Origin: Escherichia coli
Lineage (GTDB): Bacteria; Pseudomonadota; Gammaproteobacteria; Enterobacterales; Enterobacteriaceae
DNA length: 64,000 nucleotides
Direction: 5' to 3' (one strand)
Assembly: GCF_001677475.2 (NCBI RefSeq)
Contig: NZ_CP015229.1
Shown here: one piece after another, positions 1 through 64,000 of the stretch
Position numbering within the stretch: position 1 is the first letter of the stretch
Layout of the letters: the number at the start of each line of letters is the position of its first letter
Translations under genes and position numbers: made by a program
The notes under the pieces: generated by a model
The model's database searches: none
The model's input: the letters and a program-made list of their open reading frames with translations, nothing else
What the model was told of the DNA's origin: nothing

Positions 1-1058
1 AAGCCAGCATAACCAATGGCGTACAGGAATCCGTTAGGAAACAGCAGGCCACCCACAACAGGCGGGGCAAAGGTCAGCAACGCTGTTTTCAAACGGCCCA
101 TAGCCGAGTCGTCGAAACCAAACAGATCTGCCAGATAGTCAAACAAACCCAGCGTTACGCCAAGGAACGAACTCGCTACCGCAAAGTTTGAGAACACGAC
201 CAGCAGAAGATCCAGGCTACGGCTGTTCAGCACGCCGCTTAACGCCTGTACCAGCACATCAATATTACCGCCCTTCTCGGCGATGCCGATAAACTCCGGA
301 CGAGGGATGTTTCCCATCGTCGCCAGCAACCAGATGGTATACAGCGCCAGCGCCATCAGCGTACCGTACACCAGGCATTTCACGATGGTTTTCGGATCTT
401 TGCCGTAATACTTCATCAGGCTCGGCACGTTACCGTGATAACCAAACGATGCCAGACAGAATGGCAGCGTCATCAGCAGATACGGTGCATAAGACGCATT
501 GCTTTCGGCGACGTTGAACAATGTCGCAGGCTGCACATGTCCCAGCAGGCTACCGAAGGTGAGGAAAAACGTAATGACTTTCGCCCCCAGCACAATCGCC
601 GTCATCCGGCTGACCGCTTTGGTGCTCAACCACACCACAAACGCCACCAGTAGTGCAAAACCAAATCCAGCTGCCCGTGCAGGGACGTTCAGCGACATCT
701 CCGCGAAGGTGTGATGCAGAATCGAACCGCTGGCAGAAATATAGGCGTAAGTCAGGATATAGAGCACAAAGGCAATGGAAATGCCGTTGACTACGTTCCA
801 GCCTTTGCCGAGCAGGTCTTTGGTGATGGTGTCAAAGCTAGAACCGATTCGATAATTCAGGTTAGCTTCCAGAATCATCAAGCCGGAATGCAGCATACAG
901 AACCAGGTAAAGATCAGCGCCGCCATTGACCAGAAGAACCACGCCCCGGACATGACCACAGGCAGAGAAAACATCCCTGCGCCAATAATGGTGCCGCCGA
1001 TAATCACCACGCCGCCAAGCAGCGACGGTGACGTTTGGGTGGTGGTTAGTGTTGCCAT
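1..1058 (-). CDS. mtr: Tryptophan-specific permease Mtr, N-terminal ~352 codons (3' end cut by window edge)
   Basis: Reverse complement from 1058 translates [43 protein letters not shown]..., matching Mtr; ATG is the complement of 1056..1058. Not in ORF track because truncated. Confidence 0.85.
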
Positions 1059-1140
1059 GAGGGCTTCTCTCCAGTGAAAAATAGTGCGACTGCGTTGTTA
1101 TGCATTGCACTGTACCAGTACACGAGTACAAAAGACAGAA

Positions 1141-1170
1141 AAAAAGCCCCGATGGTAAAAATCGGGGCTG
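1141..1170 (-). terminator. Intrinsic terminator downstream of deaD
   Basis: GC hairpin gccccgatggtaaaaatcggggc followed on the minus strand by a T-run (plus strand aaaaaaa at 1141..1147), 40 nt after the deaD stop. Confidence 0.6.
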
Positions 1171-1211
1171 TATATATTATTTTACAGATTGTGTTCGCTG
1201 TTTAGCGATGA

Positions 1212-3101
1212 TTACGCATCACCACCGAAACGACGACGACCGGTAGAGTCATCACGACGCGGAGCGCGGCCTTCACGACGTTCGCCGCTAAAACGACGAC
1301 CATCACCACGACCACCTTCACGGCGTTCACCGCTGAAGTTACGACCACCTTCACGACGTTCGCCACTGAAACCACGACCACCGCCACGACGCTCACCGCC
1401 AGTATGCGGCTGTGCATCGCCCAGTAACTGCATGTTCATCGGCTTGTTGAGAATGCGAGTGCGCGTAAAGTGTTGCAGCACTTCACCCGGCATACCTTTC
1501 GGCAGTTCGATGGTGGAGTGAGAAGCAAACAGCTTGATGTTACCGATGTAACGGCTGCTGATGTCGCCTTCGTTAGCAATCGCGCCAACGATATGACGAA
1601 CTTCAACACCATCATCGCGGCCCACTTCAATGCGGTACAGCTGCATATCGCCAACATCACGACGTTCACGACGCGGACGATCTTCACGGTCACCACGCGG
1701 GCCACGGTCGTTACGATCGCGCGGACCACGGTCATCACGGTCACGGAATTCACGTTTCGGACGCATCGGCGCATCTGGCGGAACAATCAGAGTACGTTCA
1801 CCCTGTGCCATTTTCAGCAGTGCGGCGGCCAGAGTTTCGAGATCCAGCTCTTCACCTTCTGCCGTCGGCTGAATTTTGCTCAGCAGTGCACGGTATTGAT
1901 CCAGATCGCTGCTTTCCAGCTGCTGCTGTACTTTAGCGGCGAATTTTTCCAGACGACGTTTGCCCAGCAGTTCTGCGTTCGGCAGTTCAACTTCCGGAAT
2001 GGTCAGCTTCATGGTGCGTTCAATGTTACGCAGCAGACGACGCTCACGGTTCTCAACGAACAGCAGCGCACGGCCAGCACGGCCCGCACGACCAGTACGA
2101 CCGATACGGTGAACGTAAGACTCAGAATCCATCGGGATATCGTAGTTAACTACCAGGCTGATACGCTCAACGTCCAGGCCACGGGCCGCAACGTCGGTCG
2201 CAATCAGGATGTCCAGACGACCATCTTTCAGTCGTTCCAGTGTCTGCTCACGCAGCGCCTGGTTCATGTCACCGTTCAGCGCGGCGCTGTTGTAGCCGTT
2301 ACGCTCAAGGGCTTCTGCCACTTCCAGAGTCGCGTTTTTGGTACGAACGAAGATAATCGCCGCATCAAAATCTTCCGCTTCCAGGAAACGTACCAGTGCT
2401 TCGTTTTTACGCATACCCCAGACAGTCCAGTAGCTCTGGCTGATGTCAGGACGGGTAGTCACGCTGGACTGAATGCGCACTTCCTGCGGCTCTTTCATAA
2501 AGCGGCGGGTAATGCGACGAATCGCTTCCGGCATGGTTGCAGAGAACAGAGCGGTCTGATGACCTTCCGGGATCTGCGCCATAATAGTTTCAACGTCTTC
2601 GATGAAGCCCATGCGCAGCATTTCGTCAGCTTCATCCAGAACCAGACCGCTCAGTTTAGAAAGGTCCAGAGTGCCACGTTTCAGGTGATCCAGCAGACGG
2701 CCCGGCGTACCGACAACGATCTGCGGCCCCTGACGCAGGGCGCGTAATTGCACGTCATAACGCTGGCCGCCGTACAGGGCAACCACGTTTACGCCGCGCA
2801 TGTGTTTAGAGAAATCCGTCATTGCCTCAGCAACCTGTACCGCCAGTTCGCGGGTCGGTGCCAACACCAGAATCTGTGGTGCTTTCAGCTCAGGATCAAG
2901 ATTCTGCAGCAGAGGTAAAGAGAATGCTGCAGTTTTTCCGCTCCCCGTCTGGGCCATACCCAGGACGTCGCGGCCATTCAGCAGATGTGGAATACACTCT
3001 GCCTGAATTGGAGATGGTTTTTCGTAACCCAGATCGTTAAGGGCTTCAAGGATAGGAGCCTTCAGGCCCAGATCTGCAAAAGTGGTTTCGAATTCAGCCA
3101 T
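1212..3101 (-). CDS. deaD: ATP-dependent DEAD-box RNA helicase DeaD/CsdA (629 aa)
   Basis: Translation [33 protein letters not shown]... with DEAD-box motifs ([25 protein letters not shown]). Track ORF (651 aa) over-extends; ATG at 3099..3101 gives the 629-aa product. Confidence 0.95.
1230..1420. repeat. Imperfect ~33-nt tandem repeats encoding the Arg/Gly-rich C-terminal tail of DeaD
   Basis: Three copies of cttcacgRcgttcRccRctgaa...acgaccac on the plus strand, giving the peptide repeats [10 protein letters not shown] in DeaD. Confidence 0.6.
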
Positions 3102-3174
3102 GTAGTACGTGTGCCTCAAAATTAATGGCGGCCAGTCTACATAACTCATCATGAAATTGATCAGCAATTTTCAT
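3094..3174 (-). CDS. yrbN: Small protein YrbN (26 aa) overlapping the deaD start
   Basis: Minus-strand ORF ATG(3172..3174) to TGA(3094..3096) translates [26 protein letters not shown]; matches my recollection of the annotated K-12 small protein between nlpI and deaD. Confidence 0.55.
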
Positions 3175-3280
3175 TGAAAAGTGTGAACCGGCTCAAAGTA
3201 GGTGTATTAACGAACAACAACGCCCTCACCCGTTAAGGTGATGGCAATCAAAAAAGATTACGGGCTGATGTGTACGTCAG

Positions 3281-4165
3281 CTATTGCTGGTCCGATTCTG
3301 CCAGGTCATCTTGGTCCTGGCCCAGGAGCGATAATTCCAACAATGCGTATCGGTGCTCAACAAAGTTATGAACGTTGTTGGCAACCGCCAGTTTGAACAG
3401 TGCCGTGGCGCTGTCCAAATCCCCCAGACTTAGGTAGTACTTACCTAAATAGAAGTTGGTTTCACTGAGATGCTCAGCGAGCGAGGTGTTATCCGTTGCG
3501 TCCGCCTTGAGCCTTTCCATTAACGTTTGTTCGCTAATGTTGCCCAGGTAGAACTCGACAATGTTCCATCCCCACTGTTCCTTATCCGATTTTTCGAAGT
3601 GCTGTTTCAACACTTCTTTAGCCTGCTTCTCATCGAGCTTCTGCTCGGCGAGATAAAGCCACAGACTACGGAAAGGATCATTGGGATCGTCTTGATAAAA
3701 CGCCAGCAGATCATCTTGCGCTAACTTGTCACGACCGCCGTAATATAATGCGATCCCGCGATTCAAGTGCGCGTAGTTGTAAGTTGGATCAAGCTCAAGT
3801 ACAGAATCAAACGCTTCATAGGCAGCATCAAAATTGCCTGCCTGCGTTAAATATATGCCTAAGTAATTGAATACTTCAGGCATATCCGGTCGGATTGCCA
3901 GCGCTTGCGAAAAATCGTTACGCGCTAATGCCCTCAGACCGAGACTATCATACAACACTCCGCGCTCATATAAAAGCTGTGCGCGTTCGTCATCGGTTAA
4001 AGCCCGACTGGCAAGGATTTGTTCCATACGTGCCAGAATCACTTCCTGCTGTAAAGTCGGTTGCAATGGTACCGCGAGGACTTCACTTTTACGCCAGGAA
4101 GTATTACTGCATCCTGCAAGCGTAAGTGCTGTCGCAACGAAACACCAGCGCAAAAAAGGCTTCAT
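3281..4165 (-). CDS. nlpI: TPR-repeat lipoprotein NlpI (294 aa)
   Basis: Translation [26 protein letters not shown]... with lipobox LAGC and TPR-like repeats; conserved position upstream of deaD. Confidence 0.95.
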
Positions 4166-4273
4166 TTCCCACTCCCGAAGACCACGGTTGAATGAACGTC
4201 CTGTTCCCGGTTGCTAACAAGGCGTCCTGCCCGGTTAAAAGCCCCCCGCCGCAGCGGAGGGCAAATGGCAACC

Positions 4274-6409
4274 TTACTCGCCCTGTTCAGCAGCCGGAGC
4301 TTCCGGTGCTGCAGCAGGTTGAGACTGCTCAGTCGCTTCTTTAATGCTCAGACGGATACGGCCCTGGCGATCAACTTCCAGAACTTTCACCGGTACTTCC
4401 TGACCCATCTGCAGGTAATCGGTCACTTTCTCAACGCGTTTGTCAGCGATCTGAGAGATGTGTACCAGACCTTCTTTACCGCCGCCGATGGCAACAAATG
4501 CGCCAAAGTCAACTATACGGGTCACTTTACCATTGTAGACGCGGCCCACTTCGATTTCTGCAGTGATCTCTTCGATACGACGAATAGCATGTTTCGCTTT
4601 CTCGCCGTCGGTCGCTGCGATTTTCACAGTACCGTCATCTTCGATTTCGATGGTGGTGCCAGTTTCTTCGGTCAGAGCACGGATAACAGAACCGCCTTTA
4701 CCGATAACGTCTTTGATCTTGTCCGGGTTGATCTTGATGGTATGGATACGCGGAGCGAACTCAGAGATATCGCCGCGCGGCGCGTTGATCGCCTGTTCCA
4801 TTACGCCCAGGATATGCAGACGCGCACCTTTAGCCTGGTTCAGTGCAACCTGCATGATCTCTTTGGTGATACCTTCAATTTTGATATCCATCTGCAATGC
4901 AGAGATACCGTCGCGGGAACCCGCAACTTTGAAGTCCATATCGCCCAGGTGATCTTCGTCGCCTAAAATGTCAGACAGTACAACGTAGTTGTCGCCTTCT
5001 TTCACCAGACCCATTGCGATACCCGCAACAGCAGCTTTGATCGGCACACCTGCGTCCATCAGCGCCAGAGACGCGCCGCACACGGAAGCCATAGAAGAAG
5101 AACCGTTGGATTCGGTGATTTCAGACACTACACGTACGGTGTACGGGAATTTGTCCATATCCGGCATGACTGCCAGCACGCCGCGCTTCGCCAGACGACC
5201 GTGACCAATTTCACGACGCTTCGGAGAACCGACCATGCCGGTTTCGCCTACGGAGTACGGAGGGAAGTTGTAGTGGAACAGGAAGGTGTCAGTACGTTCG
5301 CCCATCAGTTCATCAAGAACCTGCGCGTCACGAGCAGTACCCAGCGTTGCGGTAACCAGCGCCTGCGTTTCACCACGGGTGAACAGCGCAGAACCGTGAG
5401 TACGCGGCAGCACGCCAGTACGCACATCCAGACCACGGATCATATCTTTTTCACGACCATCGATACGCGGTTCGCCTGCCAGTACGCGGCTACGAACAAC
5501 GTTTTTCTCGATCGCGTGCAGAATTTCACCCAGTTCGTTTTCGTCCAGGGTTTCGTCTTCAGCAAGCAGCGTCGCGATGGTTTCAGATTTGATGACATCA
5601 ACCTGCGCATAACGCTCTTGTTTGTCGGTGATGCGGTAAGCATCACTCAGACGAGCTTCAGCCAGTGCAGCAACGCGCGCGTTCAGCGCTTCGTTTACCG
5701 GCTCCGGCTGCCAGTCCCAACGCGGTTTACCGGCTTCTTTCACCAGTTCATTGATGTTCTGAATAACAACCTGCTGTTGTTCATGACCGAACACTACTGC
5801 GCCCAGCATCTGGTCTTCACTCAGCAGTTCAGCTTCAGATTCAACCATCAGTACAGCGGCTTCAGTACCCGCAACAACCAGATCCAGTTTGCTCTCTTTC
5901 AGCTCGTCCTGAGTCGGGTTCAGTACGTACTGGTCATTGATGTAACCTACGCGGGCAGCACCAATCGGACCATTGAACGGAATACCAGACAGAGACAGTG
6001 CTGCGGAAGCACCAATCATCGCGACGATATCCGGGTTAACTTGCGGGTTAACAGAAACCACGGTGGCGATAACCTGAACTTCGTTGACGAAGCCTTCCGG
6101 GAACAGCGGGCGAATCGGGCGGTCAATCAGACGCGCGATCAGGGTTTCGCCTTCGCTTGGGCGGCCTTCACGACGGAAGAAGCTACCCGGGATACGACCA
6201 GCAGCGTAGGTACGCTCCTGATAGTTAACGGTCAGTGGGAAGAAGTCCTGACCTGGTTTGGCTTTTTTCTGGCCAACAACGGTAACAAATACCGCGGTGT
6301 CATCCATGCTAACCATAACAGCGGCAGTAGCCTGACGAGCCATCATGCCGGTTTCCAGAGTCACGGTGTGTTGGCCGTACTGGAATTTACGAACGATCGG
6401 ATTAAGCAA
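4274..6409 (-). CDS. pnp: Polynucleotide phosphorylase PNPase (711 aa), TTG start
   Basis: Translation (M)[30 protein letters not shown]... through KH/S1 C-terminus; start is TTG (complement of 6407..6409), as known for E. coli pnp. Track ORF (740 aa) over-extends. Confidence 0.95.
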
Positions 6410-6610
6410 TGTAATATCCTTTCTCTTTCTTAGACAGTACCTTACGGCACTGGTGTTAATACCCGATCTTCTGCGCATCCTCGCGACTAATGACAACCCT
6501 AACCCAGCTCTATGTGGGTAAAGCCTCTCATTAGCCGCGCGAACCTCTGCAACGGAAGATCATTCATAGCAACAATACATTAGTTTCCAGTGAATTGCTG
6601 CCGTCAGCTT

Positions 6611-6640
6611 GAAAAAAGGGGCCACTCAGGCCCCCTTTTC
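6611..6640 (-). terminator. rpsO intrinsic terminator (hairpin also usable from the plus strand)
   Basis: ggggccactcaggcccc hairpin flanked by A-run on plus and T-run on minus, 16 nt downstream of the rpsO stop. Confidence 0.7.
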
Positions 6641-6655
6641 TGAAACTCGCAAGAA

Positions 6656-7021
<366 letters not shown>

Positions 7022-7073
7022 TTAAGCGGCAGTATTCTACTCGTAGCGACCTGTTATCGCAAGACGGTTAACA

Positions 7074-8018
7074 TTACGCCGGGTATTCAACCACCAGGCG
7101 ACGAGGCGCAACGCGGCCTTCATCGTCAATTTCGCCCATACCGATAAATTTGCCGTTCTCACCTTCCGTGACGCGAACCAGTCCTTCCAGCGGCGCACCG
7201 GATGTACGAACCGGGTTACCATTTTTGAAGTAAACAGAAGACGTTAACGGAAGATTCACCACCGGATAGTCCGAAGCTGGACTGTCCATTGGCATCAGTA
7301 ATGGATCAAGTAACTCCGCAGCCGGAATATCCTGCTGTTCAGCTTGTTCGACCAGTTCACGCAGATGTTCCAGGGTCACCATCCGTTCAACTGGATATTT
7401 ACTTACCGCCAGACGACGCAGGTAAATAACATGCGCGCCACAACCGAGTTTTTCACCCAGGTCGTCAATGATAGTGCGGATATAAGTACCTTTTGAGCAG
7501 TGAATTTCCAGCTCCAGCTCATTGCCTTCATGGCGAATAAACAGCAATTCATAAACGGTAATCGGACGCGCTTCACGCGGAACTTCAATGCCCTGACGCG
7601 CGTATTCGTACAGTTTTTTGCCCTGATATTTCAGTGCTGAATACATCGAAGGGATCTGTTCGATATCGCCACGGAAGGTATCCAGCGCCGCCGCCAGTTG
7701 CTCTGCACTAAAGGTTACCGGACGTTCTTCAACGATTTGTCCATCGGCATCGGAAGTATCGGTACGCTGTCCAAGACGCGCAATCACCCGATAGCGTTTG
7801 TCGGAGTCCAGCAGATACTGGGAAAACTTCGTCGCTTCCCCGAGGCAAATCGGCAACATGCCAGTTGCCAGCGGGTCCAGCGCGCCGGTGTGTCCGGCAC
7901 GGTTGGCGTTATATATACGTTTCACTTTTTGCAGCGCATCGTTGCTGGACATACCCTGCGGTTTATCCAGCAACAAAACGCCGTTAATGTCGCGACCGCG
8001 ACGACGAGGACGACTCAT
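7074..8018 (-). CDS. truB: tRNA pseudouridine-55 synthase TruB (314 aa)
   Basis: Translation [53 protein letters not shown]... (TruB catalytic Asp motif). Confidence 0.95.
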
Positions 8019-8419
8019 TAGTCCTCCTTGCTGTCGTCCGGGTTAACACGACGTTCTTCGTCATGTTTGACCACGCTGGTCACCAGGTTTGACATGCGCA
8101 TCCCTTCAACCAGCGAGTTGTCGTAGAAGAAGGTCAGTTCCGGCACGATACGCAGGCGCATCGCTTTCCCCAGCAGGCTGCGGATGAAACCAGAAGCTTC
8201 CTGCAACGCTTTGATGCCCGCTTTAACCGCGTCTTCATCTTTGTCGTTGAGGAATGTCACATATACTTTGGCATACGCCAGGTCGCGAGACATTTCGACA
8301 CCGGAAACGGTGGTCATCATGCCCAGGCGAGGATCTTTAATTTCACGCTGCAGGATGAGAGCGATCTCTTTTTGCATTTCCTGCGCTACGCGCTGCGGGC
8401 GACCAAATTCTTTCGCCAT
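8018..8419 (-). CDS. rbfA: Ribosome-binding factor A RbfA (133 aa)
   Basis: Translation [56 protein letters not shown]...; ATG is the complement of 8417..8419; track ORF over-extended by 6 codons. Confidence 0.93.
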
Positions 8420-8445
8420 AATAAATTCTCCTGACAAAAAAGGGG

Positions 8446-8468
8446 CTGTTAGCCCCTTTTTAAAATTA
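8446..8468 (-). terminator. Hairpin plus U-tract between infB and rbfA (possible internal attenuator/terminator)
   Basis: Minus strand reads aggggctaacagcccct followed by ttttttt. Confidence 0.45.
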
Positions 8469-8505
8469 ATTTCAGGTGGAAGGGCTGTTCACGTTGGCCT
8501 GATAA

Positions 8506-8569
8506 GACGCGCCAGCGTCGCATCAGGCAATCCATGCCGGATGCGGCGTAAACGCCTTATCCCGCATGG
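8506..8569. repeat. REP/BIME-type palindromic units in the infB-rbfA spacer
   Basis: gcctgataagacgcgccagcgtcgcatcaggc and gccggatgcggcgtaaacgccttatcccgcatgg resemble E. coli REP consensus. Confidence 0.6.
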
Positions 8570-8582
8570 AACCCTAAAAACC

Positions 8583-11255
8583 TTAAGCGATGGTACGTTG
8601 GATTTCGATGATTTCGAATACTTCGATCACATCGCCAGTGCGGACGTCGTTGTAGTTCTTAACGCCGATACCACATTCCATACCGTTACGGACTTCGTTA
8701 ACGTCATCTTTGAAGCGGCGCAGGGACTCCAGCTCGCCTTCGTAGATAACCACGTTGTCGCGCAGAACGCGGATCGGGTTGTGACGTTTAACCACACCTT
8801 CGGTAACCATACAACCTGCGATGGCACCAAATTTCGGTGATTTGAATACGTCACGAACTTCCGCCAGACCGATAATCTGTTGTTTCAGTTCCGGAGACAG
8901 CATACCGCTCATTGCCGCTTTCACTTCGTCGATCAGGTTATAGATGACGGAGTAGTAACGCAGATCCAGGCTTTCCGCTTCAATCACTTTACGTGCAGAG
9001 GCATCAGCACGTACGTTGAAGCCAACCAGGATGGCGTTGGACGCCGCAGCCAGGGTAGCGTCGGTTTCGGTGATACCACCTACGCCAGAACCGATGATCT
9101 TCACTTTAACTTCGTCAGTAGACAGTTTCAGCAAGGAGTCGGAGATAGCTTCCACAGAACCCTGTACGTCTGCCTTCAGGACGATATTCACTTCGTGAAC
9201 TTCGCCTTCGGTCATGTTGGCGAACATGTTCTCGAGTTTAGATTTCTGCTGACGCGCCAGTTTAACTTCGCGGAATTTACCCTGACGATAGAGTGCAACT
9301 TCACGCGCTTTCTTCTCGTCACGTACAACGGTAACTTCATCACCCGCAGCCGGAACGCCGGACAGGCCGAGGATTTCCACCGGAATGGACGGACCCGCTT
9401 CCAGCACTTCCTGACCCAGTTCGTTACGCATCGCACGAACACGACCGTATTCGAAGCCACACAGAACGATATCGCCCTTGTGCAGAGTACCTTCACGTAC
9501 CAGAACGGTAGCAACCGGACCACGACCTTTATCGAGGAAGGATTCGATAACCGCACCGCTCGCCATGCCTTTACGTACCGCTTTCAGTTCCAGAACTTCC
9601 GCCTGCAGCAGGATAGCGTCCAGCAGCTCATCGATACCAGTACCCGCTTTCGCAGACACATGTACGAACTGGCTTTCACCGCCCCACTCTTCCGGCAGGA
9701 TGCCGTACTGGGAGAGTTCGTTCTTAACGCGATCCGGATCGGCTTCTGGTTTATCGATCTTGTTCACTGCAACGACCACCGGAACCTGCGCCGCTTTCGC
9801 GTGCTGGATTGCTTCGATGGTCTGCGGCATTACGCCGTCGTCGGCAGCAACAACCAGGACTACGATGTCCGTTGCCTGCGCACCACGAGCACGCATTGAA
9901 GTAAACGCGGCGTGCCCCGGGGTGTCCAGGAAGGTGATCATGCCGTTTTCAGTTTCAACGTGGTATGCACCAATGTGCTGGGTAATGCCGCCCGCTTCGC
10001 CAGAGGCCACTTTCGTTGAACGAATGTAGTCCAGCAGAGAGGTTTTACCGTGGTCAACGTGACCCATGATGGTCACAACCGGCGCGCGCGGTTCAGCCGC
10101 TGCCCCCGTGTCACGGTCGCTCATTACCGCTTCTTCCAGCTCGTTTTCACGACGCAGGATAACTTTGTGGCCCATCTCTTCAGCAACCAGCTGTGCGGTT
10201 TCCTGATCGATAACCTGGTTGATGGTTGCCATTGCGCCCAGTTTCATCATCGCTTTGATGACCTGAGAGCCTTTAACAGCCATCTTGTTCGCCAGTTCGC
10301 CAACGGTGATGGTTTCGCCGATCACAACGTCACGGTTAACGGCCTGAGCAGGCTTCTGGAAGCCTTGCTGCAGCGAAGAACCTTTACGTTTTCCGCCTTT
10401 ACCGCCACGTACTGCTGCGCGTGCTTCTTCACGATCAGCTTTTGATTCAGCGTGTTTGTTGCCTTTCTTCGGACGCGCAGCTTTCGCGTTACGACCACGG
10501 CCACGGCCGCCTTCGACTTCACGATCGCTTTCGTCTTCTGCCTGGCGAGCATGTTGAGAAGTAGTGACGTGATAATCGCTGGAATCTTCAGTCGGTTCCG
10601 CGTTATCAGTCCATTTGTTTTCTTCCGCCATACGACGTGCTTCTTCAGCAACGCGACGTGCTTCTTCTTCGAGTTTACGACGCGCTTCTTCTTCGGCTTT
10701 ACGCTTGAGCTCTGCAGCTTCCTGCTCACGGCGGGCTTTTTCAGCCTGGGCGTTTTTAGTCATATCGTCTTGTTGATTGCTCACTTTGTCTTTTTCCGCA
10801 GCTTCACGTTTCGCTTGTTCAGCAGCTTCACGCTTAGCTTGTTCTGCGGCCTCACGTTCAGCTTTTTGTTGCGCCTCGCGTTTAGCCGATTCTTCTGCCT
10901 CACGACGGGCTTGCTCTTCCGCTTCACGCTGCGCTTGCTCTTCCGCTGCAAGGCGTTCAGCCTCTTGCGGATCGCGTTTCACAAAGGTGCGTTTCTTGCG
11001 GACTTCGATTTGTACCGATTTGCTTTTTCCACCGGTACCAGGAATGTTAAGGGTGCTGCGTGTTTTACGTTGCAGCGTCAATTTGTCCGGGCCTGAATTT
11101 TTCTGATTCAGGTGGTCAATCAAAGTCTGTTTCTCTTGTGCGGACACAGAGTCGTCAGCAGACTTCCGGATACCTGCATCAGCAAATTGCTGTACCAGGC
11201 GTTCCACGGAGGTCTGTCGCTCTGCGGCCAGCGTTTTAATCGTTACATCTGTCAT
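8583..11255 (-). CDS. infB: Translation initiation factor IF-2 (890 aa, alpha form)
   Basis: Translation [31 protein letters not shown]... with G-domain ([21 protein letters not shown]); in-frame internal starts at codon 158 (GTG) and 165 (ATG) are present. Confidence 0.97.
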
Positions 11256-11279
11256 GCTGTTCCTTCCTGCTACAGTTTA

Positions 11280-12767
<1,488 letters not shown>

Positions 12768-12794
12768 CGCGGGCTTTTCACCTCATCCAGACTA

Positions 12795-13247
12795 TTAAAA
12801 GTGGGGAACCAGGTTCGCCTTCTGGATATTACTCAGCGCGAACACTTCATCTTTACCTTCGACGGTAACTGTGATCATTTCACCGTCTACCGCTTTGATA
12901 ACGCCCTGCCATTTGCGACGGTTTTGTACCGCCATACGGAGAACCAAAGTCACCTCTTCTCCGACAAAACGGGCGTAGTGTTCAGCCGTGAACAGTGGGC
13001 GATCGAGACCCGGTGAGGAGACTTCCAGGTTATAAGCAACGGTGATGGGATCTTCAACATCCAGCACAGCACTTACCTGGTGGCTCACATCAGCACAATC
13101 ATCAACATTGATGCCATCTTCACTATCAATATAGATGCGCAGTGTGGATGTGCGACCGCGAATAAATTCGATGCCAACCAGTTCAAAACCCAGGGCCTCA
13201 ACTGGCGCAGTAATCATCTCTGTTAATTTTTGCTCTAATGTGGACAA
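12795..13247 (-). CDS. rimP: Ribosome maturation factor RimP (150 aa), probable TTG start
   Basis: Translation (M)[44 protein letters not shown]...; the 154-codon track ORF starts at an upstream TTG; I place the start at the TTG at 13245..13247 from memory of the 150-aa product. Confidence 0.85.
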
Positions 13248-13263
13248 GCCCACCCCCAAGACA

Positions 13264-13329
13264 TAAAAAAAGGGCCTAAAGCCCAGTTATTCTGTAGTCA
13301 GATAACAAAAAACCCCGATAAATCGGGGC
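13264..13329 (-). terminator. Two tandem hairpin/U-tract terminators downstream of metY
   Basis: Minus strand: gggctttaggccc + ttttttt (13264..13283) and ccccgatttatcgggg + tttttt (13305..13329). Confidence 0.6.
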
Positions 13330-13453
13330 TTTATATAACTGAACCCTATAACCGCAACTGCGGTCTGGAGCACTTTCCAGAAGGATTTTTTCAAATCCCA
13401 CTACGAAGGCCGAAGTCTTCACAGTATATTTGAAAAAGGACTCTAAGGGAAAG

Positions 13454-13530
<77 letters not shown>

Positions 13531-13791
13531 CCTGAAACGTGGCAAATTCTACTCGTTTTGGGTAAAAAATGCAAATACTGCTGGGATTTGGTGTACCGAG
13601 ACGGGACGTAAAATCTGTAGGCATTATAGTGATCCATGCCACATTTTGTCAACGTTTATTGCTAATCACGTGAATGAATATCCAGTTCACTTTCATTTGT
13701 TGAATACTTTTGCCTTCTCCTGCTCTCCCTTAAGCGCATTATTTTACAAAAAACACACTAAACTCTTCCTGTCTCCGATAAAAGATGATTA

Positions 13792-13826
13792 AATGAAAAC
13801 TCATTTATTTTGCATAAAAATTCAGT
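13792..13826 (+). promoter_or_regulatory. Putative ArgR operator (two ARG-box-like half-palindromes) in the argG promoter region
   Basis: aaaTGAAAactcATTTAt and ttTGCATaaaaATTCAgt resemble TnTGAATwwwwATTCAnw; spacing is atypical, so low confidence. Confidence 0.35.
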
Positions 13827-13862
13827 GAGAGCGGAAATCCAGGCTCATCATCAGTTAATTAA

Positions 13863-15221
<1,359 letters not shown>

Positions 15222-15228
15222 TTCGACA

Positions 15229-16854
15229 TCAACCCTGCCCTTCAGGGGTGGGGTTACCTTGCTTATCCTCTGTAAACTCCTTTCTGAGCATCACATAATC
15301 GAAAACATCATGGTTTGCATCCACAACCCGTGAGTCTCCTTTATAGTGTGCAATCACTTCCTCAAGCGTTTGTGGCTGTTCCGGCTTTGTTACCCCCATC
15401 CACGCATTAATAAGGTAATTATTGTAAGCTGTCGAAAAGATGTTGTTTTCCGTTGTGCGATCCACGCCATCCCCAAGAACGGGGCTATACCAGATAAACA
15501 TCGGGACATGATATGCCTGCTGGCTAGCCTCCCTGCCTCCATGAAAATAGACGTTCTTCTTCGTAGGGTCACGTTCCAGGCCGTGGTCGGCAAAATACAT
15601 GACCGAGGCGCGGCGATCTTTTAATAATTCAAAAACCTGACCTAGCAAACTATCTGTGTAATGAATGGAGTTGTCATAGCAGGCATCCTGATCGTCCTGC
15701 GGTTGAAACACGGCGCTGGATTGCGGATAGGCGCTACAAGCCGGTTCATGGCTTCCATTTAAATGAAGAACAATCAGTTTCTTTTGCTGCATATTTTGCT
15801 GTAACGCTTGCGATAAATGCGGCAACAACAATTCATCAAATCCTCTGACATAGACTGTTTCCATGGCGCGCATGGCGATACTGGTAACTGCTGTACCATT
15901 CTGCCGAAAAGCGGATTGCGAGCTTAGCCAGAAAGTCTGAAATCCTGCCTGATTAGCCATATTAATAATGTTGTCGGGGTAATTATGAATGTCATGGCTC
16001 AAAACGGAATCAGCAGTTAAAGAAAGGGGAACCGACAGCGCAGTGTAAGGTGCACCGCTTATTGCTTGATTAAACAGTTTGATCTGTTTTCTTTGTGCTT
16101 CGACTTGCGGTGTCGTAGAGCGTGTATATCCATACAAAGACATATTGTCGACACGTACAGACTCCCCCACAATCAACACGTAGGTATCAATACCTGTATC
16201 CCTGACTGATAATTGAAAATACGGCACCGTGTTTGCAATTGAGAGTAATCTTTGATGCTCTTTCGCTGCTAAAGCAAAATAATTGAGATTGAAAAACGGA
16301 GTATAGGTAGCAAATCGCGACGCTAGTATATATGGACTGAATGCTTTTTTATTTTTTGCATCTTTATAAGCAAATTGACAAGCAGAAAATAAACTGCCCG
16401 AAATGACAATCAGCAATAATATTCCTGTCACTTTTTTTGTCGGTAAGGAAACATCATATTTTATTATTACTGCCAAAAAAAGAAGGGATAAAAAAGCAAA
16501 AGCACATAGATAAGGGATATACATCCCCAGCATTTTGACAACTTCATCCGGATCACTCTGGAGCACACTAATCGCAAATCCATCATTGAAAGTTGTACCA
16601 AAGGTACACCATGAATAGAGGCTAATACTCATGTCTGCCGCAGTCAGTAACACAAATGGTGCGGCAACAAGCAGGCGAAGCGGAAGGGGTGATATACGTT
16701 TAACAACCAGGATGGTCAGGACGAAGAACAGCAATCGCTGAACCATATGCGCTCCGGAAGAGGCGACTAAGTTCGTAATACCAAAAACAATAACACAAAG
16801 ATACAACAACCAATGAGATTTAAAACTTCTAGCAAATTTGTTGAATACTGTCAT
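15229..16854 (-). CDS. yhbX: Putative phosphoethanolamine transferase / sulfatase-family inner-membrane protein YhbX (541 aa)
   Basis: Translation MTVFNKFARSFKSHWLLYLCVIVFGITNLV... with N-terminal TM helices and a C-terminal sulfatase-like domain; AT-rich relative to neighbours. Start taken at the ATG at 16852..16854. Confidence 0.85.
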   Translation of the reverse strand: MTVFNKFARSFKSHWLLYLCVIVFGITNLVASSGAHMVQRLLFFVLTILVVKRISPLPLRLLVAAPFVLLTAADMSISLYSWCTFGTTFNDGFAISVLQSDPDEVVKMLGMYIPYLCAFAFLSLLFLAVIIKYDVSLPTKKVTGILLLIVISGSLFSACQFAYKDAKNKKAFSPYILASRFATYTPFFNLNYFALAAKEHQRLLSIANTVPYFQLSVRDTGIDTYVLIVGESVRVDNMSLYGYTRSTTPQVEAQRKQIKLFNQAISGAPYTALSVPLSLTADSVLSHDIHNYPDNIINMANQAGFQTFWLSSQSAFRQNGTAVTSIAMRAMETVYVRGFDELLLPHLSQALQQNMQQKKLIVLHLNGSHEPACSAYPQSSAVFQPQDDQDACYDNSIHYTDSLLGQVFELLKDRRASVMYFADHGLERDPTKKNVYFHGGREASQQAYHVPMFIWYSPVLGDGVDRTTENNIFSTAYNNYLINAWMGVTKPEQPQTLEEVIAHYKGDSRVVDANHDVFDYVMLRKEFTEDKQGNPTPEGQG

Positions 16855-17278
16855 CCAGAAATCCAAGTTCACAACCAATATAAACAATTATCAACAATGT
16901 TCAATTTTATATCAGACATGTTTTTCAACTCTGATCCATATCAGAACGAAACACTGTTAGTTTTTTCTTTTTAAATGATGCGGCCATTGCGTTCTCAGTA
17001 ATTAAATAACATTATCAATGCGTCTCTAAACATTACGCAGAACGTAGCCATCAGTAGTTATACTGACAGGAGCAGGATGGTTTATCGAGAAGTAAACATA
17101 TCCGTATTCGTACCGGAACTGGAGTTGACACAATAAAGTGCCAATTATGTCAGCAGAAGGGAAAAATTTATAACTAAGGCGTACCGGCACCATCGTTTCA
17201 AGGTACCAGCTACGAGTAAAGCAACTGGACGAGATACAGATACCTGACTACCATTCCTCAGACCAGGACCAAAACGAA

Positions 17279-17303
17279 AAAAGACGCTTTTCAGCGTCTC
17301 TTT
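17279..17303 (-). terminator. Intrinsic terminator downstream of leuU (end of secG-leuU unit)
   Basis: Minus strand agacgctgaaaagcgtct hairpin followed by tttttt. Confidence 0.6.
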
Positions 17304-17312
17304 TCTGGAATT

Positions 17313-17399
17313 TGGTACCGAGGACGGGACTTGAACCCGTAAGCCCTATTGGGCACTACCACCTCAAGGTAGCGTGTCTACCAATTCCACCACCTCGGC
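17313..17399 (-). tRNA. leuU: tRNA-Leu (GAG anticodon, 87 nt)
   Basis: Reverse complement reads GCCGAGGTGGTGGAATTGGTAGACACGCTACCTTGAGGTGGTAGTGCCCAATAGGGCTTACGGGTTCAAGTCCCGTCCTCGGTACCA; long variable arm; immediately downstream of secG. Confidence 0.95.
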
Positions 17400-17413
17400 A
17401 CGGATACTACTTT

Positions 17414-17746
17414 TTAGATCGGGATATCGCTGGTCGGCTTAGCCGGAGCAACTGGCTGAGTTTGTTCGGTTTTCGCCGGCGCACTCAGGTTTTCCCATTC
17501 GCTACCTTTATTGGTTTTATTGTTATTGATGTTACCCAGCACCAGACTGATGATGAAGAATAACGTTGCCAGCAGCGCCGTCATGCGGGTCATGAAGTTA
17601 CCAGAACCACTTGAACCAAACAGCGTAGCGGAAGCGCCTGCTCCGAAGGAGGCTCCCATATCAGCGCCTTTACCTTGCTGCAGCATGATCAGACCAACAA
17701 GGCCAATTGCCACAATAAGGAAAACTACTAAAAGAGCTTCGTACAT
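17414..17746 (-). CDS. secG: Protein-export membrane protein SecG (110 aa)
   Basis: Translation MYEALLVVFLIVAIGLVGLIMLQQGKGADMGASFGAGASATLFGSSGSGNFMTRM...; track ORF over-extended by 16 codons. Confidence 0.93.
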   Translation of the reverse strand: MYEALLVVFLIVAIGLVGLIMLQQGKGADMGASFGAGASATLFGSSGSGNFMTRMTALLATLFFIISLVLGNINNNKTNKGSEWENLSAPAKTEQTQPVAPAKPTSDIPI

Positions 17747-17926
17747 AATCAACCTGTTCCTTGCGGAGTTGCCGCGTACCAATGCTTCAACCAATAAAGC
17801 GGGAGTTTTTAATCTTTCCCACTGAAGCGGGTGTGAATACTAACCAAAGCGAATGACCTTCGCAAGGGCAATTTTATCGCATTGTATCAACTGCGGAAAA
17901 AAACAGCAAAACCGATGTGTTCGCTG

Positions 17927-17952
17927 AGAAAAAAGGCGACAATCGCCGCCTT
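17927..17952 (-). terminator. Intrinsic terminator downstream of glmM
   Basis: Minus strand aaggcggcgattgtcgcctt hairpin followed by ttttttc. Confidence 0.55.
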
Positions 17953-17973
17953 TTTAGCCAGTCATTTATCGTT

Positions 17974-19311
17974 TTAAACGGCTTTTACTGCATCGGCGAT
18001 ACGGTGTGCAAATTCAGTTACCTGCGCTTCGTCTTCACCTTCTACCATCACGCGAATTAACGGTTCGGTGCCGGATTTACGCAACAGCACACGTCCACGA
18101 CTACCCAGCGCCGCTTCAACTTCGGCGGTCACAGCTTTGACTGATTCATGCTCCAGTGGATCGCCGCTACCTGCGGTGTAACGCACGTTAACCAGAATCT
18201 GCGGGAACATTTTCATGCCGCTGCAAAGGTCGTGCAGGCTCATATGGTTACGTGCCATCGCCGCCAGCACCTGCAAGCCAGCAACGATGCCGTCACCGGT
18301 AGTGGTTTTATCCAGCAGGATCACATGACCGGAATTCTCTGCACCGATACGCCAGCCTTTCTCCTGCATTTTTTCCAGTACGTAGCGGTCACCCACTTTC
18401 GCGCGCGCAAATGGAATTCCTAACTGTTTCAGCGCCAGTTCAAGCCCCATGTTGCTCATCAATGTACCCACAGCGCCACCACGCAGCTGGCCCTGACGAA
18501 GACCTTCACGCGCGATGATATACATGATCTGATCGCCATCGACTTTATTGCCTTCATGGTCAACCATAATCACGCGATCGCCGTCGCCGTCAAAGGCGAT
18601 ACCGAGATCTGCTTTTTCAGCCAGTACGCGCGCCTGTAACGCACGAACATCAGTTGCGCCCACTTCGGCATTGATATTTACACCGTTCGGCTCACAACCG
18701 ATAGCGATAACGTTAGCCCCCAGTTCGCGCAGCACGTTCGGCGCGATGTGATAAGTCGCACCGTTTGCACAATCCACCACAATCTTCAGTTCACTGAGGC
18801 TAAGTTCGTTCGGGAACGTGGCTTTGCAAAACTCGATATAACGACCCGCGGCATCAACGATACGGCTGGCTTTACCCAGTTCTGCCGAATCAACGCAGCT
18901 GATCTCTTTTTCCATTTCCGCTTCGATGGCCTCTTCTACCGCATCTGGTAGTTTGGTGCCGTCGATAGAGAAGAATTTAATGCCATTATCGTAGAACGGG
19001 TTATGCGATGCAGATATCACAATGCCGGCCTCTGCGCGGAAGGTACGCGTCAGATAAGCCACGGCCGGTGTTGGCATCGGACCAGTGAAGAGTGCGGAAA
19101 GGCCCGCAGCCGCCAGACCCGCTTCCAGTGCTGACTCCAGCATATAGCCAGAAATACGCGTGTCTTTACCAATAATAATCTTACGGGAGCCGTGGCGCGC
19201 CAGCACTTTACCCGCGGCCCAACCCAGCTTAAGCACAAAATCAGGTGTGATCGGCGCATCCCCTACACGACCACGAATCCCATCGGTACCGAAATATTTA
19301 CGATTACTCAT
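17974..19311 (-). CDS. glmM: Phosphoglucosamine mutase GlmM (445 aa)
   Basis: Translation [34 protein letters not shown]... with active-site ASHNP motif. Confidence 0.97.
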
Positions 19312-20152
19312 AGCGTTTGTTTTCCTTTGCAGACAGAGTGGCTTCCACCACCCGCATCGCTTCTACGGTTTCTTTGACGTCATGAACACGAATGATGTGC
19401 GCGCCTTGCATTGCGGCAATGACCGCACAGGCCAGACTACCGCTCAGGCGCTCGGACGGCCCCACGTTCAGCAATTGCCCAATCATCGATTTTCGTGACA
19501 TACCCACCAACAGCGGCAGGTTGAAATGGTGAAATTCAGCCAGGCGCGCCAGTAATGAATAGTTATGGGAGAGATTTTTACCGAAACCGAATCCGGGGTC
19601 GAGCAACAATTTCTCTTTTGCGATACCCGCCTGCTCGCAACGTGCTATTTGCTCAATAAAGTAGCGATTCACTTCTGCAAAGACATCGTCATACTTCGGG
19701 GCTTCCTGCATGGTTTTTGGATTTCCCTGCATATGCATCAGGCAAACCGGCAAACCGGTCTCTGCAGCCGCCTCCAGAGCACCAGGTTCGGAAAGGGAGC
19801 GGATATCATTAATAATGTGAGCGCCAACTTTCGCTGACTCACGGATGACTTCTGGTTTGGATGTATCGACCGAGATCCAGACTTCGAAGCGTTGAGCAAT
19901 TGCCTCAACCACAGGAATGACACGTTGCAACTCTTCTTCAACGCTAACTTCCGCCGCCCCTGGGCGCGTGGACTCGCCACCAACGTCAATGATCGTCGCG
20001 CCAGCATTGATCATCAGATTCGCATGTTTCACCGCATCTATCAGCGAGTTATGCGTGCCACCATCCGAAAAGGAATCAGGCGTGACGTTGAGGATCCCCA
20101 TTACGTGAGGATGGCTAAGATCCAGTGAAGTACCCTGGGCAAAGAGTTTCAT
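19304..20152 (-). CDS. folP: Dihydropteroate synthase FolP (282 aa)
   Basis: Translation [65 protein letters not shown]...; overlaps the glmM start by 8 nt. Confidence 0.93.
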
Positions 20153-20180
20153 GATGTTATCCCTGGTATGAATTGATAAG

Positions 20181-20210
20181 AAAAAACCCCGGAGCACGCC
20201 CCGGGGTTTT
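20181..20210 (-). terminator. Intrinsic terminator downstream of ftsH
   Basis: ccccgg...ccgggg hairpin flanked by A-run (plus) and T-run (minus). Confidence 0.6.
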
Positions 20211-20241
20211 CGGTACAAATACAGTCATCTGATGCGGGAAC

Positions 20242-22176
20242 TTACTTGTCGCCTAACTGCTCTGACATGGTGTTACCCGGGTTCGGCGTACGCGGTTCAT
20301 CAACCGGACGAGGAGCCTTTGGACTACCATTGTCGCCAGAATTGTTAGAAGCGCCTGGTTCTTCCCAGCCCGCTGGCGGACGTACATCGCGACGTGCCAT
20401 CAGGTCATCAATCTGCGGTGCGTCGATAGTCTCATATTTCATGAGAGCATCTTTCATCGCATGCAGAATATCCATATTGTCGGTCAGAAGCTGACGCGCA
20501 CGATTATAGTTACGCTCAATCAGTGCTTTCACTTCCTGGTCGATGATACGTGCAGTTTCATCGGACATATGTTTCGCTTTCGCTACGCTACGGCCGAGGA
20601 ACACTTCACCTTCTTCTTCCGCGTACAGCAGTGGCCCCAATTTCTCAGAGAAGCCCCACTGAGTCACCATGTTACGTGCCAGGTTGGTCGCAACTTTAAT
20701 ATCGTTGGACGCACCGGTAGAAACATGTTCCGGCCCGTAGATGATCTCTTCTGCCAGACGACCACCGTACAGCGTAGAAATCTGGCTTTCCAGTTTCTGA
20801 CGGCTGGCGCTGATTGCGTCGCCCTCAGGCAAGAAGAAAGTCACACCCAGCGCACGACCGCGTGGGATAATCGTCACTTTGTGCACCGGATCGTGTTCCG
20901 GCACCAGGCGACCGATAATTGCGTGACCCGCTTCGTGGTAAGCCGTCGATTCTTTCTGCGCTTCCGTCATCACCATGGAGCGACGTTCCGCACCCATCAT
21001 GATTTTGTCTTTCGCTTTCTCGAACTCAACCATCGACACAACGCGTTTGTTTCCACGAGCAGCGAACAGTGCCGCTTCGTTCACCAGGTTCGCCAGGTCA
21101 GCACCGGAGAAACCAGGAGTACCACGGGCAATGATTGCCGCGTCGATATCGGGTGCCAATGGTACGCGACGCATGTGAACTTTCAGGATCTGCTCACGAC
21201 CGCGAACATCTGGCAAGCCAACCACAACCTGACGGTCGAAACGGCCAGGACGCAGCAGCGCTGGGTCGAGAACGTCCGGACGGTTAGTCGCGGCGATAAC
21301 GATGATACCTTCGTTACCTTCGAAGCCATCCATCTCAACCAGCATCTGGTTCAGAGTCTGTTCACGTTCATCGTGACCACCGCCCAGACCAGCGCCACGC
21401 TGGCGGCCTACGGCGTCGATTTCATCGATAAAGATGATGCACGGTGCCGCTTTCTTCGCCTGTTCGAACATGTCACGAACACGGGATGCACCCACACCGA
21501 CGAACATTTCTACGAAGTCAGAACCGGAGATAGTAAAGAACGGAACTTTCGCTTCGCCTGCAATCGCTTTCGCCAGCAGCGTTTTACCGGTACCCGGAGG
21601 ACCGACCATCAGGACGCCTTTCGGGATCTTACCGCCGAGTTTCTGGAAGCGGCTCGGCTCGCGCAGATACTCAACCAGTTCAGCAACTTCTTCTTTTGCT
21701 TCGTCGCAGCCCGCAACGTCAGCAAAGGTCGTTTTGATCTGATCTTCCGTCAGCATGCGCGCTTTGCTCTTACCAAACGACATGGCACCTTTGCCACCGC
21801 CGCCCTGCATTTGACGCATGAAGAAGATCCAGACACCAATCAGCAACAGCATCGGGAACCAGGAGATGAAGATAGAAGCCAGCAGGCTTGGTTCTTCAGG
21901 CGGTTCACCGACAACCTTGACGTTCTTGGTCAACAGGTTATCCAGTAATTTCGGATCCTGAACCGGAATGTAAGTGGTATAACGGTTACTATCTTTCTTG
22001 GTAACGTTGATTTCACGTCCGTTGATACGCGCTTCACGAACCTGGTCGTTATTGACCTCTTGTAGGAAGGTAGAGTAATCCACCTTACGGCCATTAGACT
22101 CGCTGGGCCCAAAGCTCTGGAATACTGACATCAGCACAACGGCAATGACCAGCCAGAGTATTAGGTTTTTCGCCAT
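20242..22176 (-). CDS. ftsH: ATP-dependent zinc metalloprotease FtsH/HflB (644 aa)
   Basis: Translation [41 protein letters not shown]... with Walker A GPPGTGKT and HEAGH zinc motif. Confidence 0.95.
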
Positions 22177-22275
22177 GTCACTCAAGGGATTAACCTCTTA
22201 TTACAACTGTGTTAAAAACAGCGTCAGGATACTCTATATCCAGCATCTTTCAAACTTTCGTCTGAAATCTCCCGG

Positions 22276-22905
22276 TTAGGGTTTACGCCCGGTCGCTACA
22301 ATATACACTTCCCGCGAACGTGCACGAGAAGAGTCCGGCTTACGAACTTTGACCTTCGTAAACAGGGAGCGAATTTCCCTTAGATACTCATCGAAACCTT
22401 CGCCCTGGAACACCTTCACTACAAAACTGCCACCTGGCGCTAATACATCACGACACATTTCTAGCGCCAGTTCCACCAGATACATGGCACGGGGGATATC
22501 CACCGCCGGTGTTCCGCTCATGTTTGGTGCCATATCGGACATGACAACCTGGACTTTGCTGTCGCCAACGCGCTCCAGCAGTGCTTTCATCACCAGTTCA
22601 TCACGAAAATCGCCCTGAAGAAAGTCCACACCAACGATAGGATCCATAGGTAAAAGATCGCAAGCGATGATGCGGCCTTTGCCGCCAATTTGGGTGACCA
22701 CATATTGTGACCAACCACCCGGAGCAGCACCAAGGTCGACAACCGTCATTCCCGGTTTAAAGAGTTTGTCACTTTGCTGTATTTCATCAAGTTTAAACCA
22801 GGCACGGGAACGTAACCCCTTTTTCTGTGCCTGTTGAACATATTTATCGCTAAAGTGTTCCTGAAGCCAGCGGCTGGAGCTGGCAGAACGCTTCTTACCT
22901 GTCAT
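22276..22905 (-). CDS. rlmE: 23S rRNA 2'-O-ribose U2552 methyltransferase RlmE/FtsJ (209 aa)
   Basis: Translation [68 protein letters not shown]... Confidence 0.95.
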
Positions 22906-23030
22906 TTAACTTTCCCATGGGGATAACTCATCGTAACCAATTGCGTAAATTTTTACGCGCCTATTTGGTGATATATGGGAGATGGCGGTAGAATGACCCG
23001 TTTTCAATCCCAACGTAAGCAAAAAATACG

Positions 23031-23324
23031 ATGAATCTGAGTACTAAACAAAAACAGCACCTGAAAGGTCTGGCACATCCGCTCAAGCCAGTTGTTCTGC
23101 TTGGCAGTAATGGTTTGACCGAAGGGGTGCTGGCCGAGATTGAACAAGCGTTAGAGCACCATGAACTCATCAAGGTGAAAATCGCCACCGAAGATCGCGA
23201 AACTAAAACCTTGATCGTGGAAGCTATCGTGCGCGAAACCGGCGCCTGTAATGTACAGGTCATCGGTAAAACGCTGGTGCTTTATCGCCCAACTAAAGAA
23301 CGTAAAATCTCGCTGCCACGCTAA
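23031..23324 (+). CDS. yhbY: CRM-domain RNA-binding protein YhbY (97 aa)
   Basis: Translation MNLSTKQKQHLKGLAHPLKPVVLLGSNGLTEGVLAEIEQALEHHELIKVKIATEDRETK...; divergent from rlmE. Confidence 0.93.
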   Translation: MNLSTKQKQHLKGLAHPLKPVVLLGSNGLTEGVLAEIEQALEHHELIKVKIATEDRETKTLIVEAIVRETGACNVQVIGKTLVLYRPTKERKISLPR

Positions 23325-23412
23325 GATTATCCTAAAGTTACACACATTTGCTGTGTAAAACGAGGGGTTTTCCGCAGGCAGGAGAGCAAAATGCCACGCT
23401 CTGTTCGTTGAT

Positions 23413-23438
23413 AAAAGGCCGCATAGCGGCCTTTTTCC
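23413..23438. terminator. Bidirectional intrinsic terminator between yhbY (+) and greA (-)
   Basis: ggccgcatagcggcc hairpin flanked by aaaa upstream and ttttt downstream. Confidence 0.6.
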
Positions 23439-23479
23439 TTTCTTTACAATACATCAACATCTTGAGTATTGGGTAATTC

Positions 23480-23956
<477 letters not shown>

Positions 23957-24048
23957 TTGTTATACCTCTTGAATATTCCTGATGGGGCAAGTCTTCACCC
24001 ACCCCGGCTGTTCGGCCTGCCCGGCATAACTCCTCACCGGGACCAGAA

Positions 24049-24092
24049 GCAAAAAAATACCGACCCGGGTACAAGTCCCAGGTCAGCTACAA
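24049..24092 (-). ncRNA. graL: greA leader terminated by an intrinsic terminator (GraL-like short leader RNA)
   Basis: Minus strand GACCUGGG-ACUUGUA-CCCGGGUC hairpin followed by GGUAUUUUUUU, about 40 nt downstream of the predicted promoter and upstream of the greA start codon; 5' end is inferred. Confidence 0.45.
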
Positions 24093-24099
24093 TTCACAT

Positions 24100-24127
24100 T
24101 TTGATAGTCATTTTACCCTGAAGTTCC
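24100..24127 (-). promoter_or_regulatory. Sigma-E-type promoter (GGAACTT-N16-TCAAA) overlapping a sigma-70 -10 (TAAAAT) upstream of greA
   Basis: Minus strand reads GGAACTT cagggtaaaatgacta TCAAA; a close match to the sigma-E consensus with 16-nt spacing. Confidence 0.55.
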
Positions 24128-24203
24128 CGAAGGGTCATCGTTTACTTTATAGGGCGTTGCGCCGTAGTATGACGGCTCGATTCCAGGTTGTTAGCGCGAG
24201 ATT

Positions 24204-25637
24204 ATGCGATTTTCCAGATTTATCATCGGATTGGCCAGCTGTATAGCGTTCAGTGTTCAGGCCGCAAATGTTGATGAGTACATTACTCAACTCCCCGCTG
24301 GTGCCAACCTTGCCCTGATGGTGCAAAAAGTCGGCGCGTCGGCCCCCGCTATTGATTACCACAGTCAGCAGATGGCGCTGCCCGCCAGTACGCAGAAAGT
24401 GATTACTGCGCTGGCGGCGTTGATTCAACTCGGCCCCGATTTTCGTTTTACCACGACGCTTGAAACCAAAGGCAATGTGGAAAACGGCGTACTTAAGGGT
24501 GACTTAGTGGCGCGATTTGGTGCCGATCCGACGTTAAAACGTCAGGATATTCGCAATATGGTCGCGACTTTGAAAAAATCTGGCGTCAACCAAATCGATG
24601 GCAATGTGTTTATAGATACCTCCATTTTCGCCAGCCACGATAAAGCCCCCGGCTGGCCATGGAATGACATGACACAATGCTTTAGCGCTCCGCCTGCCGC
24701 CGCCATAGTTGACCGCAACTGTTTCTCCGTCTCGCTCTACAGTGCCCCAAAACCTGGTGATATGGCTTTTATACGCGTGGCATCTTATTACCCCGTTACG
24801 ATGTTCAGCCAGGTACGCACCCTCCCCCGTGGTTCTGCCGAAGCGCAATACTGCGAACTGGATGTGGTGCCAGGCGACCTGAACCGCTTTACGCTGACGG
24901 GATGCCTGCCACAACGTTCTGAGCCGCTCCCGTTGGCTTTTGCCGTGCAGGATGGAGCCAGCTATGCCGGTGCAATTCTGAAAGATGAGTTAAAACAGGC
25001 GGGTATCACCTGGAGCGGAACACTGCTGCGCCAGACTCAGGTTAACGAACCTGGAACGGTAGTTGCCAGTAAACAGTCGGCCCCGCTGCACGATCTGCTT
25101 AAGATTATGCTGAAAAAGTCGGACAACATGATCGCCGATACGGTTTTCCGCATGATAGGCCATGCGCGCTTCAATGTGCCTGGAACATGGCGGGCCGGGT
25201 CGGACGCCGTGCGTCAGATCCTGCGCCAGCAAGCCGGTGTCGATATTGGAAACACCATTATTGCCGATGGTTCAGGGCTTTCGCGGCATAACCTGATTGC
25301 CCCCGCTACCATGATGCAGGTGCTGCAATACATTGCCCAACACGACAATGAACTTAACTTTATCTCCATGCTGCCGCTGGCGGGCTATGACGGCTCTTTG
25401 CAGTACCGTGCAGGTCTGCATCAGGCGGGCGTGGATGGAAAAGTCTCAGCGAAAACCGGTTCGTTGCAGGGGGTATATAACCTGGCGGGATTCATTACCA
25501 CAGCGAGCGGGCAACGAATGGCGTTTGTGCAATATCTTTCTGGCTATGCCGTAGAGCCGGCGGATCAGCGTAATCGCCGTATTCCGTTAGTGCGTTTTGA
25601 AAGCCGTTTGTATAAAGATATTTATCAGAATAATTAG
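24204..25637 (+). CDS. dacB: D-alanyl-D-alanine carboxypeptidase/endopeptidase DacB (PBP4, 477 aa)
   Basis: Translation MRFSRFIIGLASCIAFSVQAANVDEYITQLPAGANLALMVQKVGASAPAIDYHSQQMALPASTQK... (signal peptide, STQK motif). Confidence 0.97.
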   Translation: MRFSRFIIGLASCIAFSVQAANVDEYITQLPAGANLALMVQKVGASAPAIDYHSQQMALPASTQKVITALAALIQLGPDFRFTTTLETKGNVENGVLKGDLVARFGADPTLKRQDIRNMVATLKKSGVNQIDGNVFIDTSIFASHDKAPGWPWNDMTQCFSAPPAAAIVDRNCFSVSLYSAPKPGDMAFIRVASYYPVTMFSQVRTLPRGSAEAQYCELDVVPGDLNRFTLTGCLPQRSEPLPLAFAVQDGASYAGAILKDELKQAGITWSGTLLRQTQVNEPGTVVASKQSAPLHDLLKIMLKKSDNMIADTVFRMIGHARFNVPGTWRAGSDAVRQILRQQAGVDIGNTIIADGSGLSRHNLIAPATMMQVLQYIAQHDNELNFISMLPLAGYDGSLQYRAGLHQAGVDGKVSAKTGSLQGVYNLAGFITTASGQRMAFVQYLSGYAVEPADQRNRRIPLVRFESRLYKDIYQNN

Positions 25638-25647
25638 TCTAAAGAGA

Positions 25648-25672
25648 AACCCCGGCACATGGCCGGGGTTTT
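25648..25672. terminator. Bidirectional terminator between dacB (+) and obgE (-)
   Basis: ccccggcacatggccgggg hairpin with flanking A/T runs. Confidence 0.65.
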
Positions 25673-25677
25673 GCTGA

Positions 25678-26865
<1,188 letters not shown>

Positions 26866-27831
26866 TCATTCGCCTGCGCGGGGTTGCGATACCACCGTTG
26901 TATGCTTACGTAATCCGCCCCAAATACGATGACCAATGGCGGAATACATCGCGCCCGCAACCACGACAAACGCACCGAGATAACCTAAAAGGTTTAACAT
27001 CGGTCTGGCGAAGAAATCGGGCCAGGCCAGTGATAAAAGATCTGAAAAAAACAGCGTAAACAGTGGGGTGAGCGTGATGATCGCGCTCACCTGCGCTGCC
27101 TGCCAGCGAGCCATCGCTTCCGCCAGGGCGCCATATCCTACCAATGTATTCAGTCCGCAAAAAATTAAACATGCGAGCTGCCAGTGGCTAAGCTGCGCTA
27201 TCACTCCTGGCTTTGCCAGAGGGAAGAGCGCGATTGTACACAAAGTGTACAGTAAAAACAGGATCTGCGGTGAGGCCAGCCGACGCAATAAAACCTTTTG
27301 CGCCACGCCATAACTCACCCAAACCGTCGCAGCACCGACCCCAAAGATAACTCCCCAGGTGTAATCGGTTAGCTTTGTAAATATCTCGACCAGACTGGTG
27401 TTAAAAAACATCACCAGGCCGCTCAGGAGCATCAATGCCCCTACAACCTGAGTGCTGCGCATTTTCTCTTTCAGGATAAATACGCTGGCAACCATCATGC
27501 CAACTGGCGAGAGTTGCCCAATCACCTGCGAAGCGGTCGGACTCAGGTATTGCAAGGATGAGCTGAACAGGATGAAGTTCCCAAACAGCCCGGCGGTCGC
27601 CACTGCCAACAAAATCAACCAGCGTGGCTTACGAAACACGCGTAATGGCGGCAACCTCTTCTTCACCGCAAGAATGGCACCAAGGCCAATACTCGCCATC
27701 AAGAAACGGTAAAACACGATTGTCGGAGGTTCCATCACCTCCAGCACCTGCTTCATTGCGATTGGCAACGCCCCCCAGCAAATTGCTGTGGTGAGCGCCA
27801 AAAGAATGCCAATGCCTGCCTGCTGCTTCAT
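26866..27831 (-). CDS. yhbE: EamA/DMT-family inner-membrane transporter YhbE (321 aa)
   Basis: Translation MKQQAGIGILLALTTAICWGALPIAMKQVLEVMEPPTIVFYRF..., 10-TM hydrophobic profile. Confidence 0.93.
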   Translation of the reverse strand: MKQQAGIGILLALTTAICWGALPIAMKQVLEVMEPPTIVFYRFLMASIGLGAILAVKKRLPPLRVFRKPRWLILLAVATAGLFGNFILFSSSLQYLSPTASQVIGQLSPVGMMVASVFILKEKMRSTQVVGALMLLSGLVMFFNTSLVEIFTKLTDYTWGVIFGVGAATVWVSYGVAQKVLLRRLASPQILFLLYTLCTIALFPLAKPGVIAQLSHWQLACLIFCGLNTLVGYGALAEAMARWQAAQVSAIITLTPLFTLFFSDLLSLAWPDFFARPMLNLLGYLGAFVVVAGAMYSAIGHRIWGGLRKHTTVVSQPRAGE

Positions 27832-27902
27832 ACCGTATTCCCTGCAAAGCGCATTTGCGGATTAACGTCGCACCATGCGCATTTTTACCGGTTATCGAAT
27901 GT

Positions 27903-27932
27903 AAAAAGCCCCGCAACGTGTTGCGGGGCTTT
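27903..27932 (-). terminator. Intrinsic terminator downstream of rpmA
   Basis: gccccgcaacgtgttgcggggc hairpin followed on the minus strand by ttttt. Confidence 0.65.
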
Positions 27933-27957
27933 CATCCGTTACCGGGACGCGAAAAAC

Positions 27958-28583
<626 letters not shown>

Positions 28584-28805
28584 TCAGAGTGCGCTATAAA
28601 TATTCACAATAGGGCGCGAATATTACGCAAAACGCACGCCTTTGACAAGTGCTACAGTCAATACACGAAGAAAAAAAACACAACTTGTACGGTAACGTTT
28701 ATCTGTGCCATTTTTTCAGTACAATCACCCTATATTCCTAACCATAAACCCTAAGTTGCCTTTGTTCACAGTAAGGTAATCGGGGCGAAAAGCCCGGCTT
28801 TTGCG

Positions 28806-29777
28806 ATGAATTTAGAAAAAATCAATGAGTTAACCGCGCAAGATATGGCGGGTGTTAATGCGGCAATCCTTGAGCAGCTTAATTCCGACGTCCAACTGAT
28901 CAATCAGTTAGGCTATTACATCGTCAGCGGCGGCGGTAAACGTATTCGTCCGATGATTGCTGTACTGGCTGCACGAGCTGTTGGCTATGAGGGAAATGCG
29001 CATGTCACCATTGCTGCCCTGATCGAGTTTATCCACACGGCGACTCTGCTACACGACGACGTTGTGGATGAATCAGATATGCGCAGGGGTAAAGCTACAG
29101 CCAACGCCGCATTTGGCAATGCCGCCAGCGTGCTGGTAGGCGATTTTATTTATACCCGCGCGTTCCAGATGATGACCAGCCTCGGTTCTCTCAAAGTGCT
29201 GGAAGTCATGTCAGAAGCCGTAAACGTCATCGCAGAAGGTGAAGTTCTGCAACTGATGAACGTTAACGATCCGGACATCACTGAAGAAAACTACATGCGC
29301 GTTATCTATAGCAAAACCGCGCGTCTGTTTGAGGCTGCCGCGCAGTGTTCCGGGATTCTGGCTGGCTGTACGCCGGAGGAGGAGAAAGGCCTGCAGGATT
29401 ATGGGCGCTATCTCGGCACTGCTTTCCAGTTGATCGACGATTTACTCGATTACAATGCCGATGGCGAACAGTTAGGTAAAAACGTCGGCGACGATCTGAA
29501 CGAAGGTAAACCGACGCTGCCGCTGCTGCATGCGATGCATCATGGCACACCAGAACAGGCACAGATGATTCGTATCGCCATCGAACAGGGTAACGGTCGC
29601 CATCTTCTGGAACCGGTTCTGGAAGCAATGAACGCTTGTGGATCTCTTGAATGGACGCGTCAGCGTGCCGAGGAAGAAGCAGACAAAGCCATCGCAGCGT
29701 TACAGGTGCTCCCGGACACCCCTTGGCGAGAAGCACTCATCGGCCTCGCACACATCGCTGTTCAACGCGATCGTTAA
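28806..29777 (+). CDS. ispB: Octaprenyl diphosphate synthase IspB (323 aa)
   Basis: Translation MNLEKINELTAQDMAGVNAAILEQLNSDVQLINQLGYYIVSGGGKRIRP... with DDxxD motifs (LLHDDVVDESD, LIDDLLDY). Confidence 0.97.
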   Translation: MNLEKINELTAQDMAGVNAAILEQLNSDVQLINQLGYYIVSGGGKRIRPMIAVLAARAVGYEGNAHVTIAALIEFIHTATLLHDDVVDESDMRRGKATANAAFGNAASVLVGDFIYTRAFQMMTSLGSLKVLEVMSEAVNVIAEGEVLQLMNVNDPDITEENYMRVIYSKTARLFEAAAQCSGILAGCTPEEEKGLQDYGRYLGTAFQLIDDLLDYNADGEQLGKNVGDDLNEGKPTLPLLHAMHHGTPEQAQMIRIAIEQGNGRHLLEPVLEAMNACGSLEWTRQRAEEEADKAIAALQVLPDTPWREALIGLAHIAVQRDR

Positions 29778-30004
29778 TCCCCTCCCCTCATCCCGCGCAG
29801 TGCGCGGGATGATTCCAGTAAATTCCATAAAAACACTTATTCAGCTCTATAACACCTGAAAAACAGGGCTATGCATCTTTATATATTCTGAATATTCACA
29901 CTCTTTACAGGAACTTTTTAGAGCAATAGGCCATCAGGAGTATAGTGATGCTCGACAGAAGAAGTGTTCTGAATGAAAGCGACTAACTTAAGGAGTGAGG
30001 AAAG

Positions 30005-30283
30005 ATGGAAAGTAATTTCATTGACTGGCATCCCGCTGACATCATTGCGGGTTTGCGCAAGAAAGGAACGTCAATGGCGGCGGAATCTCGCAGAAATGGT
30101 TTGAGTTCCTCAACGCTGGCGAATGCATTATCGCGCCCATGGCCGAAAGGAGAGATGATTATTGCGAAAGCCCTGGGAACTGACCCCTGGGTTATCTGGC
30201 CATCACGCTACCATGATCCGCAGACTCATGAGTTTATCGACAGAACGCAGTTAATGCGTAGCTACACTAAACCGAAAAAATGA
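30005..30283 (+). CDS. sfsB: Ner-like DNA-binding regulator SfsB/Nlp (92 aa)
   Basis: Translation MESNFIDWHPADIIAGLRKKGTSMAAESRRNGLSSSTLANALSRPWPKGEMIIAKALGTDPWVIWPSRYHDPQTHEFIDRTQLMRSYTKPKK. Confidence 0.9.
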   Translation: MESNFIDWHPADIIAGLRKKGTSMAAESRRNGLSSSTLANALSRPWPKGEMIIAKALGTDPWVIWPSRYHDPQTHEFIDRTQLMRSYTKPKK

Positions 30284-30330
30284 GTGGTCTGGCGGTAGCC
30301 CCGCGAACGGGGCTGCCAGCTCTCAGACGA

Positions 30331-31590
<1,260 letters not shown>

Positions 31591-31644
31591 TTAGTTTGTT
31601 CTCAGTTAACAATTCATATCCGCTACCGGCGAATCGCCCATAGC

Positions 31645-31899
31645 TCAAAAGCCGTTCAGTTTGCGATCGCGCGCCCACTCCGCAGGGGTATACGCTTTGA
31701 TCGACACAGCATGAATGCGGTTATCCGCAATATATTCCATCAGCGGGCCATAGACCGTCTGCTGTTTTTTAACCCGACTCATGCCGTCAAACAACTCACC
31801 CACGGCAATAACCTGAAAGTGGCTGCCATCGCCGGAAACGTGGACTTCCTGGAGGGAGAGAGCGTTCATCAACACGCTCTGAATTTCATTATTTTCCAT
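31645..31899 (-). CDS. ibaG: BolA-family acid-stress protein IbaG/YrbA (84 aa)
   Basis: Translation [84 protein letters not shown]; track ORF over-extended by 5 codons. Confidence 0.9.
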
Positions 31900-32058
31900 G
31901 GGATCTTCAATCATCAGTTAATAAACCAGCGAAACATCTTAGAGCAAAGTTGCGCTGGCATAAATAAGCAAAAAGCCTCGCTGATAAATCAGACAAGGCT
32001 CGACTTGCAGGCAGGTTTGCCGGACAGGCGGTTAACGCCATATCCGGCCTGAAAAAAT

Positions 32059-32351
32059 TTAACGAGGCAGAACATCAGCAGGCAAATTATACAATTTCGC
32101 CAGGGTATACACTTTATCGTTTACCCCCTGAAGCGTCACGTTGTTGCCCTGCTTTTTCGCCAGATCGATAAGATGGAGCAGCAGTGCCAGTCCACCCGTA
32201 TCCACGCGGGACACACGGCTAAGATCGATGCAGGTAATCCCCTTCACCGCTTCCTCACGCATTTCCCAAAGCGGTAGCAGAACGTCCTGATCCAGCTCTC
32301 CGGATAGCGCCAGCGTGTCACCCGTCTGCATCCAGCTCAGTGACTCGCTCA

Positions 32352-32352
<1 letters not shown>
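32059..32352 (-). CDS. mlaB: Phospholipid ABC transporter STAS-domain subunit MlaB (97 aa)
   Basis: Translation MSESLSWMQTGDTLALSGELDQDVLLPLWEMREEAVKGITCIDLSRVSRVDTGGLALLLHLIDLAKKQGNNVTLQGVNDKVYTLAKLYNLPADVLPR; track ORF over-extended. Confidence 0.9.
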
Positions 32353-33005
<653 letters not shown>

Positions 33006-33557
33006 TTATTTCGTTGTACCCACAGGTTCAGTGGTTTCATTATTACCTGGCGCAGCAGCTGGCGCATCGCCACTATTCTTATTGTCATCGCCTTTACTAC
33101 CGTAAAGGAACTGACCAATGAGATCTTCCAGCACCATCGCAGACTTAGTGTCCTGAATTGTATCGCCATCCTTCAGGATAGCAGTCCCCAGTTCCGGGTC
33201 TTCAAAACCGACGTTTAATGCCAGATATTGTTCCCCCAGCAGGCCGGAAGTACGAATGCTCAGCGAACTGGTATCAGGAATGTGGTTATAACGTTGTTCA
33301 ATTTCCAGCGTTACGCGCGGCAGATAGGTTTTCGGGTCCAGCGTAATATCCGCCACCCGGCCCACAACAACACCACCAATGCTGACCGGAGAGCGCGCTT
33401 TCAGGCCGCCAATGTTATCGAACGTCGCATAAAGCGTGTAGGTCGGTTCAGTACGTATGGACGTCACGTTCGCCGCCTTCAGGCAAACAAACAGCGCCGC
33501 CAGTAGTGCTGCTAATAAAAAGATACCCACCCAAATTTCATTTTTTTTCGTTTGCAT
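33006..33557 (-). CDS. mlaD: MCE-domain phospholipid transport subunit MlaD (183 aa)
   Basis: Translation MQTKKNEIWVGIFLLAALLAALFVCLKAANVTSIRTEPTYTLYATFDNIGGLKARSPVSIGGVVVGRV... Confidence 0.93.
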   Translation of the reverse strand: MQTKKNEIWVGIFLLAALLAALFVCLKAANVTSIRTEPTYTLYATFDNIGGLKARSPVSIGGVVVGRVADITLDPKTYLPRVTLEIEQRYNHIPDTSSLSIRTSGLLGEQYLALNVGFEDPELGTAILKDGDTIQDTKSAMVLEDLIGQFLYGSKGDDNKNSGDAPAAAPGNNETTEPVGTTK

Positions 33558-33561
33558 GAAC

Positions 33562-35161
<1,600 letters not shown>

Positions 35162-35370
35162 AATTCACCCTTCGTCTTGCGTTGATTTTCTAAGCATGGC
35201 GCTCAATTTAACCTTGAACCCAACATATTTACAGAATATTACCCGCCGTGGTTAGCGAAAGCTGGCATTTGTTTTACTTTTTAGCCGCATAAAGTCAAAA
35301 TTAAGAATCCGTTACGGCTTTCTGAAAATCTTCAGCGGACCGGCGAGTATACCTGAAGAAAGGACGTTAG

Positions 35371-36348
35371 ATGCTTTTAGCTACGGCACTGTTAATTGTT
35401 GGTTTACTTTTGGTCGTTTACAGTGCCGACCGCCTGGTTTTTGCCGCGTCTATTCTTTGCCGAACCTTTGGCATCCCGCCGCTAATCATCGGCATGACGG
35501 TGGTCAGTATTGGTACATCGTTACCAGAAATCATCGTCTCGCTTGCCGCGTCTCTGCACGAACAACGCGATTTAGCCGTTGGTACAGCCCTCGGCTCAAA
35601 CATTATCAATATATTGCTGATCCTCGGTCTGGCTGCGCTGGTTCGTCCTTTTACCGTCCATTCTGATGTTCTACGCCGTGAATTACCCTTAATGTTGTTG
35701 GTCAGCGTGGTGGCCGGTTCCGTACTCTATGACGGACAACTTAGTCGCAGCGATGGTATCTTTCTCCTCTTTCTGGCTGTGCTATGGCTGCTGTTCATTG
35801 TTAAACTTGCACGTCAGGCTGAACGTCAGGGGACTGACAGCCTGACCAGAGAGCAGCTTGCAGAGCTGCCTCGTGACGGCGGATTGCCCGTCGCGTTTTT
35901 ATGGCTCGGCATTGCGCTTATCATCATGCCAGTGGCCACGCGGATGGTGGTTGATAACGCCACGGTGCTGGCGAATTACTTTGCCATCAGCGAGTTGACG
36001 ATGGGTTTGACGGCAATTGCTATCGGAACCAGCCTGCCGGAACTGGCAACCGCAATAGCGGGGGTTCGCAAAGGTGAAAACGACATTGCTGTCGGAAATA
36101 TCATTGGCGCAAACATTTTTAATATTGTCATCGTGTTGGGTTTACCCGCGCTGATAACGCCAGGAGAGATTGATCCACTGGCGTACAGTCGTGACTACAG
36201 CGTGATGTTGCTGGTGAGCATTATTTTTGCGTTGCTGTGCTGGCGGCGCTCCCCGCAACCGGGCCGTGGTGTAGGGGTATTATTAACTGGCGGATTTATC
36301 GTATGGCTGGCGATGTTGTACTGGTTATCGCCAATACTCGTTGAATAA
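35371..36348 (+). CDS. yrbG: CaCA-family (Na+/Ca2+ exchanger-like) inner-membrane protein YrbG (325 aa)
   Basis: Translation MLLATALLIVGLLLVVYSADRLVFAASILCRTFGIPPLIIGMTVVSIGTSLPEIIVSLAASL... with duplicated GTSLPE alpha-repeat motifs. Confidence 0.93.
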   Translation: MLLATALLIVGLLLVVYSADRLVFAASILCRTFGIPPLIIGMTVVSIGTSLPEIIVSLAASLHEQRDLAVGTALGSNIINILLILGLAALVRPFTVHSDVLRRELPLMLLVSVVAGSVLYDGQLSRSDGIFLLFLAVLWLLFIVKLARQAERQGTDSLTREQLAELPRDGGLPVAFLWLGIALIIMPVATRMVVDNATVLANYFAISELTMGLTAIAIGTSLPELATAIAGVRKGENDIAVGNIIGANIFNIVIVLGLPALITPGEIDPLAYSRDYSVMLLVSIIFALLCWRRSPQPGRGVGVLLTGGFIVWLAMLYWLSPILVE

Positions 36349-36361
36349 CTGGAAACGCATT

Positions 36362-37348
36362 ATGTCGCACGTAGAGTTACAACCGGGTTTTGACTTTCAG
36401 CAAGCAGGTAAAGAAGTCCTGGCGATTGAACGTGAATGCCTGGCGGAGCTTGATCAATACATCAATCAGAATTTCACACTTGCCTGTGAAAAGATGTTCT
36501 GGTGTAAAGGGAAAGTTGTCGTCATGGGGATGGGGAAATCGGGGCATATTGGGCGAAAAATGGCGGCAACGTTTGCCAGCACCGGTACACCTTCATTTTT
36601 TGTCCATCCTGGTGAAGCAGCGCATGGTGATTTAGGCATGGTCACCCCACAGGATGTGGTGATTGCTATCTCTAACTCAGGTGAATCCAGCGAAATCACG
36701 GCCTTAATTCCAGTGCTTAAGCGTCTTCACGTACCGTTAATCTGCATCACCGGTCGCCCGGAGAGCAGCATGGCGCGCGCCGCAGATGTGCATCTGTGTG
36801 TTAAAGTAGCGAAAGAAGCCTGTCCGTTAGGGCTGGCACCAACCAGCAGCACCACCGCCACGCTGGTTATGGGCGATGCCCTCGCTGTCGCGCTGTTAAA
36901 AGCACGCGGCTTTACTGCTGAAGATTTTGCGCTCTCACACCCAGGCGGCGCACTGGGTCGTAAACTTCTGCTGCGCGTAAACGATATTATGCATACGGGC
37001 GATGAGATCCCGCATGTTAAAAAAACGGCCAGTCTGCGTGACGCATTGCTGGAAGTTACCCGCAAAAATCTTGGTATGACTGTCATTTGCGATGACAATA
37101 TGATGATTGAAGGCATCTTTACCGACGGTGATTTACGCCGTGTCTTCGATATGGGCGTGGATGTTCGTCAGTTAAGTATTGCCGATGTGATGACGCCGGG
37201 GGGAATACGTGTGCGCCCTGGCATTCTGGCCGTTGAGGCACTGAACTTAATGCAGTCCCGCCATATCACCTCCGTGATGGTTGCCGATGGCGACCATTTA
37301 CTCGGTGTGTTACATATGCATGATTTACTGCGTGCAGGCGTAGTGTAA
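36362..37348 (+). CDS. kdsD: D-arabinose 5-phosphate isomerase KdsD (328 aa)
   Basis: Translation MSHVELQPGFDFQQAGKEVLAIERECLAELDQYINQNFTLACEKMFWCKGKVVVMGMGKSGHIGRK... SIS plus tandem CBS domains; track ORF over-extended by 7 codons. Confidence 0.93.
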   Translation: MSHVELQPGFDFQQAGKEVLAIERECLAELDQYINQNFTLACEKMFWCKGKVVVMGMGKSGHIGRKMAATFASTGTPSFFVHPGEAAHGDLGMVTPQDVVIAISNSGESSEITALIPVLKRLHVPLICITGRPESSMARAADVHLCVKVAKEACPLGLAPTSSTTATLVMGDALAVALLKARGFTAEDFALSHPGGALGRKLLLRVNDIMHTGDEIPHVKKTASLRDALLEVTRKNLGMTVICDDNMMIEGIFTDGDLRRVFDMGVDVRQLSIADVMTPGGIRVRPGILAVEALNLMQSRHITSVMVADGDHLLGVLHMHDLLRAGVV

Positions 37349-37368
37349 AGATTCAAGGATAAACAATA

Positions 37369-37935
37369 ATGAGCAAAGCAGGTGCGTCGCTTGCGACCTG
37401 TTACGGCCCTGTCAGCGCCGACGTTATAGCAAAAGCAGAGAACATTCGTCTGCTGATCCTCGACGTTGATGGCGTACTGTCAGATGGCCTGATTTATATG
37501 GGCAATAACGGCGAAGAGCTGAAAGCGTTCAATGTTCGTGACGGTTATGGCATTCGTTGTGCGCTCACCTCTGATATTGAAGTCGCTATCATTACCGGGC
37601 GAAAGGCTAAACTGGTAGAAGATCGTTGTGCCACATTGGGGATCACTCACTTGTATCAGGGGCAGTCAAACAAACTGATCGCCTTTAGCGATCTGCTGGA
37701 AAAACTGGCGATTGCCCCGGAAAATGTGGCCTATGTCGGCGATGATCTCATCGACTGGCCGGTAATGGAAAAAGTGGGTTTAAGCGTCGCCGTGGCCGAT
37801 GCGCATCCACTGTTGATCCCGCGCGCCGATTACGTGACGCGCATTGCTGGCGGTCGTGGCGCAGTGCGAGAAGTTTGCGACTTATTACTCCTGGCGCAGG
37901 GCAAACTGGATGAAGCCAAAGGGCAATCGATATGA
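37369..37935 (+). CDS. kdsC: KDO 8-phosphate phosphatase KdsC (188 aa)
   Basis: Translation MSKAGASLATCYGPVSADVIAKAENIRLLILDVDGVLSDGLIYMGNNGEELKAFNVRDGYGIRC... (HAD DxDGV motif). Confidence 0.95.
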   Translation: MSKAGASLATCYGPVSADVIAKAENIRLLILDVDGVLSDGLIYMGNNGEELKAFNVRDGYGIRCALTSDIEVAIITGRKAKLVEDRCATLGITHLYQGQSNKLIAFSDLLEKLAIAPENVAYVGDDLIDWPVMEKVGLSVAVADAHPLLIPRADYVTRIAGGRGAVREVCDLLLLAQGKLDEAKGQSI

Positions 37936-38507
37936 GTAAAGCCAGACGTTGGGTTATCATTGTGCTATCACTGGCGGTTCTGGTGATGATCGGCATTAAT
38001 ATGGCCGAAAAAGACGATACCGCCCAGGTGGTCGTCAACAACAATGATCCCACCTATAAAAGCGAGCATACGGACACGCTCGTCTATAACCCAGAAGGGG
38101 CACTAAGCTATCGATTGATTGCTCAACACGTTGAATATTATTCCGATCAGGCCGTTTCGTGGTTTACGCAGCCGGTACTTACCACGTTTGATAAGGATAA
38201 AATCCCGACATGGTCCGTAAAAGCAGATAAAGCCAAGCTGACCAATGACCGGATGCTCTATTTATATGGACACGTTGAAGTCAACGCACTTGTGCCGGAC
38301 TCTCAACTTCGCAGAATCACGACGGATAACGCGCAGATCAATCTGGTGACGCAGGATGTTACCTCTGAAGACCTCGTCACGTTATACGGAACAACATTTA
38401 ACTCCAGCGGTCTGAAAATGCGCGGCAACTTACGCAGCAAGAACGCCGAGCTGATTGAAAAGGTTAGAACATCCTATGAAATTCAAAACAAACAAACTCA
38501 GCCTTAA
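37932..38507 (+). CDS. lptC: LPS export inner-membrane-anchored protein LptC (191 aa)
   Basis: Translation MSKARRWVIIVLSLAVLVMIGINMAEKDDTAQVVVNNNDPTYKSEHTDTLVYNPEGALSYRL...; overlaps kdsC stop by 4 nt. Confidence 0.95.
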   Translation: MSKARRWVIIVLSLAVLVMIGINMAEKDDTAQVVVNNNDPTYKSEHTDTLVYNPEGALSYRLIAQHVEYYSDQAVSWFTQPVLTTFDKDKIPTWSVKADKAKLTNDRMLYLYGHVEVNALVPDSQLRRITTDNAQINLVTQDVTSEDLVTLYGTTFNSSGLKMRGNLRSKNAELIEKVRTSYEIQNKQTQP

Positions 38508-39033
38508 TCTTGTGCTTGCCAGCTCACTTCTGGCCGCCAGCATTCCGGCATTTGCCGTAACCGGAGACACTGATCAGCCGATCCACATTGAATCGGACCA
38601 GCAATCTCTTGATATGCAAGGCAACGTGGTTACCTTTACCGGTAATGTCATCGTCACCCAGGGCACCATCAAAATTAATGCCGACAAAGTGGTCGTTACC
38701 CGTCCGGGCGGCGAACAAGGTAAAGAAGTGATTGACGGCTACGGTAAACCGGCAACGTTCTACCAGATGCAGGACAACGGTAAACCCGTTGAAGGTCACG
38801 CTTCCCAGATGCACTACGAACTGGCAAAAGATTTTGTCGTTCTGACGGGTAATGCTTATCTGCAGCAGGTCGATAGCAACATTAAGGGCGATAAGATCAC
38901 TTACCTGGTGAAAGAGCAGAAAATGCAGGCTTTCAGCGACAAAGGCAAGCGCGTAACCACCGTTCTGGTGCCATCGCAGCTGCAGGACAAAAACAATAAA
39001 GGCCAGACCCCGGCACAGAAGAAGGGTAATTAA
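38476..39033 (+). CDS. lptA: Periplasmic LPS transport protein LptA (185 aa)
   Basis: Translation MKFKTNKLSLNLVLASSLLAASIPAFAVTGDTDQPIHIESDQQSLDMQGNVVTFTGNVIVTQGTIK...; start overlaps the lptC 3' end by 32 nt. Confidence 0.92.
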   Translation: MKFKTNKLSLNLVLASSLLAASIPAFAVTGDTDQPIHIESDQQSLDMQGNVVTFTGNVIVTQGTIKINADKVVVTRPGGEQGKEVIDGYGKPATFYQMQDNGKPVEGHASQMHYELAKDFVVLTGNAYLQQVDSNIKGDKITYLVKEQKMQAFSDKGKRVTTVLVPSQLQDKNNKGQTPAQKKGN

Positions 39034-39039
39034 TTCGTT

Positions 39040-39765
39040 ATGGCAACATTAACTGCAAAGAACCTTGCAAAAGCCTATAAAGGCCGTCGCGTGGTAGAAG
39101 ACGTCAGCCTGACCGTCAACTCCGGGGAAATTGTCGGCCTGCTGGGGCCAAACGGTGCCGGTAAGACCACCACTTTCTATATGGTTGTAGGCATTGTGCC
39201 GCGCGATGCGGGCAACATCATTATTGATGATGACGATATCAGTTTGCTGCCTCTGCATGCACGCGCGCGCCGCGGTATCGGCTATCTGCCACAGGAAGCC
39301 TCCATTTTCCGTCGCCTCAGCGTTTACGATAACCTGATGGCGGTACTGCAAATTCGTGACGACTTGTCTGCTGAACAACGTGAAGACCGCGCGAACGAGC
39401 TGATGGAAGAGTTTCACATTGAGCACCTGCGTGACAGCATGGGGCAGTCACTCTCCGGGGGTGAACGTCGCCGTGTAGAAATTGCCCGCGCACTGGCTGC
39501 GAATCCGAAATTTATTCTGCTCGACGAACCGTTTGCCGGGGTTGACCCGATCTCGGTTATCGACATTAAACGCATCATTGAGCACCTGCGCGACAGCGGC
39601 CTGGGCGTGCTGATCACTGACCACAACGTGCGTGAAACACTGGCGGTTTGTGAACGCGCTTATATCGTCAGTCAGGGGCATTTGATCGCCCACGGCACGC
39701 CTACAGAAATCTTACAAGACGAACACGTTAAGCGTGTATACCTTGGGGAAGACTTCAGACTCTGA
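39040..39765 (+). CDS. lptB: LPS export ABC transporter ATPase LptB (241 aa)
   Basis: Translation [68 protein letters not shown]... Confidence 0.97.
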
Positions 39766-39812
39766 TAGGGTAGAAGTTTGCGACGTTTTAGCAGGAGAGT
39801 ACGATTCTGAAC

Positions 39813-41246
39813 ATGAAGCAAGGTTTGCAACTCAGGCTTAGCCAACAACTGGCGATGACGCCACAGCTCCAACAGGCAATTCGTCTGTTGCAGTTGTCGA
39901 CGCTGGAACTTCAGCAGGAGCTACAGCAGGCGCTGGAGAGTAATCCGCTGCTTGAGCAAATCGACACTCATGAAGAAATCGACACCCGCGAAACGCAAGA
40001 CAGTGAAACACTGGACACCGCCGACGCGCTCGAACAAAAAGAGATGCCGGAAGAGCTGCCGCTCGATGCCAGCTGGGACACCATTTACACCGCTGGTACA
40101 CCATCCGGCACCAGCGGTGACTACATTGACGACGAGCTGCCGGTATACCAGGGCGAAACGACGCAGACCTTGCAGGATTACCTGATGTGGCAGGTCGAGC
40201 TGACACCGTTTTCCGATACTGACCGCGCTATTGCTACCTCTATCGTCGATGCCGTTGATGACACCGGTTATCTGACTGTACCGCTGGAAGATATTCTCGA
40301 AAGTATGGGCGATGAAGAGATCGACATCGACGAAGTTGAAGCCGTCCTTAAGCGGATCCAACGGTTTGATCCGGTCGGTGTGGCGGCAAAAGATCTGCGT
40401 GACTGCCTGCTGATCCAACTCTCCCAATTCGATAAAACCACGCCGTGGCTGGAAGAGGCCAGACTGATTATTAGCGATCATCTCGATCTGTTAGCCAATC
40501 ACGACTTCCGCACTTTAATGCGCGTCACGCGTCTGAAAGAAGATGTGCTGAAAGAAGCCGTCAATCTGATCCAGTCGCTCGATCCGCGCCCCGGGCAGTC
40601 GATCCAGACTGGCGAACCTGAGTATGTCATTCCAGATGTGCTGGTGCGTAAGCATAACGGTCACTGGACGGTAGAACTCAACAGTGACAGCATTCCGCGT
40701 CTGCAAATCAACCAGCACTACGCCTCGATGTGCAATAACGCGCGCAACGATGGTGACAACCAGTTTATCCGCAGCAATCTGCAGGATGCCAAATGGTTGA
40801 TCAAGAGTCTGGAAAGCCGTAACGATACGCTCCTGCGCGTGAGTCGCTGTATCGTTGAACAGCAGCAAGCCTTCTTTGAGCAAGGTGAAGAATATATGAA
40901 ACCGATGGTACTGGCCGATATCGCCCAGGCTGTCGAAATGCATGAATCGACGATATCTCGCGTGACCACGCAAAAATACCTGCATAGTCCACGAGGCATT
41001 TTTGAACTGAAGTATTTCTTTTCCAGTCACGTCAATACCGAGGGCGGCGGCGAAGCTTCCTCCACGGCGATTCGTGCGCTGGTGAAGAAATTAATCGCGG
41101 CGGAAAACCCAGCGAAACCGTTGAGCGACAGCAAGTTAACCTCTTTGCTGTCGGAACAAGGTATCATGGTGGCACGCCGCACTGTTGCGAAGTACCGAGA
41201 GTCTTTATCCATTCCGCCGTCAAACCAGCGTAAACAGCTCGTTTGA
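39813..41246 (+). CDS. rpoN: RNA polymerase sigma-54 factor RpoN (477 aa)
   Basis: Translation [49 protein letters not shown]... with C-terminal RpoN box ([10 protein letters not shown]). Confidence 0.97.
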
Positions 41247-41268
41247 CCCAACCGATAAGGAAGACACT

Positions 41269-41556
41269 ATGCAGCTCAACATTACCGGAAATAACGTCGA
41301 GATCACCGAGGCACTGCGCGAATTTGTTACAGCCAAATTTGCCAAACTTGAGCAATATTTTGACCGAATCAACCAGGTCTATGTTGTTCTGAAAGTGGAG
41401 AAAGTCACCCACACCTCAGATGCAACACTGCATGTAAACGGTGGTGAAATTCATGCCAGCGCGGAAGGTCAGGACATGTACGCTGCCATTGATGGCTTAA
41501 TTGATAAGCTGGCACGCCAGTTGACCAAACATAAAGATAAACTGAAACAACACTAA
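41269..41556 (+). CDS. hpf: Ribosome hibernation promoting factor Hpf/YhbH (95 aa)
   Basis: Translation MQLNITGNNVEITEALREFVTAKFAKLEQYFDRINQVYVVLKVEKVTHTSDATLHVNGGEIHASAEGQDMYAAIDGLIDKLARQLTKHKDKLKQH. Confidence 0.93.
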   Translation: MQLNITGNNVEITEALREFVTAKFAKLEQYFDRINQVYVVLKVEKVTHTSDATLHVNGGEIHASAEGQDMYAAIDGLIDKLARQLTKHKDKLKQH

Positions 41557-41673
41557 TTGTCCGGGCAATTAGCATGTGCATGGCGGCCTGTTGTGCGGCA
41601 CAACGGGCCATTTGTACGGTTAATGCTCCGAGCCTGTTCCACTGTTTGAGTGGGCAGGTTCTTAGGTGAATTT

Positions 41674-42165
41674 ATGACAAATAATGATACAACTCTACAG
41701 CTTAGCAGTGTTCTTAACAGGGAATGTACGCGAAGCCGCGTCCACTGTCAGAGCAAAAAACGCGCCCTGGAAATCATCAGCGAGCTGGCGGCGAAACAAC
41801 TTAGCCTGCCGCCTCAGGTGGTTTTTGAAGCTATCCTGACGCGGGAAAAAATGGGCAGTACCGGTATCGGCAATGGTATTGCCATTCCGCATGGCAAACT
41901 GGAAGAAGATACTCTGCGTGCCGTTGGCGTTTTCGTTCAGCTCGAAACGCCTATAGCTTTCGATGCCATCGACAACCAACCGGTGGACTTACTTTTTGCC
42001 CTGCTGGTGCCGGCAGACCAAACTAAAACGCACCTGCATACTCTGTCACTGGTGGCGAAACGTCTGGCGGACAAAACCATCTGCCGCCGTTTACGCGCAG
42101 CCCAGAGCGATGAAGAGCTGTATCAAATCATTACGGATACCGAAGGTACTCCGGATGAAGCGTAG
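41674..42165 (+). CDS. ptsN: Nitrogen-related PTS enzyme IIA-Ntr PtsN (163 aa)
   Basis: Translation MTNNDTTLQLSSVLNRECTRSRVHCQSKKRALEIISELAAKQLSLPPQVVFEAILTREKMGSTGIGNGIAIPHGKL... Confidence 0.93.
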   Translation: MTNNDTTLQLSSVLNRECTRSRVHCQSKKRALEIISELAAKQLSLPPQVVFEAILTREKMGSTGIGNGIAIPHGKLEEDTLRAVGVFVQLETPIAFDAIDNQPVDLLFALLVPADQTKTHLHTLSLVAKRLADKTICRRLRAAQSDEELYQIITDTEGTPDEA

Positions 42166-42210
42166 TTATTCGGTAATGTCTCTTTTAGACGTTGTGAGGA
42201 GAAACAGTAC

Positions 42211-43065
42211 ATGGTACTGATGATCGTCAGCGGACGTTCAGGTTCAGGTAAATCTGTCGCCCTGCGTGCGCTGGAAGATATGGGTTTTTACTGCGTGGAT
42301 AACCTTCCCGTAGTGTTGTTACCCGATCTGGCTCGAACTCTGGCCGATCGCGAGATTTCTGCCGCCGTCAGCATTGATGTTCGTAATATGCCGGAGTCAC
42401 CAGAAATATTCGAACAGGCGATGAGTAACCTGCCTGACGCTTTCTCACCGCAACTCCTGTTCCTGGATGCCGACCGTAATACCTTAATTCGTCGTTACAG
42501 TGACACGCGCCGACTGCATCCGCTTTCCAGCAAAAACCTGTCGCTGGAAAGTGCTATCGACAAAGAAAGCGATTTGCTGGAGCCTCTGCGTTCGCGAGCG
42601 GATCTGATTGTCGATACCTCAGAAATGTCCGTTCACGAGCTGGCTGAAATGCTGCGTACCCGTCTGCTGGGTAAACGTGAACGCGAACTGACAATGGTCT
42701 TTGAGTCTTTCGGCTTCAAACACGGTATCCCTATCGATGCAGATTACGTCTTTGACGTGCGCTTCTTGCCGAACCCGCACTGGGATCCGAAACTGCGTCC
42801 AATGACAGGTCTTGATAAGCCCGTCGCCGCGTTCCTCGACCGCCACACAGAAGTACACAATTTTATCTACCAGACGCGAAGCTATCTTGAGCTATGGTTA
42901 CCTATGCTGGAAACCAACAACCGTAGCTACCTGACGGTTGCCATTGGTTGTACCGGCGGGAAGCACCGTTCGGTGTATATTGCAGAGCAACTGGCAGACT
43001 ACTTCCGCTCGCGCGGTAAAAACGTCCAGTCACGCCATCGTACGCTGGAAAAACGTAAACCATGA
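42211..43065 (+). CDS. rapZ: RNase adaptor protein RapZ/YhbJ (284 aa)
   Basis: Translation [44 protein letters not shown]... (Walker A GRSGSGKS). Confidence 0.95.
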
Positions 43066-43334
43066 CCGTCAAGCAAACTGTTGAAATCACAAACAAGCTG
43101 GGCATGCATGCCCGGCCTGCAATGAAGCTGTTTGAATTAATGCAGGGTTTTGACGCTGAAGTGCTGTTACGTAATGACGAAGGCACCGAGGCTGAAGCCA
43201 ACAGCGTTATTGCACTGCTGATGCTGGATTCTGCCAAAGGACGGCAGATTGAAGTTGAAGCCACCGGTCCACAGGAAGAGGAAGCACTGGCCGCCGTTAT
43301 CGCCCTCTTTAATTCTGGTTTTGATGAAGATTAA
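43062..43334 (+). CDS. npr: Phosphocarrier protein NPr/PtsO (90 aa)
   Basis: Translation [90 protein letters not shown]. Confidence 0.95.
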
Positions 43335-43479
43335 TCTTCATCACTTTGACATTCAAATCCCTTCAAGCTCCCCCGACAATAAGAAAAGCGCGTACTGAAA
43401 TCGTTCTCAATCAACGTCATTTGTACATTTTGTGCGCTTTTCACTTTCAGAAGAACCTTAAGAAAACCTTAAGAGGCAT

Positions 43480-43496
43480 TGTTTAGGTTTTGTTTA
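43480..43496 (+). promoter_or_regulatory. PhoP box (TGTTTA-N5-TGTTTA direct repeat) with downstream -10-like CATACT, upstream of yrbL
   Basis: Exact TGTTTAggtttTGTTTA at 43480..43496; -10-like hexamer at 43508..43513; yrbL ATG at 43547. Confidence 0.6.
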
Positions 43497-43546
43497 AGTT
43501 AATCGACCATACTGGAGATCGTCAGAAAATATTTCCAGGAGATGGC

Positions 43547-44179
43547 ATGATTCGCTTATCTGAACAAAGTCCCCTGGGCACCGGAAGACATCGGAAATGT
43601 TATGCGCATCCGGAAGATGCCCAACGCTGTATCAAGATTGTCTACCATCGTGGCGATGGTGGCGATAAAGAGATCCGCCGTGAGTTAAAGTATTACGCGC
43701 ATCTTGGTCGCCGGTTAAAAGACTGGAGTGGAATACCGCGCTATCACGGTACCGTTGAGACGGATTGCGGAACCGGTTATGTCTACGATGTGATTGCAGA
43801 TTTTGACGGCAAGCCCTCCATTACGCTGACCGAATTTGCTGAACAATGCCGTTACGAAGAAGACATTGCACAACTGCGCCAGTTACTGAAACAGCTGAAG
43901 CGTTATTTGCAGGATAACCGTATCGTGACGATGTCGCTGAAGCCGCAGAATATCCTCTGTCACCGCATCAGTGAGTCAGAGGTTATCCCCGTCGTCTGCG
44001 ACAACATTGGTGAAAGCACATTGATTCCACTGGCGACCTGGTCGAAGTGGTGTTGTCTGCGTAAGCAAGAGCGGTTATGGAAACGATTTATCGCCCAACC
44101 GGCGCTGGCTATTGCCCTGCAGAAAGATCTGCAACCTCGTGAAAGCAAAACGCTGGCCCTCACTTCGCGCGAAGCTTAA
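43547..44179 (+). CDS. yrbL: PhoP-regulon protein YrbL (210 aa)
   Basis: Translation [60 protein letters not shown]...; the track ORF start (43490) lies inside the PhoP box, so the downstream ATG is preferred. Confidence 0.88.
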
Positions 44180-44904
44180 TCCAGCTGGTGTTGTTGCATA
44201 AACGACTCACCGCCTAACTGATACATCTGCCGTAAAATCCACGCCTGACGGCTACGCACGTAGCCCGATGGCGCGGAGACTTTGAAACGAAGTGGATTAG
44301 GTAATACAGCTGCCAGTAATGCAGCTTCCGACCGGGTAAGTTTGCTCGCGGGTTTGTGGAAATAACGTTGTGCCGCAGCTTCGACGCCAAACACACCGTC
44401 GCCAAATTCGGCGATATTCAGGTAAACCGTCAGGATACGCTTTTTGCTCCAGACCGTTTCTATCCCCAGCGTTAATCCGGCTTCTAGCCCTTTTCGAACC
44501 CAGCTACGCCCATCCCATAAAAAGAGATTTTTGGCCGTCTGCTGAGAAATCGTTGATGCACCGCGAATACGGTTTTCATTGCGCTCGTTGTGCGCCAGGG
44601 CTTTCTCAATGGAAGCGACATCAAAGCCCCAGTGCTCAGGAAATTTCTGATCTTCTGCGGCAATCACCGCCAGTCCCATCCACGGCGAGATTTGATCCAT
44701 ACTGACCCAGTCAGAATGTGCCACGTAACGAAAATTGCCATGCAGCCAGGCGCTGACCTGTCGCTCGACCATTACCGCTGAGAAAGGAACAGGCGCAACG
44801 CTAAACAACGCAATGCCCCCGCCCCAGAAAACGGCGAGGACAACCATTAACCGCAGAAGAAAACGGCGAACGAAACTAAACACCGTTAAGCGGCTTTTAC
44901 TCAT
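44176..44904 (-). CDS. mtgA: Monofunctional peptidoglycan glycosyltransferase MtgA (242 aa)
   Basis: Translation [73 protein letters not shown]... Confidence 0.95.
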
Positions 44905-45554
44905 TCAGCCAGAACCAGCACGCGGGAAACCAGCTTATCAATGCCGTTCGCCGCTTCCGCAATGTTCTGTGCCAACATATAAGCTGGTGTAGTGACAATC
45001 TTATTGTCTTCATCAACCACGATATCATCGACAGGACATGGCACATGCTCCGCGCCCATCTCTTCCAGCACTTCTGCGGTATCGATATCAGTACCGATGG
45101 TCAAACGCAGCGGGAAATCGAAAATTTTCGGCAGCATCGCCGGGGCAATACACACAAAACCAAGCGGTTTTCCGGCCTGATGCATCGCTTGTGCCAGCGC
45201 CTTTAATTCACGGTCAACGGTGCATTCGCTACCAAGACTGGCAAAATTGCTTAAATTCTTCGCCGCGCCAAACCCCCCCGGCACAATCAACGCATCCAGT
45301 TCAGCGGCATCGGCCTGGGCCAGAGGACGGATTTCACCGCGCGTTATTCGTGCCGCTTCAATCAGCACATTGCGCGTTTCCGTCATCGCTTCGCCAGTTA
45401 AATGGTTGATAACATCAACCTGCTGCTTATCCGGTGCAAAGCAGACCGCCTGCGCACCGCTGCGTGAAATAGCTAACAACGTCAACACCGCTTCATGAAT
45501 TTCAGAACCGTCATAGACGCCGCATCCGCTCAGAATTACGCCAATTTTCTTCAT
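44901..45554 (-). CDS. elbB: DJ-1/PfpI-family glyoxalase ElbB/YhbL (217 aa)
   Basis: Translation [64 protein letters not shown]...; overlaps the mtgA start by 4 nt. Confidence 0.92.
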
Positions 45555-45671
45555 TGTGATCATCCTTTCGCAATTGACTGAAACACATTAATTTTTTTAA
45601 TAAAAATGCTACGCATCACACATTTAACTGATTCATGTAACAAATCATTTAAGTTTTGCTATCTTAACTGC

Positions 45672-45792
45672 GTGCGGCCTGAAAAACAGTGCTGTGCCCT
45701 TGTAACTCATCATAATAATTTACGGCGCAGCCAAGATTTCCCTGGTGTTGGCGCAGTATTCGCGCACCCCGGTCTAGCCGGGGTCATTTTTT
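45672..45792 (+). ncRNA. arcZ: ArcZ (SraH/RyhA) Hfq-dependent small RNA, about 121 nt
   Basis: GTGCGGCCTGAAAAACAGTGCTGTGCCCTTGTAACTCATCATAATAATTTACGGCGCAGCCAAGATTTCCCTGGTGTTGGCGCAGTATTCGCGCACCCCGGTCTAGCCGGGGTCATTTTTT matches my recollection of ArcZ; 3' terminator hairpin plus U-run overlaps the arcB stop codon. Confidence 0.85.
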
Positions 45793-48120
45793 AGTGGCTT
45801 TTGCCACCCACGCTTTCAGTACTTCTACGTCGTGACGCCACTCTTCTTTCATCTCTTCAATCCATTCACCGACGTTATCTTCCCAGGCGGGAAGGTCAGG
45901 AGACTGAATTTGCTGACCCAGCTGTTGCAGATGGCGTAACCCCACTGACCCCGCCGCACCTTTAATTTTATGTCCTTCCTCAACAATGCCTTTTTTATCC
46001 TGCGCCGTCAGATTCGACTCCAGCACGCTGACATAGCCCGGCATCATCTTCTCAAACACCGCTAACCCGTCGGTGATCAGCTTCGGTCCTACAAGTTCGA
46101 GATACTGTTCCAGCATGGGAATATCGAGCAATGCTTCTGATTTACTGTTCTCTTCTGTCGTCACCGTACTCTCCTCATCATCCTGGGTATCCCAGAATTT
46201 CTTGATCATCGCGGTTAGCGCCGGAACAGAAAGCGGCTTACTCAGCACATCATCCATTCCAGCATTGAGGTACTCTTGTTTGTCTTTCAACACGTTAGCG
46301 GTTAAGGCCACCAGCGGCGGTAAATCCTCGCGCGGATAACGCTTCGTCAGTTCACGAGAGATATCCAGCCCGGTCATATCTGGCAACTGAATATCCAGCA
46401 ACACCAGGTCGTATTCGCCCGGTTTAAACATTTCCAGCGCCGCCTTGCCGGTCATGGCGACATCAACGCTGTTACCTAATTTTTCCAGCACAGAGCGTGC
46501 GACAATCACGTTCAGTTCAATATCTTCCACCAGCAGCACATTCAGCGCCGGTAAAGGCATATCGTCTTCATCAAACGCATCATCAACCTCTTCTGCTACC
46601 GACGGTGCGTGGATCGTCAACGTAAAGGTTGAACCTTTGCCCTGTTCGCTGGTAACCGTAATATCGCCGCCCATATTTTTCGCCAGACGACGAGAAACGG
46701 CCAGACCAATACCGGTGCCGGTGGCAGGTTTACCGCCATGACTGTCTTTCACTTGGTAATACATGGCGAAGATTTTATCCAGCTCATCTTGCGGAATGCC
46801 GATACCAGAGTCTTCCACTTCAAAATGCAGCATATCGCCTTCATCGTAGCGCACGCGCACGGTAACCTGGCCTTGCTGGGTGAATTTGACGGCGTTACTG
46901 ATGAGATTCCACAGGATCTGCCGTAAACGCGTCCCGTCGGTAATGACCTGATGCGGTAATGGCAGCGTCGGCTCCAGATTAAAGCGCAATCCTTTCTGTT
47001 GCGCCTGCAATGCGGAGAGATTTTCCAGATCGGCAAGGAAGCTGGTGAAATCAACCGGCTGATTATCAAGCTGGACCTTGCGCCGTTCCATCTTATCCAT
47101 GTCGATAATATCGTTGAAGATATTCCCCAGCGTGACGGCCGAAACATGGATGGTTTTGAGATATTTTTCCTGCTCGGCGGTGAGTTCGGTATCCAGTAGG
47201 ATGCGGCTCAGGCCGACGATACCGTTCAGCGGTGTACGCAATTCGTGACTGATGGTGGAGATAAACGTCGTTTTGTCGCGGCTGGCCCGTTCAAGCGCAT
47301 CCTGATACCGCTTACGCTCGGTAATGTCGCGACCAAAGCCCATCAAACCGTGACGTTTACCCACGCGGTCGTAGTACGGCACTTTACGAATTTCAAAGCA
47401 GGCTTTGCGTCCGTCGGGATAATCCAGCCACTGCTCATAGGTCAGTGACACATTATGACGGAACACTTTTTCATCGGTTTCAATGACTTTCGCAGCGGCT
47501 TCCGGTGAGTAAACATCAGCAGGTTTCAGATGAACCAGTTGTTTTTCGCTTTTTCCGGTCAGCAGCTCCATCGCGCGGTTACAGCCGGAAAACTCTTTAT
47601 CTTCGTTACGATAAAAAACCAGGTCGGGTGAAGCATCAAGGAAGGAACGTAAGAATGAGGATTGCTGCTCGAGCTGAATTTGTGTCTCTTCGCGCTCTTT
47701 GATTTCAATTTTCAGTTGGCCGAAGGTTTCCTGCAGTTCTGCTTCCGCTTTTTCACGAACGGCAATTTCCTGATTTAGCTGGGCAATATTATCTTTTAAC
47801 TGAACGTTGAGGCTCAAATCGCGCTCGCGCATCTCCTCCAGTTTTTGCACCAGCCGTGACAGACGTTGTCGTGACTCCTCCAGTTGCTCGACGACCACCG
47901 ATAGAAAGTAGACCGCCCACGGCGTAATCAGCAAACCAAAGAAGATAGAACGAATAACATCAATGCTTTCGACCTGACCATGCAGCACCATGGTTACCGC
48001 CATTTGTACCACAATGGCAAGAACGACGAGGGCCAGCGCCAGCAACATTGAGAAGCGCACCAGACCTAACTTCATCATCAGGTCAACATAATACTGCGCC
48101 AGCAGACGAATTTGCTTCAT
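45784..48120 (-). CDS. arcB: Aerobic respiration control sensor kinase ArcB (778 aa)
   Basis: Translation MKQIRLLAQYYVDLMMKLGLVRFSMLLALALVVLAIVVQMAVTMVLHGQVESIDVIRSIFFGLL... with PAS, HisKA (SHELRTPLN), receiver and Hpt domains. Confidence 0.97.
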   Translation of the reverse strand: MKQIRLLAQYYVDLMMKLGLVRFSMLLALALVVLAIVVQMAVTMVLHGQVESIDVIRSIFFGLLITPWAVYFLSVVVEQLEESRQRLSRLVQKLEEMRERDLSLNVQLKDNIAQLNQEIAVREKAEAELQETFGQLKIEIKEREETQIQLEQQSSFLRSFLDASPDLVFYRNEDKEFSGCNRAMELLTGKSEKQLVHLKPADVYSPEAAAKVIETDEKVFRHNVSLTYEQWLDYPDGRKACFEIRKVPYYDRVGKRHGLMGFGRDITERKRYQDALERASRDKTTFISTISHELRTPLNGIVGLSRILLDTELTAEQEKYLKTIHVSAVTLGNIFNDIIDMDKMERRKVQLDNQPVDFTSFLADLENLSALQAQQKGLRFNLEPTLPLPHQVITDGTRLRQILWNLISNAVKFTQQGQVTVRVRYDEGDMLHFEVEDSGIGIPQDELDKIFAMYYQVKDSHGGKPATGTGIGLAVSRRLAKNMGGDITVTSEQGKGSTFTLTIHAPSVAEEVDDAFDEDDMPLPALNVLLVEDIELNVIVARSVLEKLGNSVDVAMTGKAALEMFKPGEYDLVLLDIQLPDMTGLDISRELTKRYPREDLPPLVALTANVLKDKQEYLNAGMDDVLSKPLSVPALTAMIKKFWDTQDDEESTVTTEENSKSEALLDIPMLEQYLELVGPKLITDGLAVFEKMMPGYVSVLESNLTAQDKKGIVEEGHKIKGAAGSVGLRHLQQLGQQIQSPDLPAWEDNVGEWIEEMKEEWRHDVEVLKAWVAKATKK

Positions 48121-48215
48121 TAGGGAATTCCTTCACGACAACCTGCCCCAATAATACCCAATTCTGACAGTTACGTTATAAATTGTGTGAGAAATGCGGA
48201 ATTCCCCTCAACGAC

Positions 48216-49145
48216 CTACTCCGTTGGAGGTAGCCACGGACGTCCCAGCGCCGATCCCTGTACGCCATGTTCATTCAGATAGCGATCCAGCTCGACCATT
48301 CCCGTCCATCGATTTTCGCACCACAGAGGAGCAAGCAGCGTCGGGCGACGGGCGCTGGCGGAAATGCGGTGGTAGATCACTTCCGGTGGCGTATGGCGAA
48401 TCATTTCTCCGGCAGTGAGCGTGTAATCCTCCAGTTCAATACCGTTCAAACGCCCCGCTTCCCAGGCTTTCGCCATAATGCTGCCTTTCACAATATGCAG
48501 CGGATGCAGCTTTATGCCGTCCACGCCGGTTTCAACCACTCGCTCCAGCGTTTGTAAACATTCAGCCTGCCCTTCGCCAGGCAGGCCGACAATTAAGTGG
48601 GAACACACCTTCAGCCCGCGCTGACGTGCCAGCTGGGTTGTACGCTGATAACAGGCAAAATCATGGCCGCGGTTGATGCGATGCAGTGTTTTGTCGTGGG
48701 CGGTTTGTAGCCCCAGCTCCAGCCACACTTCGTAACCCTGGTCCTTATATTCGCAAAGCAGATCCAGCACCGCATCCGGCACGCAGTCCGGGCGGGTACC
48801 AACACACAAACCGACAATATTGGCCTGGCTCACCGCCTGCTGATACATAGAACGCAGCACCTGAACTTCCGCAAAGGTGCTGGTATACGCCTGAAAGTAG
48901 GCCAGATAGCGTTTAGCGCGGTTAACTAAATTCGCCTGGTGCGCCAGTTGCTCGGCAATGGAACGATGCTGCTGCGCTTCATCGGCAAACGAGGCCACAT
49001 TACAGAATGTGCAGCCACCACGCCCGATGGTACCGTCACGGTTAGGGCAGCTAAAACCGCCGTGCAGCGTCAGCTTATGCACCTTTTGCCCATAACGACG
49101 GGTGAGATCACCACCAAACATATTGACTAATTTCTGTAACTGCAT
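48216..49145 (-). CDS. yhcC: Radical-SAM family protein YhcC (309 aa)
   Basis: Translation MQLQKLVNMFGGDLTRRYGQKVHKLTLHGGFSCPNRDGTIGRGGCTFCNVASF... (CxxxCxxC-like Cys cluster). Track ORF starts at an upstream TTG. Confidence 0.9.
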   Translation of the reverse strand: MQLQKLVNMFGGDLTRRYGQKVHKLTLHGGFSCPNRDGTIGRGGCTFCNVASFADEAQQHRSIAEQLAHQANLVNRAKRYLAYFQAYTSTFAEVQVLRSMYQQAVSQANIVGLCVGTRPDCVPDAVLDLLCEYKDQGYEVWLELGLQTAHDKTLHRINRGHDFACYQRTTQLARQRGLKVCSHLIVGLPGEGQAECLQTLERVVETGVDGIKLHPLHIVKGSIMAKAWEAGRLNGIELEDYTLTAGEMIRHTPPEVIYHRISASARRPTLLAPLWCENRWTGMVELDRYLNEHGVQGSALGRPWLPPTE

Positions 49146-49819
49146 AATCTGATAGACCGCGCCTTGAAAAGAGGCCAAAGCCTGCCATTTTTAGCTCAAT
49201 TCGGCGATGACCTGGATCAATCGTCCCGGCCTGCTTTTATCAACTGCATAATCAATCAAAATTACCGAAATTTCATGCATAATCACATAAATCACTTTTG
49301 CTTATCTTGTGTCAGATTTTTTTATCTCCTTATGGATTTTAGGCAAAAACAGTAGCATGAAACGTCATTACCAATTAAGGCAGTATAAAATGCTGGCTTT
49401 CTCGTCAGTTCAAGGCAGGATAAGGGTTAACACGCCTTTATGACAGTCAGGAATTGGCTGTTTCTCTAACGACGCCCCTTTTAGCCTTAATTAGAAAATC
49501 TATTTTAATTTCAGTCAATTAATAAAGAATTTTGCGCTAAAGCACATTTCTGTACCAATAAGCTTGCCATTTGACCTGTATCAGCTTTCCCGATAAGTTG
49601 GAAATCCGCTGGAAGCTTTCTGGATGAGCAGCCTGCTCATCATATTTATGCAGTAATTGAGATCCCCTCTTCACCGTATTAACCGATGCGAAAAGGACAA
49701 CAAGGGGGCGAATGCGAGGCGCGCGTATGACACGCAAACCCCGTCGCCATGCTCTTTCTGTGCCCGTGCGCAGCGGTTCGGAAGTGGGGTTCCCGCAGAG
49801 CCTGGGGGAGGTTCACGAT

Positions 49820-52800
49820 ATGTTGTACGATAAATCCCTTGAGAGGGATAACTGTGGTTTCGGCCTGATCGCCCACATAGAAGGCGAACCTAGCCACAAG
49901 GTAGTGCGTACTGCAATACACGCACTGGCCCGCATGCAGCACCGTGGCGCGATTCTCGCCGATGGTAAAACCGGTGACGGTTGCGGCTTGCTGTTACAAA
50001 AACCGGATCGCTTTTTTCGCATCGTTGCGCAGGAGCGCGGCTGGCGTTTAGCGAAAAACTACGCCGTCGGGATGCTATTCCTGAATAAAGATCCTGAACT
50101 CGCCGCTGCCGCACGCCGCATCGTTGAAGAAGAGCTGCAACGCGAAACCTTGTCGATTGTGGGCTGGCGTGATGTCCCCACTAACGAAGGCGTGTTGGGT
50201 GAAATCGCCCTCTCCTCTCTGCCACGCATTGAGCAAATTTTTGTGAACGCCCCGGCAGGCTGGCGTCCGCGCGATATGGAGCGCCGTCTGTTTATCGCCC
50301 GCCGCCGCATTGAAAAGCGTCTCGAAGCCGACAAAGACTTCTACGTCTGTAGCCTGTCGAATCTGGTGAACATCTATAAAGGTCTGTGTATGCCGGCGGA
50401 TCTGCCGCGCTTTTATCTGGATCTTGCGGACCTGCGTCTGGAATCGGCCATTTGCTTGTTCCACCAGCGCTTCTCCACGAACACCGTACCGCGCTGGCCG
50501 CTGGCGCAGCCGTTCCGCTATCTGGCGCATAACGGTGAAATCAACACCATCACCGGTAACCGCCAATGGGCGCGTGCGCGTACCTATAAATTCCAGACGC
50601 CGCTTATCCCTGATCTGCACGACGCCGCACCGTTCGTCAACGAAACCGGCTCTGACTCCAGTTCGATGGATAACATGCTGGAACTGCTGCTGGCAGGCGG
50701 GATGGATATCATCCGCGCCATGCGCCTATTAGTACCACCCGCCTGGCAGAACAACCCGGATATGGACCCGGAACTGCGTGCCTTCTTTGACTTTAACTCC
50801 ATGCATATGGAGCCGTGGGATGGCCCGGCGGGCATCGTGATGTCCGATGGTCGTTTTGCCGCCTGTAACCTCGACCGTAACGGTCTGCGTCCGGCGCGCT
50901 ACGTCATCACCAAAGATAAGCTCATCACCTGCGCCTCTGAAGTCGGTATCTGGGATTATCAGCCTGACGAAGTGGTCGAAAAAGGCCGCGTCGGGCCAGG
51001 CGAACTGATGGTTATCGACACCCGCAGTGGGCGTATTCTGCACTCGGCAGAAACCGATGACGATCTGAAAAGCCGCCACCCTTATAAAGAGTGGATGGAG
51101 AAAAACGTCCGCCGCCTGGTACCGTTTGAAGATCTGCCCGATGAAGAAGTGGGTAGCCGCGAACTGGACGACGACACGCTTGCCAGCTACCAGAAACAGT
51201 TTAACTACAGCGCGGAAGAGCTGGACTCCGTAATTCGCGTACTGGGCGAAAACGGTCAGGAAGCGGTCGGATCGATGGGCGATGATACCCCATTCGCCGT
51301 GCTCTCCAGTCAGCCGCGCATTATTTACGACTACTTCCGCCAGCAGTTTGCTCAGGTGACTAACCCGCCAATCGACCCGCTGCGTGAAGCGCATGTTATG
51401 TCGCTCGCCACCAGCATTGGTCGTGAAATGAACGTCTTCTGTGAAGCAGAGGGCCAGGCGCACCGTTTAAGCTTTAAATCGCCGATTCTGCTCTACTCCG
51501 ATTTCAAACAGCTCACGACGATGAAAGAGGAGCACTACCGCGCAGATACGCTGGATATCACCTTTGACGTCACTAAAACCACGCTCGAAGCGACAGTCAA
51601 AGAGCTGTGCGACAAAGCCGAAAAAATGGTACGTAGCGGCACCGTGTTGCTGGTGCTCTCCGACCGGAATATCGCTAAAGATCGCCTGCCGGTTCCGGCT
51701 CCGATGGCGGTTGGCGCGATCCAGACCCGTCTGGTCGATCAAAGCCTGCGCTGCGATGCCAACATCATCGTCGAAACCGCCAGCGCCCGCGATCCGCACC
51801 ATTTCGCCGTGTTGCTGGGCTTCGGTGCGACGGCTATTTATCCGTACCTTGCCTATGAAACGCTGGGCCGTCTGGTAGACACCCACGCGATTGCCAAAGA
51901 TTATCGTACCGTGATGTTGAACTACCGTAACGGCATCAACAAAGGCTTGTACAAAATCATGTCCAAAATGGGCATCTCCACCATCGCCTCTTACCGCTGC
52001 TCGAAACTGTTTGAAGCGGTCGGTCTGCACGATGATGTAGTGGGCCTGTGCTTCCAGGGAGCGGTCAGTCGCATTGGTGGGGCGAGCTTTGAAGACTTCC
52101 AGCAGGATCTGCTGAATCTCTCGAAACGTGCCTGGCTGGCGCGTAAGCCCATCAGCCAGGGCGGCCTGCTGAAATATGTGCACGGCGGCGAATACCACGC
52201 CTACAACCCGGACGTGGTGCGCACGCTGCAACAGGCGGTACAGAGCGGCGAGTATAGCGACTATCAGGAATACGCGAAGCTGGTTAATGAGCGTCCGGCA
52301 ACCACGCTACGCGATCTGCTGGCAATTACGCCGGGTGAAAACGCGGTCAACATTGCTGATGTTGAACCGGCAAGCGAACTGTTTAAACGCTTCGATACCG
52401 CTGCGATGTCTATCGGCGCGTTAAGCCCGGAAGCCCACGAGGCGCTGGCTGAAGCGATGAACAGCATCGGCGGTAACTCGAACTCCGGTGAAGGCGGTGA
52501 AGACCCGGCGCGCTACGGCACTAACAAAGTGTCGCGCATCAAGCAGGTGGCGTCAGGTCGCTTCGGTGTTACTCCGGCGTACCTGGTCAATGCTGACGTC
52601 ATTCAGATTAAAGTCGCCCAGGGCGCGAAGCCGGGCGAAGGCGGTCAGTTGCCAGGTGATAAAGTCACGCCTTACATCGCCAAACTGCGCTATTCGGTGC
52701 CGGGCGTGACGCTGATCTCCCCGCCGCCGCACCATGATATCTACTCTATCGAGGACTTAGCGCAGCTTATTTTCGACCTCAAGCAGGTTAACCCGAAAGC

Positions 52801-54280
52801 GATGATCTCCGTGAAGCTGGTTTCCGAACCGGGCGTAGGCACCATCGCGACTGGCGTGGCAAAAGCTTATGCCGATTTAATCACCATCGCAGGCTATGAC
52901 GGCGGCACCGGCGCAAGTCCGCTTTCATCGGTGAAATACGCAGGCTGTCCGTGGGAACTCGGCCTGGTGGAAACCCAACAGGCGCTGGTTGCCAACGGTT
53001 TACGTCATAAAATTCGTTTGCAGGTTGATGGCGGCCTGAAAACGGGCGTTGATATCATCAAAGCGGCGATTCTCGGCGCAGAAAGCTTCGGCTTCGGCAC
53101 TGGCCCAATGGTCGCGCTCGGTTGTAAATATCTGCGAATTTGCCACCTGAACAACTGCGCCACGGGTGTAGCAACTCAGGATGACAAACTGCGTAAGAAT
53201 CACTATCACGGCCTGCCGTTCAAAGTGACTAATTACTTTGAGTTTATCGCCCGTGAAACCCGCGAACTGATGGCACAGCTGGGCGTAACGCGTCTGGTGG
53301 ATCTGATTGGTCGCACCGACCTGCTGAAAGAGCTGGACGGTTTCACCGCCAAACAGCAGAAACTGGCGCTGTCGAAGCTGCTGGAAACCGCCGAACCGCA
53401 TGCAGGTAAGGCGCTCTACTGTACCGAAAACAATCCGCCGTTTGATAACGGCCTGCTGAACGCGCAGTTGCTGCAACAGGCGAAACCGTTTGTCGATGAA
53501 CGCCAGAGCAAAACCTTCTGGTTCGATATCCGCAACACCGACCGTTCTGTCGGCGCGTCGCTTTCAGGCTATATCGCCCAGACGCACGGCGATCAGGGGC
53601 TGGCAGCCGATCCTATCAAAGCGTACTTCAACGGCACCGCAGGCCAGAGTTTCGGTGTGTGGAACGCGGGCGGCGTGGAACTGTACCTGACCGGGGATGC
53701 CAACGACTATGTCGGTAAAGGCATGGCGGGCGGCTTAATCGCCATTCGTCCTCCGGTTGGTTCCGCCTTCCGCAGCCATGAAGCAAGTATTATCGGCAAC
53801 ACCTGCCTGTATGGCGCGACCGGTGGTCGTCTGTATGCCGCAGGCCGCGCGGGTGAACGTTTCGGCGTGCGTAACTCCGGTGCTATCACCGTGGTAGAAG
53901 GCATTGGCGACAACGGCTGTGAATATATGACGGGTGGTATCGTCTGTATTCTGGGTAAAACCGGCGTTAACTTCGGCGCGGGCATGACCGGCGGCTTCGC
54001 TTACGTTCTCGATGAAAGCGGCGATTTCCGCAAACGCGTTAACCCGGAACTGGTCGAGGTCTTAAGCGTTGACGATCTGGCGATCCATGAAGAGCATCTG
54101 CGTGGTCTTATCACCGAGCATGTTCAGCATACTGGCTCTCAGCGCGGTGAAGAGATTCTGGCGAACTGGTCAACCTTCGCCACTAAATTTGCGCTGGTTA
54201 AACCGAAGTCCAGTGATGTAAAAGCACTGCTGGGTCACCGTAGTCGTAGCGCAGCAGAGTTGCGCGTGCAGGCGCAGTAA
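49820..54280 (+). CDS. gltB: Glutamate synthase (NADPH) large subunit GltB (1486 aa)
   Basis: Translation [44 protein letters not shown]... through the FMN and glutamate-synthase C-terminal domains. Alternative in-frame upstream starts exist (49712, 49727); the propeptide is removed to expose Cys in CGFGL. Confidence 0.93.
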   Translation: [1486 protein letters not shown]

Positions 54281-55711
<1,431 letters not shown>

Positions 55712-55894
55712 GCTCTGTCCCAGCGCCGCCTCCTCAGAAAAGAGTCGGCGCTGAAATTCTCCTTTCTTTCTGGAAAGCGCCTCGCATAATCTGAAGAAAA
55801 CCAATGTAATACGCTCATCTGGATTGTTACCGGTAGATGCCCGGCGTATAGCTGATTCCATTATTCAACGCAGCGCCATATAAAGGGACAGATA

Positions 55895-57022
55895 ATGGAA
55901 TCGCTCTCAGAGAGAACCTCAACAGGCTACCAGCAAATCCACGACGGTATTATTCATCTGGTCGATAGCGCACGGACGGAAACGGTACGTAGCGTTAACG
56001 CGCTGATGACCGCGACATACTGGGAAATTGGCCGACGAATTGTCGAATTTGAACAAGGTGGCGAGGCCAGGGCTGCGTATGGTGCGCAGCTAATCAAGCG
56101 ACTATCAAAGGATTTAAGTCTAAGGTATAAGCGTGGGTTCTCTGCAAAAAACTTACGCCAAATGAGGCTTTTTTACCTCTTTTTTCAACATGTTGAAATT
56201 CGCCAGACAGTGTCTGGCGAATTAACACCATTGGGAATTCCGCAGACACCATCTGCAGAATTCCCATCGGCAAAGATTTGGCAGACGCTGTCTGCCAAAT
56301 CTTTCCCCCTGCCCTGGTCCACCTACGTCCGTTTACTTTCCGTTAAAAACGCTGACGCCCGCAGCTTTTATGAAAAAGAGACGCTCCGCTGTGGCTAGTC
56401 TGTTCGCCAGCTAGAACGGCAAATTGCGACCCAATTTTATGAGCGAACACTACTGTCACATGACAAATCAGCCATGCTGCAACAACATGCTCCTGCCGAG
56501 ACGCATATTCTTCCGCAACAGGCGATACGCGATCCTTTTGTGCTTGAATTTCTGGAGTTGAAAGATGAATACTCAGAATCCGATTTTGAGGAGGCGCTGA
56601 TCAACCACCTGATGGATTTCATGCTGGAACTTGGGGATGATTTTGCCTTTGTTGGTCGACAGCGAAGGTTACGCATTGATGACAACTGGTTTCGTGTCGA
56701 TCTGCTGTTTTTCCACCGCCGTTTACGCTGCCTGCTAATCGTCGATCTAAAAGTGGGCAAATTCAGCTATAGCGATGCCGGACAGATGAATATGTATCTC
56801 AACTACGCCAAAGAGCACTGGACGCTACCGGATGAAAATCCGCCCATCGGTCTGGTTCTCTGTGCAGAGAAAGGAGTCGGAGAAGCGCATTATGCACTGG
56901 CTGGTTTGCCTAACACCGTTCTGGCGAGTGAATATAAGATGCAACTACCTGATGAAAAACGACTCGCGGATGAACTCGTTCGAACACAGGCGGTGTTAGA
57001 GGAAGGCTATAGACGCCGTTAA
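55895..57022 (+). pseudogene. yhcG: yhcG (DUF1016, PD-(D/E)xK nuclease-fold family) interrupted by an in-frame TAG at 56396..56398
   Basis: Track fragments 55895..56398 and 56474..57022 share one frame; read-through gives a 375-codon ORF. C-terminal part carries a D...DxK-like motif (VDLLFF...IVDLKVGK). Confidence 0.8.
56201..56304. repeat. Three adjacent palindromes with a CAGAC..GTCTG core inside yhcG (a fourth lies at 57038..57062 after the stop)
   Basis: cgCCAGACAgTGTCTGGcg (56201..56219); gggaattccGCAGACaccatCTGCAGaattccc (56233..56265, one mismatch); aaagatttgGCAGACgctGTCTGCcaaatcttt (56272..56304, perfect 15-bp arms). Confidence 0.7.
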
Positions 57023-57081
57023 TTTCAGCGGTTTCGAATTCTCCAGACACTGTCTGGAGAATCTTTAAAACGAACTAAATT

Positions 57082-58414
<1,333 letters not shown>

Positions 58415-58418
<4 letters not shown>

Positions 58419-59104
58419 AGCACCGCCTTTTTCATCGCTGTGTTGTACCACTGACAAATGTGTTCAAGACGCGTAATGGCAGAACCGACCGTCACCGCCC
58501 ACGCGCCGTGGCGCATCGCATCTGCCGCCTGAGCAGGCGTGTTGTAACGCCCTTCGGCAATCACCCGACATCCGGCGTCGCTCAACGTTTTCACCAGCGC
58601 CAGATCCGGCTCTTCTGGCGTTTCAGGCGTGGTATAGCCAGAAAGCGTAGTGCCAATAATTTCGGCTCCCAGCTTTTGGCATGCCAGGCCGTCTTCCGGC
58701 GTTGAGCAGTCGGTCATCGCCAGTAAACCGTGATGGTGAATACGTGCCAGCAACGTTTCAACAGGCACCGGACGCGGGCGGTCGGTGCCGTCAATGGCGA
58801 TAATGTCCGCGCCCGCCTGCGCCAGCGCATCAACATCTTCAATATAGGCCGTGATGCGTACCGGAGAATCCTCCAGATCGCGTTTCACAATTCCAATAAT
58901 CGGCACGCTCACCACCGCACGCGTGGCTTGCAGATTTGCCACACCTTCAATACGAATGGCGACCGCGCCCGCCTGCTCTGCCGCTAATGCCATGGCAGCG
59001 ACGATTTCGGGTTTATCGAGCGGGCTGTCCGGAACCGGCTGGCAGGAGACAATCAGGCCACCGTTAGCAGCGATTTTTTGATCCAGTTGTGCAAGTAACG
59101 ACAT
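58415..59104 (-). CDS. nanE: N-acetylmannosamine-6-phosphate 2-epimerase NanE (229 aa)
   Basis: Translation [76 protein letters not shown]... Confidence 0.93.
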
Positions 59105-59151
59105 ACATCTTCCCTTAGCGAAAGGCCCGGTACAGAGACCGGGCAACAGGA

Positions 59152-60642
59152 TTAACTTTTGGTTTTGACTAAATCGTTTTTGGCGCTGCCAAACGGCACG
59201 GCACCGCTGAATGGTTTACCGTCGATAGCGTCATGAGTACGCAACGCTTCCGGGCGCAACCAACGCTGAACACGAGAAGGCATATCCAGACCAATCAGCA
59301 GGATCACCACAAATGTCAGACTGAACGAGAGCGATGCCAGCGCCGTCCCCAGATCCAGACGTTGAGCGATCAACGCGCCGATGATTGGGGCCAGTGCGCC
59401 ACCCAATGCGCCAACGTTATAGGTAAAGCCCAGGCCCGCTGCACGCTGGTCGGTATCGAAATAACCGCCAATCAGTTTCGGTAAGATCCCGGCGATCCCT
59501 TGTCCAAGCATTTGCTGGAAGAACAGTAACAGACCGAGCACCCAGACGTTTGCGCCGCCAATCGCAAATACCGGAATAATCAGCAGCTGCGAGGCCAGCA
59601 GGCTACAAACGTACGCTTTGCGGGTTCCCAGCCAGTCACCGAGGAAGCCACCTACGCAGCATCCCACCGCCGCGCCAAAGCCACTAAAGAACAGCACATT
59701 GGCGACAGTATGCGGGTTATAAGCCAGATCGGTTTTCAGATACGTTGGCAGCAGCGCCTGAATCGGCCATGAGTAGAGGAAAGCAAACAACACGACCACC
59801 ATCAGCATTACGCCCGTTGGCCAGCGTTTGCCCGTACTTTGCACCATAAAGCTGATAAAGATTGCGGCGCATAACAGCCCAAGAACAGCGACGATCGCGG
59901 CATTTTGCAGGTTACCGGCGAAGCAAAACCACAGCGCAGTAGCCGCCGCCAGTGTCATTACGATATTGGCAATGCGATGTTCACCCCGGTAGAGAATATC
60001 TACCATCGTGCGTACTGGTGCTTTACCAGCATGTTTCTCTTTCCAGTCTTCCGCTTCCGGGATGTTTTTACGCAGCCAGAGAGCAAAGATGATTGGCAAA
60101 ATGCCGATAAAGAACAGCGCACGCCAGCCCCAGACCGGAACCACCAGGCTATAGACCTGAGCGGCAACGACGGCCCCCACAGAGAAGCCGGAAATCAGAA
60201 AACCACTGGCTTTATTACGCAGATGTTTTGGCCAGCTTTCAATGACATAGGTGGCGCTGGAACCGTATTCACCCGCCATCCCCATGCCGATGACCAGACG
60301 AGCGATAAACATGGTGATGTAGCCTGGCGCAAAGCCGCAGGCCAGCGTCCCGGCCGAGAAGAGAACGATGCTGGTGACCATTGCCAGACGACGCCCGTAG
60401 CGGTCACCCATAGCGCCGAGCATCAGGCCGCCGAACCAGCGAGAGATAAAGGCTGCGGAGATCAGACTTGCCGCCTGCACCGTCGTCAGCCCGAATTCAC
60501 CTTGTACTTCGGTGAGTACCAGGGCGATTAAAACGAAATCAAAACCGTCAAGCAGATATCCCAACCAGGCAGCGGAAAATGCCCGCCATTGTGCACGATT
60601 GAGATGGCGATACCACGGGATATTCTGGGTTGTAGTACTCAT
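59152..60642 (-). CDS. nanT: Sialic acid transporter NanT (MFS, 496 aa)
   Basis: Translation [72 protein letters not shown]... Confidence 0.93.
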
Positions 60643-60750
60643 TGTGAGTCTCCCGCGGTGGGCGATGCCCACACGCTTTGGTATGAAAATTGTAGGGTAC
60701 AGATGCGTTTATTTCCCCTCACCCGGTAGGGGCGAGCGAGGGGAAACAAC

Positions 60751-61644
60751 TCACCCGCGCTGTTGCATCAACTGCTGGGCCAGCGCCTTCAGTTCTGGCA
60801 GATATTTTTCATCTACCGGTCCAAACGGTTTGCGGCACAGCGGCACAGAAACGACATCCATATAATGGAGGACAGTTTTCAGGCCGCGAAATACGCCCGT
60901 TTTGATCAGTAAATCAATGACTTTATTGCACTCAGTTTGCAGTTTCTGCGCGGTCTGGATATCGCCTTCTTTCAGCGCCTTAACAATGCCCTGATAACGC
61001 CAGCCCATGATGTTGTAGGTACTACCGATACCACCATCAGCGCCCGCCAGAAGACCAGAGGCGAAGATTTCGTCGTAACCGTTATAGAGCACCAGATCAG
61101 GATGTTCACGACGGATCTGTTCCATCTGATAGAGATCGCCAGAAGTCTGTTTCAGCGCACCGACGCCAGGCAACGTAACAAGTGTGTTGATCTGATCCAG
61201 GGTCAGTTTTACCCCACTCAGGGCTGGAATGTTGTACACCACCATCGGCAACCCATCCGCTGAATCAATAATTGCCCGATAGTGATCGCAGTGTTCTTCA
61301 AAGCTGAAAGGATAGTAGAACGGCGTAACGGCAGAGACGGCATCGAAGCCATAACGTTTAGCCGATGCCGCAAGTTGTTGGCTTTCAGCAGTGCTGACGC
61401 AACCTACGTGAGCGATGAGTTTAATCTTGCCTTTCGCCTCTTCGGCGACGATTTCCAGTACCTGTTCACGCTCGGAAAGGCTTTGTACAAAGGCTTCGCC
61501 GGTAGAACCACCCACGTATAAACCGTCGATGCCCTGCTGAATATTGAACTGAACCAGGCGACGCAGACTCGCTTTATCCAGTGCTTGTTGTTGATCAAAA
61601 GGAGTCAGGAGTGCGGCCATTACGCCACGTAAATTCGTTGCCAT
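60751..61644 (-). CDS. nanA: N-acetylneuraminate lyase NanA (297 aa)
   Basis: Translation [81 protein letters not shown]... Confidence 0.97.
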
Positions 61645-61679
61645 AAATACCTCTGAAGTGATGCTTGTCTGATAAACGA

Positions 61680-61702
61680 TATACCTTTATACCTGTTATA
61701 CC
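61680..61702 (-). promoter_or_regulatory. NanR operator: three tandem GGTATA repeats in the nanA promoter
   Basis: Minus strand reads GGTATAacaGGTATAaaGGTATA about 40 nt upstream of the nanA ATG. Confidence 0.6.
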
Positions 61703-61765
61703 AGATCAATTAAGCAACACCCCATACAGAAAGCTTATAATGCGATCTGCTTCACTAAAGTGGCA

Positions 61766-62557
61766 TTATTTCTTTTTGTTGGTGCTCTGACCGAAGGCAT
61801 GCCAGGTAGCAGAGACGCTGTTGAGATGCGATTGCAACGCGCGATCGGCTTCATCGGGATCGTGGCGGCGGATCGCGTCAACGATCGCAATATGCTGTTG
61901 ATAGCTAACGTTGTTATGCTCGTGCAGAGCCTGATCAGCCACGGTTGGACGTGCGGCGATTAGCCAGTCGAGCAGGGCAACGTGGATCGCCATGAAGATT
62001 GGGTTACCTGGGATCTCCGCCAGCACGCGGTGGAAATCAACGTCTGAGCGAATGAATGCCGCGTTGTTATCCAGCGACTGACTGTTGATTTCCAGTGCTT
62101 TTGCCAGCAAATCGATTTGCTCATCGGTGGCGTGTTCAGCCGCATAGCGCACCAGGCTGGATTCAAAGAACAGACGTAATTGTTCGAAATGGGCAATCCC
62201 ACCTGGATGAGAAAGGAAATCTTTCGCCATGCCGGAAAGCTCGCCGATGATGGTGTCCGCAGAAGGTCGAGAGACACGAGCGCGTTCGCCGTTGTTTATT
62301 TGCACCAGACCTTTGCGTTTTAACGCTGCCAGCGCTTCACGCACAGAAGGACGCCCGACGTTAAAGAACGCCATCAGTTCGCGTTCAGACGGTAATTGTT
62401 CACCTTCGCCAAATTCACGACGGCGGATCATCTGTTCCAGCTCTTCTTCCACCATTTCGGAGAGTTTTTTACGCGCCAGCGGGCGGCTGCGCAAGTTGCG
62501 ACCAATTGCAGGTGAAGAATCTTCGGTTTGCGAATCAAATGCGTTCATAAGGCCCAT
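61766..62557 (-). CDS. nanR: GntR/FadR-family transcriptional repressor NanR (263 aa)
   Basis: Translation [79 protein letters not shown]... Confidence 0.95.
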
Positions 62558-62936
62558 TCTGTAAGGTCAGTGTGATTAACATCATCAGTGACATCCTATC
62601 ACAGGATTGAAAGTAGGGGAAAATGGCAGGGTTTTCTCTTTGTGCCTCATCATTACCATAATTAATGGAATAATTAACTATTGCGGAAAATTAATGTAAC
62701 GCAGATAAAAACATCCCGATTGAATTATTTATAAGACTATTCACGAGCATTATGAATATTATGAATGTGTTCTTACAAAATAATCATAAGCGCATATTTT
62801 TTAATGAAAAATCACCTCACCCACAATTAAAAACACGACATCCGCACCATAAATAGACTTGCAAAAAATATAACATCATTGTTTTCAATCTGCCGTTTAT
62901 GGGATTGACCGTTTTCTTTTGACACGGAGTTCAACA

Positions 62937-64000
62937 ATGTTCGGCATAATTATATCTGTCATCGTATTAATTACGATGGGCTATTTGATCCTGAAAAACT
63001 ACAAACCTCAGGTGGTGCTGGCTGCCGCAGGTATCTTCCTGATGATGTGCGGTGTCTGGTTAGGGTTCGGTGGTGTACTCGATCCCGCCAAAAGCAGCGG
63101 CTACTTGATCGTCGATATTTATAATGAAATCCTGCGTATGCTGTCCAACCGCATTGCCGGATTGGGGCTGTCGATTATGGCGGTGGGCGGTTATGCCCGC
63201 TACATGGAGCGCACAGGAGCCAGTCGCGCGATGGTGAGCTTGTTAAGCCGCCCGTTAAAACTCATTCGCTCGCCGTATATTATTCTGTCGGCAACTTATG
63301 TCATCGGCCAAATCATGGCGCAGTTTATTACCAGCGCCTCCGGTCTGGGTATGTTGCTGATGGTCACCTTATTTCCGACGCTGGTGAGTCTGGGAGTAAG
63401 TCGCCTCTCTGCGGTGGCGGTTATCGCAACCACGATGTCCATTGAGTGGGGGATTCTGGAAACGAACTCCATTTTTGCTGCCCAGGTAGCGGGAATGAAA
63501 ATTGCCACATACTTCTTCCACTACCAGCTTCCGGTCGCCTCTTGCGTCATTATCTCGGTGGCGATCTCCCACTTTTTCGTGCAACGCGCTTTTGACAAAA
63601 AAGATAAAAATATCAATCACGAACTGGCAGAGCAAAAAGCTCTCGATAATGTCCCGCCGCTCTATTACGCCATTTTACCTGTGATGCCATTAATCCTGAT
63701 GCTCGGCTCGCTGTTCCTCGCCCACGTCGGGTTGATGCAGTCAGAACTGCATCTGGTGGTGGTGATGTTACTGAGTTTGACGGTGACGATGTTTGTTGAG
63801 TTCTTCCGCAAGCATAACTTGCGCGAAACAATGGACGATGTGCAGGCGTTTTTTGACGGCATGGGTACGCAGTTTGCCAACGTGGTAACGCTGGTGGTCG
63901 CGGGTGAAATATTTGCGAAAGGCTTAACGACGATTGGCACTGTTGATGCGGTTATCAGGGGTGCGGAGCATTCTGGTCTGGGCGGTATTGGCGTGATGAT
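62937..64000 (+). CDS. dcuD: Putative C4-dicarboxylate transporter DcuD, N-terminal part (3' end cut by window edge)
   Basis: ATG at 62937 then [46 protein letters not shown]...; polytopic membrane protein; not in ORF track because truncated. Confidence 0.88.

Follow-up and report, generated by a model that had tools for sequence, protein, structure and literature searches.

Results

The gltD-yhcG junction and its counterpart in K-12

We analyzed a 64,000-nucleotide stretch of Escherichia coli DNA (RefSeq assembly GCF_001677475.2, contig NZ_CP015229.1), referred to here as the window. On the plus strand of the window gltD, which encodes the small subunit of glutamate synthase, occupies 54293..55711 in the ORF list (472 aa, with the TAA stop codon at 55709-55711). 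Its product is 99% identical in amino acid sequence to K-12 GltD by tblastn, in agreement with the annotation of the gene. The next ATG-initiated ORF on the same strand starts at 55895 and corresponds to the reading frame of yhcG. This leaves a plus-strand spacer of 183 bp (55712..55894), and the sequence and the ORF list agree with the first-pass annotation of the DNA on this length. The ORF listing contains no frame of at least 40 aa lying wholly within the spacer. An antisense ATG ORF of 137 aa (55448..55861, minus strand) overlaps the 3' end of gltD and most of the spacer; it is a mechanical call, and there is no evidence for its status as a gene. The conserved right-hand neighbor of the variable interval is nanQ (yhcH; 57082..57546, minus strand), identified from the ORF list and by tblastn (99%).

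In K-12 the RefSeq annotation gives the order gltD-gltF-yhcA-yhcD-yhcE::IS5-yhcF-yhcG-nanQ. The first-pass annotation had given the same order, and gltD does not adjoin yhcG there. The window instead has the 3' end of gltD, the 183-bp spacer and the 5' end of yhcG in one contiguous piece, with no gltF-yhcADEF between the two genes. K-12 GltF, YhcA, YhcD and YhcF have zero tblastn matches in the window, and blastn against the K-12 locus detects no remnant there of the 7-kb, IS5-containing K-12 insert. Terminal inverted repeats, IS fragments and a target-site duplication are all absent from the junction, which thus does not have the features of an IS or transposon scar, and a repeat search of the spacer returns only short repeats at chance level. 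The ORF list, the blastn comparison and the repeat search therefore uphold the earlier description of the spacer as free of ORFs, IS remnants and obvious direct repeats.

Alignment to K-12 defines the boundaries of the difference exactly. The two sequences are collinear through window position 55713 (ending TAAGC) and again from 55767, positions that blastn equates with 2921 and 10001 of the K-12 locus record L001; megablast places the same breakpoints at query positions 312-314 and 368. Between them lies a 53-bp segment of the window (55714..55766, plus strand), which holds the hairpin discussed below and in place of which blastn finds 7,081 bp in K-12. This K-12 block (L001 2922-10000) comprises a palindrome that we call PAL1, a 559-bp spacer and gltF-yhcA-yhcD-yhcE::IS5-yhcF. 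The flanks of the window are 95.8-97.3% identical to K-12 by blastn which, together with the missing gltF-yhcF block, bears out the earlier statement that the window is not from K-12. We refer to the contiguous junction of the window as W type and to the gltD-to-gltF junction of K-12 as K type.

A GC-rich hairpin downstream of gltD

The 53-bp W-type segment contains a GC-rich hairpin (55721..55753, plus strand), a candidate terminator whose inverted repeat arms lie at 55721-55732 and 55742-55753. The core of the hairpin is an 8-bp stem, CAGCGCCG/CGGCGCTG, formed by 55721-55728 and 55746-55753 and within the 5-11 bp range of GC-rich terminator stems, and is followed by an inner CUC/GAG helix. 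The loop measures 17 nt, or 9 nt if the inner 3-bp helix forms, and so exceeds the 3-8 nt of a short terminator loop. The tail after the hairpin reads AAAUUCUCC / AAAUUCUCCUUUCUUUCU, and the stem is not directly followed by a run of U. The first-pass annotation had recognized a stem-loop in the spacer, and the inverted repeat is indeed present, but it had been placed at about 55729..55761, 8 bp to the right of its actual position.

The suggestion made at the same time, that this stem-loop may act as the gltBD terminator, fares less well. There are grounds for it: the 8-bp GC-rich stem begins 10 nt after the stop codon and is invariant in the alignment of W-type Escherichia, the downstream sequence is T-rich overall (AAATTCTCCTTTCTTTCT), and other genera have a terminator at the same position (L016, L043 and L022), so that some 3'-end element is to be expected after gltD. 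Against this, no U-tract directly follows the stem, the loop is 9-17 nt long, the terminator scan makes no call at 55721-55753, and the folding energy is ordinary (z = -1.47, matched by 20 of 200 shuffles). The stem is the same in every W-type sequence compared and so offers no covariation on which an assessment could draw. We consider it rather doubtful that in W-type strains the hairpin serves gltBD as a functional intrinsic terminator. Judged on its sequence features, it may act on the gltBD mRNA as a 3'-end or stability element that is non-canonical and at most weak.

yhcG has a putative promoter of its own and is interrupted in the window

The 128 bp upstream of yhcG (55767..55894, plus strand) are common to the window and K-12. 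The alignment points to a putative plus-strand sigma-70 promoter within this region, with a -35 element TTGTTA at 55824-55829, a 17-bp spacer and a -10 element TATAGC at 55847-55852. Comparison of the W type with K-12 shows both hexamer blocks conserved and the intervening stretch diverged, which suggests that yhcG has its own promoter within the conserved 128 bp. The promoter scan makes no call at 55824-55852. In K-12 yhcG is reported to have its own 5'UTR, overlapped by the antisense G0-10703 (PMC7967276).

The yhcG frame (55895..57022, plus strand) covers a DUF1016_N domain and a YhcG_C PD-(D/E)XK nuclease domain. The first-pass annotation took it to be intact, but the codon at 56396-56398 is an in-frame TAG (W168*), and the window copy is therefore a pseudogene. 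The codon is TGG in all six other alleles compared, and the exact 61-mer containing the TAG is absent from all 5,426 complete E. coli genomes searched. The frame is thus not continuous, and both domains are nevertheless found when the two halves are searched against Pfam (DUF1016_N, E = 5e-36; YhcG_C, E = 4e-57). The PADLOC models for the candidate defence protein PDC-S02 match yhcG, with E = 4e-136 for the intact allele of E. coli C8. YhcG homologues are located inside BREX and type I restriction-modification (R-M) operons, consistent with the reported enrichment of DUF1016 genes beside R-M and BREX genes (PMC9881135). In the literature that could be searched we found no functional study of yhcG, DUF1016 or PDC-S02 and no experimentally demonstrated role for any member of the family, and we found no solved structure related to YhcG by sequence. 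In an AF2 model the predicted nuclease domain resembles NucS/EndoMS and Can2.

Palindromes in and after yhcG

The yhcG sequence of the window contains three tandem units spaced by 39 bp, each of which is a palindrome, and a further copy follows the stop codon. The first unit, PAL-a (56197-56223), is a perfect 27-bp palindrome of 13-1-13 form, AATTCGCCAGACA-G-TGTCTGGCGAATT. The second, PAL-b (56237-56263; AATTCCGCAGACACCATCTGCAGAATT), is imperfect. The third, PAL-c (56269-56307), is an inverted repeat with 18-bp arms, GGCAAAGATTTGGCAGAC/GTCTGCCAAATCTTTCCC, and lies just upstream of a conserved PLPW/LSW motif; it is the unit homologous to the family-wide palindrome described below. The post-stop copy, PAL-term (57037-57062; AATTCTCCAGACA-C-TGTCTGGAGAAT), begins 15 bp after the yhcG stop codon, between the convergent yhcG and nanQ genes. 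Its arms show compensatory changes relative to other strains, and its hairpin has z-scores of -4.6 and -5.3 on the two strands. K-12 and UTI89 have a further PAL copy directly after gltD. When 16 distinct PAL copies are compared, covariation with changes in both arms is seen at three arm positions, giving a score that none of 500 shuffles reaches.

No relevant Rfam family corresponds to PAL. In blastn searches it occurs at a median of two places per genome (a single site, since both strands are counted), with a maximum of five. We rejected its assignment to a dispersed repeat of the REP/BIME, ERIC or RPE-like kind, PAL being confined to one or two sites per genome. An identity of the 39-bp yhcG repeat with the MLVA locus CVN001 was likewise rejected, since CVN001 amplifies in all isolates, including those of ST131, which belongs to the lineage without yhcG.

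Alternative contents of the gltD-nanQ interval

The W-type junction, scored where at least 80% of window 55400-56300 is covered in one piece, is found in 3,139 of the 5,426 complete genomes (58%), and the K-type junction in 1,139 (21%). A third arrangement, which we term U type, has no yhcG and consists of gltD, 14 bp, a palindrome and nanQ; it accounts for 947 genomes and is exemplified by UTI89, Nissle 1917 and the type strain ATCC 11775. Roughly 200 genomes are in other states (for example an IS next to or inside yhcG, a deletion allele or an island), and all of these figures are threshold-based coverage counts in a clinically biased set of sequenced genomes. A fourth, uncounted allele is an 8.7-kb island in E. 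coli O158:H23 (L087 9313-18021; NZ_CP076709.1), which encodes SWIM zinc-finger, DUF5691, AAA ATPase, DUF5682 and VWA proteins and has no palindromes at its junctions. From the counts of the three main alleles and the additional states it follows that the stretch between gltD and nanQ is a hot spot where at least four alternative contents occur, and that the gltD-yhcG junction, as the majority state, is ordinary. The earlier view of the junction as strain-variable and accessory is correct, and the accessory polymorphism is one that was already known.

Individual records show further variation. In E. coli GF3-3 a small transposase gene directly follows PAL-c within yhcG (L003 4883-5300), and the yhcG of ESBL_DR28 is interrupted upstream of PAL-a by an element of the IS3 family (L086 9366-10677). 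One E. coli record of 354 kb that is classed as a plasmid contains a yhcG that is 99.5% identical (NZ_MG591698.1 310179-311303), and the gltD-yhcG query has one match in a plasmid record; these matches suggest a chromosomal segment within a plasmid record.

The first-pass annotation had missed the palindromes, and with them the position of most rearrangement endpoints of the locus. UTI89 keeps a single palindrome, identical to PAL-a over 28 bp, between a K-12-type left flank and the nanQ-side right flank. The yhcG truncation of E. albertii (L004 3113-3500) has a hybrid PAL-c/PAL-term palindrome at its junction, and an independent truncation in E. coli HH97 (L137) joins PAL-a to the U-type right flank. 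The divergent Escherichia lineage L005 lacks one 39-bp unit, and in the O157:H7 genome examined an 80-bp frameshifting deletion begins right after PAL-a. Most endpoints thus lie on the 27-bp palindromes in three of the states, the exception being the island allele L087. The PAL copies may act as short substrates for recombination or slippage. A palindrome-mediated inversion switch is not supported, a synthetic PAL-a x PAL-term junction being covered to at least 80% in none of the 5,426 assemblies. The residual 5' part of yhcG in HH97 contains many small deletions.

The palindromes could also be read as the borders of a cassette, consisting of yhcG and its 128-bp upstream region, that inserted at a PAL already standing between gltD and nanQ; the 8-bp sequence AATTCTCC, present at 55755-55762 and 57037-57044, would then be a duplicated left arm. 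Such an origin would agree with the presence of exactly one PAL in the empty-site alleles of UTI89 and Pseudocitrobacter, with the position of PAL-term just past the stop codon (post-stop copies exist also in L133 and L127, which are unrelated family members) and with the arrangement of AATTCTCC as a direct repeat flanking the segment. Chance alone would, however, be expected to produce an 8-bp repeat within 2 kb, the segment has no recombinase gene beside it, and the sequence to the right of PAL-term is not homologous to that on the right of PAL in Pseudocitrobacter or K-12. Moreover, the W-type empty site that the cassette predicts (hairpin, PAL and nanQ) is found in none of the 5,426 genomes, the sole full-length matches being to a U-type allele and to the HH97 deletion allele. 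We therefore regard entry as a cassette as unlikely, and prefer to see the PAL copies as substrates for rearrangement of the interval.

Outgroups and the direction of change

A GltD scan of species-representative genomes yielded 80 loci. The Escherichia outgroups among them are two, E. albertii (L004) and L005. Both outgroups have the W-type spacer with few substitutions. L005 is ~93% identical to the window and has the order gltD-yhcG-nanQ, and E. albertii has the W-type left junction followed by the truncated yhcG. Within E. coli the aligned spacer is identical in C8 and near-identical in O157:H7, as it is in L005 and E. albertii. Since the two outgroups have the same spacer, the W type is probably the older Escherichia state as well as the commonest. 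The 58% majority of the W type and its occurrence in E. albertii argue for an insertion in K-12 rather than a loss in the window. Using K-12 as the reference from which the window lacks genes, as had been done, is thus misleading.

Elsewhere in the Enterobacterales the next gene after gltD is nanQ, or sspB-sspA come immediately, and a canonical bidirectional terminator is often present. At the gltD-sspB site Enterobacter asburiae (L012 11467-17543) and E. cloacae (L013 12009-15919) have yhc-like chaperone-usher operons in the opposite orientation, whose products are 24-59% identical to K-12 GltF, YhcA, YhcD and YhcF by tblastn. This site has apparently captured fimbrial operons more than once.

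The comparison of K-12 with the phylogroup B1 strain C8 indicates how the K type may have arisen. The last ~220 bp of gltD are 99-100% identical between the two strains, and the gltB-gltD sequence further upstream is a mosaic of 93-100% identity. Identity falls to 71-79% in the 128 bp upstream of yhcG, is 93-97% at the 5' end of yhcG, and returns to 99-100% near L001 10850. Such a dip around the junction fits the import of a diverged block and not a loss in every other strain. We propose that a block made up of PAL1, the 559-bp spacer and gltF-yhcADEF, a beta-class chaperone-usher operon, recombined into K-12 and other, mostly phylogroup A strains. The import would have replaced the 53 bp at 55714-55766 and brought with it a diverged yhcG upstream region and yhcG 5' end. 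The probable route is homologous recombination which, like the direction of the change, we infer from these comparisons.

Variation is also seen over a wider region. The gltBD-yhcG-nan region (window 49400-62000) is a mosaic of 92-100% identity per 200 bp relative to C8, and its best match in a complete E. coli genome is 97.6% over 901 bp. In the ftsH-folP region, by comparison, the window matches many E. coli strains at 99.7% identity, which places it in E. coli or Shigella. The GltD protein of the window is too widespread to be diagnostic of a strain, and the six contigs that encode it are only 95.6-97.0% identical in DNA. K-12 and UTI89 are just 95.8-96.7% identical to each other across gltBD-yhcG-nan.

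The opposite polarity would have the window descend from a K-12-like ancestor that lost gltF-yhcADEF by deletion, leaving the 183-bp spacer. Deletions are frequent at the locus and often end on palindromes. In addition, the K-12-type left flank with PAL1 is ancient: the flank of K-12 and UTI89 (GAGGTAACAAT, PAL and ~40 bp) is homologous to the sequence after gltD in Pseudocitrobacter, at 78% identity over 69 bp. The flank of the K and U types is therefore old too, so that both haplotypes are old and the polarity is probable rather than proven. A simple deletion cannot, however, create the 53-bp W-specific segment, which has no K-12 counterpart. E. albertii and L005 share the spacer of the window, tblastn finds no yhc remnants in the window, and the junction-proximal sequence of K-12 is far more diverged than its surroundings, as import would predict. 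The K type, moreover, is a 21% minority and has been reported in phylogroup A only (PMC5216030). On this evidence a deletion origin of the window state is highly improbable, and import into K-12 is the account that we retain.

A possible relationship of the W-type hairpin region to the pre-PAL sequence of Pseudocitrobacter was considered and rejected, MAFFT aligning the K-12/UTI89 flank with it instead. In the Pseudocitrobacter metagenome-assembled genome (MAG; L008 11417-11617) a single PAL, AAATTTGGCAGACAGTGTCTGCCAAAT, follows gltD and is closest to PAL-c. It is succeeded by sequence homologous to that after PAL1 in K-12 and then by REP-like repeats, and yhcG is absent.

A palindrome at one position in the YhcG homologues examined

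We compared 32 YhcG homologues from plasmids and viral contigs, non-redundant at 90% amino acid identity and 30-63% identical to E. coli YhcG. In 29 of the 32, no palindrome anywhere in the gene is stronger than the one in the DUF1016_N linker, which makes up 9.5% of gene length (binomial P ~1e-26), and the remaining three homologues also have a palindrome at the homologous site. The center of the palindrome falls on codon position 1 in 27 of the 29. The peptides encoded at this point vary widely (for example CQTLSGK, GYALRSE, VSALMRQ and VVSLIRE), and the linker has a pLDDT of 46-59 in the AF2 model. All 13 arm pairs change on both sides. Pairing reaches 91.8%, against 63.5% in shuffles and 26-38% in slid registers, a figure that is inflated by the choice of rows as top palindromes; the positional result (29/32) is free of that bias. 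The sequence of the palindrome and the peptide that it encodes thus change freely while the complementarity of the arms is maintained. The family feature appears to be a palindrome with arms of 7-18 bp and a center of 1-3 nt, located in a predicted disordered linker just upstream of the LSW motif.

Mismatches are few in all. Over 14 positions per side in the 29 palindromes there are 20 G.T, 19 A.C and 28 other mismatches. The near equality of G.T and A.C shows no strand bias and, on these few mismatches, leans towards a symmetry at the DNA level rather than a strand-specific RNA hairpin. Whether such symmetry reflects a functional cis element or a neutral quasi-palindrome kept symmetric by template switching is a matter on which we take a cautious position: a functional element is possible, and we would stop somewhat short of calling it probable. 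It might, for example, be an operator, or a cruciform bound or cut by the dimeric, NucS-like YhcG nuclease itself for autoregulation or triggering. The searchable literature contains no description of this palindrome feature or of the PAL sequence.

Discussion

We consider it very likely that the locus is explained by the combination of a native W-type spacer, the import of a diverged block into K-12, a hot spot linked to palindromes, a hairpin of at most weak effect after gltD and a putative promoter belonging to yhcG itself. It is K-12 that is atypical at this locus, and exact breakpoints and frequencies can now be attached to the known polymorphism. From this standpoint, 'gltF' belongs to an accessory fimbrial operon rather than being a conserved gene of a gltBDF operon. 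Between gltD and nanQ the content is exchanged recurrently: the site may contain a candidate defence nuclease, the fimbrial operon or the SWIM/AAA/VWA island, or it may be empty. The palindromes, a side finding for which a mechanism is only proposed, are of more interest than the junction. A covarying intragenic palindrome offers a concrete handle on an uncharacterized nuclease that numerous BREX and type I R-M loci encode.

The yhc genes have been described as an accessory, cryptic beta-class chaperone-usher locus of K-12, confined to phylogroup A among 35 ETEC genomes, and the window represents the 'absent' state of that reported polymorphism (PMC5216030). Relative to earlier catalogues of yhc presence and absence, the present analysis provides the breakpoints (55713/55767), the frequencies of three alleles, the outgroup state and a signature of import. 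The yhcG of the window matches the same models and contains the same domains as the PDC-S02/COG4804 YhcG family of PD-(D/E)XK nucleases, from which it differs in being inactivated by a nonsense codon. Length polymorphism at the 5' end of yhcG is also an LSPA-6 marker used to type lineages of E. coli O157:H7 (PMC3514354). The gene is the same and the length variation falls in the same 5' region as the PAL units; the typing literature examined treats the polymorphism as a size marker and does not tie its indels to 39-bp palindromic units.

The maintenance of arm symmetry by paired changes is reminiscent of the correction of quasi-palindromes by template switching. A second likeness is to the Rickettsia palindromic elements (RPEs) of Ogata et al. 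2000/2002, which are reportedly protein-coding palindromes. Like these, the yhcG palindrome lies in frame inside an ORF, in a region of the protein that is predicted to be structurally tolerant (pLDDT 46-59). RPEs are 100-150 bp long and dispersed through many unrelated genes, whereas the yhcG palindrome measures 17-39 bp, occupies one or two sites per genome and is restricted to one homologous position and codon phase in a single gene family. Because position and codon phase are constant across the family, the yhcG palindrome was inherited with its gene, not inserted into it.

Follow-up and report, generated by a model that had tools for sequence, protein, structure and literature searches.

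An amber codon in Escherichia coli yhcG, very probably a recent loss of function in one rare clone, and palindromic units in the coding sequence of the DUF1016 family

A gene frame that is cut by one stop codon can be understood in several ways: as a gene that was lost recently, as one that is still decoded through the stop, or as two shorter genes that are made separately. The yhcG locus in a 64-kb stretch of an Escherichia coli genome (in the following, the window) raises this question. Here, positions 55895-57022 on the + strand form a single frame of 375 sense positions with a terminal TAA, and translation finds one internal stop, at codon 168. This confirms the first-pass annotation, which had described a 375-codon read-through ORF with the TAG at 56396-56398 as its sole interruption; the two same-frame ORFs that it had named, 55895-56398 and 56474-57022, are matched exactly by the ORF list (167 aa and 182 aa). 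The premature amber codon (56396-56398, + strand) stands in the context cgc tgt ggc TAG tct gtt, and it corresponds to Trp168, with TGG changed to TAG by a G>A at 56397, which is gene position 503. Upstream, a Shine-Dalgarno-like AAGGGA (55883-55888) is followed by the yhcG ATG at 55895-55897, both on the + strand, with an anti-SD duplex of -5.0 kcal/mol. The 5' fragment (55895-56398, + strand) comprises codons 1-167 plus the TAG and holds most of the DUF1016_N domain, minus its last helices. The remainder of the frame (56399-57022, + strand) comprises codons 169-375 plus the TAA and holds the whole YhcG_C domain intact; inside this remainder lies the ORF from Met194 (56474-57022, + strand, 182 aa), in the same frame as the 5' ORF.

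The earlier identification of the gene as yhcG, a member of the DUF1016 family, agrees with both the locus and the Pfam domains. gltB-gltD lie upstream, and nanQ(yhcH)-nanK-nanE-nanT-nanA-nanR lie downstream on the opposite strand; in the window gltD is directly upstream of yhcG, in the place that yhcE/yhcF take in K-12-type genomes. In the read-through protein, DUF1016_N (PF17761) covers residues 19-184 (E = 1.1e-41) and YhcG_C (PF06250) residues 208-360 (E = 2.9e-56), and the 167-aa product is without roughly the last 17 residues of DUF1016_N. An NCBIfam search assigned no family to YhcG, and a PDB sequence search gave no match. The catalytic residues are present as E232 (56588-56590), D269 (56699-56701, in RVDLLFF) and D284-x-K286 (56744-56752, in IVDLK), and E232, D269, D284 and K286 fall in conserved columns of the family alignment. 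RVDLLFF and IVDLK are both 3' of the TAG, so that the PD-(D/E)xK motif does lie wholly downstream of the stop, as had been claimed. Trp168 itself is part of the motif WSVRxLxRQI and is at least 90% conserved in an alignment of 37 diverse family members. In an AlphaFold model of YhcG (mean pLDDT 77, pTM 0.54) the residue lies in between two helices (153-166 and 170-178), where pLDDT is about 90, and going by this model, termination at codon 168 removes the last N-domain helices (170-196) and the whole nuclease domain. All 120 best homologs of YhcG, as well as diverse members of the family, have both domains fused in one protein; in the window the frame that holds the two domains is broken by the TAG at codon 168.

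As for its function, YhcG is a predicted NucS-like nuclease that possibly acts against phages. A prediction published in 2005 placed the C domain among the PD-(D/E)xK nucleases, with DUF91/NucS and the YraN-like Holliday-junction resolvases as relatives (PMC1189080). Over almost its full length (residues 8-370) YhcG matches the HMM of the PADLOC candidate PDC-S02 (E = 1.1e-135), and no experimental validation of PDC-S02 was found in the papers citing it. Distant homologs sit within restriction-modification (R-M) operons, and DUF1016 genes are enriched beside inversion-targeted R-M genes with an odds ratio of 17 (PMC9881135). The idea that DUF1016 genes are themselves targets of programmed inversion was rejected, as they are merely neighbours of such targets (PMC9881135). 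Transcription of yhcG in K-12 has been reported (PMC7967276).

The intact orthologs show what the stop has replaced. Comparison across it, which the first-pass annotation had recommended, finds a Trp168 sense codon: TGG stands at codon 168 in the intact allele of ET350 and in the alleles of K-12-like strains, O157:H7 and E1246. Among 5,426 complete RefSeq E. coli genomes the nearest intact allele is that of strain ET350 (98.6% nucleotide identity), and its TGG at this position bears out the proposal that a single G>A in a Trp codon made the stop. The yhcG of the window differs from the ET350 allele by the stop, 10 synonymous codons and 1 non-synonymous codon (R374L); that, the stop aside, there is only one non-synonymous difference beside 10 synonymous ones points to purifying selection until recently. 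Of the complete E. coli genomes in which this stretch is present, 0 of 3,261 have an exact match to an 81-mer centred on the TAG, and the best matches are one mismatch off. The identical TAG gene is, on the other hand, present on six contigs from separate NCBI and Logan assemblies. Carriers include NCBI GCA_037967675.1 and GCA_018683435.1 and Logan SRR24464887, ERR3309126 and ERR10434813, with at least six other contigs altogether, and where a 16-kb comparison was made, they match the window at 99.93-100% identity and show no difference at all in yhcG. About 50 recorded contigs encode exactly the 167-aa product, always with the 182-aa fragment after it. For window positions 31000-55800 the best identity of a complete genome is 98.7% over 24.8 kb, and the clone is unrepresented among complete genomes. 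The absence of the TAG from 3,261 complete genomes, taken together with the near-identical independent carriers, indicates that it marks one young and rare clone.

Judged from these sequence comparisons, the TAG allele is very probably a recent, lineage-specific loss of function, i.e. a nonsense pseudogene of yhcG in one rare clone. The stop is located at an orthologous sense codon, in a young lineage, and the 64-kb window contains no compensating features. Among the options that the first-pass annotation had put forward, that of a recent pseudogene is supported by an allele that is clonal and rare, by a coding sequence that is near-intact and by many independent lesions in the species. A G>A transition would have turned the conserved Trp168 codon TGG into TAG, a step that can be read from the alignment, and ribosomes coming from 55895 would since then terminate at 56398 and release a 167-residue fragment. 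This fragment would lack the last DUF1016_N helices and the entire NucS-like PD-(D/E)xK domain. The 207 codons downstream would be essentially untranslated, since the next in-frame ATG is 75 nt off and without a ribosome-binding site, and they would still be intact because there was too little time for more decay. As yhcG would be a dispensable accessory gene for a candidate anti-phage nuclease, and one that has been repeatedly inactivated in E. coli lineages, its loss would be tolerated or even, possibly, favoured. What runs counter to the pseudogene reading is that the C-terminal coding sequence and the catalytic residues are fully intact, with no added decay in the clone, so that a low level of functional product is conceivable on sequence alone. 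Because the clone is too young and its carriers are identical in yhcG, the evolution of the sequence after the stop fits a dead gene and an attenuated gene alike.

There are many independent lesions in yhcG, several of them at Trp codons and internal repeats. Trp codons can become a stop by either of two transitions and are thus the codons most easily lost by transition. On three contigs (L003, L005 and L006) codon 168 is TGA, which gives the same 167-aa product, and the flanks of these contigs are just 96.8-97.5% identical to the window. Among the complete genomes there are intact alleles from which the TGA alleles of L003 and L006 each differ by one base in 1,128 (99.9% identity), and the TGA 81-mer is found in 0 of the 3,261 complete genomes with this stretch. 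Being one step from intact alleles, the TGA alleles point to independent, recent events on two other backgrounds; an old, maintained split gene was rejected as an explanation for them for the same reason. A 140-aa product that stops right before Trp141 is present on 95 contigs. In O157:H7, yhcG has an 80-bp deletion and is annotated as 'frameshifted', strain E70 carries two IS1 insertions in the gene, and in MB07011-type genomes its 3' part has undergone a deletion-replacement, where the 101-aa 'transposase' that takes its place has no Pfam or NCBIfam match. Additional frameshifted forms retain TGG at codon 168. At the level of the species, 3,347 of the 5,426 complete genomes have at least 80% of the locus, and megablast finds no match in 959. 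Similar observations can be found in the literature: the length polymorphism of yhcG in O157:H7 is used in LSPA-6 typing (PMC3514354), in S. Typhimurium DT2 the gene has become a lineage-specific pseudogene, and an SL1344 mutant without yhcG had no competitive defect in mice (PMC3760250).

It is conceivable that the repeated stops at codon 168 were selected because they give one specific truncated or leaky form, and are not plain losses. In an account of this kind, which we consider unlikely, the gene is attenuated and not dead: low read-through, owing to near-cognate decoding or to a suppressor tRNA that is encoded outside the window, would keep a trace of full-length nuclease, and stops at Trp168 would be recurrently selected as a means of lowering the level of a defence nuclease that is costly or toxic. 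The stop has arisen at this codon at least three times (TAG once, TGA on two backgrounds), but this recurrence is at least partly, and arguably largely, a matter of ascertainment, since a look-up by the exact 167-aa product finds stops at that codon alone, and lesions that cannot leak (the 80-bp frameshift, the IS1 insertions, the deletion) are at least equally common. Of the stop codons, UGA leaks most in E. coli; it is read by tRNA-Trp, so that the wild-type residue would be put back. For UAG, wild-type E. coli has very low read-through, and the common suppressors insert Gln, Tyr, Ser or Leu; the residue placed at this nearly invariant Trp would mainly be Gln or Tyr. The tRNAs within the 64-kb window are just tRNA-Met(CAT) and tRNA-Leu(GAG), none of them a suppressor, and the earlier suggestion that the gene is read through by an amber suppressor finds no support in the window or in the orthologs, from which the stop is absent. 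The attenuated gene would also profit from the intact frame downstream of the stop and from the match of the YhcG family to a candidate defence system, as defence genes are often costly to fitness. A programmed read-through stop would be conserved in orthologs, whereas TAG and TGA each occur in 0 of 3,261; both are absent from the 5,426 complete genomes, each is one step from an intact allele, and none persisted.

It is very unlikely that the locus is a functional split gene, in which two proteins, the N fragment of 167 aa and a nuclease domain of 182 aa that starts at Met194, are produced and act separately or in a complex. The Met194 fragment does hold the whole YhcG_C (208-360) with every catalytic residue, and gene callers annotate its ORF in every carrier, but the ATG at 56474 is 75 nt past the stop, which exceeds the reach of termination-reinitiation coupling. 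Its anti-SD duplex is +0.7 kcal/mol, i.e. there is no Shine-Dalgarno pairing, which is weaker than the gene-wide mean of -2.3 kcal/mol (the yhcG start has -5.0 and gltD -8.4); a start with a ribosome-binding site near the stop, as re-initiation would use, is thus not found at this ATG. No promoter-like site on the + strand was found inside yhcG or 5' of ATG 56474. The stop also cuts through the conserved N-domain helices 170-196, which is no linker position. No natural stand-alone C-domain genes were found: the homologs (the 120 best and the diverse members) are all fused, and of the cluster representatives that start at residue 170, and could be taken for C-only genes, one is cut off by the end of its contig and the other comes from a metagenome contig with a frameshift. 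The gap of 75 nt, the +0.7 kcal/mol and the lack of stand-alone C-domain genes together disfavour re-initiation at Met 56474, another option of the first-pass annotation. Orthologs that end at this point with an independent downstream gene, which it had named as evidence against a broken gene, were not found either, as the apparent C-only proteins are artefacts. Finally, that the TAG is a sequencing or assembly error, with G as the true base at 56397, is hardly credible: it differs by a single base from every complete genome examined, but the identical TAG gene on at least six further contigs from separate projects and assemblies means that the allele is real.

As an event, the amber allele is very probably an ordinary recent gene loss, of little weight by itself: a further case in which a dispensable accessory nuclease gene was lost in a bacterial clone. 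The yhcG of the window should be annotated as one pseudogene rather than as two genes. For the biology of the gene, it adds one observation in favour of selection on yhcG, a PDC-S02 candidate, being weak or fluctuating in E. coli.

Apart from the stop, the E. coli gene contains three tandem units of 39 bp (13 codons) at 56183-56300 on the + strand, each with a palindrome of 25-27 nt that has the core CAGAC-N3-GTCTG. The palindromes are located at 56197-56223, 56236-56262 and 56276-56300 (+ strand). A fourth copy of the unit is found immediately 3' of the stop codon that ends the frame (57023-57062, + strand; palindrome at 57038-57062), and when translated in the yhcG frame it reads FQRFRILQTLSGES. 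The core motif has 3 occurrences in the 64-kb window, all at yhcG, where 0.04 would be expected. The arms vary between the units of yhcG, with self-complementarity kept within each, and the post-stop copy has a compensatory pair relative to other alleles (CTCCAG..CTGGAG in the window vs CTGCAG..CTGCAG). The 131-nt region folds as three hairpins, with z = -11 for the sense RNA and z = -13.5 for the antisense DNA. Units 1-2 encode a loop that is disordered in the AlphaFold model, with a pLDDT of about 40. Structural variation of E. coli yhcG concentrates at the palindromic units: the 80-bp deletion of O157 takes out units 2-3, allele lengths vary by multiples of 13 residues, and the replacement in MB07011 begins exactly at the foot of unit 3. 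The hairpins were also considered as a stimulator of -1 frameshifting, but this was set aside, as the upstream T-run is E. coli-specific and differs from a canonical slippery site.

Palindromes are also found elsewhere in the DUF1016 family. Four distant homologs (35-41% identity) have at least two each, in the same place and with other arm sequences. When a palindrome is defined by arms of at least 9 nt with at most 1 mismatch, 65 of 79 DUF1016 genes from many phyla have at least one, and 28 of the 79 have at least two; the genome scan used the tighter alignment A4, alignment A3 being too diverse. Altogether these 79 genes contain 102 palindromes, where codon shuffles give about 20. Of the palindromes with an assigned position, about 80% are 10-70 residues upstream of the SWSH motif, and the consensus for the family, AATTnGnCAGACAnTGTCTGnCnAATT, is located just upstream of this motif. 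Of 80 units, 67 have their palindrome centred on codon position 1. Counted from the centre, positions 2-12 form Watson-Crick pairs in 84-99%, and positions 6-9 use all four bases. Double-sided changes number 226 vs 70 +/- 6 in shuffles, a count that is biased towards structure, as the units were picked as palindromic.

Two further tests are free of this selection bias. Where the linker reads Q-[T/S]-x-S, its Ser is encoded by TCT 47 times out of 49, vs 17.6% of the Ser codons elsewhere in the same genes, and this includes genomes with 55-64% GC. In units that were anchored by their peptide, the outer arms are 74% complementary, vs 48% for arms from different units. Here G.T and A.C mismatches number 10 and 11, a balance that gives neither an RNA-type wobble signal nor a strand signal; a hairpin on the antisense strand, suggested by an excess of A.C (20 vs 4 G.T) in palindrome-selected units, was rejected, as the excess is gone in the peptide-anchored ones. 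Rfam has no match in this region of the window or in 13 diverse loci, and no description of coding palindromes in DUF1016 genes was found in the searchable literature.

As far as comparison at the sequence level goes, codon choice at these sites reflects a nucleotide-level constraint for intra-strand complementarity. Beyond this, it is possible, if doubtful, that the palindromes have a function as a nucleic-acid element, undescribed so far, which would form a hairpin or cruciform in DNA or a hairpin in RNA and lie inside the coding sequences of these R-M-associated, NucS-like nucleases. Such an element might be a cis-regulatory hairpin, a hairpin or cruciform that serves as substrate or recognition site for the NucS-like nuclease, or a site for self-recognition or recombination. 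If the palindromes are indeed a functional element, it would also make the E. coli locus fragile and contribute to its repeated inactivation. A candidate alternative is a self-perpetuating quasi-palindrome that is tolerated in the disordered loop. The palindromes could outweigh the stop codon in importance, since they offer a testable handle on a widespread R-M-associated nuclease family.

Among known systems, the closest is the intact E. coli YhcG (375 aa; PF17761 + PF06250; COG4804), which shares with the window the locus by nanQ/yhcH, the length, the domains and the E-D-(D/E)xK motif in the read-through translation. The difference is that the window allele has TAG for TGG at codon 168, which cuts the frame inside the N domain. 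The yhcG genes of O157:H7 and S. Typhimurium DT2 are likewise cases of lineage-specific inactivation without evident fitness cost (PMC3514354, PMC3760250), but the O157:H7 lesion is an 80-bp deletion in the repeat region, whereas the window allele comes from another E. coli clone and has a nonsense mutation of one base. At the structural level, the best Foldseek matches of the modelled C domain are NucS/EndoMS (PDB 2vld, 5gke; E = 4e-4 to 6e-4, probability 1.0), over about 120 aligned residues that cover the nuclease core alone, at 13-18% identity and a TM of about 0.25-0.39; this is in line with the prediction of 2005. The nuclease domains of Bax1 and Can2/Card1 are the next matches, and the helical N domain has no solved relative. 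PDC-S02 is a predicted system, and E. coli yhcG lies between gltD and the nan operon, in no recognisable defence island. The palindromes are similar to REP/BIME and to the Rickettsia palindromic elements in that they are short, form hairpins, stand in tandem with varying copy number and can be accommodated by a reading frame. Unlike the dispersed REP-type repeats, those of yhcG are confined to this gene in 64 kb and are off the REP consensus; and unlike both REP/BIME and the Rickettsia elements, the palindromes belong to one protein family and one position, frame-locked across phyla.

Within yhcG, the DUF1016-family predicted nuclease gene that is cut by TAG at codon 168, three tandem 39-bp units occupy window 56183-56300, and each of them carries one frame-locked palindrome of 25-27 nt with the core CAGAC-N3-GTCTG. 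A fourth copy of the unit is found directly 3' of the yhcG stop (window 57023-57062). This element is not confined to E. coli. In a set of 79 DUF1016 genes that spans many phyla, 65 have such a palindromic element at the same position (the distant homolog loci L014-L017 and loci L018-L097 of the wider gene set were also examined), and the arm positions of these palindromes covary. In units whose peptide reads Q-[T/S]-x-S, the serine codon is TCT in 47 of 49 cases, against 17.6% of serine codons elsewhere in the same genes; judged from these sequences, the choice of TCT for serine in the palindromes is forced. An Rfam search with the element gave zero matches, and no description of it was found in the searchable literature.

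A few distant homologs also have a unit-like palindrome 1-8 nt 3' of the stop codon, for example AATTAGTCAGTCAGCGACTGACCAATT and ATTTGTGCAGTTCCTGACTGCACAAAT. One such palindrome is at 1274-1300 of the distant homolog locus L017, and others lie shortly 3' of the DUF1016 stop in loci L022 and L023 of the wider set. In placement they resemble the post-stop copy of E. coli. As a separate observation, some distant DUF1016 homologs lie within restriction-modification operons (L014 1337-6889; L016 354-5773), in the order N6_N4 methylase, DUF1016, ResIII helicase, or Eco57I/MmeI-type methylase, DUF1016. The coding ends of these embedded genes overlap adjoining genes.

The amber codon of the window is not the only stop allele at this tryptophan codon. 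TGA at Trp168 has arisen independently on two further E. coli backgrounds (contigs L003, L005 and L006; gene at 8001-9128), each with a single mismatch to intact yhcG alleles, and 95 contigs carry a 140-aa YhcG product (P0003) that ends just before Trp141. Trp-to-stop changes are therefore recurrent in yhcG.

Over the 24.8 kb of window 31000-55800, none of the 5,426 complete E. coli genomes in RefSeq exceeds 98.7% identity, and the lineage of the source clone is thus unrepresented among them. L004, a contig of the young, rare clone with the TAG allele, shares 99.988% identity with the window. In L004 (322-1251) the gene calls divide yhcC, a neighbouring radical-SAM gene, into two pieces of 205 and 102 aa; the window has it as a single ORF (48216-49178). 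The next gene after gltD in the window is yhcG, with a 183-bp spacer between the two (55712-55894). In K-12-type genomes (L011 1-1629) the region upstream of yhcG instead contains a partial yhcE, yhcF and an IS5 element; the window thus lacks the gltF-yhcADEF block.

Structural changes of yhcG in E. coli tend to fall at the repeat units. In many complete genomes of the MB07011 type, homology ends exactly at the end of unit 3, and the 3' part of the gene, including the post-stop unit, is swapped for ~470 bp of low-GC DNA (in E. coli MB07011 at L002 6601-7070, which corresponds to window 56301-~57080). This DNA encodes a 101-aa ORF annotated as 'transposase', which had no match in Pfam or NCBIfam. 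In O157:H7 (L010, strain 2571), 80 bp with units 2-3 are missing (equivalent to window ~56226-56305), which shifts the frame, and RefSeq labels the gene 'frameshifted'. This deletion is the yhcG length polymorphism of LSPA-6 typing.

Follow-up and report, generated by a model that had tools for sequence, protein, structure and literature searches.

The palindromes in and just behind the yhcG gene of Escherichia coli are local copies of an element that occupies one fixed site, near-universally, in the DUF1016/YhcG genes examined from bacteria, archaea and phages. The element is approximately 25 bp long and consists of an 11-bp Watson-Crick stem and a 3-nt loop (AATT-N8-NNN-N8-AATT), the inner arm often reading CAGAC/GTCTG. 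On balance, we favour reading it as a self-complementary family element that acts at the level of DNA, is selected for its capacity to fold back, and serves as a cis-site tied to the nuclease encoded by its own gene. Conserved, covarying nucleic-acid structures that lie inside a coding sequence and override the identity of the peptide are rare. The literature on yhcG, DUF1016 and PDC-S02 is limited to predictions of the fold, use as a typing marker, statistics on gene neighbourhoods and a single negative phage test; it mentions the palindromes nowhere, and no earlier description of them was found.

yhcG and its palindromes in the E. coli window

The window is the whole 64,000-nucleotide stretch of E. 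coli DNA that was analysed. The features concerned are listed below, with the strand where one applies.

55895..57022, plus strand: yhcG, from the open reading frame list; DUF1016_N and YhcG_C PD-(D/E)XK nuclease, PADLOC candidate PDC-S02
56183..56198: small palindrome, 8+8, arms TTTCAACA and TGTTGAAA, adjoining P1
56197..56313, plus strand: tandem array of three in-frame 39-bp (13-codon) units, spacing 39 and 39, one palindrome per unit
56197..56223: P1, perfect, 13-nt arms and one central base, AATTCGCCAGACA g TGTCTGGCGAATT
56234..56264: P2, imperfect, GGAATTC c GCAGA caccA TCTGC a GAATTCC
56269..56307: P3, arms perfect over 15 nt (56272-56304) or at 94% over 18 nt
57038..57062: P4, non-coding, perfect 12-nt arms, ATTCTCCAGACA c TGTCTGGAGAAT

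Intact yhcG alleles score 130-150 bits against DUF1016_N and 190-192 bits against YhcG_C, with a cut-off of approximately 33 in each case. Both models of the Pfam pair PF17761 and PF06250 are thus above their gathering scores, placing the host gene in the DUF1016/YhcG family, and PADLOC matches the protein to PDC-S02 (E = 3e-131). By fold, NucS/EndoMS is nearest to the nuclease domain, while profile comparison places it nearest to archaeal Holliday-junction resolvases, YraN and DUF91 (PMC1189080). Neither a solved homolog nor a named NCBIfam family assigning a function to YhcG was found. A search at E <= 0.001 recovered over 25,000 representative members of the family, which is common in phages and integrative elements as well as in defence islands and type I restriction-modification operons; the one PDC-S02 gene that has been assayed against phages T4, T5 and T7 gave zero protection. 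The yhcG reading frame, which ends with a TAA at 57020-57022, is interrupted in the window by an in-frame TAG (56396-56398) in place of the TGG of other strains, indicating that the gene is a recent pseudogene in this strain.

A first-pass annotation of the window had reported four palindromes here. All four are real, although several details required correction. P1 had been drawn too narrowly (56201-56219) and extends over 56197-56223. P2, given as 56233..56265, spans 56234-56264 and is imperfect: 7+5 bases pair around a 5-nt loop, and one C.A mismatch interrupts the stem; its core reads CAGAC...ATCTG, so that the CAGAC/GTCTG core proposed as common to the set lacks a perfect GTCTG in this copy. 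The perfect 15-nt arms of P3 were borne out, as were the coordinates of P4, which starts 15 rather than 16 nt past the yhcG TAA, between the convergent yhcG and nanQ/yhcH genes, and is directly followed by CTTTAAAA. The repeats are inverted, as had been described, but P1-P3 are also direct repeats, since they sit in three 39-bp in-frame tandem units, each of which encodes I-X-Q-T-x-S-[GA]-[EK]-x and a spacer. With its in-frame head-to-tail units and a unit number that varies from 1 to 3 across E. coli strains, the array is a coding tandem repeat (VNTR). The window contains four matches to the motif CAGAC-N1-3-GTCTG where 0.15 would be expected, and three of them are at yhcG.

Folded as single-stranded DNA, P1, P2 and P3 are predicted to form hairpins of -13.1 kcal/mol (z = -8.7), -9.2 kcal/mol (z = -7.8) and -15.8 kcal/mol, respectively; z ranges from -5.5 to -8.7 per element and reaches -12.5 for the whole array. 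The small palindrome adjoining P1 lengthens the local fold and is missing from the KOr019-type allele.

A comparison of alleles reveals that the two arms change together. In P1 the arm triplet CGC/GCG is replaced by GTG/CAC in other alleles with the symmetry remaining perfect, P2 has perfect versions with different arms, unit 2 alternates between CGCC and CTCC within E. coli with compensation, and the P4 alleles TCC..GGA and TGC..GCA likewise differ by compensated changes. Different arm triplets also occur among the units of one gene, and every such unit is symmetric in itself. Among 3-unit E. coli alleles, polymorphic sites number 2/80 in stems, 2/11 in loops and approximately 10/190 elsewhere, numbers that are below significance.

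A fixed-site element across the DUF1016/YhcG family

Related loci were searched for with a 9-sequence alignment as the query. Across 78 DUF1016 genes drawn from many phyla, 91 strong palindromes lie within the 3,701 codons of the homologous region, whereas the other 28,994 codons hold 8. Virus-borne genes carry a palindrome at the homologous site in 37 of 41 cases, with 42 palindromes per 3,522 nt at the site versus 21 per 40,521 nt elsewhere. The site corresponds to a disordered-loop segment located just 5' of a conserved 'LSWSHY' helix, and the structure model of YhcG gives a pLDDT below 50 for the palindrome-encoded residues 102-124. Of 158 units, 148 have the centre of the element on codon position 1 (phase 0). 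In-frame duplication of the unit has occurred repeatedly in separate lineages, the three 39-bp units of E. coli being one instance.

The peptide encoded at the site is highly variable. A QTxS motif recurs in many homologs, yet distant members that lack it still contain the palindrome, and the core of the element differs entirely in other members (e.g. GGTGAGAA, GCGAACGC and GCTACCC). When synonymous codons were resampled with the amino acids fixed, a mean of 0.95 palindromes (maximum 5) was obtained versus 86 observed. In high-GC genomes, rare codons such as TCT, ACA, ATT and GAA occur wherever pairing requires them. The palindrome thus fixes the codons and, via the codons, the peptide (I-X-Q-T-x-S-...), while the converse does not hold. 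This upholds the first-pass proposal of a nucleic-acid signal as opposed to a protein repeat. The outcome that had been named as speaking against that proposal, a conserved peptide in orthologs that have lost the palindrome, is the reverse of what was found, the palindromes being conserved in orthologs and the peptide not.

The enrichment lies across the gene family, and a genome-wide enrichment of the motif in E. coli, which had been suggested as a check, was not found. When the P1 unit was compared by blastn with 5,426 genomes, the median genome gave 2 hits, representing the two strands of a single site, with at most 5 in any genome; every hit was at yhcG. An extra non-coding copy behind the stop codon is found in Escherichia and outlasts the loss of the gene, a solitary perfect copy of the CGCC type persisting at the P4 position in yhcG-less E. 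coli strains. Within 1.5 kb of the gene in other lineages, no extragenic copies were found.

Pairing rules and covariation

Pairing between the arms, measured by the distance k from the centre, amounts to 74-95% at k = 2-12, falls to 47% at k = 1 and 46% at k = 13, and is at background level beyond; these percentages are partly circular because the units share ancestry and had been chosen for their palindromy, a circularity that does not affect the enrichment tests or the codon null. Sliding the register lowers pairing to 20-45%. Ten of the 11 pairs vary on both sides, and 234 compensated cells were counted compared with 58 in shuffles. The sequence of the arms drifts with both arms changing together; constraints at the level of the protein, or specific to the sequence, could lie behind the conserved parts (ATT, CAGAC).

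The pairs are almost exclusively of the Watson-Crick type. Only 12 of 1,221 cells are G.U or U.G, versus 80 non-pairs. At k = 7 we counted 54 CG, 39 GC and 1 UG, although U.G at this position is one synonymous transition away from C.G. The wider mismatch spectrum contains more A.C (54) than G.T (29) and displays no excess of wobble on the sense strand. Covariation is thus present, but not in the G.U-tolerant form on the transcribed strand that is expected of a functional RNA hairpin.

Codons within the element can also be frozen. Comparison of the unit of Salmonella with that of C. freundii shows 9/9 shared codons to be identical versus 51% elsewhere (P = 0.0023), which answers the suggested check of synonymous sites in the affirmative. 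This unit retains a G.G mismatch, indicating that perfect symmetry is not obligatory, and the mismatch has been conserved while double and triple compensated changes arose between E. coli alleles. Given the near absence of G.U pairs, the frozen synonymous sites and the disorder of the peptide, we infer that the symmetry acts at the DNA level, rather than as a wobble-tolerant RNA.

Instability of the yhcG locus

Length variation of the yhcG amplicon is in use as a marker in LSPA-6 typing (PMC3514354, PMC8733641). The 78-bp indel that is typed in O157 coincides with the yhcG palindromes; it corresponds to the loss of two units between a CCATTG and a CCCTTG repeat. The element accounts for the length polymorphism behind O157:H7 lineage typing. 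It also accounts for breakage and rearrangement of the locus in E. coli, where a Ceylon31-type allele has its breakpoint at the end of the right arm of P3 (about 56300), about 17% of the sampled genomes have an allele break at the P3 end, and strain P276M carries an IS1 inside P3, adjoining 56279/80. The recombination hotspot that had been considered in the first-pass annotation thus finds support as a consequence of the element (breakpoints, indel, IS1) rather than as its function. The frequent splitting of metagenomic DUF1016 gene calls at residue ~105 may have the same cause.

Simple recombination between P1 and P4 does not account for the yhcG-less allele, which also lacks the 5' 300 bp of yhcG. 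A putative decayed palindrome upstream of yhcG (~55764-55811) was also discarded, matching at 18/27 positions without being self-complementary. Had this relic held, yhcG would resemble a cassette between two sites.

Proposed role and alternative explanations

The property under selection would be the folding back of DNA, either into a hairpin where it is single-stranded or into a cruciform in supercoiled duplex; this reading alone explains a strict Watson-Crick symmetry at positions that are otherwise free in sequence. With 11 bp, however, the stem is only just long enough for a cruciform to extrude in vivo. Symmetry is probably maintained by purifying selection together with intra-palindrome template-switch correction, in which one arm is copied to the other. 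Most likely, the element would be a cis-acting structural site coupled to the NucS/Holliday-junction-resolvase-like PD-(D/E)XK nuclease of its own gene, and it could represent a self-contained control or recognition site travelling with a mobile defence-island gene. Replication slippage, with changes in unit number such as the 78-bp O157 indel, and rearrangement breakpoints would be by-products.

On the basis of its fold similarity, YhcG might be suspected of binding or cutting the element. A more specific version, in which the palindrome is the cognate DNA structure that the NucS/resolvase-like protein binds or cuts, is put forward tentatively and seems unlikely, if well short of negligible. 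If true, the element would give a mobile defence-island gene a portable switch for self-control or self-destruction that does not depend on sequence, operating for example through cleavage triggered by supercoiling or infection, or through roadblock autoregulation, and both P4 and the solitary copy of yhcG-less E. coli would be targets in trans. The element offers a first concrete, testable handle on the very large and uncharacterised DUF1016/YhcG nuclease family.

An alternative is that the palindrome is functionless and self-perpetuating, residing in a tolerant loop where template switching homogenises the arms and hairpin slippage generates tandem copies. Template switching has been described as creating and maintaining hairpins (PMC8794818), and it could yield compensated changes without any selection for structure. 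The disordered and highly variable peptide is compatible with this, strict Watson-Crick symmetry suits a copying mechanism, compensated transversions within a species without wobble intermediates are a template-switch signature, and the P4 alleles equal the internal unit types, suggesting conversion. However, the other variable linker of DUF1016 genes is nearly palindrome-free (1 per 5,976 nt compared with 115 per 11,700 nt), and throughout bacteria, archaea and phages the element retains its place in the gene, its codon phase, the length of its stem and the outer AATT. Furthermore, palindromes, being prone to deletion, would be expected to vanish under neutrality, and the arms end sharply at 12 bp with no sign of growth. 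The Salmonella/Citrobacter unit, frozen at synonymous sites with its G.G mismatch uncorrected, suggests sequence-level selection as opposed to an automatic homogenisation of the arms. We thus give the functionless account a minor chance of being correct. Either way, the element provides a clean natural system in which to weigh selection against template switching in the 'compensatory evolution' of hairpins.

It is also conceivable that a hairpin or hairpin array in the sense-strand mRNA slows elongation or marks the transcript (e.g. for RNase III), thereby limiting a potentially toxic nuclease. RNA folding predicts hairpins of high stability (-15 to -25 kcal/mol each, -64.8 for the array), the element is always co-transcribed with its gene, covariation of this kind is seen in structured RNAs, and the number of units could tune expression. 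This explanation nevertheless appears rather improbable, as does the RNA structure that had been among the first-pass options: G.U pairs are nearly absent even where one synonymous change would create them, A.C mismatches exceed G.T, pairing often reaches within one base of the symmetry centre with a loop of just 3 nt, and a perfect copy exists outside the gene, also in yhcG-less strains. No Rfam family was matched, the Rfam 15 covariance models giving at best 12-21 bits for the element (thresholds 34-100), at the level of generic hairpins.

A further option, likewise raised in the first-pass annotation as a protein-binding site, is a duplex operator read base by base by a symmetric dimer, be it a transcription factor or YhcG itself on a site of the GAC-N3-GTC type. 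GACN3GTC is a class of type II restriction sites, which the core of the element resembles, and strict two-fold Watson-Crick symmetry with a conserved outer AATT and inner GAC..GTC would be in keeping with such a dimer. However, the units of a single gene, and P4 with them, carry different bases at k = 7-9 (CGC, CTG, CTC, TGG, GTG), all being self-symmetric; a protein that ignores these positions would not maintain their symmetry, and one that reads them cannot bind all units. In other members, moreover, the cores are wholly different, rendering an operator very improbable.

Finally, an ordinary protein tandem repeat that is palindromic through its amino acids and codon usage, for which the in-frame 13-codon units and the recurring QTxS might speak, is already refuted by the synonymous-codon null, the rare codons at paired positions, the retention of the palindrome where the peptide is unrelated, and the non-coding P4.

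Comparison with known systems

The DNA-level fold-back element that we favour was compared with established classes of palindromic and repetitive DNA. REP/BIME sequences are likewise short hairpin-capable palindromes, and P4 is extragenic between convergent genes, but the yhcG element is without the GTAG/CGTC head, P1-P3 are in the yhcG frame with P4 alone being extragenic, and in place of hundreds of dispersed copies there is a median of one site per genome, at the yhcG locus only. This rejects REP/BIME or another dispersed E. coli motif family and agrees with the first-pass statement that the repeats are not REP, ERIC or BoxC. Integron attC sites are recognised by their folded structure and are located just downstream of the cassette ORF, like P4. 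They are, however, 57-141 bp long with RYYYAAC/GTTRRRY core sites and extrahelical bases, whereas P1-P4 are (near-)perfect palindromes of 25-39 bp with an outer AATT and without core sites, the main copies being inside the ORF.

A CRISPR array, in which non-coding repeats alternate with unique spacers of similar length, was rejected: the yhcG units form part of the reading frame, their 'spacers' measure approximately 12 nt, and the repeats are not identical to one another. A consensus scan found neither an intrinsic (Rho-independent) terminator at P4 nor attenuators at P1-P3. The T-run before P1 does not constitute a ribosomal frameshift site, as spacing and heptamer are wrong and the run is unconserved in the family. 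To our knowledge, MetJ, LexA, C-box and GntR-type operators disagree with the yhcG palindromes in spacing or orientation.

Rickettsia palindromic elements (RPE) are mobile repeats of 100-150 bp that occur in many unrelated genes of one genus. They resemble the present element in being palindromic DNA that is translated as a tolerated extra peptide segment; the DUF1016 element is, in contrast, short, undispersed and inherited with one gene family. A mobile element of this type, or a MITE, was rejected, the element occupying one fixed position in one gene family with none within 1.5 kb elsewhere.

The cruciform-forming inverted repeats of ColE1 and pBR322 are standard substrates of junction-resolving enzymes, and such plasmid cruciforms require perfect Watson-Crick arms because the hairpins compete with perfect duplex. 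The yhcG element shares with them stems of ~11-13 bp and loops of 3-5 nt, and the yhcG nuclease is related to the NucS/Hjc class; it differs in lying in a coding region and in being known here from sequence and predicted folds.

Template switching at quasipalindromes (Ripley/Lovett; PMC8794818, PMC8604942) homogenises arms in one step and yields multi-nucleotide compensated changes resembling those between E. coli alleles. It is, however, a mutational mechanism and not an element, and leaves unexplained the position, phase, length, frozen synonymous sites and the palindrome-poor other linker.

The coding palindromes of Nematomorpha mitochondria (PMC6649704) are also perfect inverted repeats in coding sequence with both arms translated, and there too the symmetry of the nucleic acid conflicts with and shapes the protein. 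Those palindromes are up to 284 bp long, numerous, lineage-specific and scattered over the genes of one genome, in contrast to the single 25-bp DUF1016 element, which keeps a fixed codon position in one gene family and covaries across bacteria, archaea and phages.

Palindromes at the yhcG locus

The first-pass annotation had pointed to a cluster of palindromes within and just past yhcG, and this was borne out, with all four (P1-P4) recovered by both a repeat search and our own scan. The locus is arranged as follows.

54293-55711, plus strand: gltD, directly upstream of yhcG
55895-57022, plus strand: yhcG open reading frame, convergent with yhcH/nanQ
56197-56223: P1, perfect, 13-nt arms
56234-56264: P2, imperfect
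56272-56304: P3, perfect 15-nt arms; 18-nt arms at 94% over 56269-56307
57038-57062: P4, perfect 12-nt arms, 15 nt past the yhcG stop
57082-57546, minus strand: yhcH/nanQ, next after yhcG

P1-P3 double as three in-frame 39-bp direct repeats (hereafter units). The core pattern has 4 matches in 64 kb against 0.15 expected, and single-strand folding gives z = -5.5 to -8.7 per element and -12.5 for the array. Intact yhcG alleles encode Pfam DUF1016_N and YhcG_C, the latter a PD-(D/E)XK nuclease domain. In this strain yhcG reads as a pseudogene, with an in-frame TAG at 56396-56398 where other strains have TGG; the palindromes are intact despite this. The gltF-yhcADEF block, found between gltD and yhcG in K-12, is missing.

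The sole other CAGAC-N-GTCTG match in the window (CAGACCCGTCTG, 51722-51733, inside gltB) lacks extended arms and was attributed to chance. A weak look-alike in the gltD-yhcG spacer (AATTCTCC...TGGAAAG; 18/27 against the unit) was likewise judged to be chance. Within this spacer (55712-55894), homology to the K-12-type region upstream of yhcG starts at approximately 55775. A 7+7 palindrome (TTCTCTG tg CAGAGAA, 56856-56871), which all E. coli alleles examined share in the nuclease-domain coding part, probably results from chance or from the codons. The K-12 yhcF-yhcG spacer reportedly harbours a stationary-phase ncRNA, G0-10703, divergent from and antisense to the yhcG 5' end (PMC7967276), which does not overlap the palindromes.

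Conservation across the DUF1016 family

We compared the DNA of 80 DUF1016 genes (42-64% identity) from Beta- and Gammaproteobacteria, Acidobacteria, Cyanobacteria, Bacteroidota, Verrucomicrobia, Planctomycetes, Methanoperedens and DPANN archaea. Orthologs and distant homologs vary in length at exactly the palindrome site, with the pattern I-x-Q-[TP]-x-[SA]-x-[EKQ]-x present in 1-6 units. Along DUF1016 genes, 91 palindromes map to the 3,701 codons of the homologous region and 8 to the other 28,994 codons of coding sequence, and we regard this comparison as the decisive result. The arms vary widely, yet each is self-complementary (CAGAC/GTCTG, GAGAC/GTCTC, CCGAATC/GATTCGG, TCTCGAC/GTCGAGA, ACGCGAC/GTCGCGT, CCAGTCA/TGACTGG, GCTACCC/GGGTAGC). 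One distant gene (L095, 880-1240) contains an array with a 60-bp period and six units. Every unit holds two distinct palindromes, AATTCAGCAACC agt GGTTGCTGAAT and TCTAAAGACA gta TGTCTTTA; of these, the latter is centred in codon phase 2. An independent sample of viral contigs replicated the result, with a palindrome in 37/41 distinct genes, a 23-fold density excess and additional new arm sequences.

When codons were redrawn from each gene's own usage with the protein sequence fixed (200 trials), the region held a mean of 0.95 palindromes (maximum 5), compared with 86 observed. Distant members whose peptide lacks QTxS still retain a palindrome, for example AATTGGTGAGAA gcc TTCTCACCAATT. Together these results effectively exclude a pure protein repeat. 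In a second variable linker of the same genes, 1 palindrome was counted over 5,976 nt, compared with 115 over 11,700 nt for the palindrome-bearing one; being a tolerant loop is not by itself enough for palindromes to build up. In the Salmonella-C. freundii comparison, 9/9 codons of the unit are identical (0/27 nt differ); codon identity outside it is 51%, with differences at 23% of nucleotides (P = 0.0023).

Distant DUF1016 genes at loci L094 and L095 are flanked by SIR2-like, Macro-domain, RNA-ligase and Fic genes, a defence-island-like context. In-frame stops occur beside the units at two further loci (L064 and L065). Many metagenomic DUF1016 proteins and PADLOC PDC-S02 sub-models have a terminus at residue ~100-112, the site of the palindrome; these fragments could stem from inverted repeats breaking assemblies or gene calls, or from genuine frameshifts.

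Anatomy of the element

The symmetry centre falls on codon position 1 in 148/158 units. Counting positions outward from this centre (k), 74-95% of positions pair from k = 2 to k = 12, 47% at k = 1 and 46% at k = 13, falling to background (about 25%) beyond. The profile corresponds to an 11-bp stem closing a 3-nt loop. The outer A-T-T/A-A-T and inner C-A-G-A-C positions are conserved, with the middle free but co-varying. Among 111 distinct units, both sides have changed in 10/11 pairs, with 234 compensated cells versus 58 in shuffles, and a register shift lowers pairing to 20-45%. The percentage paired in this set is partly circular, since its units were pre-selected for palindromy; pair-type diversity, the family mapping, the viral replication and the codon, linker and synonymous-site controls are free of this circularity.

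The peptide is explained by the palindrome being read in frame. Ile (ATT) mirrors (G/A/C)AA-T. Codon X, which is free, has as its mirror image a triplet made up of the final two bases of the Gly/Ala codon and the opening base of its successor, and this yields the residue couplings seen, R..G-E, V..A-Q, L..A-E, W..A-K and P..A-E. The element dictates part of the protein sequence.

Variation within E. coli

Unit arms differ in sequence between E. coli alleles, every one still self-complementary: the P1 triplet CGC/GCG becomes GTG/CAC, unit 2 has CGCC/GGCG or CTCC/GGAG, and P4 has TCC..GGA or TGC..GCA according to strain. In a 382-aa allele the three units are all perfect and no two have the same arm triplet; such differences among self-symmetric units of one gene effectively exclude an operator whose bases are read by a dimer.

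Sixty genomes were sampled evenly from 4,430, and ~60% of them carry three-unit yhcG. In ~17%, yhcG homology ends exactly where the P3 right arm ends, and ~470 bp of foreign DNA replaces the rest of the gene, past P4. The remainder have one-unit or divergent alleles. O157 Sakai yhcG lacks exactly 78 bp (two units), the deletion ends being short direct repeats, CCATTG and CCCTTG, that flank P2-P3. LSPA-6 typing of O157:H7 lineages uses six markers, among them the length of the yhcG amplicon (PMC3514354, PMC8733641); 'allele 3' (392 bp; strain 02E060, L153; PMC8733641) has lost 2 bp (AT) right where the 78-bp two-unit deletion is joined, causing a frameshift. In strain P276M (L151), IS1 adjoins the P3 left arm. 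The element is a hotspot of unit gain and loss and of rearrangement breakpoints in E. coli.

The ~470-bp replacement in Ceylon31 (~17% type; L005, 4600-5060) holds an ORF of 101 aa with the annotation 'transposase', together with a hairpin of its own (ggcacagagc...gctctgtgcc), and rejoins just 3' of P4. GENOMIC23-001 (L006) has an IS3 insertion at ~56129 (window position), and in 23CRST013 (L007), which has an ATPase/DUF5682/VWA island, yhcG is reduced to an 86-bp relic. A ~160-bp hypervariable patch, comprising ~55 bp 5' of P1 plus the units (window 56128-56200 versus L002/L150/L152), sets 370-aa alleles apart from others and resembles Pseudocitrobacter-type alleles (proteins P0034/P0035). 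Together with its near-identical flanks, this suggests that recombination or conversion took place over a short stretch with the palindromes at its centre.

ATCC 25922 and p11A lack any yhcG. Their 67-bp gltD-nanQ gap contains one solitary perfect palindrome (aAATTCGCCAGACAGTGTCTGGCGAATTt; L096 2501-2528 in ATCC 25922, also L097 in p11A) with the arms of P1 at the position of P4. It may have been left behind as a remnant, have existed there beforehand, or have arisen by conversion. Genomes matching the palindrome outnumber those matching yhcG by ~650 (5,121 versus 4,467), and no dispersal of the motif elsewhere in E. coli genomes was found.

The encoded protein

An AlphaFold model (51-sequence alignment; mean pLDDT 80.5) has pLDDT below 50 at residues 102-124 and lacks secondary structure from about 97 to 125; the units are predicted to encode a disordered loop between two N-terminal-domain helices. 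No solved structure was found for any homolog. The top structural matches of the C-terminal domain are NucS/EndoMS, followed by Can2/Card1, Bax1 and NucC, and in an earlier profile study its nearest neighbours were archaeal Holliday-junction resolvases, YraN and DUF91 (PMC1189080). The protein corresponds to PDC-S02, a PADLOC single-gene defence candidate, one representative of which gave no protection against T4, T5 and T7 according to the literature. DUF1016 genes are enriched next to type I RM and inversion-targeted genes (PMC9881135).

Discussion

The palindromes constitute a family-wide element, defined in position, phase and length and constrained at the nucleotide level. We infer that selection favours self-pairing of the folded-back DNA, in hairpin or cruciform form, with symmetry probably maintained by selection and arm-to-arm template switching together. 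The element would be functionally tied to the structure-specific-like nuclease encoded by its own gene.

The main rival is neutral self-maintenance through template switching, which accounts for the compensated changes but leaves unexplained why position, phase and length are fixed, why synonymous sites are frozen and why the second linker is clean. A sense-mRNA hairpin is disfavoured. Wobble pairs are nearly absent, with G.U and U.G filling 12/1,221 cells versus 80 non-pairs. Position k = 7 has CG 54, GC 39, UA 10 and UG 1, although C.G to U.G is one synonymous transition. Mismatches in a wider set are A.C 54 over G.T 29. A perfect non-coding copy exists outside the gene, and in strains without it, and an Rfam search matched no family. 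Such strict Watson-Crick symmetry fits a duplex-to-cruciform equilibrium or a copying mechanism, as opposed to a wobble-tolerant mRNA hairpin. This rival is reduced yet kept in play, as the predicted RNA folds are very stable.

No description of the DNA element was found in the searchable literature. Rickettsia palindromic elements and plasmid cruciforms are among its nearest analogues. Others are the coding palindromes of Nematomorpha mitochondria (PMC6649704) and hairpin maintenance by template switch (PMC8794818). Unlike all four, the yhcG element is short and bound to one gene family and one codon position, across domains of life.

Follow-up and report, generated by a model that had tools for sequence, protein, structure and literature searches.

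A stable hairpin in the nanA-nanT spacer of Escherichia coli is probably a diverged BoxC repeat copy and lies beside a predicted Spot 42 site

REP/BIME hairpins are said to act as intercistronic mRNA stabilisers, with malE-malF as the example credited to Newbury in 1987, and a stem-loop of the puf operon reportedly works as a "decay terminator", as Chen is said to have described in 1988. BoxC is a repeat of E. coli and enterobacteria that measures about 50-56 bp and is present in 22-32 copies in K-12; to our knowledge no function has been assigned to the family. REP hairpins stop 3'-to-5' exonucleases, stabilising the upstream mRNA, and are also able to attenuate transcription (PMC12306157). 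When they lie less than 16 nt from a stop codon they stall ribosomes and lower translation (Liang et al. 2015, summarised in PMC12306157). A different route to unequal expression within one operon is taken between galT and galK, where the small RNA Spot 42 gives rise, via RNase E and Rho, to a stable upstream galET mRNA, the new mRNA 3' ends being protected by stem-loops or RNA hybrids (PMC8577784).

The locus described here is the spacer between nanA and nanT, of 108 nt (60643-60750). All coordinates refer to the window, that is, the whole 64-kb stretch of DNA analysed. The nan operon occupies its minus strand in a K-12-type arrangement, according to the ORF list and the RefSeq annotation of the identical K-12 region, and both sources place nanE as the next gene after nanT on the same strand. 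The features used below are the following:

61766-62557, minus strand: nanR (ORF list and RefSeq annotation)
60751-61644, minus strand: nanA coding sequence, N-acetylneuraminate lyase (ORF list; RefSeq annotation of the identical K-12 region)
60753-60751, minus strand: nanA stop codon, TGA
60709-60749, minus strand: hairpin 1, 17 pairs (RNA fold), beginning 1 nt past the nanA stop codon
60749-60733, 60732-60726 and 60725-60709, minus strand: 5' arm, loop (CCCCUAC) and 3' arm of hairpin 1
60743-60733 paired with 60725-60715, minus strand: GC-rich core of hairpin 1 (core extent 60715-60743)
60711-60747, plus strand, antisense to the mRNA: BoxC-like element, TTTCCCCTCACCC-GGTA-GGGGCGAG(CGAG)GGG-AAAC
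60692-60703, minus strand: UCUGUACCCUAC, predicted Spot 42 site, fully complementary to Spot 42 nt 1-12
60655-60676, minus strand: hairpin 2, GCG-U-GUGGGC-AUC-GCCCAC-CGC, directly 5' of the nanT Shine-Dalgarno
60654-60650, minus strand: nanT Shine-Dalgarno GGGAG, read from the sequence, with a 7-nt spacer to the ATG
60640-60654, minus strand: nanT ribosome-binding region (GGGAG to ATG)
60642-60640, minus strand: annotated nanT start, ATG
59152-60642, minus strand: nanT coding sequence, sialic acid transporter (ORF list from the annotated ATG; RefSeq annotation)

Read along the mRNA, the spacer runs from the stop codon through a strong hairpin, the Spot 42 site, an AU-rich linker and hairpin 2 to the ribosome-binding site, and as a whole it folds at -45.9 kcal/mol (z -4.4, mRNA strand). 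By BLAST it was found in 5408 of 5426 complete E. coli genomes, always as a single copy in one place per genome and with no near-identical second copies in E. coli; identity was at least 99% in 5395 of them, a conservation within E. coli that alone says little. No repeat feature is annotated at the spacer in NC_000913.3 or in a second K-12 record. A search of the whole window against Rfam at gathering threshold gave no match in the spacer, and a permissive search of 59000-62800 returned a sole match that was at chance level (E 3.9) and outside it.

Several other features of the region were recorded in passing. When the entire spacer is folded to minimum energy, UGAGU (the nanA stop and the next 2 nt, 60749-60753) pairs on the minus strand with ACUCA (60645-60649), which sits between the nanT Shine-Dalgarno and the AUG, so that the pairing closes the spacer into one domain; with 5 bp only, it is possibly due to chance and possibly a weak device for translational coupling. 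Two antisense ORFs over the spacer on the plus strand (60512-60865 and 60589-60729) were discarded as mechanical ORFs without support. Elsewhere in the window, Rfam matches at gathering score (6468-6639, 6869-6983, 8496-8566, 13265-13365, 24052-24173, 45672-45779) corresponded to SraG, the S15 leader, naRNA4 (REP325), the rimP leader, the greA leader, ArcZ and two tRNAs, and all of these are to be expected in this K-12 region.

On the mRNA, the arms of hairpin 1 read UUGUUUCCCCUCGCUCG / CGGGUGAGGGGAAAUAA, the stem has the A-rich run AAAUAAA at its base, and the GC core begins 8 nt after the nanA UGA. It folds at -26.8 kcal/mol, compared with -11.0 +/- 2.5 for dinucleotide shuffles (z -6.4, none of 200 as good). 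The antisense (plus) strand reaches only -17.6 kcal/mol, because two G-U wobbles become A-C mismatches there. Among some 64,000 sliding 45-nt windows over both strands of the 64 kb, hairpin 1 ranks as the fifth most stable local fold and only 0.03% reach -26 kcal/mol; its stability is therefore far above chance. The four folds that exceed it (-27.3 to -29.4 kcal/mol), at 30287-30331 (plus), 56226-56270 (minus), 4238-4282 (minus) and 27055-27099 (plus), may be terminators or REPs.

These results agree with a preliminary description of the spacer which had proposed, from the sequence, a stem-loop within the nanATEK transcript, in the nanA-nanT spacer; the mRNA-strand fold has 17 bp, and the folding-energy calculation suggested there does predict a stable structure. 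The sequence that it quoted, tttatttCCCCTCacccggtaggggcgagcGAGGGGaaacaac, is present at 60708-60750 of the plus strand. This is the strand antisense to the mRNA, and the stem seen on it had 6 bp, compared with 17 pairs on the mRNA. The stem-loop itself stands, but its position, given as about 60700-60735, was some 10 nt off, the core lying at 60715-60743 and the full hairpin at 60709-60749. The BoxC resemblance, the 12-nt Spot 42 complement and the covarying hairpin at the nanT ribosome-binding site, all treated below, were absent from that account.

The function first suggested for hairpin 1 was that of a partial intrinsic terminator, which would pass only a fraction of polymerases into nanT. 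The GC-rich stem has terminator-like stability, and BIME/REP elements have been reported as transcription attenuators (Espeli 2001, cited in PMC12306157), but a U-tract after the stem is missing on both strands (mRNA AAAUAAACGC; plus strand AAACAAC). The mRNA directly past the stem reads AAAUAAAC and continues as AAAUAAACGCAUCU, and either strand is T-rich before the stem and A-rich after it, the reverse of terminator geometry. A consensus terminator scan found no terminator-like site within the spacer. The nan operon is repressed without sialic acid. The Term-seq tables of Adams 2021 list no 3' end in the spacer, and neither nanA nor nanT appears in the TERMITe terminator tables, both of which are weak observations given that the operon is repressed in those conditions and that both sets of tables may be incomplete. 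Hairpin 1 is very improbable as an intrinsic terminator, and the proposal is best removed as a false lead. A processing or stability role touching the nanA:nanT ratio, on the other hand, may plausibly be attributed to the predicted structure.

Two further records concern the other end of nanA. The Adams 2021 Term-seq data contain a strong 3' end that lies 45 nt into the nanA ORF (K-12 3373531, minus; window ~61599), and the Hfq CLASH tables contain a chimera of CpxQ, the small RNA from the cpxP 3' UTR, with the nanA start region (~61630-61655). Together they suggest that nanA may be regulated at its 5' end.

We compared hairpin 1 with the BoxC family using an HMM profile built from the 22 published E. 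coli K-12 copies (available as FASTA in the supplement of PMC2267715) and searched with nhmmer. The BoxC consensus is TTTTCCCCTCACCC-TAA-CCCTCTCCCC-AAA-GGGGCGAGGGG-ACCG, its left box being also written CCCCTCACCC. Both the left and the right box can be recognised in hairpin 1, and the middle box (TAACCCTCTCCCC) is missing. The best match of the entire window to the profile falls precisely here (60716-60736, plus strand, 10.8 bits, E 0.024 with 128 kb searched over both strands), and the second best is the same place on the opposite strand. The score was reached by none of 5000 mononucleotide shuffles of the 43-mer and by one of 5000 hairpins in which the original base pairs had been reordered at random. 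It is a weak match all the same, at ~11 bits, with an extrapolated whole-genome E-value above 1. The element is extragenic, lying in the nanA-nanT spacer, does not figure in the list of 22 published copies, and is not multi-copy, BLAST having placed it once in each of 5408 E. coli genomes; it is too diverged for BLAST to find other BoxC copies with it. Of the motifs typical of full copies, GGGTGAGGG has one other occurrence in the window (3223-3231), at chance level, and CCCTCTCCC..GGGAGAGGG has none.

We fetched 80 nanA loci, one genome per Enterobacteriaceae species, and compared 81 distinct spacers. The nanA-nanT synteny is kept in all 80 loci, with spacers of 32-403 nt whose contents are the following:

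All Escherichia: hairpin 1
Pseudocitrobacter faecalis (L009), P. vendiensis (L011) and Enterobacter sp. kpr-6 (L048): composite palindromes CCCTCACCC..CCCTCTCCC..GGGAGAGGG..GGGTGAGGG
Kluyvera: shorter versions of the Pseudocitrobacter-type composite palindromes
Salmonella, Citrobacter, many Enterobacter and Lelliottia: REP/BIME-type elements (GTAGGCCGGATAAGGCG...)
Raoultella, Phytobacter, Edwardsiella, Buttiauxella and Leclercia: unrelated hairpins
Trabulsiella (L046, L047): spacer of 32-33 nt, hairpin absent

All 29 profile matches with E<=1 in 82 loci (0.96 Mb counting both strands) lie within nanA-nanT spacers; our script flagged 28 of them, the remaining one being the K-12 spacer itself, in the unflagged locus L002. 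Full copies (E 1e-4 to 1e-11) occupy the orthologous spot in P. faecalis (two), Enterobacter sp. kpr-6 (two) and P. vendiensis, where the 403-nt spacer contains five (L011 3396-3729), and the Kluyvera spacers (L010, L024) contain partial copies with E 6e-4 to 7e-3. The Escherichia loci all score 9-12 bits. In the alignment, the Escherichia hairpin falls on the distal, antisense-oriented BoxC unit of P. faecalis and Enterobacter sp. kpr-6, and the flanks are shared as well: TGAGTT upstream and AAACGCATC downstream are common to E. coli and P. faecalis, the downstream stretch TTCATACCAAAGCG is common to E. coli, P. faecalis and Enterobacter sp. kpr-6 (and was also recorded for all BoxC-bearing loci), and Kluyvera has the downstream flank AGGGGAAAT in common. 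The element of Enterobacter sp. kpr-6 matches a dispersed E. coli repeat found at a median of 9 places per genome. From this sequence comparison, hairpin 1 is probably a truncated and diverged BoxC copy that shares ancestry with the insertions of Pseudocitrobacter and Enterobacter sp. kpr-6.

The E. coli matches of the Enterobacter sp. kpr-6 element include another BoxC-bearing spacer. The E. coli lldD-trmL spacer (L083 1495-1632; K-12 about 3781030-3781160) carries an inverted pair of full copies, the published eco16 and eco17, a few nt past the lldD stop, an arrangement that parallels the nanA-nanT junction of Pseudocitrobacter.

Other genera carry a different repeat at the same point. The Salmonella spacer element matches a dispersed repeat found at a median of 17 places per genome, and coordinates 3400-3485 of locus L013 give an example of a REP-type spacer. 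By regex classification, the REP consensus (GCCGGATG...; ...CTTATCCGGCCTAC, as quoted in PMC12306157) is absent from the Escherichia spacers, unlike those of Salmonella, Citrobacter and Enterobacter, and the RepRanger supplements contain no nanA entry. The nanA-nanT junction looks like a hot spot for the gain and loss of repeats, and the hairpin-free Trabulsiella spacer indicates that a hairpin at this junction is therefore dispensable.

Such turnover raises the question of whether hairpin 1 is a neutral relic, a repeat copy in decay that a permissive spacer tolerates and that has no effect on nan expression. The free exchange of BoxC, REP-type elements, unrelated hairpins or nothing at all among genera would be expected under this explanation, and there was no bias towards greater stability on the sense strand across genera (39 of 81 distinct spacers, Wilcoxon p 0.79). 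Against it, 59 of the 81 distinct spacers have a stem of 5 bp or more that begins no further than 15 nt from the nanA stop. The element is also at least 99% identical in 5395 of the 5408 E. coli genomes, although within-species conservation says little.

The question was followed within Escherichia by comparing seven distinct variants from E. coli, E. albertii, E. whittamii and the cryptic clades. In every one of them hairpin 1 folds more stably on the mRNA strand (-21.5 to -29.9 kcal/mol, versus -16.4 to -27.3 on the other), and standard pairs make up 95.8% of its pair cells. No change occurs in the 3' arm of the GC core or in most of the A-rich base, and one lower-stem column varies. All four variable positions of the GC core are on the mRNA 5' arm, where the change retains pairing through wobble (C-G/U-G three times, A-U/G-U once) and would give A-C mismatches on the other strand. 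This pattern, pairing preserved by four of four substitutions on the mRNA strand only, counts against a neutral relic, but the chance of obtaining it (a rough estimate of 0.004-0.06) makes it suggestive only. Covariation in hairpin 1 was not significant in these seven variants, as 371 of 500 shuffles reached the observed score, and its divergence among Escherichia species is similar to that of the remaining spacer, both as would be expected of a relic. On balance we think a neutral relic rather unlikely, while giving it real weight.

The likeliest place in the spacer for setting the nanA:nanT ratio lies just downstream. Using the Spot 42 sequence of the annotated spf gene (NC_000913.3), we found that the perfect complement to its first 12 nt is located 5 nt 3' of hairpin 1 and 50-61 nt upstream of the nanT AUG, and that this 12-mer occurs once in the window. 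The predicted duplex extends to 60707-60691 with Spot 42 nt 1-16, at -23.7 kcal/mol, compared with -15.6 +/- 2.3 for shuffles (1 of 60 as good), and the site ranks first in a scan of 22-nt sliding windows over the spacer and the first 60 nt of nanT. In the minimum-energy fold the complement is largely unpaired between hairpins 1 and 2, with a weak local stem of 4 bp. It is invariant across all Escherichia loci, and a related complement (..CCCUACA) of the Spot 42 5' end also occurs outside the genus, 23-65 nt before the nanT AUG, in Franconibacter (-24.0), Citrobacter freundii strain M-21 (L063), Siccibacter, Leclercia, Silvania, Phytobacter and Atlantibacter. Such a complement was absent from the spacers with BoxC or REP-type elements. 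Both PMC12612679 and PMC3295665 count nanT among the targets of Spot 42, with reference to Beisel & Storz 2011 and Beisel 2012, and 60703-60692 may be the pairing site used in vivo. No Spot 42-nanT chimera appeared in the Hfq CLASH tables searched, in whose conditions nan expression is low.

Hairpin 2, at the nanT ribosome-binding site, does show covariation. In an alignment of 17 sequences from about 10 genera, its 6-bp inner stem includes two pairs in which both partners have changed (G-C/A-U/G-U and C-G/U-A/G-C), pairing holds in 87.6% of cells, compared with 50% or less when the partners were slid, and none of 500 shuffles reached the covariation score. Buttiauxella and Franconibacter have unrelated stems at this position. 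The Spot 42 site and hairpin 2 are better candidates than hairpin 1 for setting the nanA:nanT ratio.

The closeness of these elements suggests a subordinate role for hairpin 1, in which it and hairpin 2 would keep the Spot 42 site single-stranded, or it would offer a landing site for Hfq, and would matter only for the repression of nanT. The complement does lie 5 nt past hairpin 1 and is predicted to be largely unpaired, and the AAAUAAA at the stem base is A-rich, but Atlantibacter, Siccibacter, Leclercia and Franconibacter retain the complement downstream of unrelated hairpins, and the missing chimera in the CLASH tables, with the low nan expression there, does not favour it either. We hold this accessory role to be improbable.

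A further possibility comes from the distance to nanA. Beginning 1 nt past the UGA, with its GC core 8 nt past it, hairpin 1 is within the 15 nt over which, by analogy with the REPs of Liang et al. 2015 (via PMC12306157), it might stall the terminating ribosome and act as a brake lowering NanA output. The stalling effect is known for REPs and not for BoxC, however, and nanA is reported to be very strongly inducible, up to 1000-fold (PMC3658417); a translation brake seems to us a doubtful explanation.

We favour, with somewhat less than even confidence, the view that hairpin 1 is a truncated BoxC copy fixed in Escherichia which serves as a passive exonuclease barrier sparing the nanA mRNA, and not as a terminator. 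It is because the layout of the nan spacer matches the precedents that we read it as a passive barrier for the nanA segment; the barrier role, and any link of hairpin 1 with Spot 42, are inferred. The diverged BoxC copy would be transcribed within the nanATEK mRNA, antisense to the BoxC consensus. The operon mRNA would be cut or terminated further downstream, possibly after Spot 42 pairing at 60703-60692, via RNase E or Rho, and 3'-to-5' exonucleases would then halt at hairpin 1, so that the nanA segment would outlast the nanT segment. The decision on the nanA:nanT ratio would itself be placed at the Spot 42 site and hairpin 2.

A more ambitious version, which we consider speculative and unlikely as a whole, joins the three elements into a single module made of a domesticated BoxC decay terminator, the Spot 42 site and hairpin 2, the last shielding the 5' end before the nanT ribosome-binding site. 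On glucose, with low cAMP-CRP and high Spot 42, the mRNA would be severed at the Spot 42 site, leaving a stable nanA-only message while nanT decays. If true, it would be the first function for a BoxC-type repeat. Hairpin 1 by itself matters little. It adds one degenerate and previously unlisted copy, BoxC-like in its boxes, to a family for which we know of no function, and, with a Spot 42 complement of very high strength only 5 nt away in an operon whose second gene is a published Spot 42 target, it may bear on how an upstream cistron is spared under small-RNA silencing. The nanA-nanT junction as a whole provides a natural comparison series for asking whether such repeats really tune the relative expression of neighbouring cistrons.

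Compared with the known systems, hairpin 1 resembles an intrinsic terminator in being a GC-rich hairpin of comparable stability, and differs from it in the lack of a 3' U-tract and in being U-rich 5' and A-rich 3' of the stem on both strands. With the BoxC family it shares the left box TTTCCCCTCACCC, the right box GGGGCGAGGGG, the extragenic location and the nature of a GC-rich imperfect palindrome, and undoubted copies of the family occupy the equivalent position in related nan operons; it departs from the family in lacking the middle box TAACCCTCTCCCC, in the duplicated CGAG, in its score of ~11 bits, in being single-copy and in its absence from the 22 listed copies. Like the malE-malF REP and the puf stem-loop, it is a stable intercistronic stem-loop placed after a more strongly needed upstream gene, and a REP-type dispersed repeat occupies this very spacer in Salmonella and Citrobacter, but the E. 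coli spacer is without the REP consensus motif and the stabilisation of nan would hold by analogy. The galETKM operon at galT-galK is close to nan in that the same small RNA and an intercistronic site are concerned, nanT being a published target. The predicted nan site differs in lying 50-61 nt upstream of the start codon, without overlap, and the galET message of the gal operon offers the parallel for the proposed nanA-only message.
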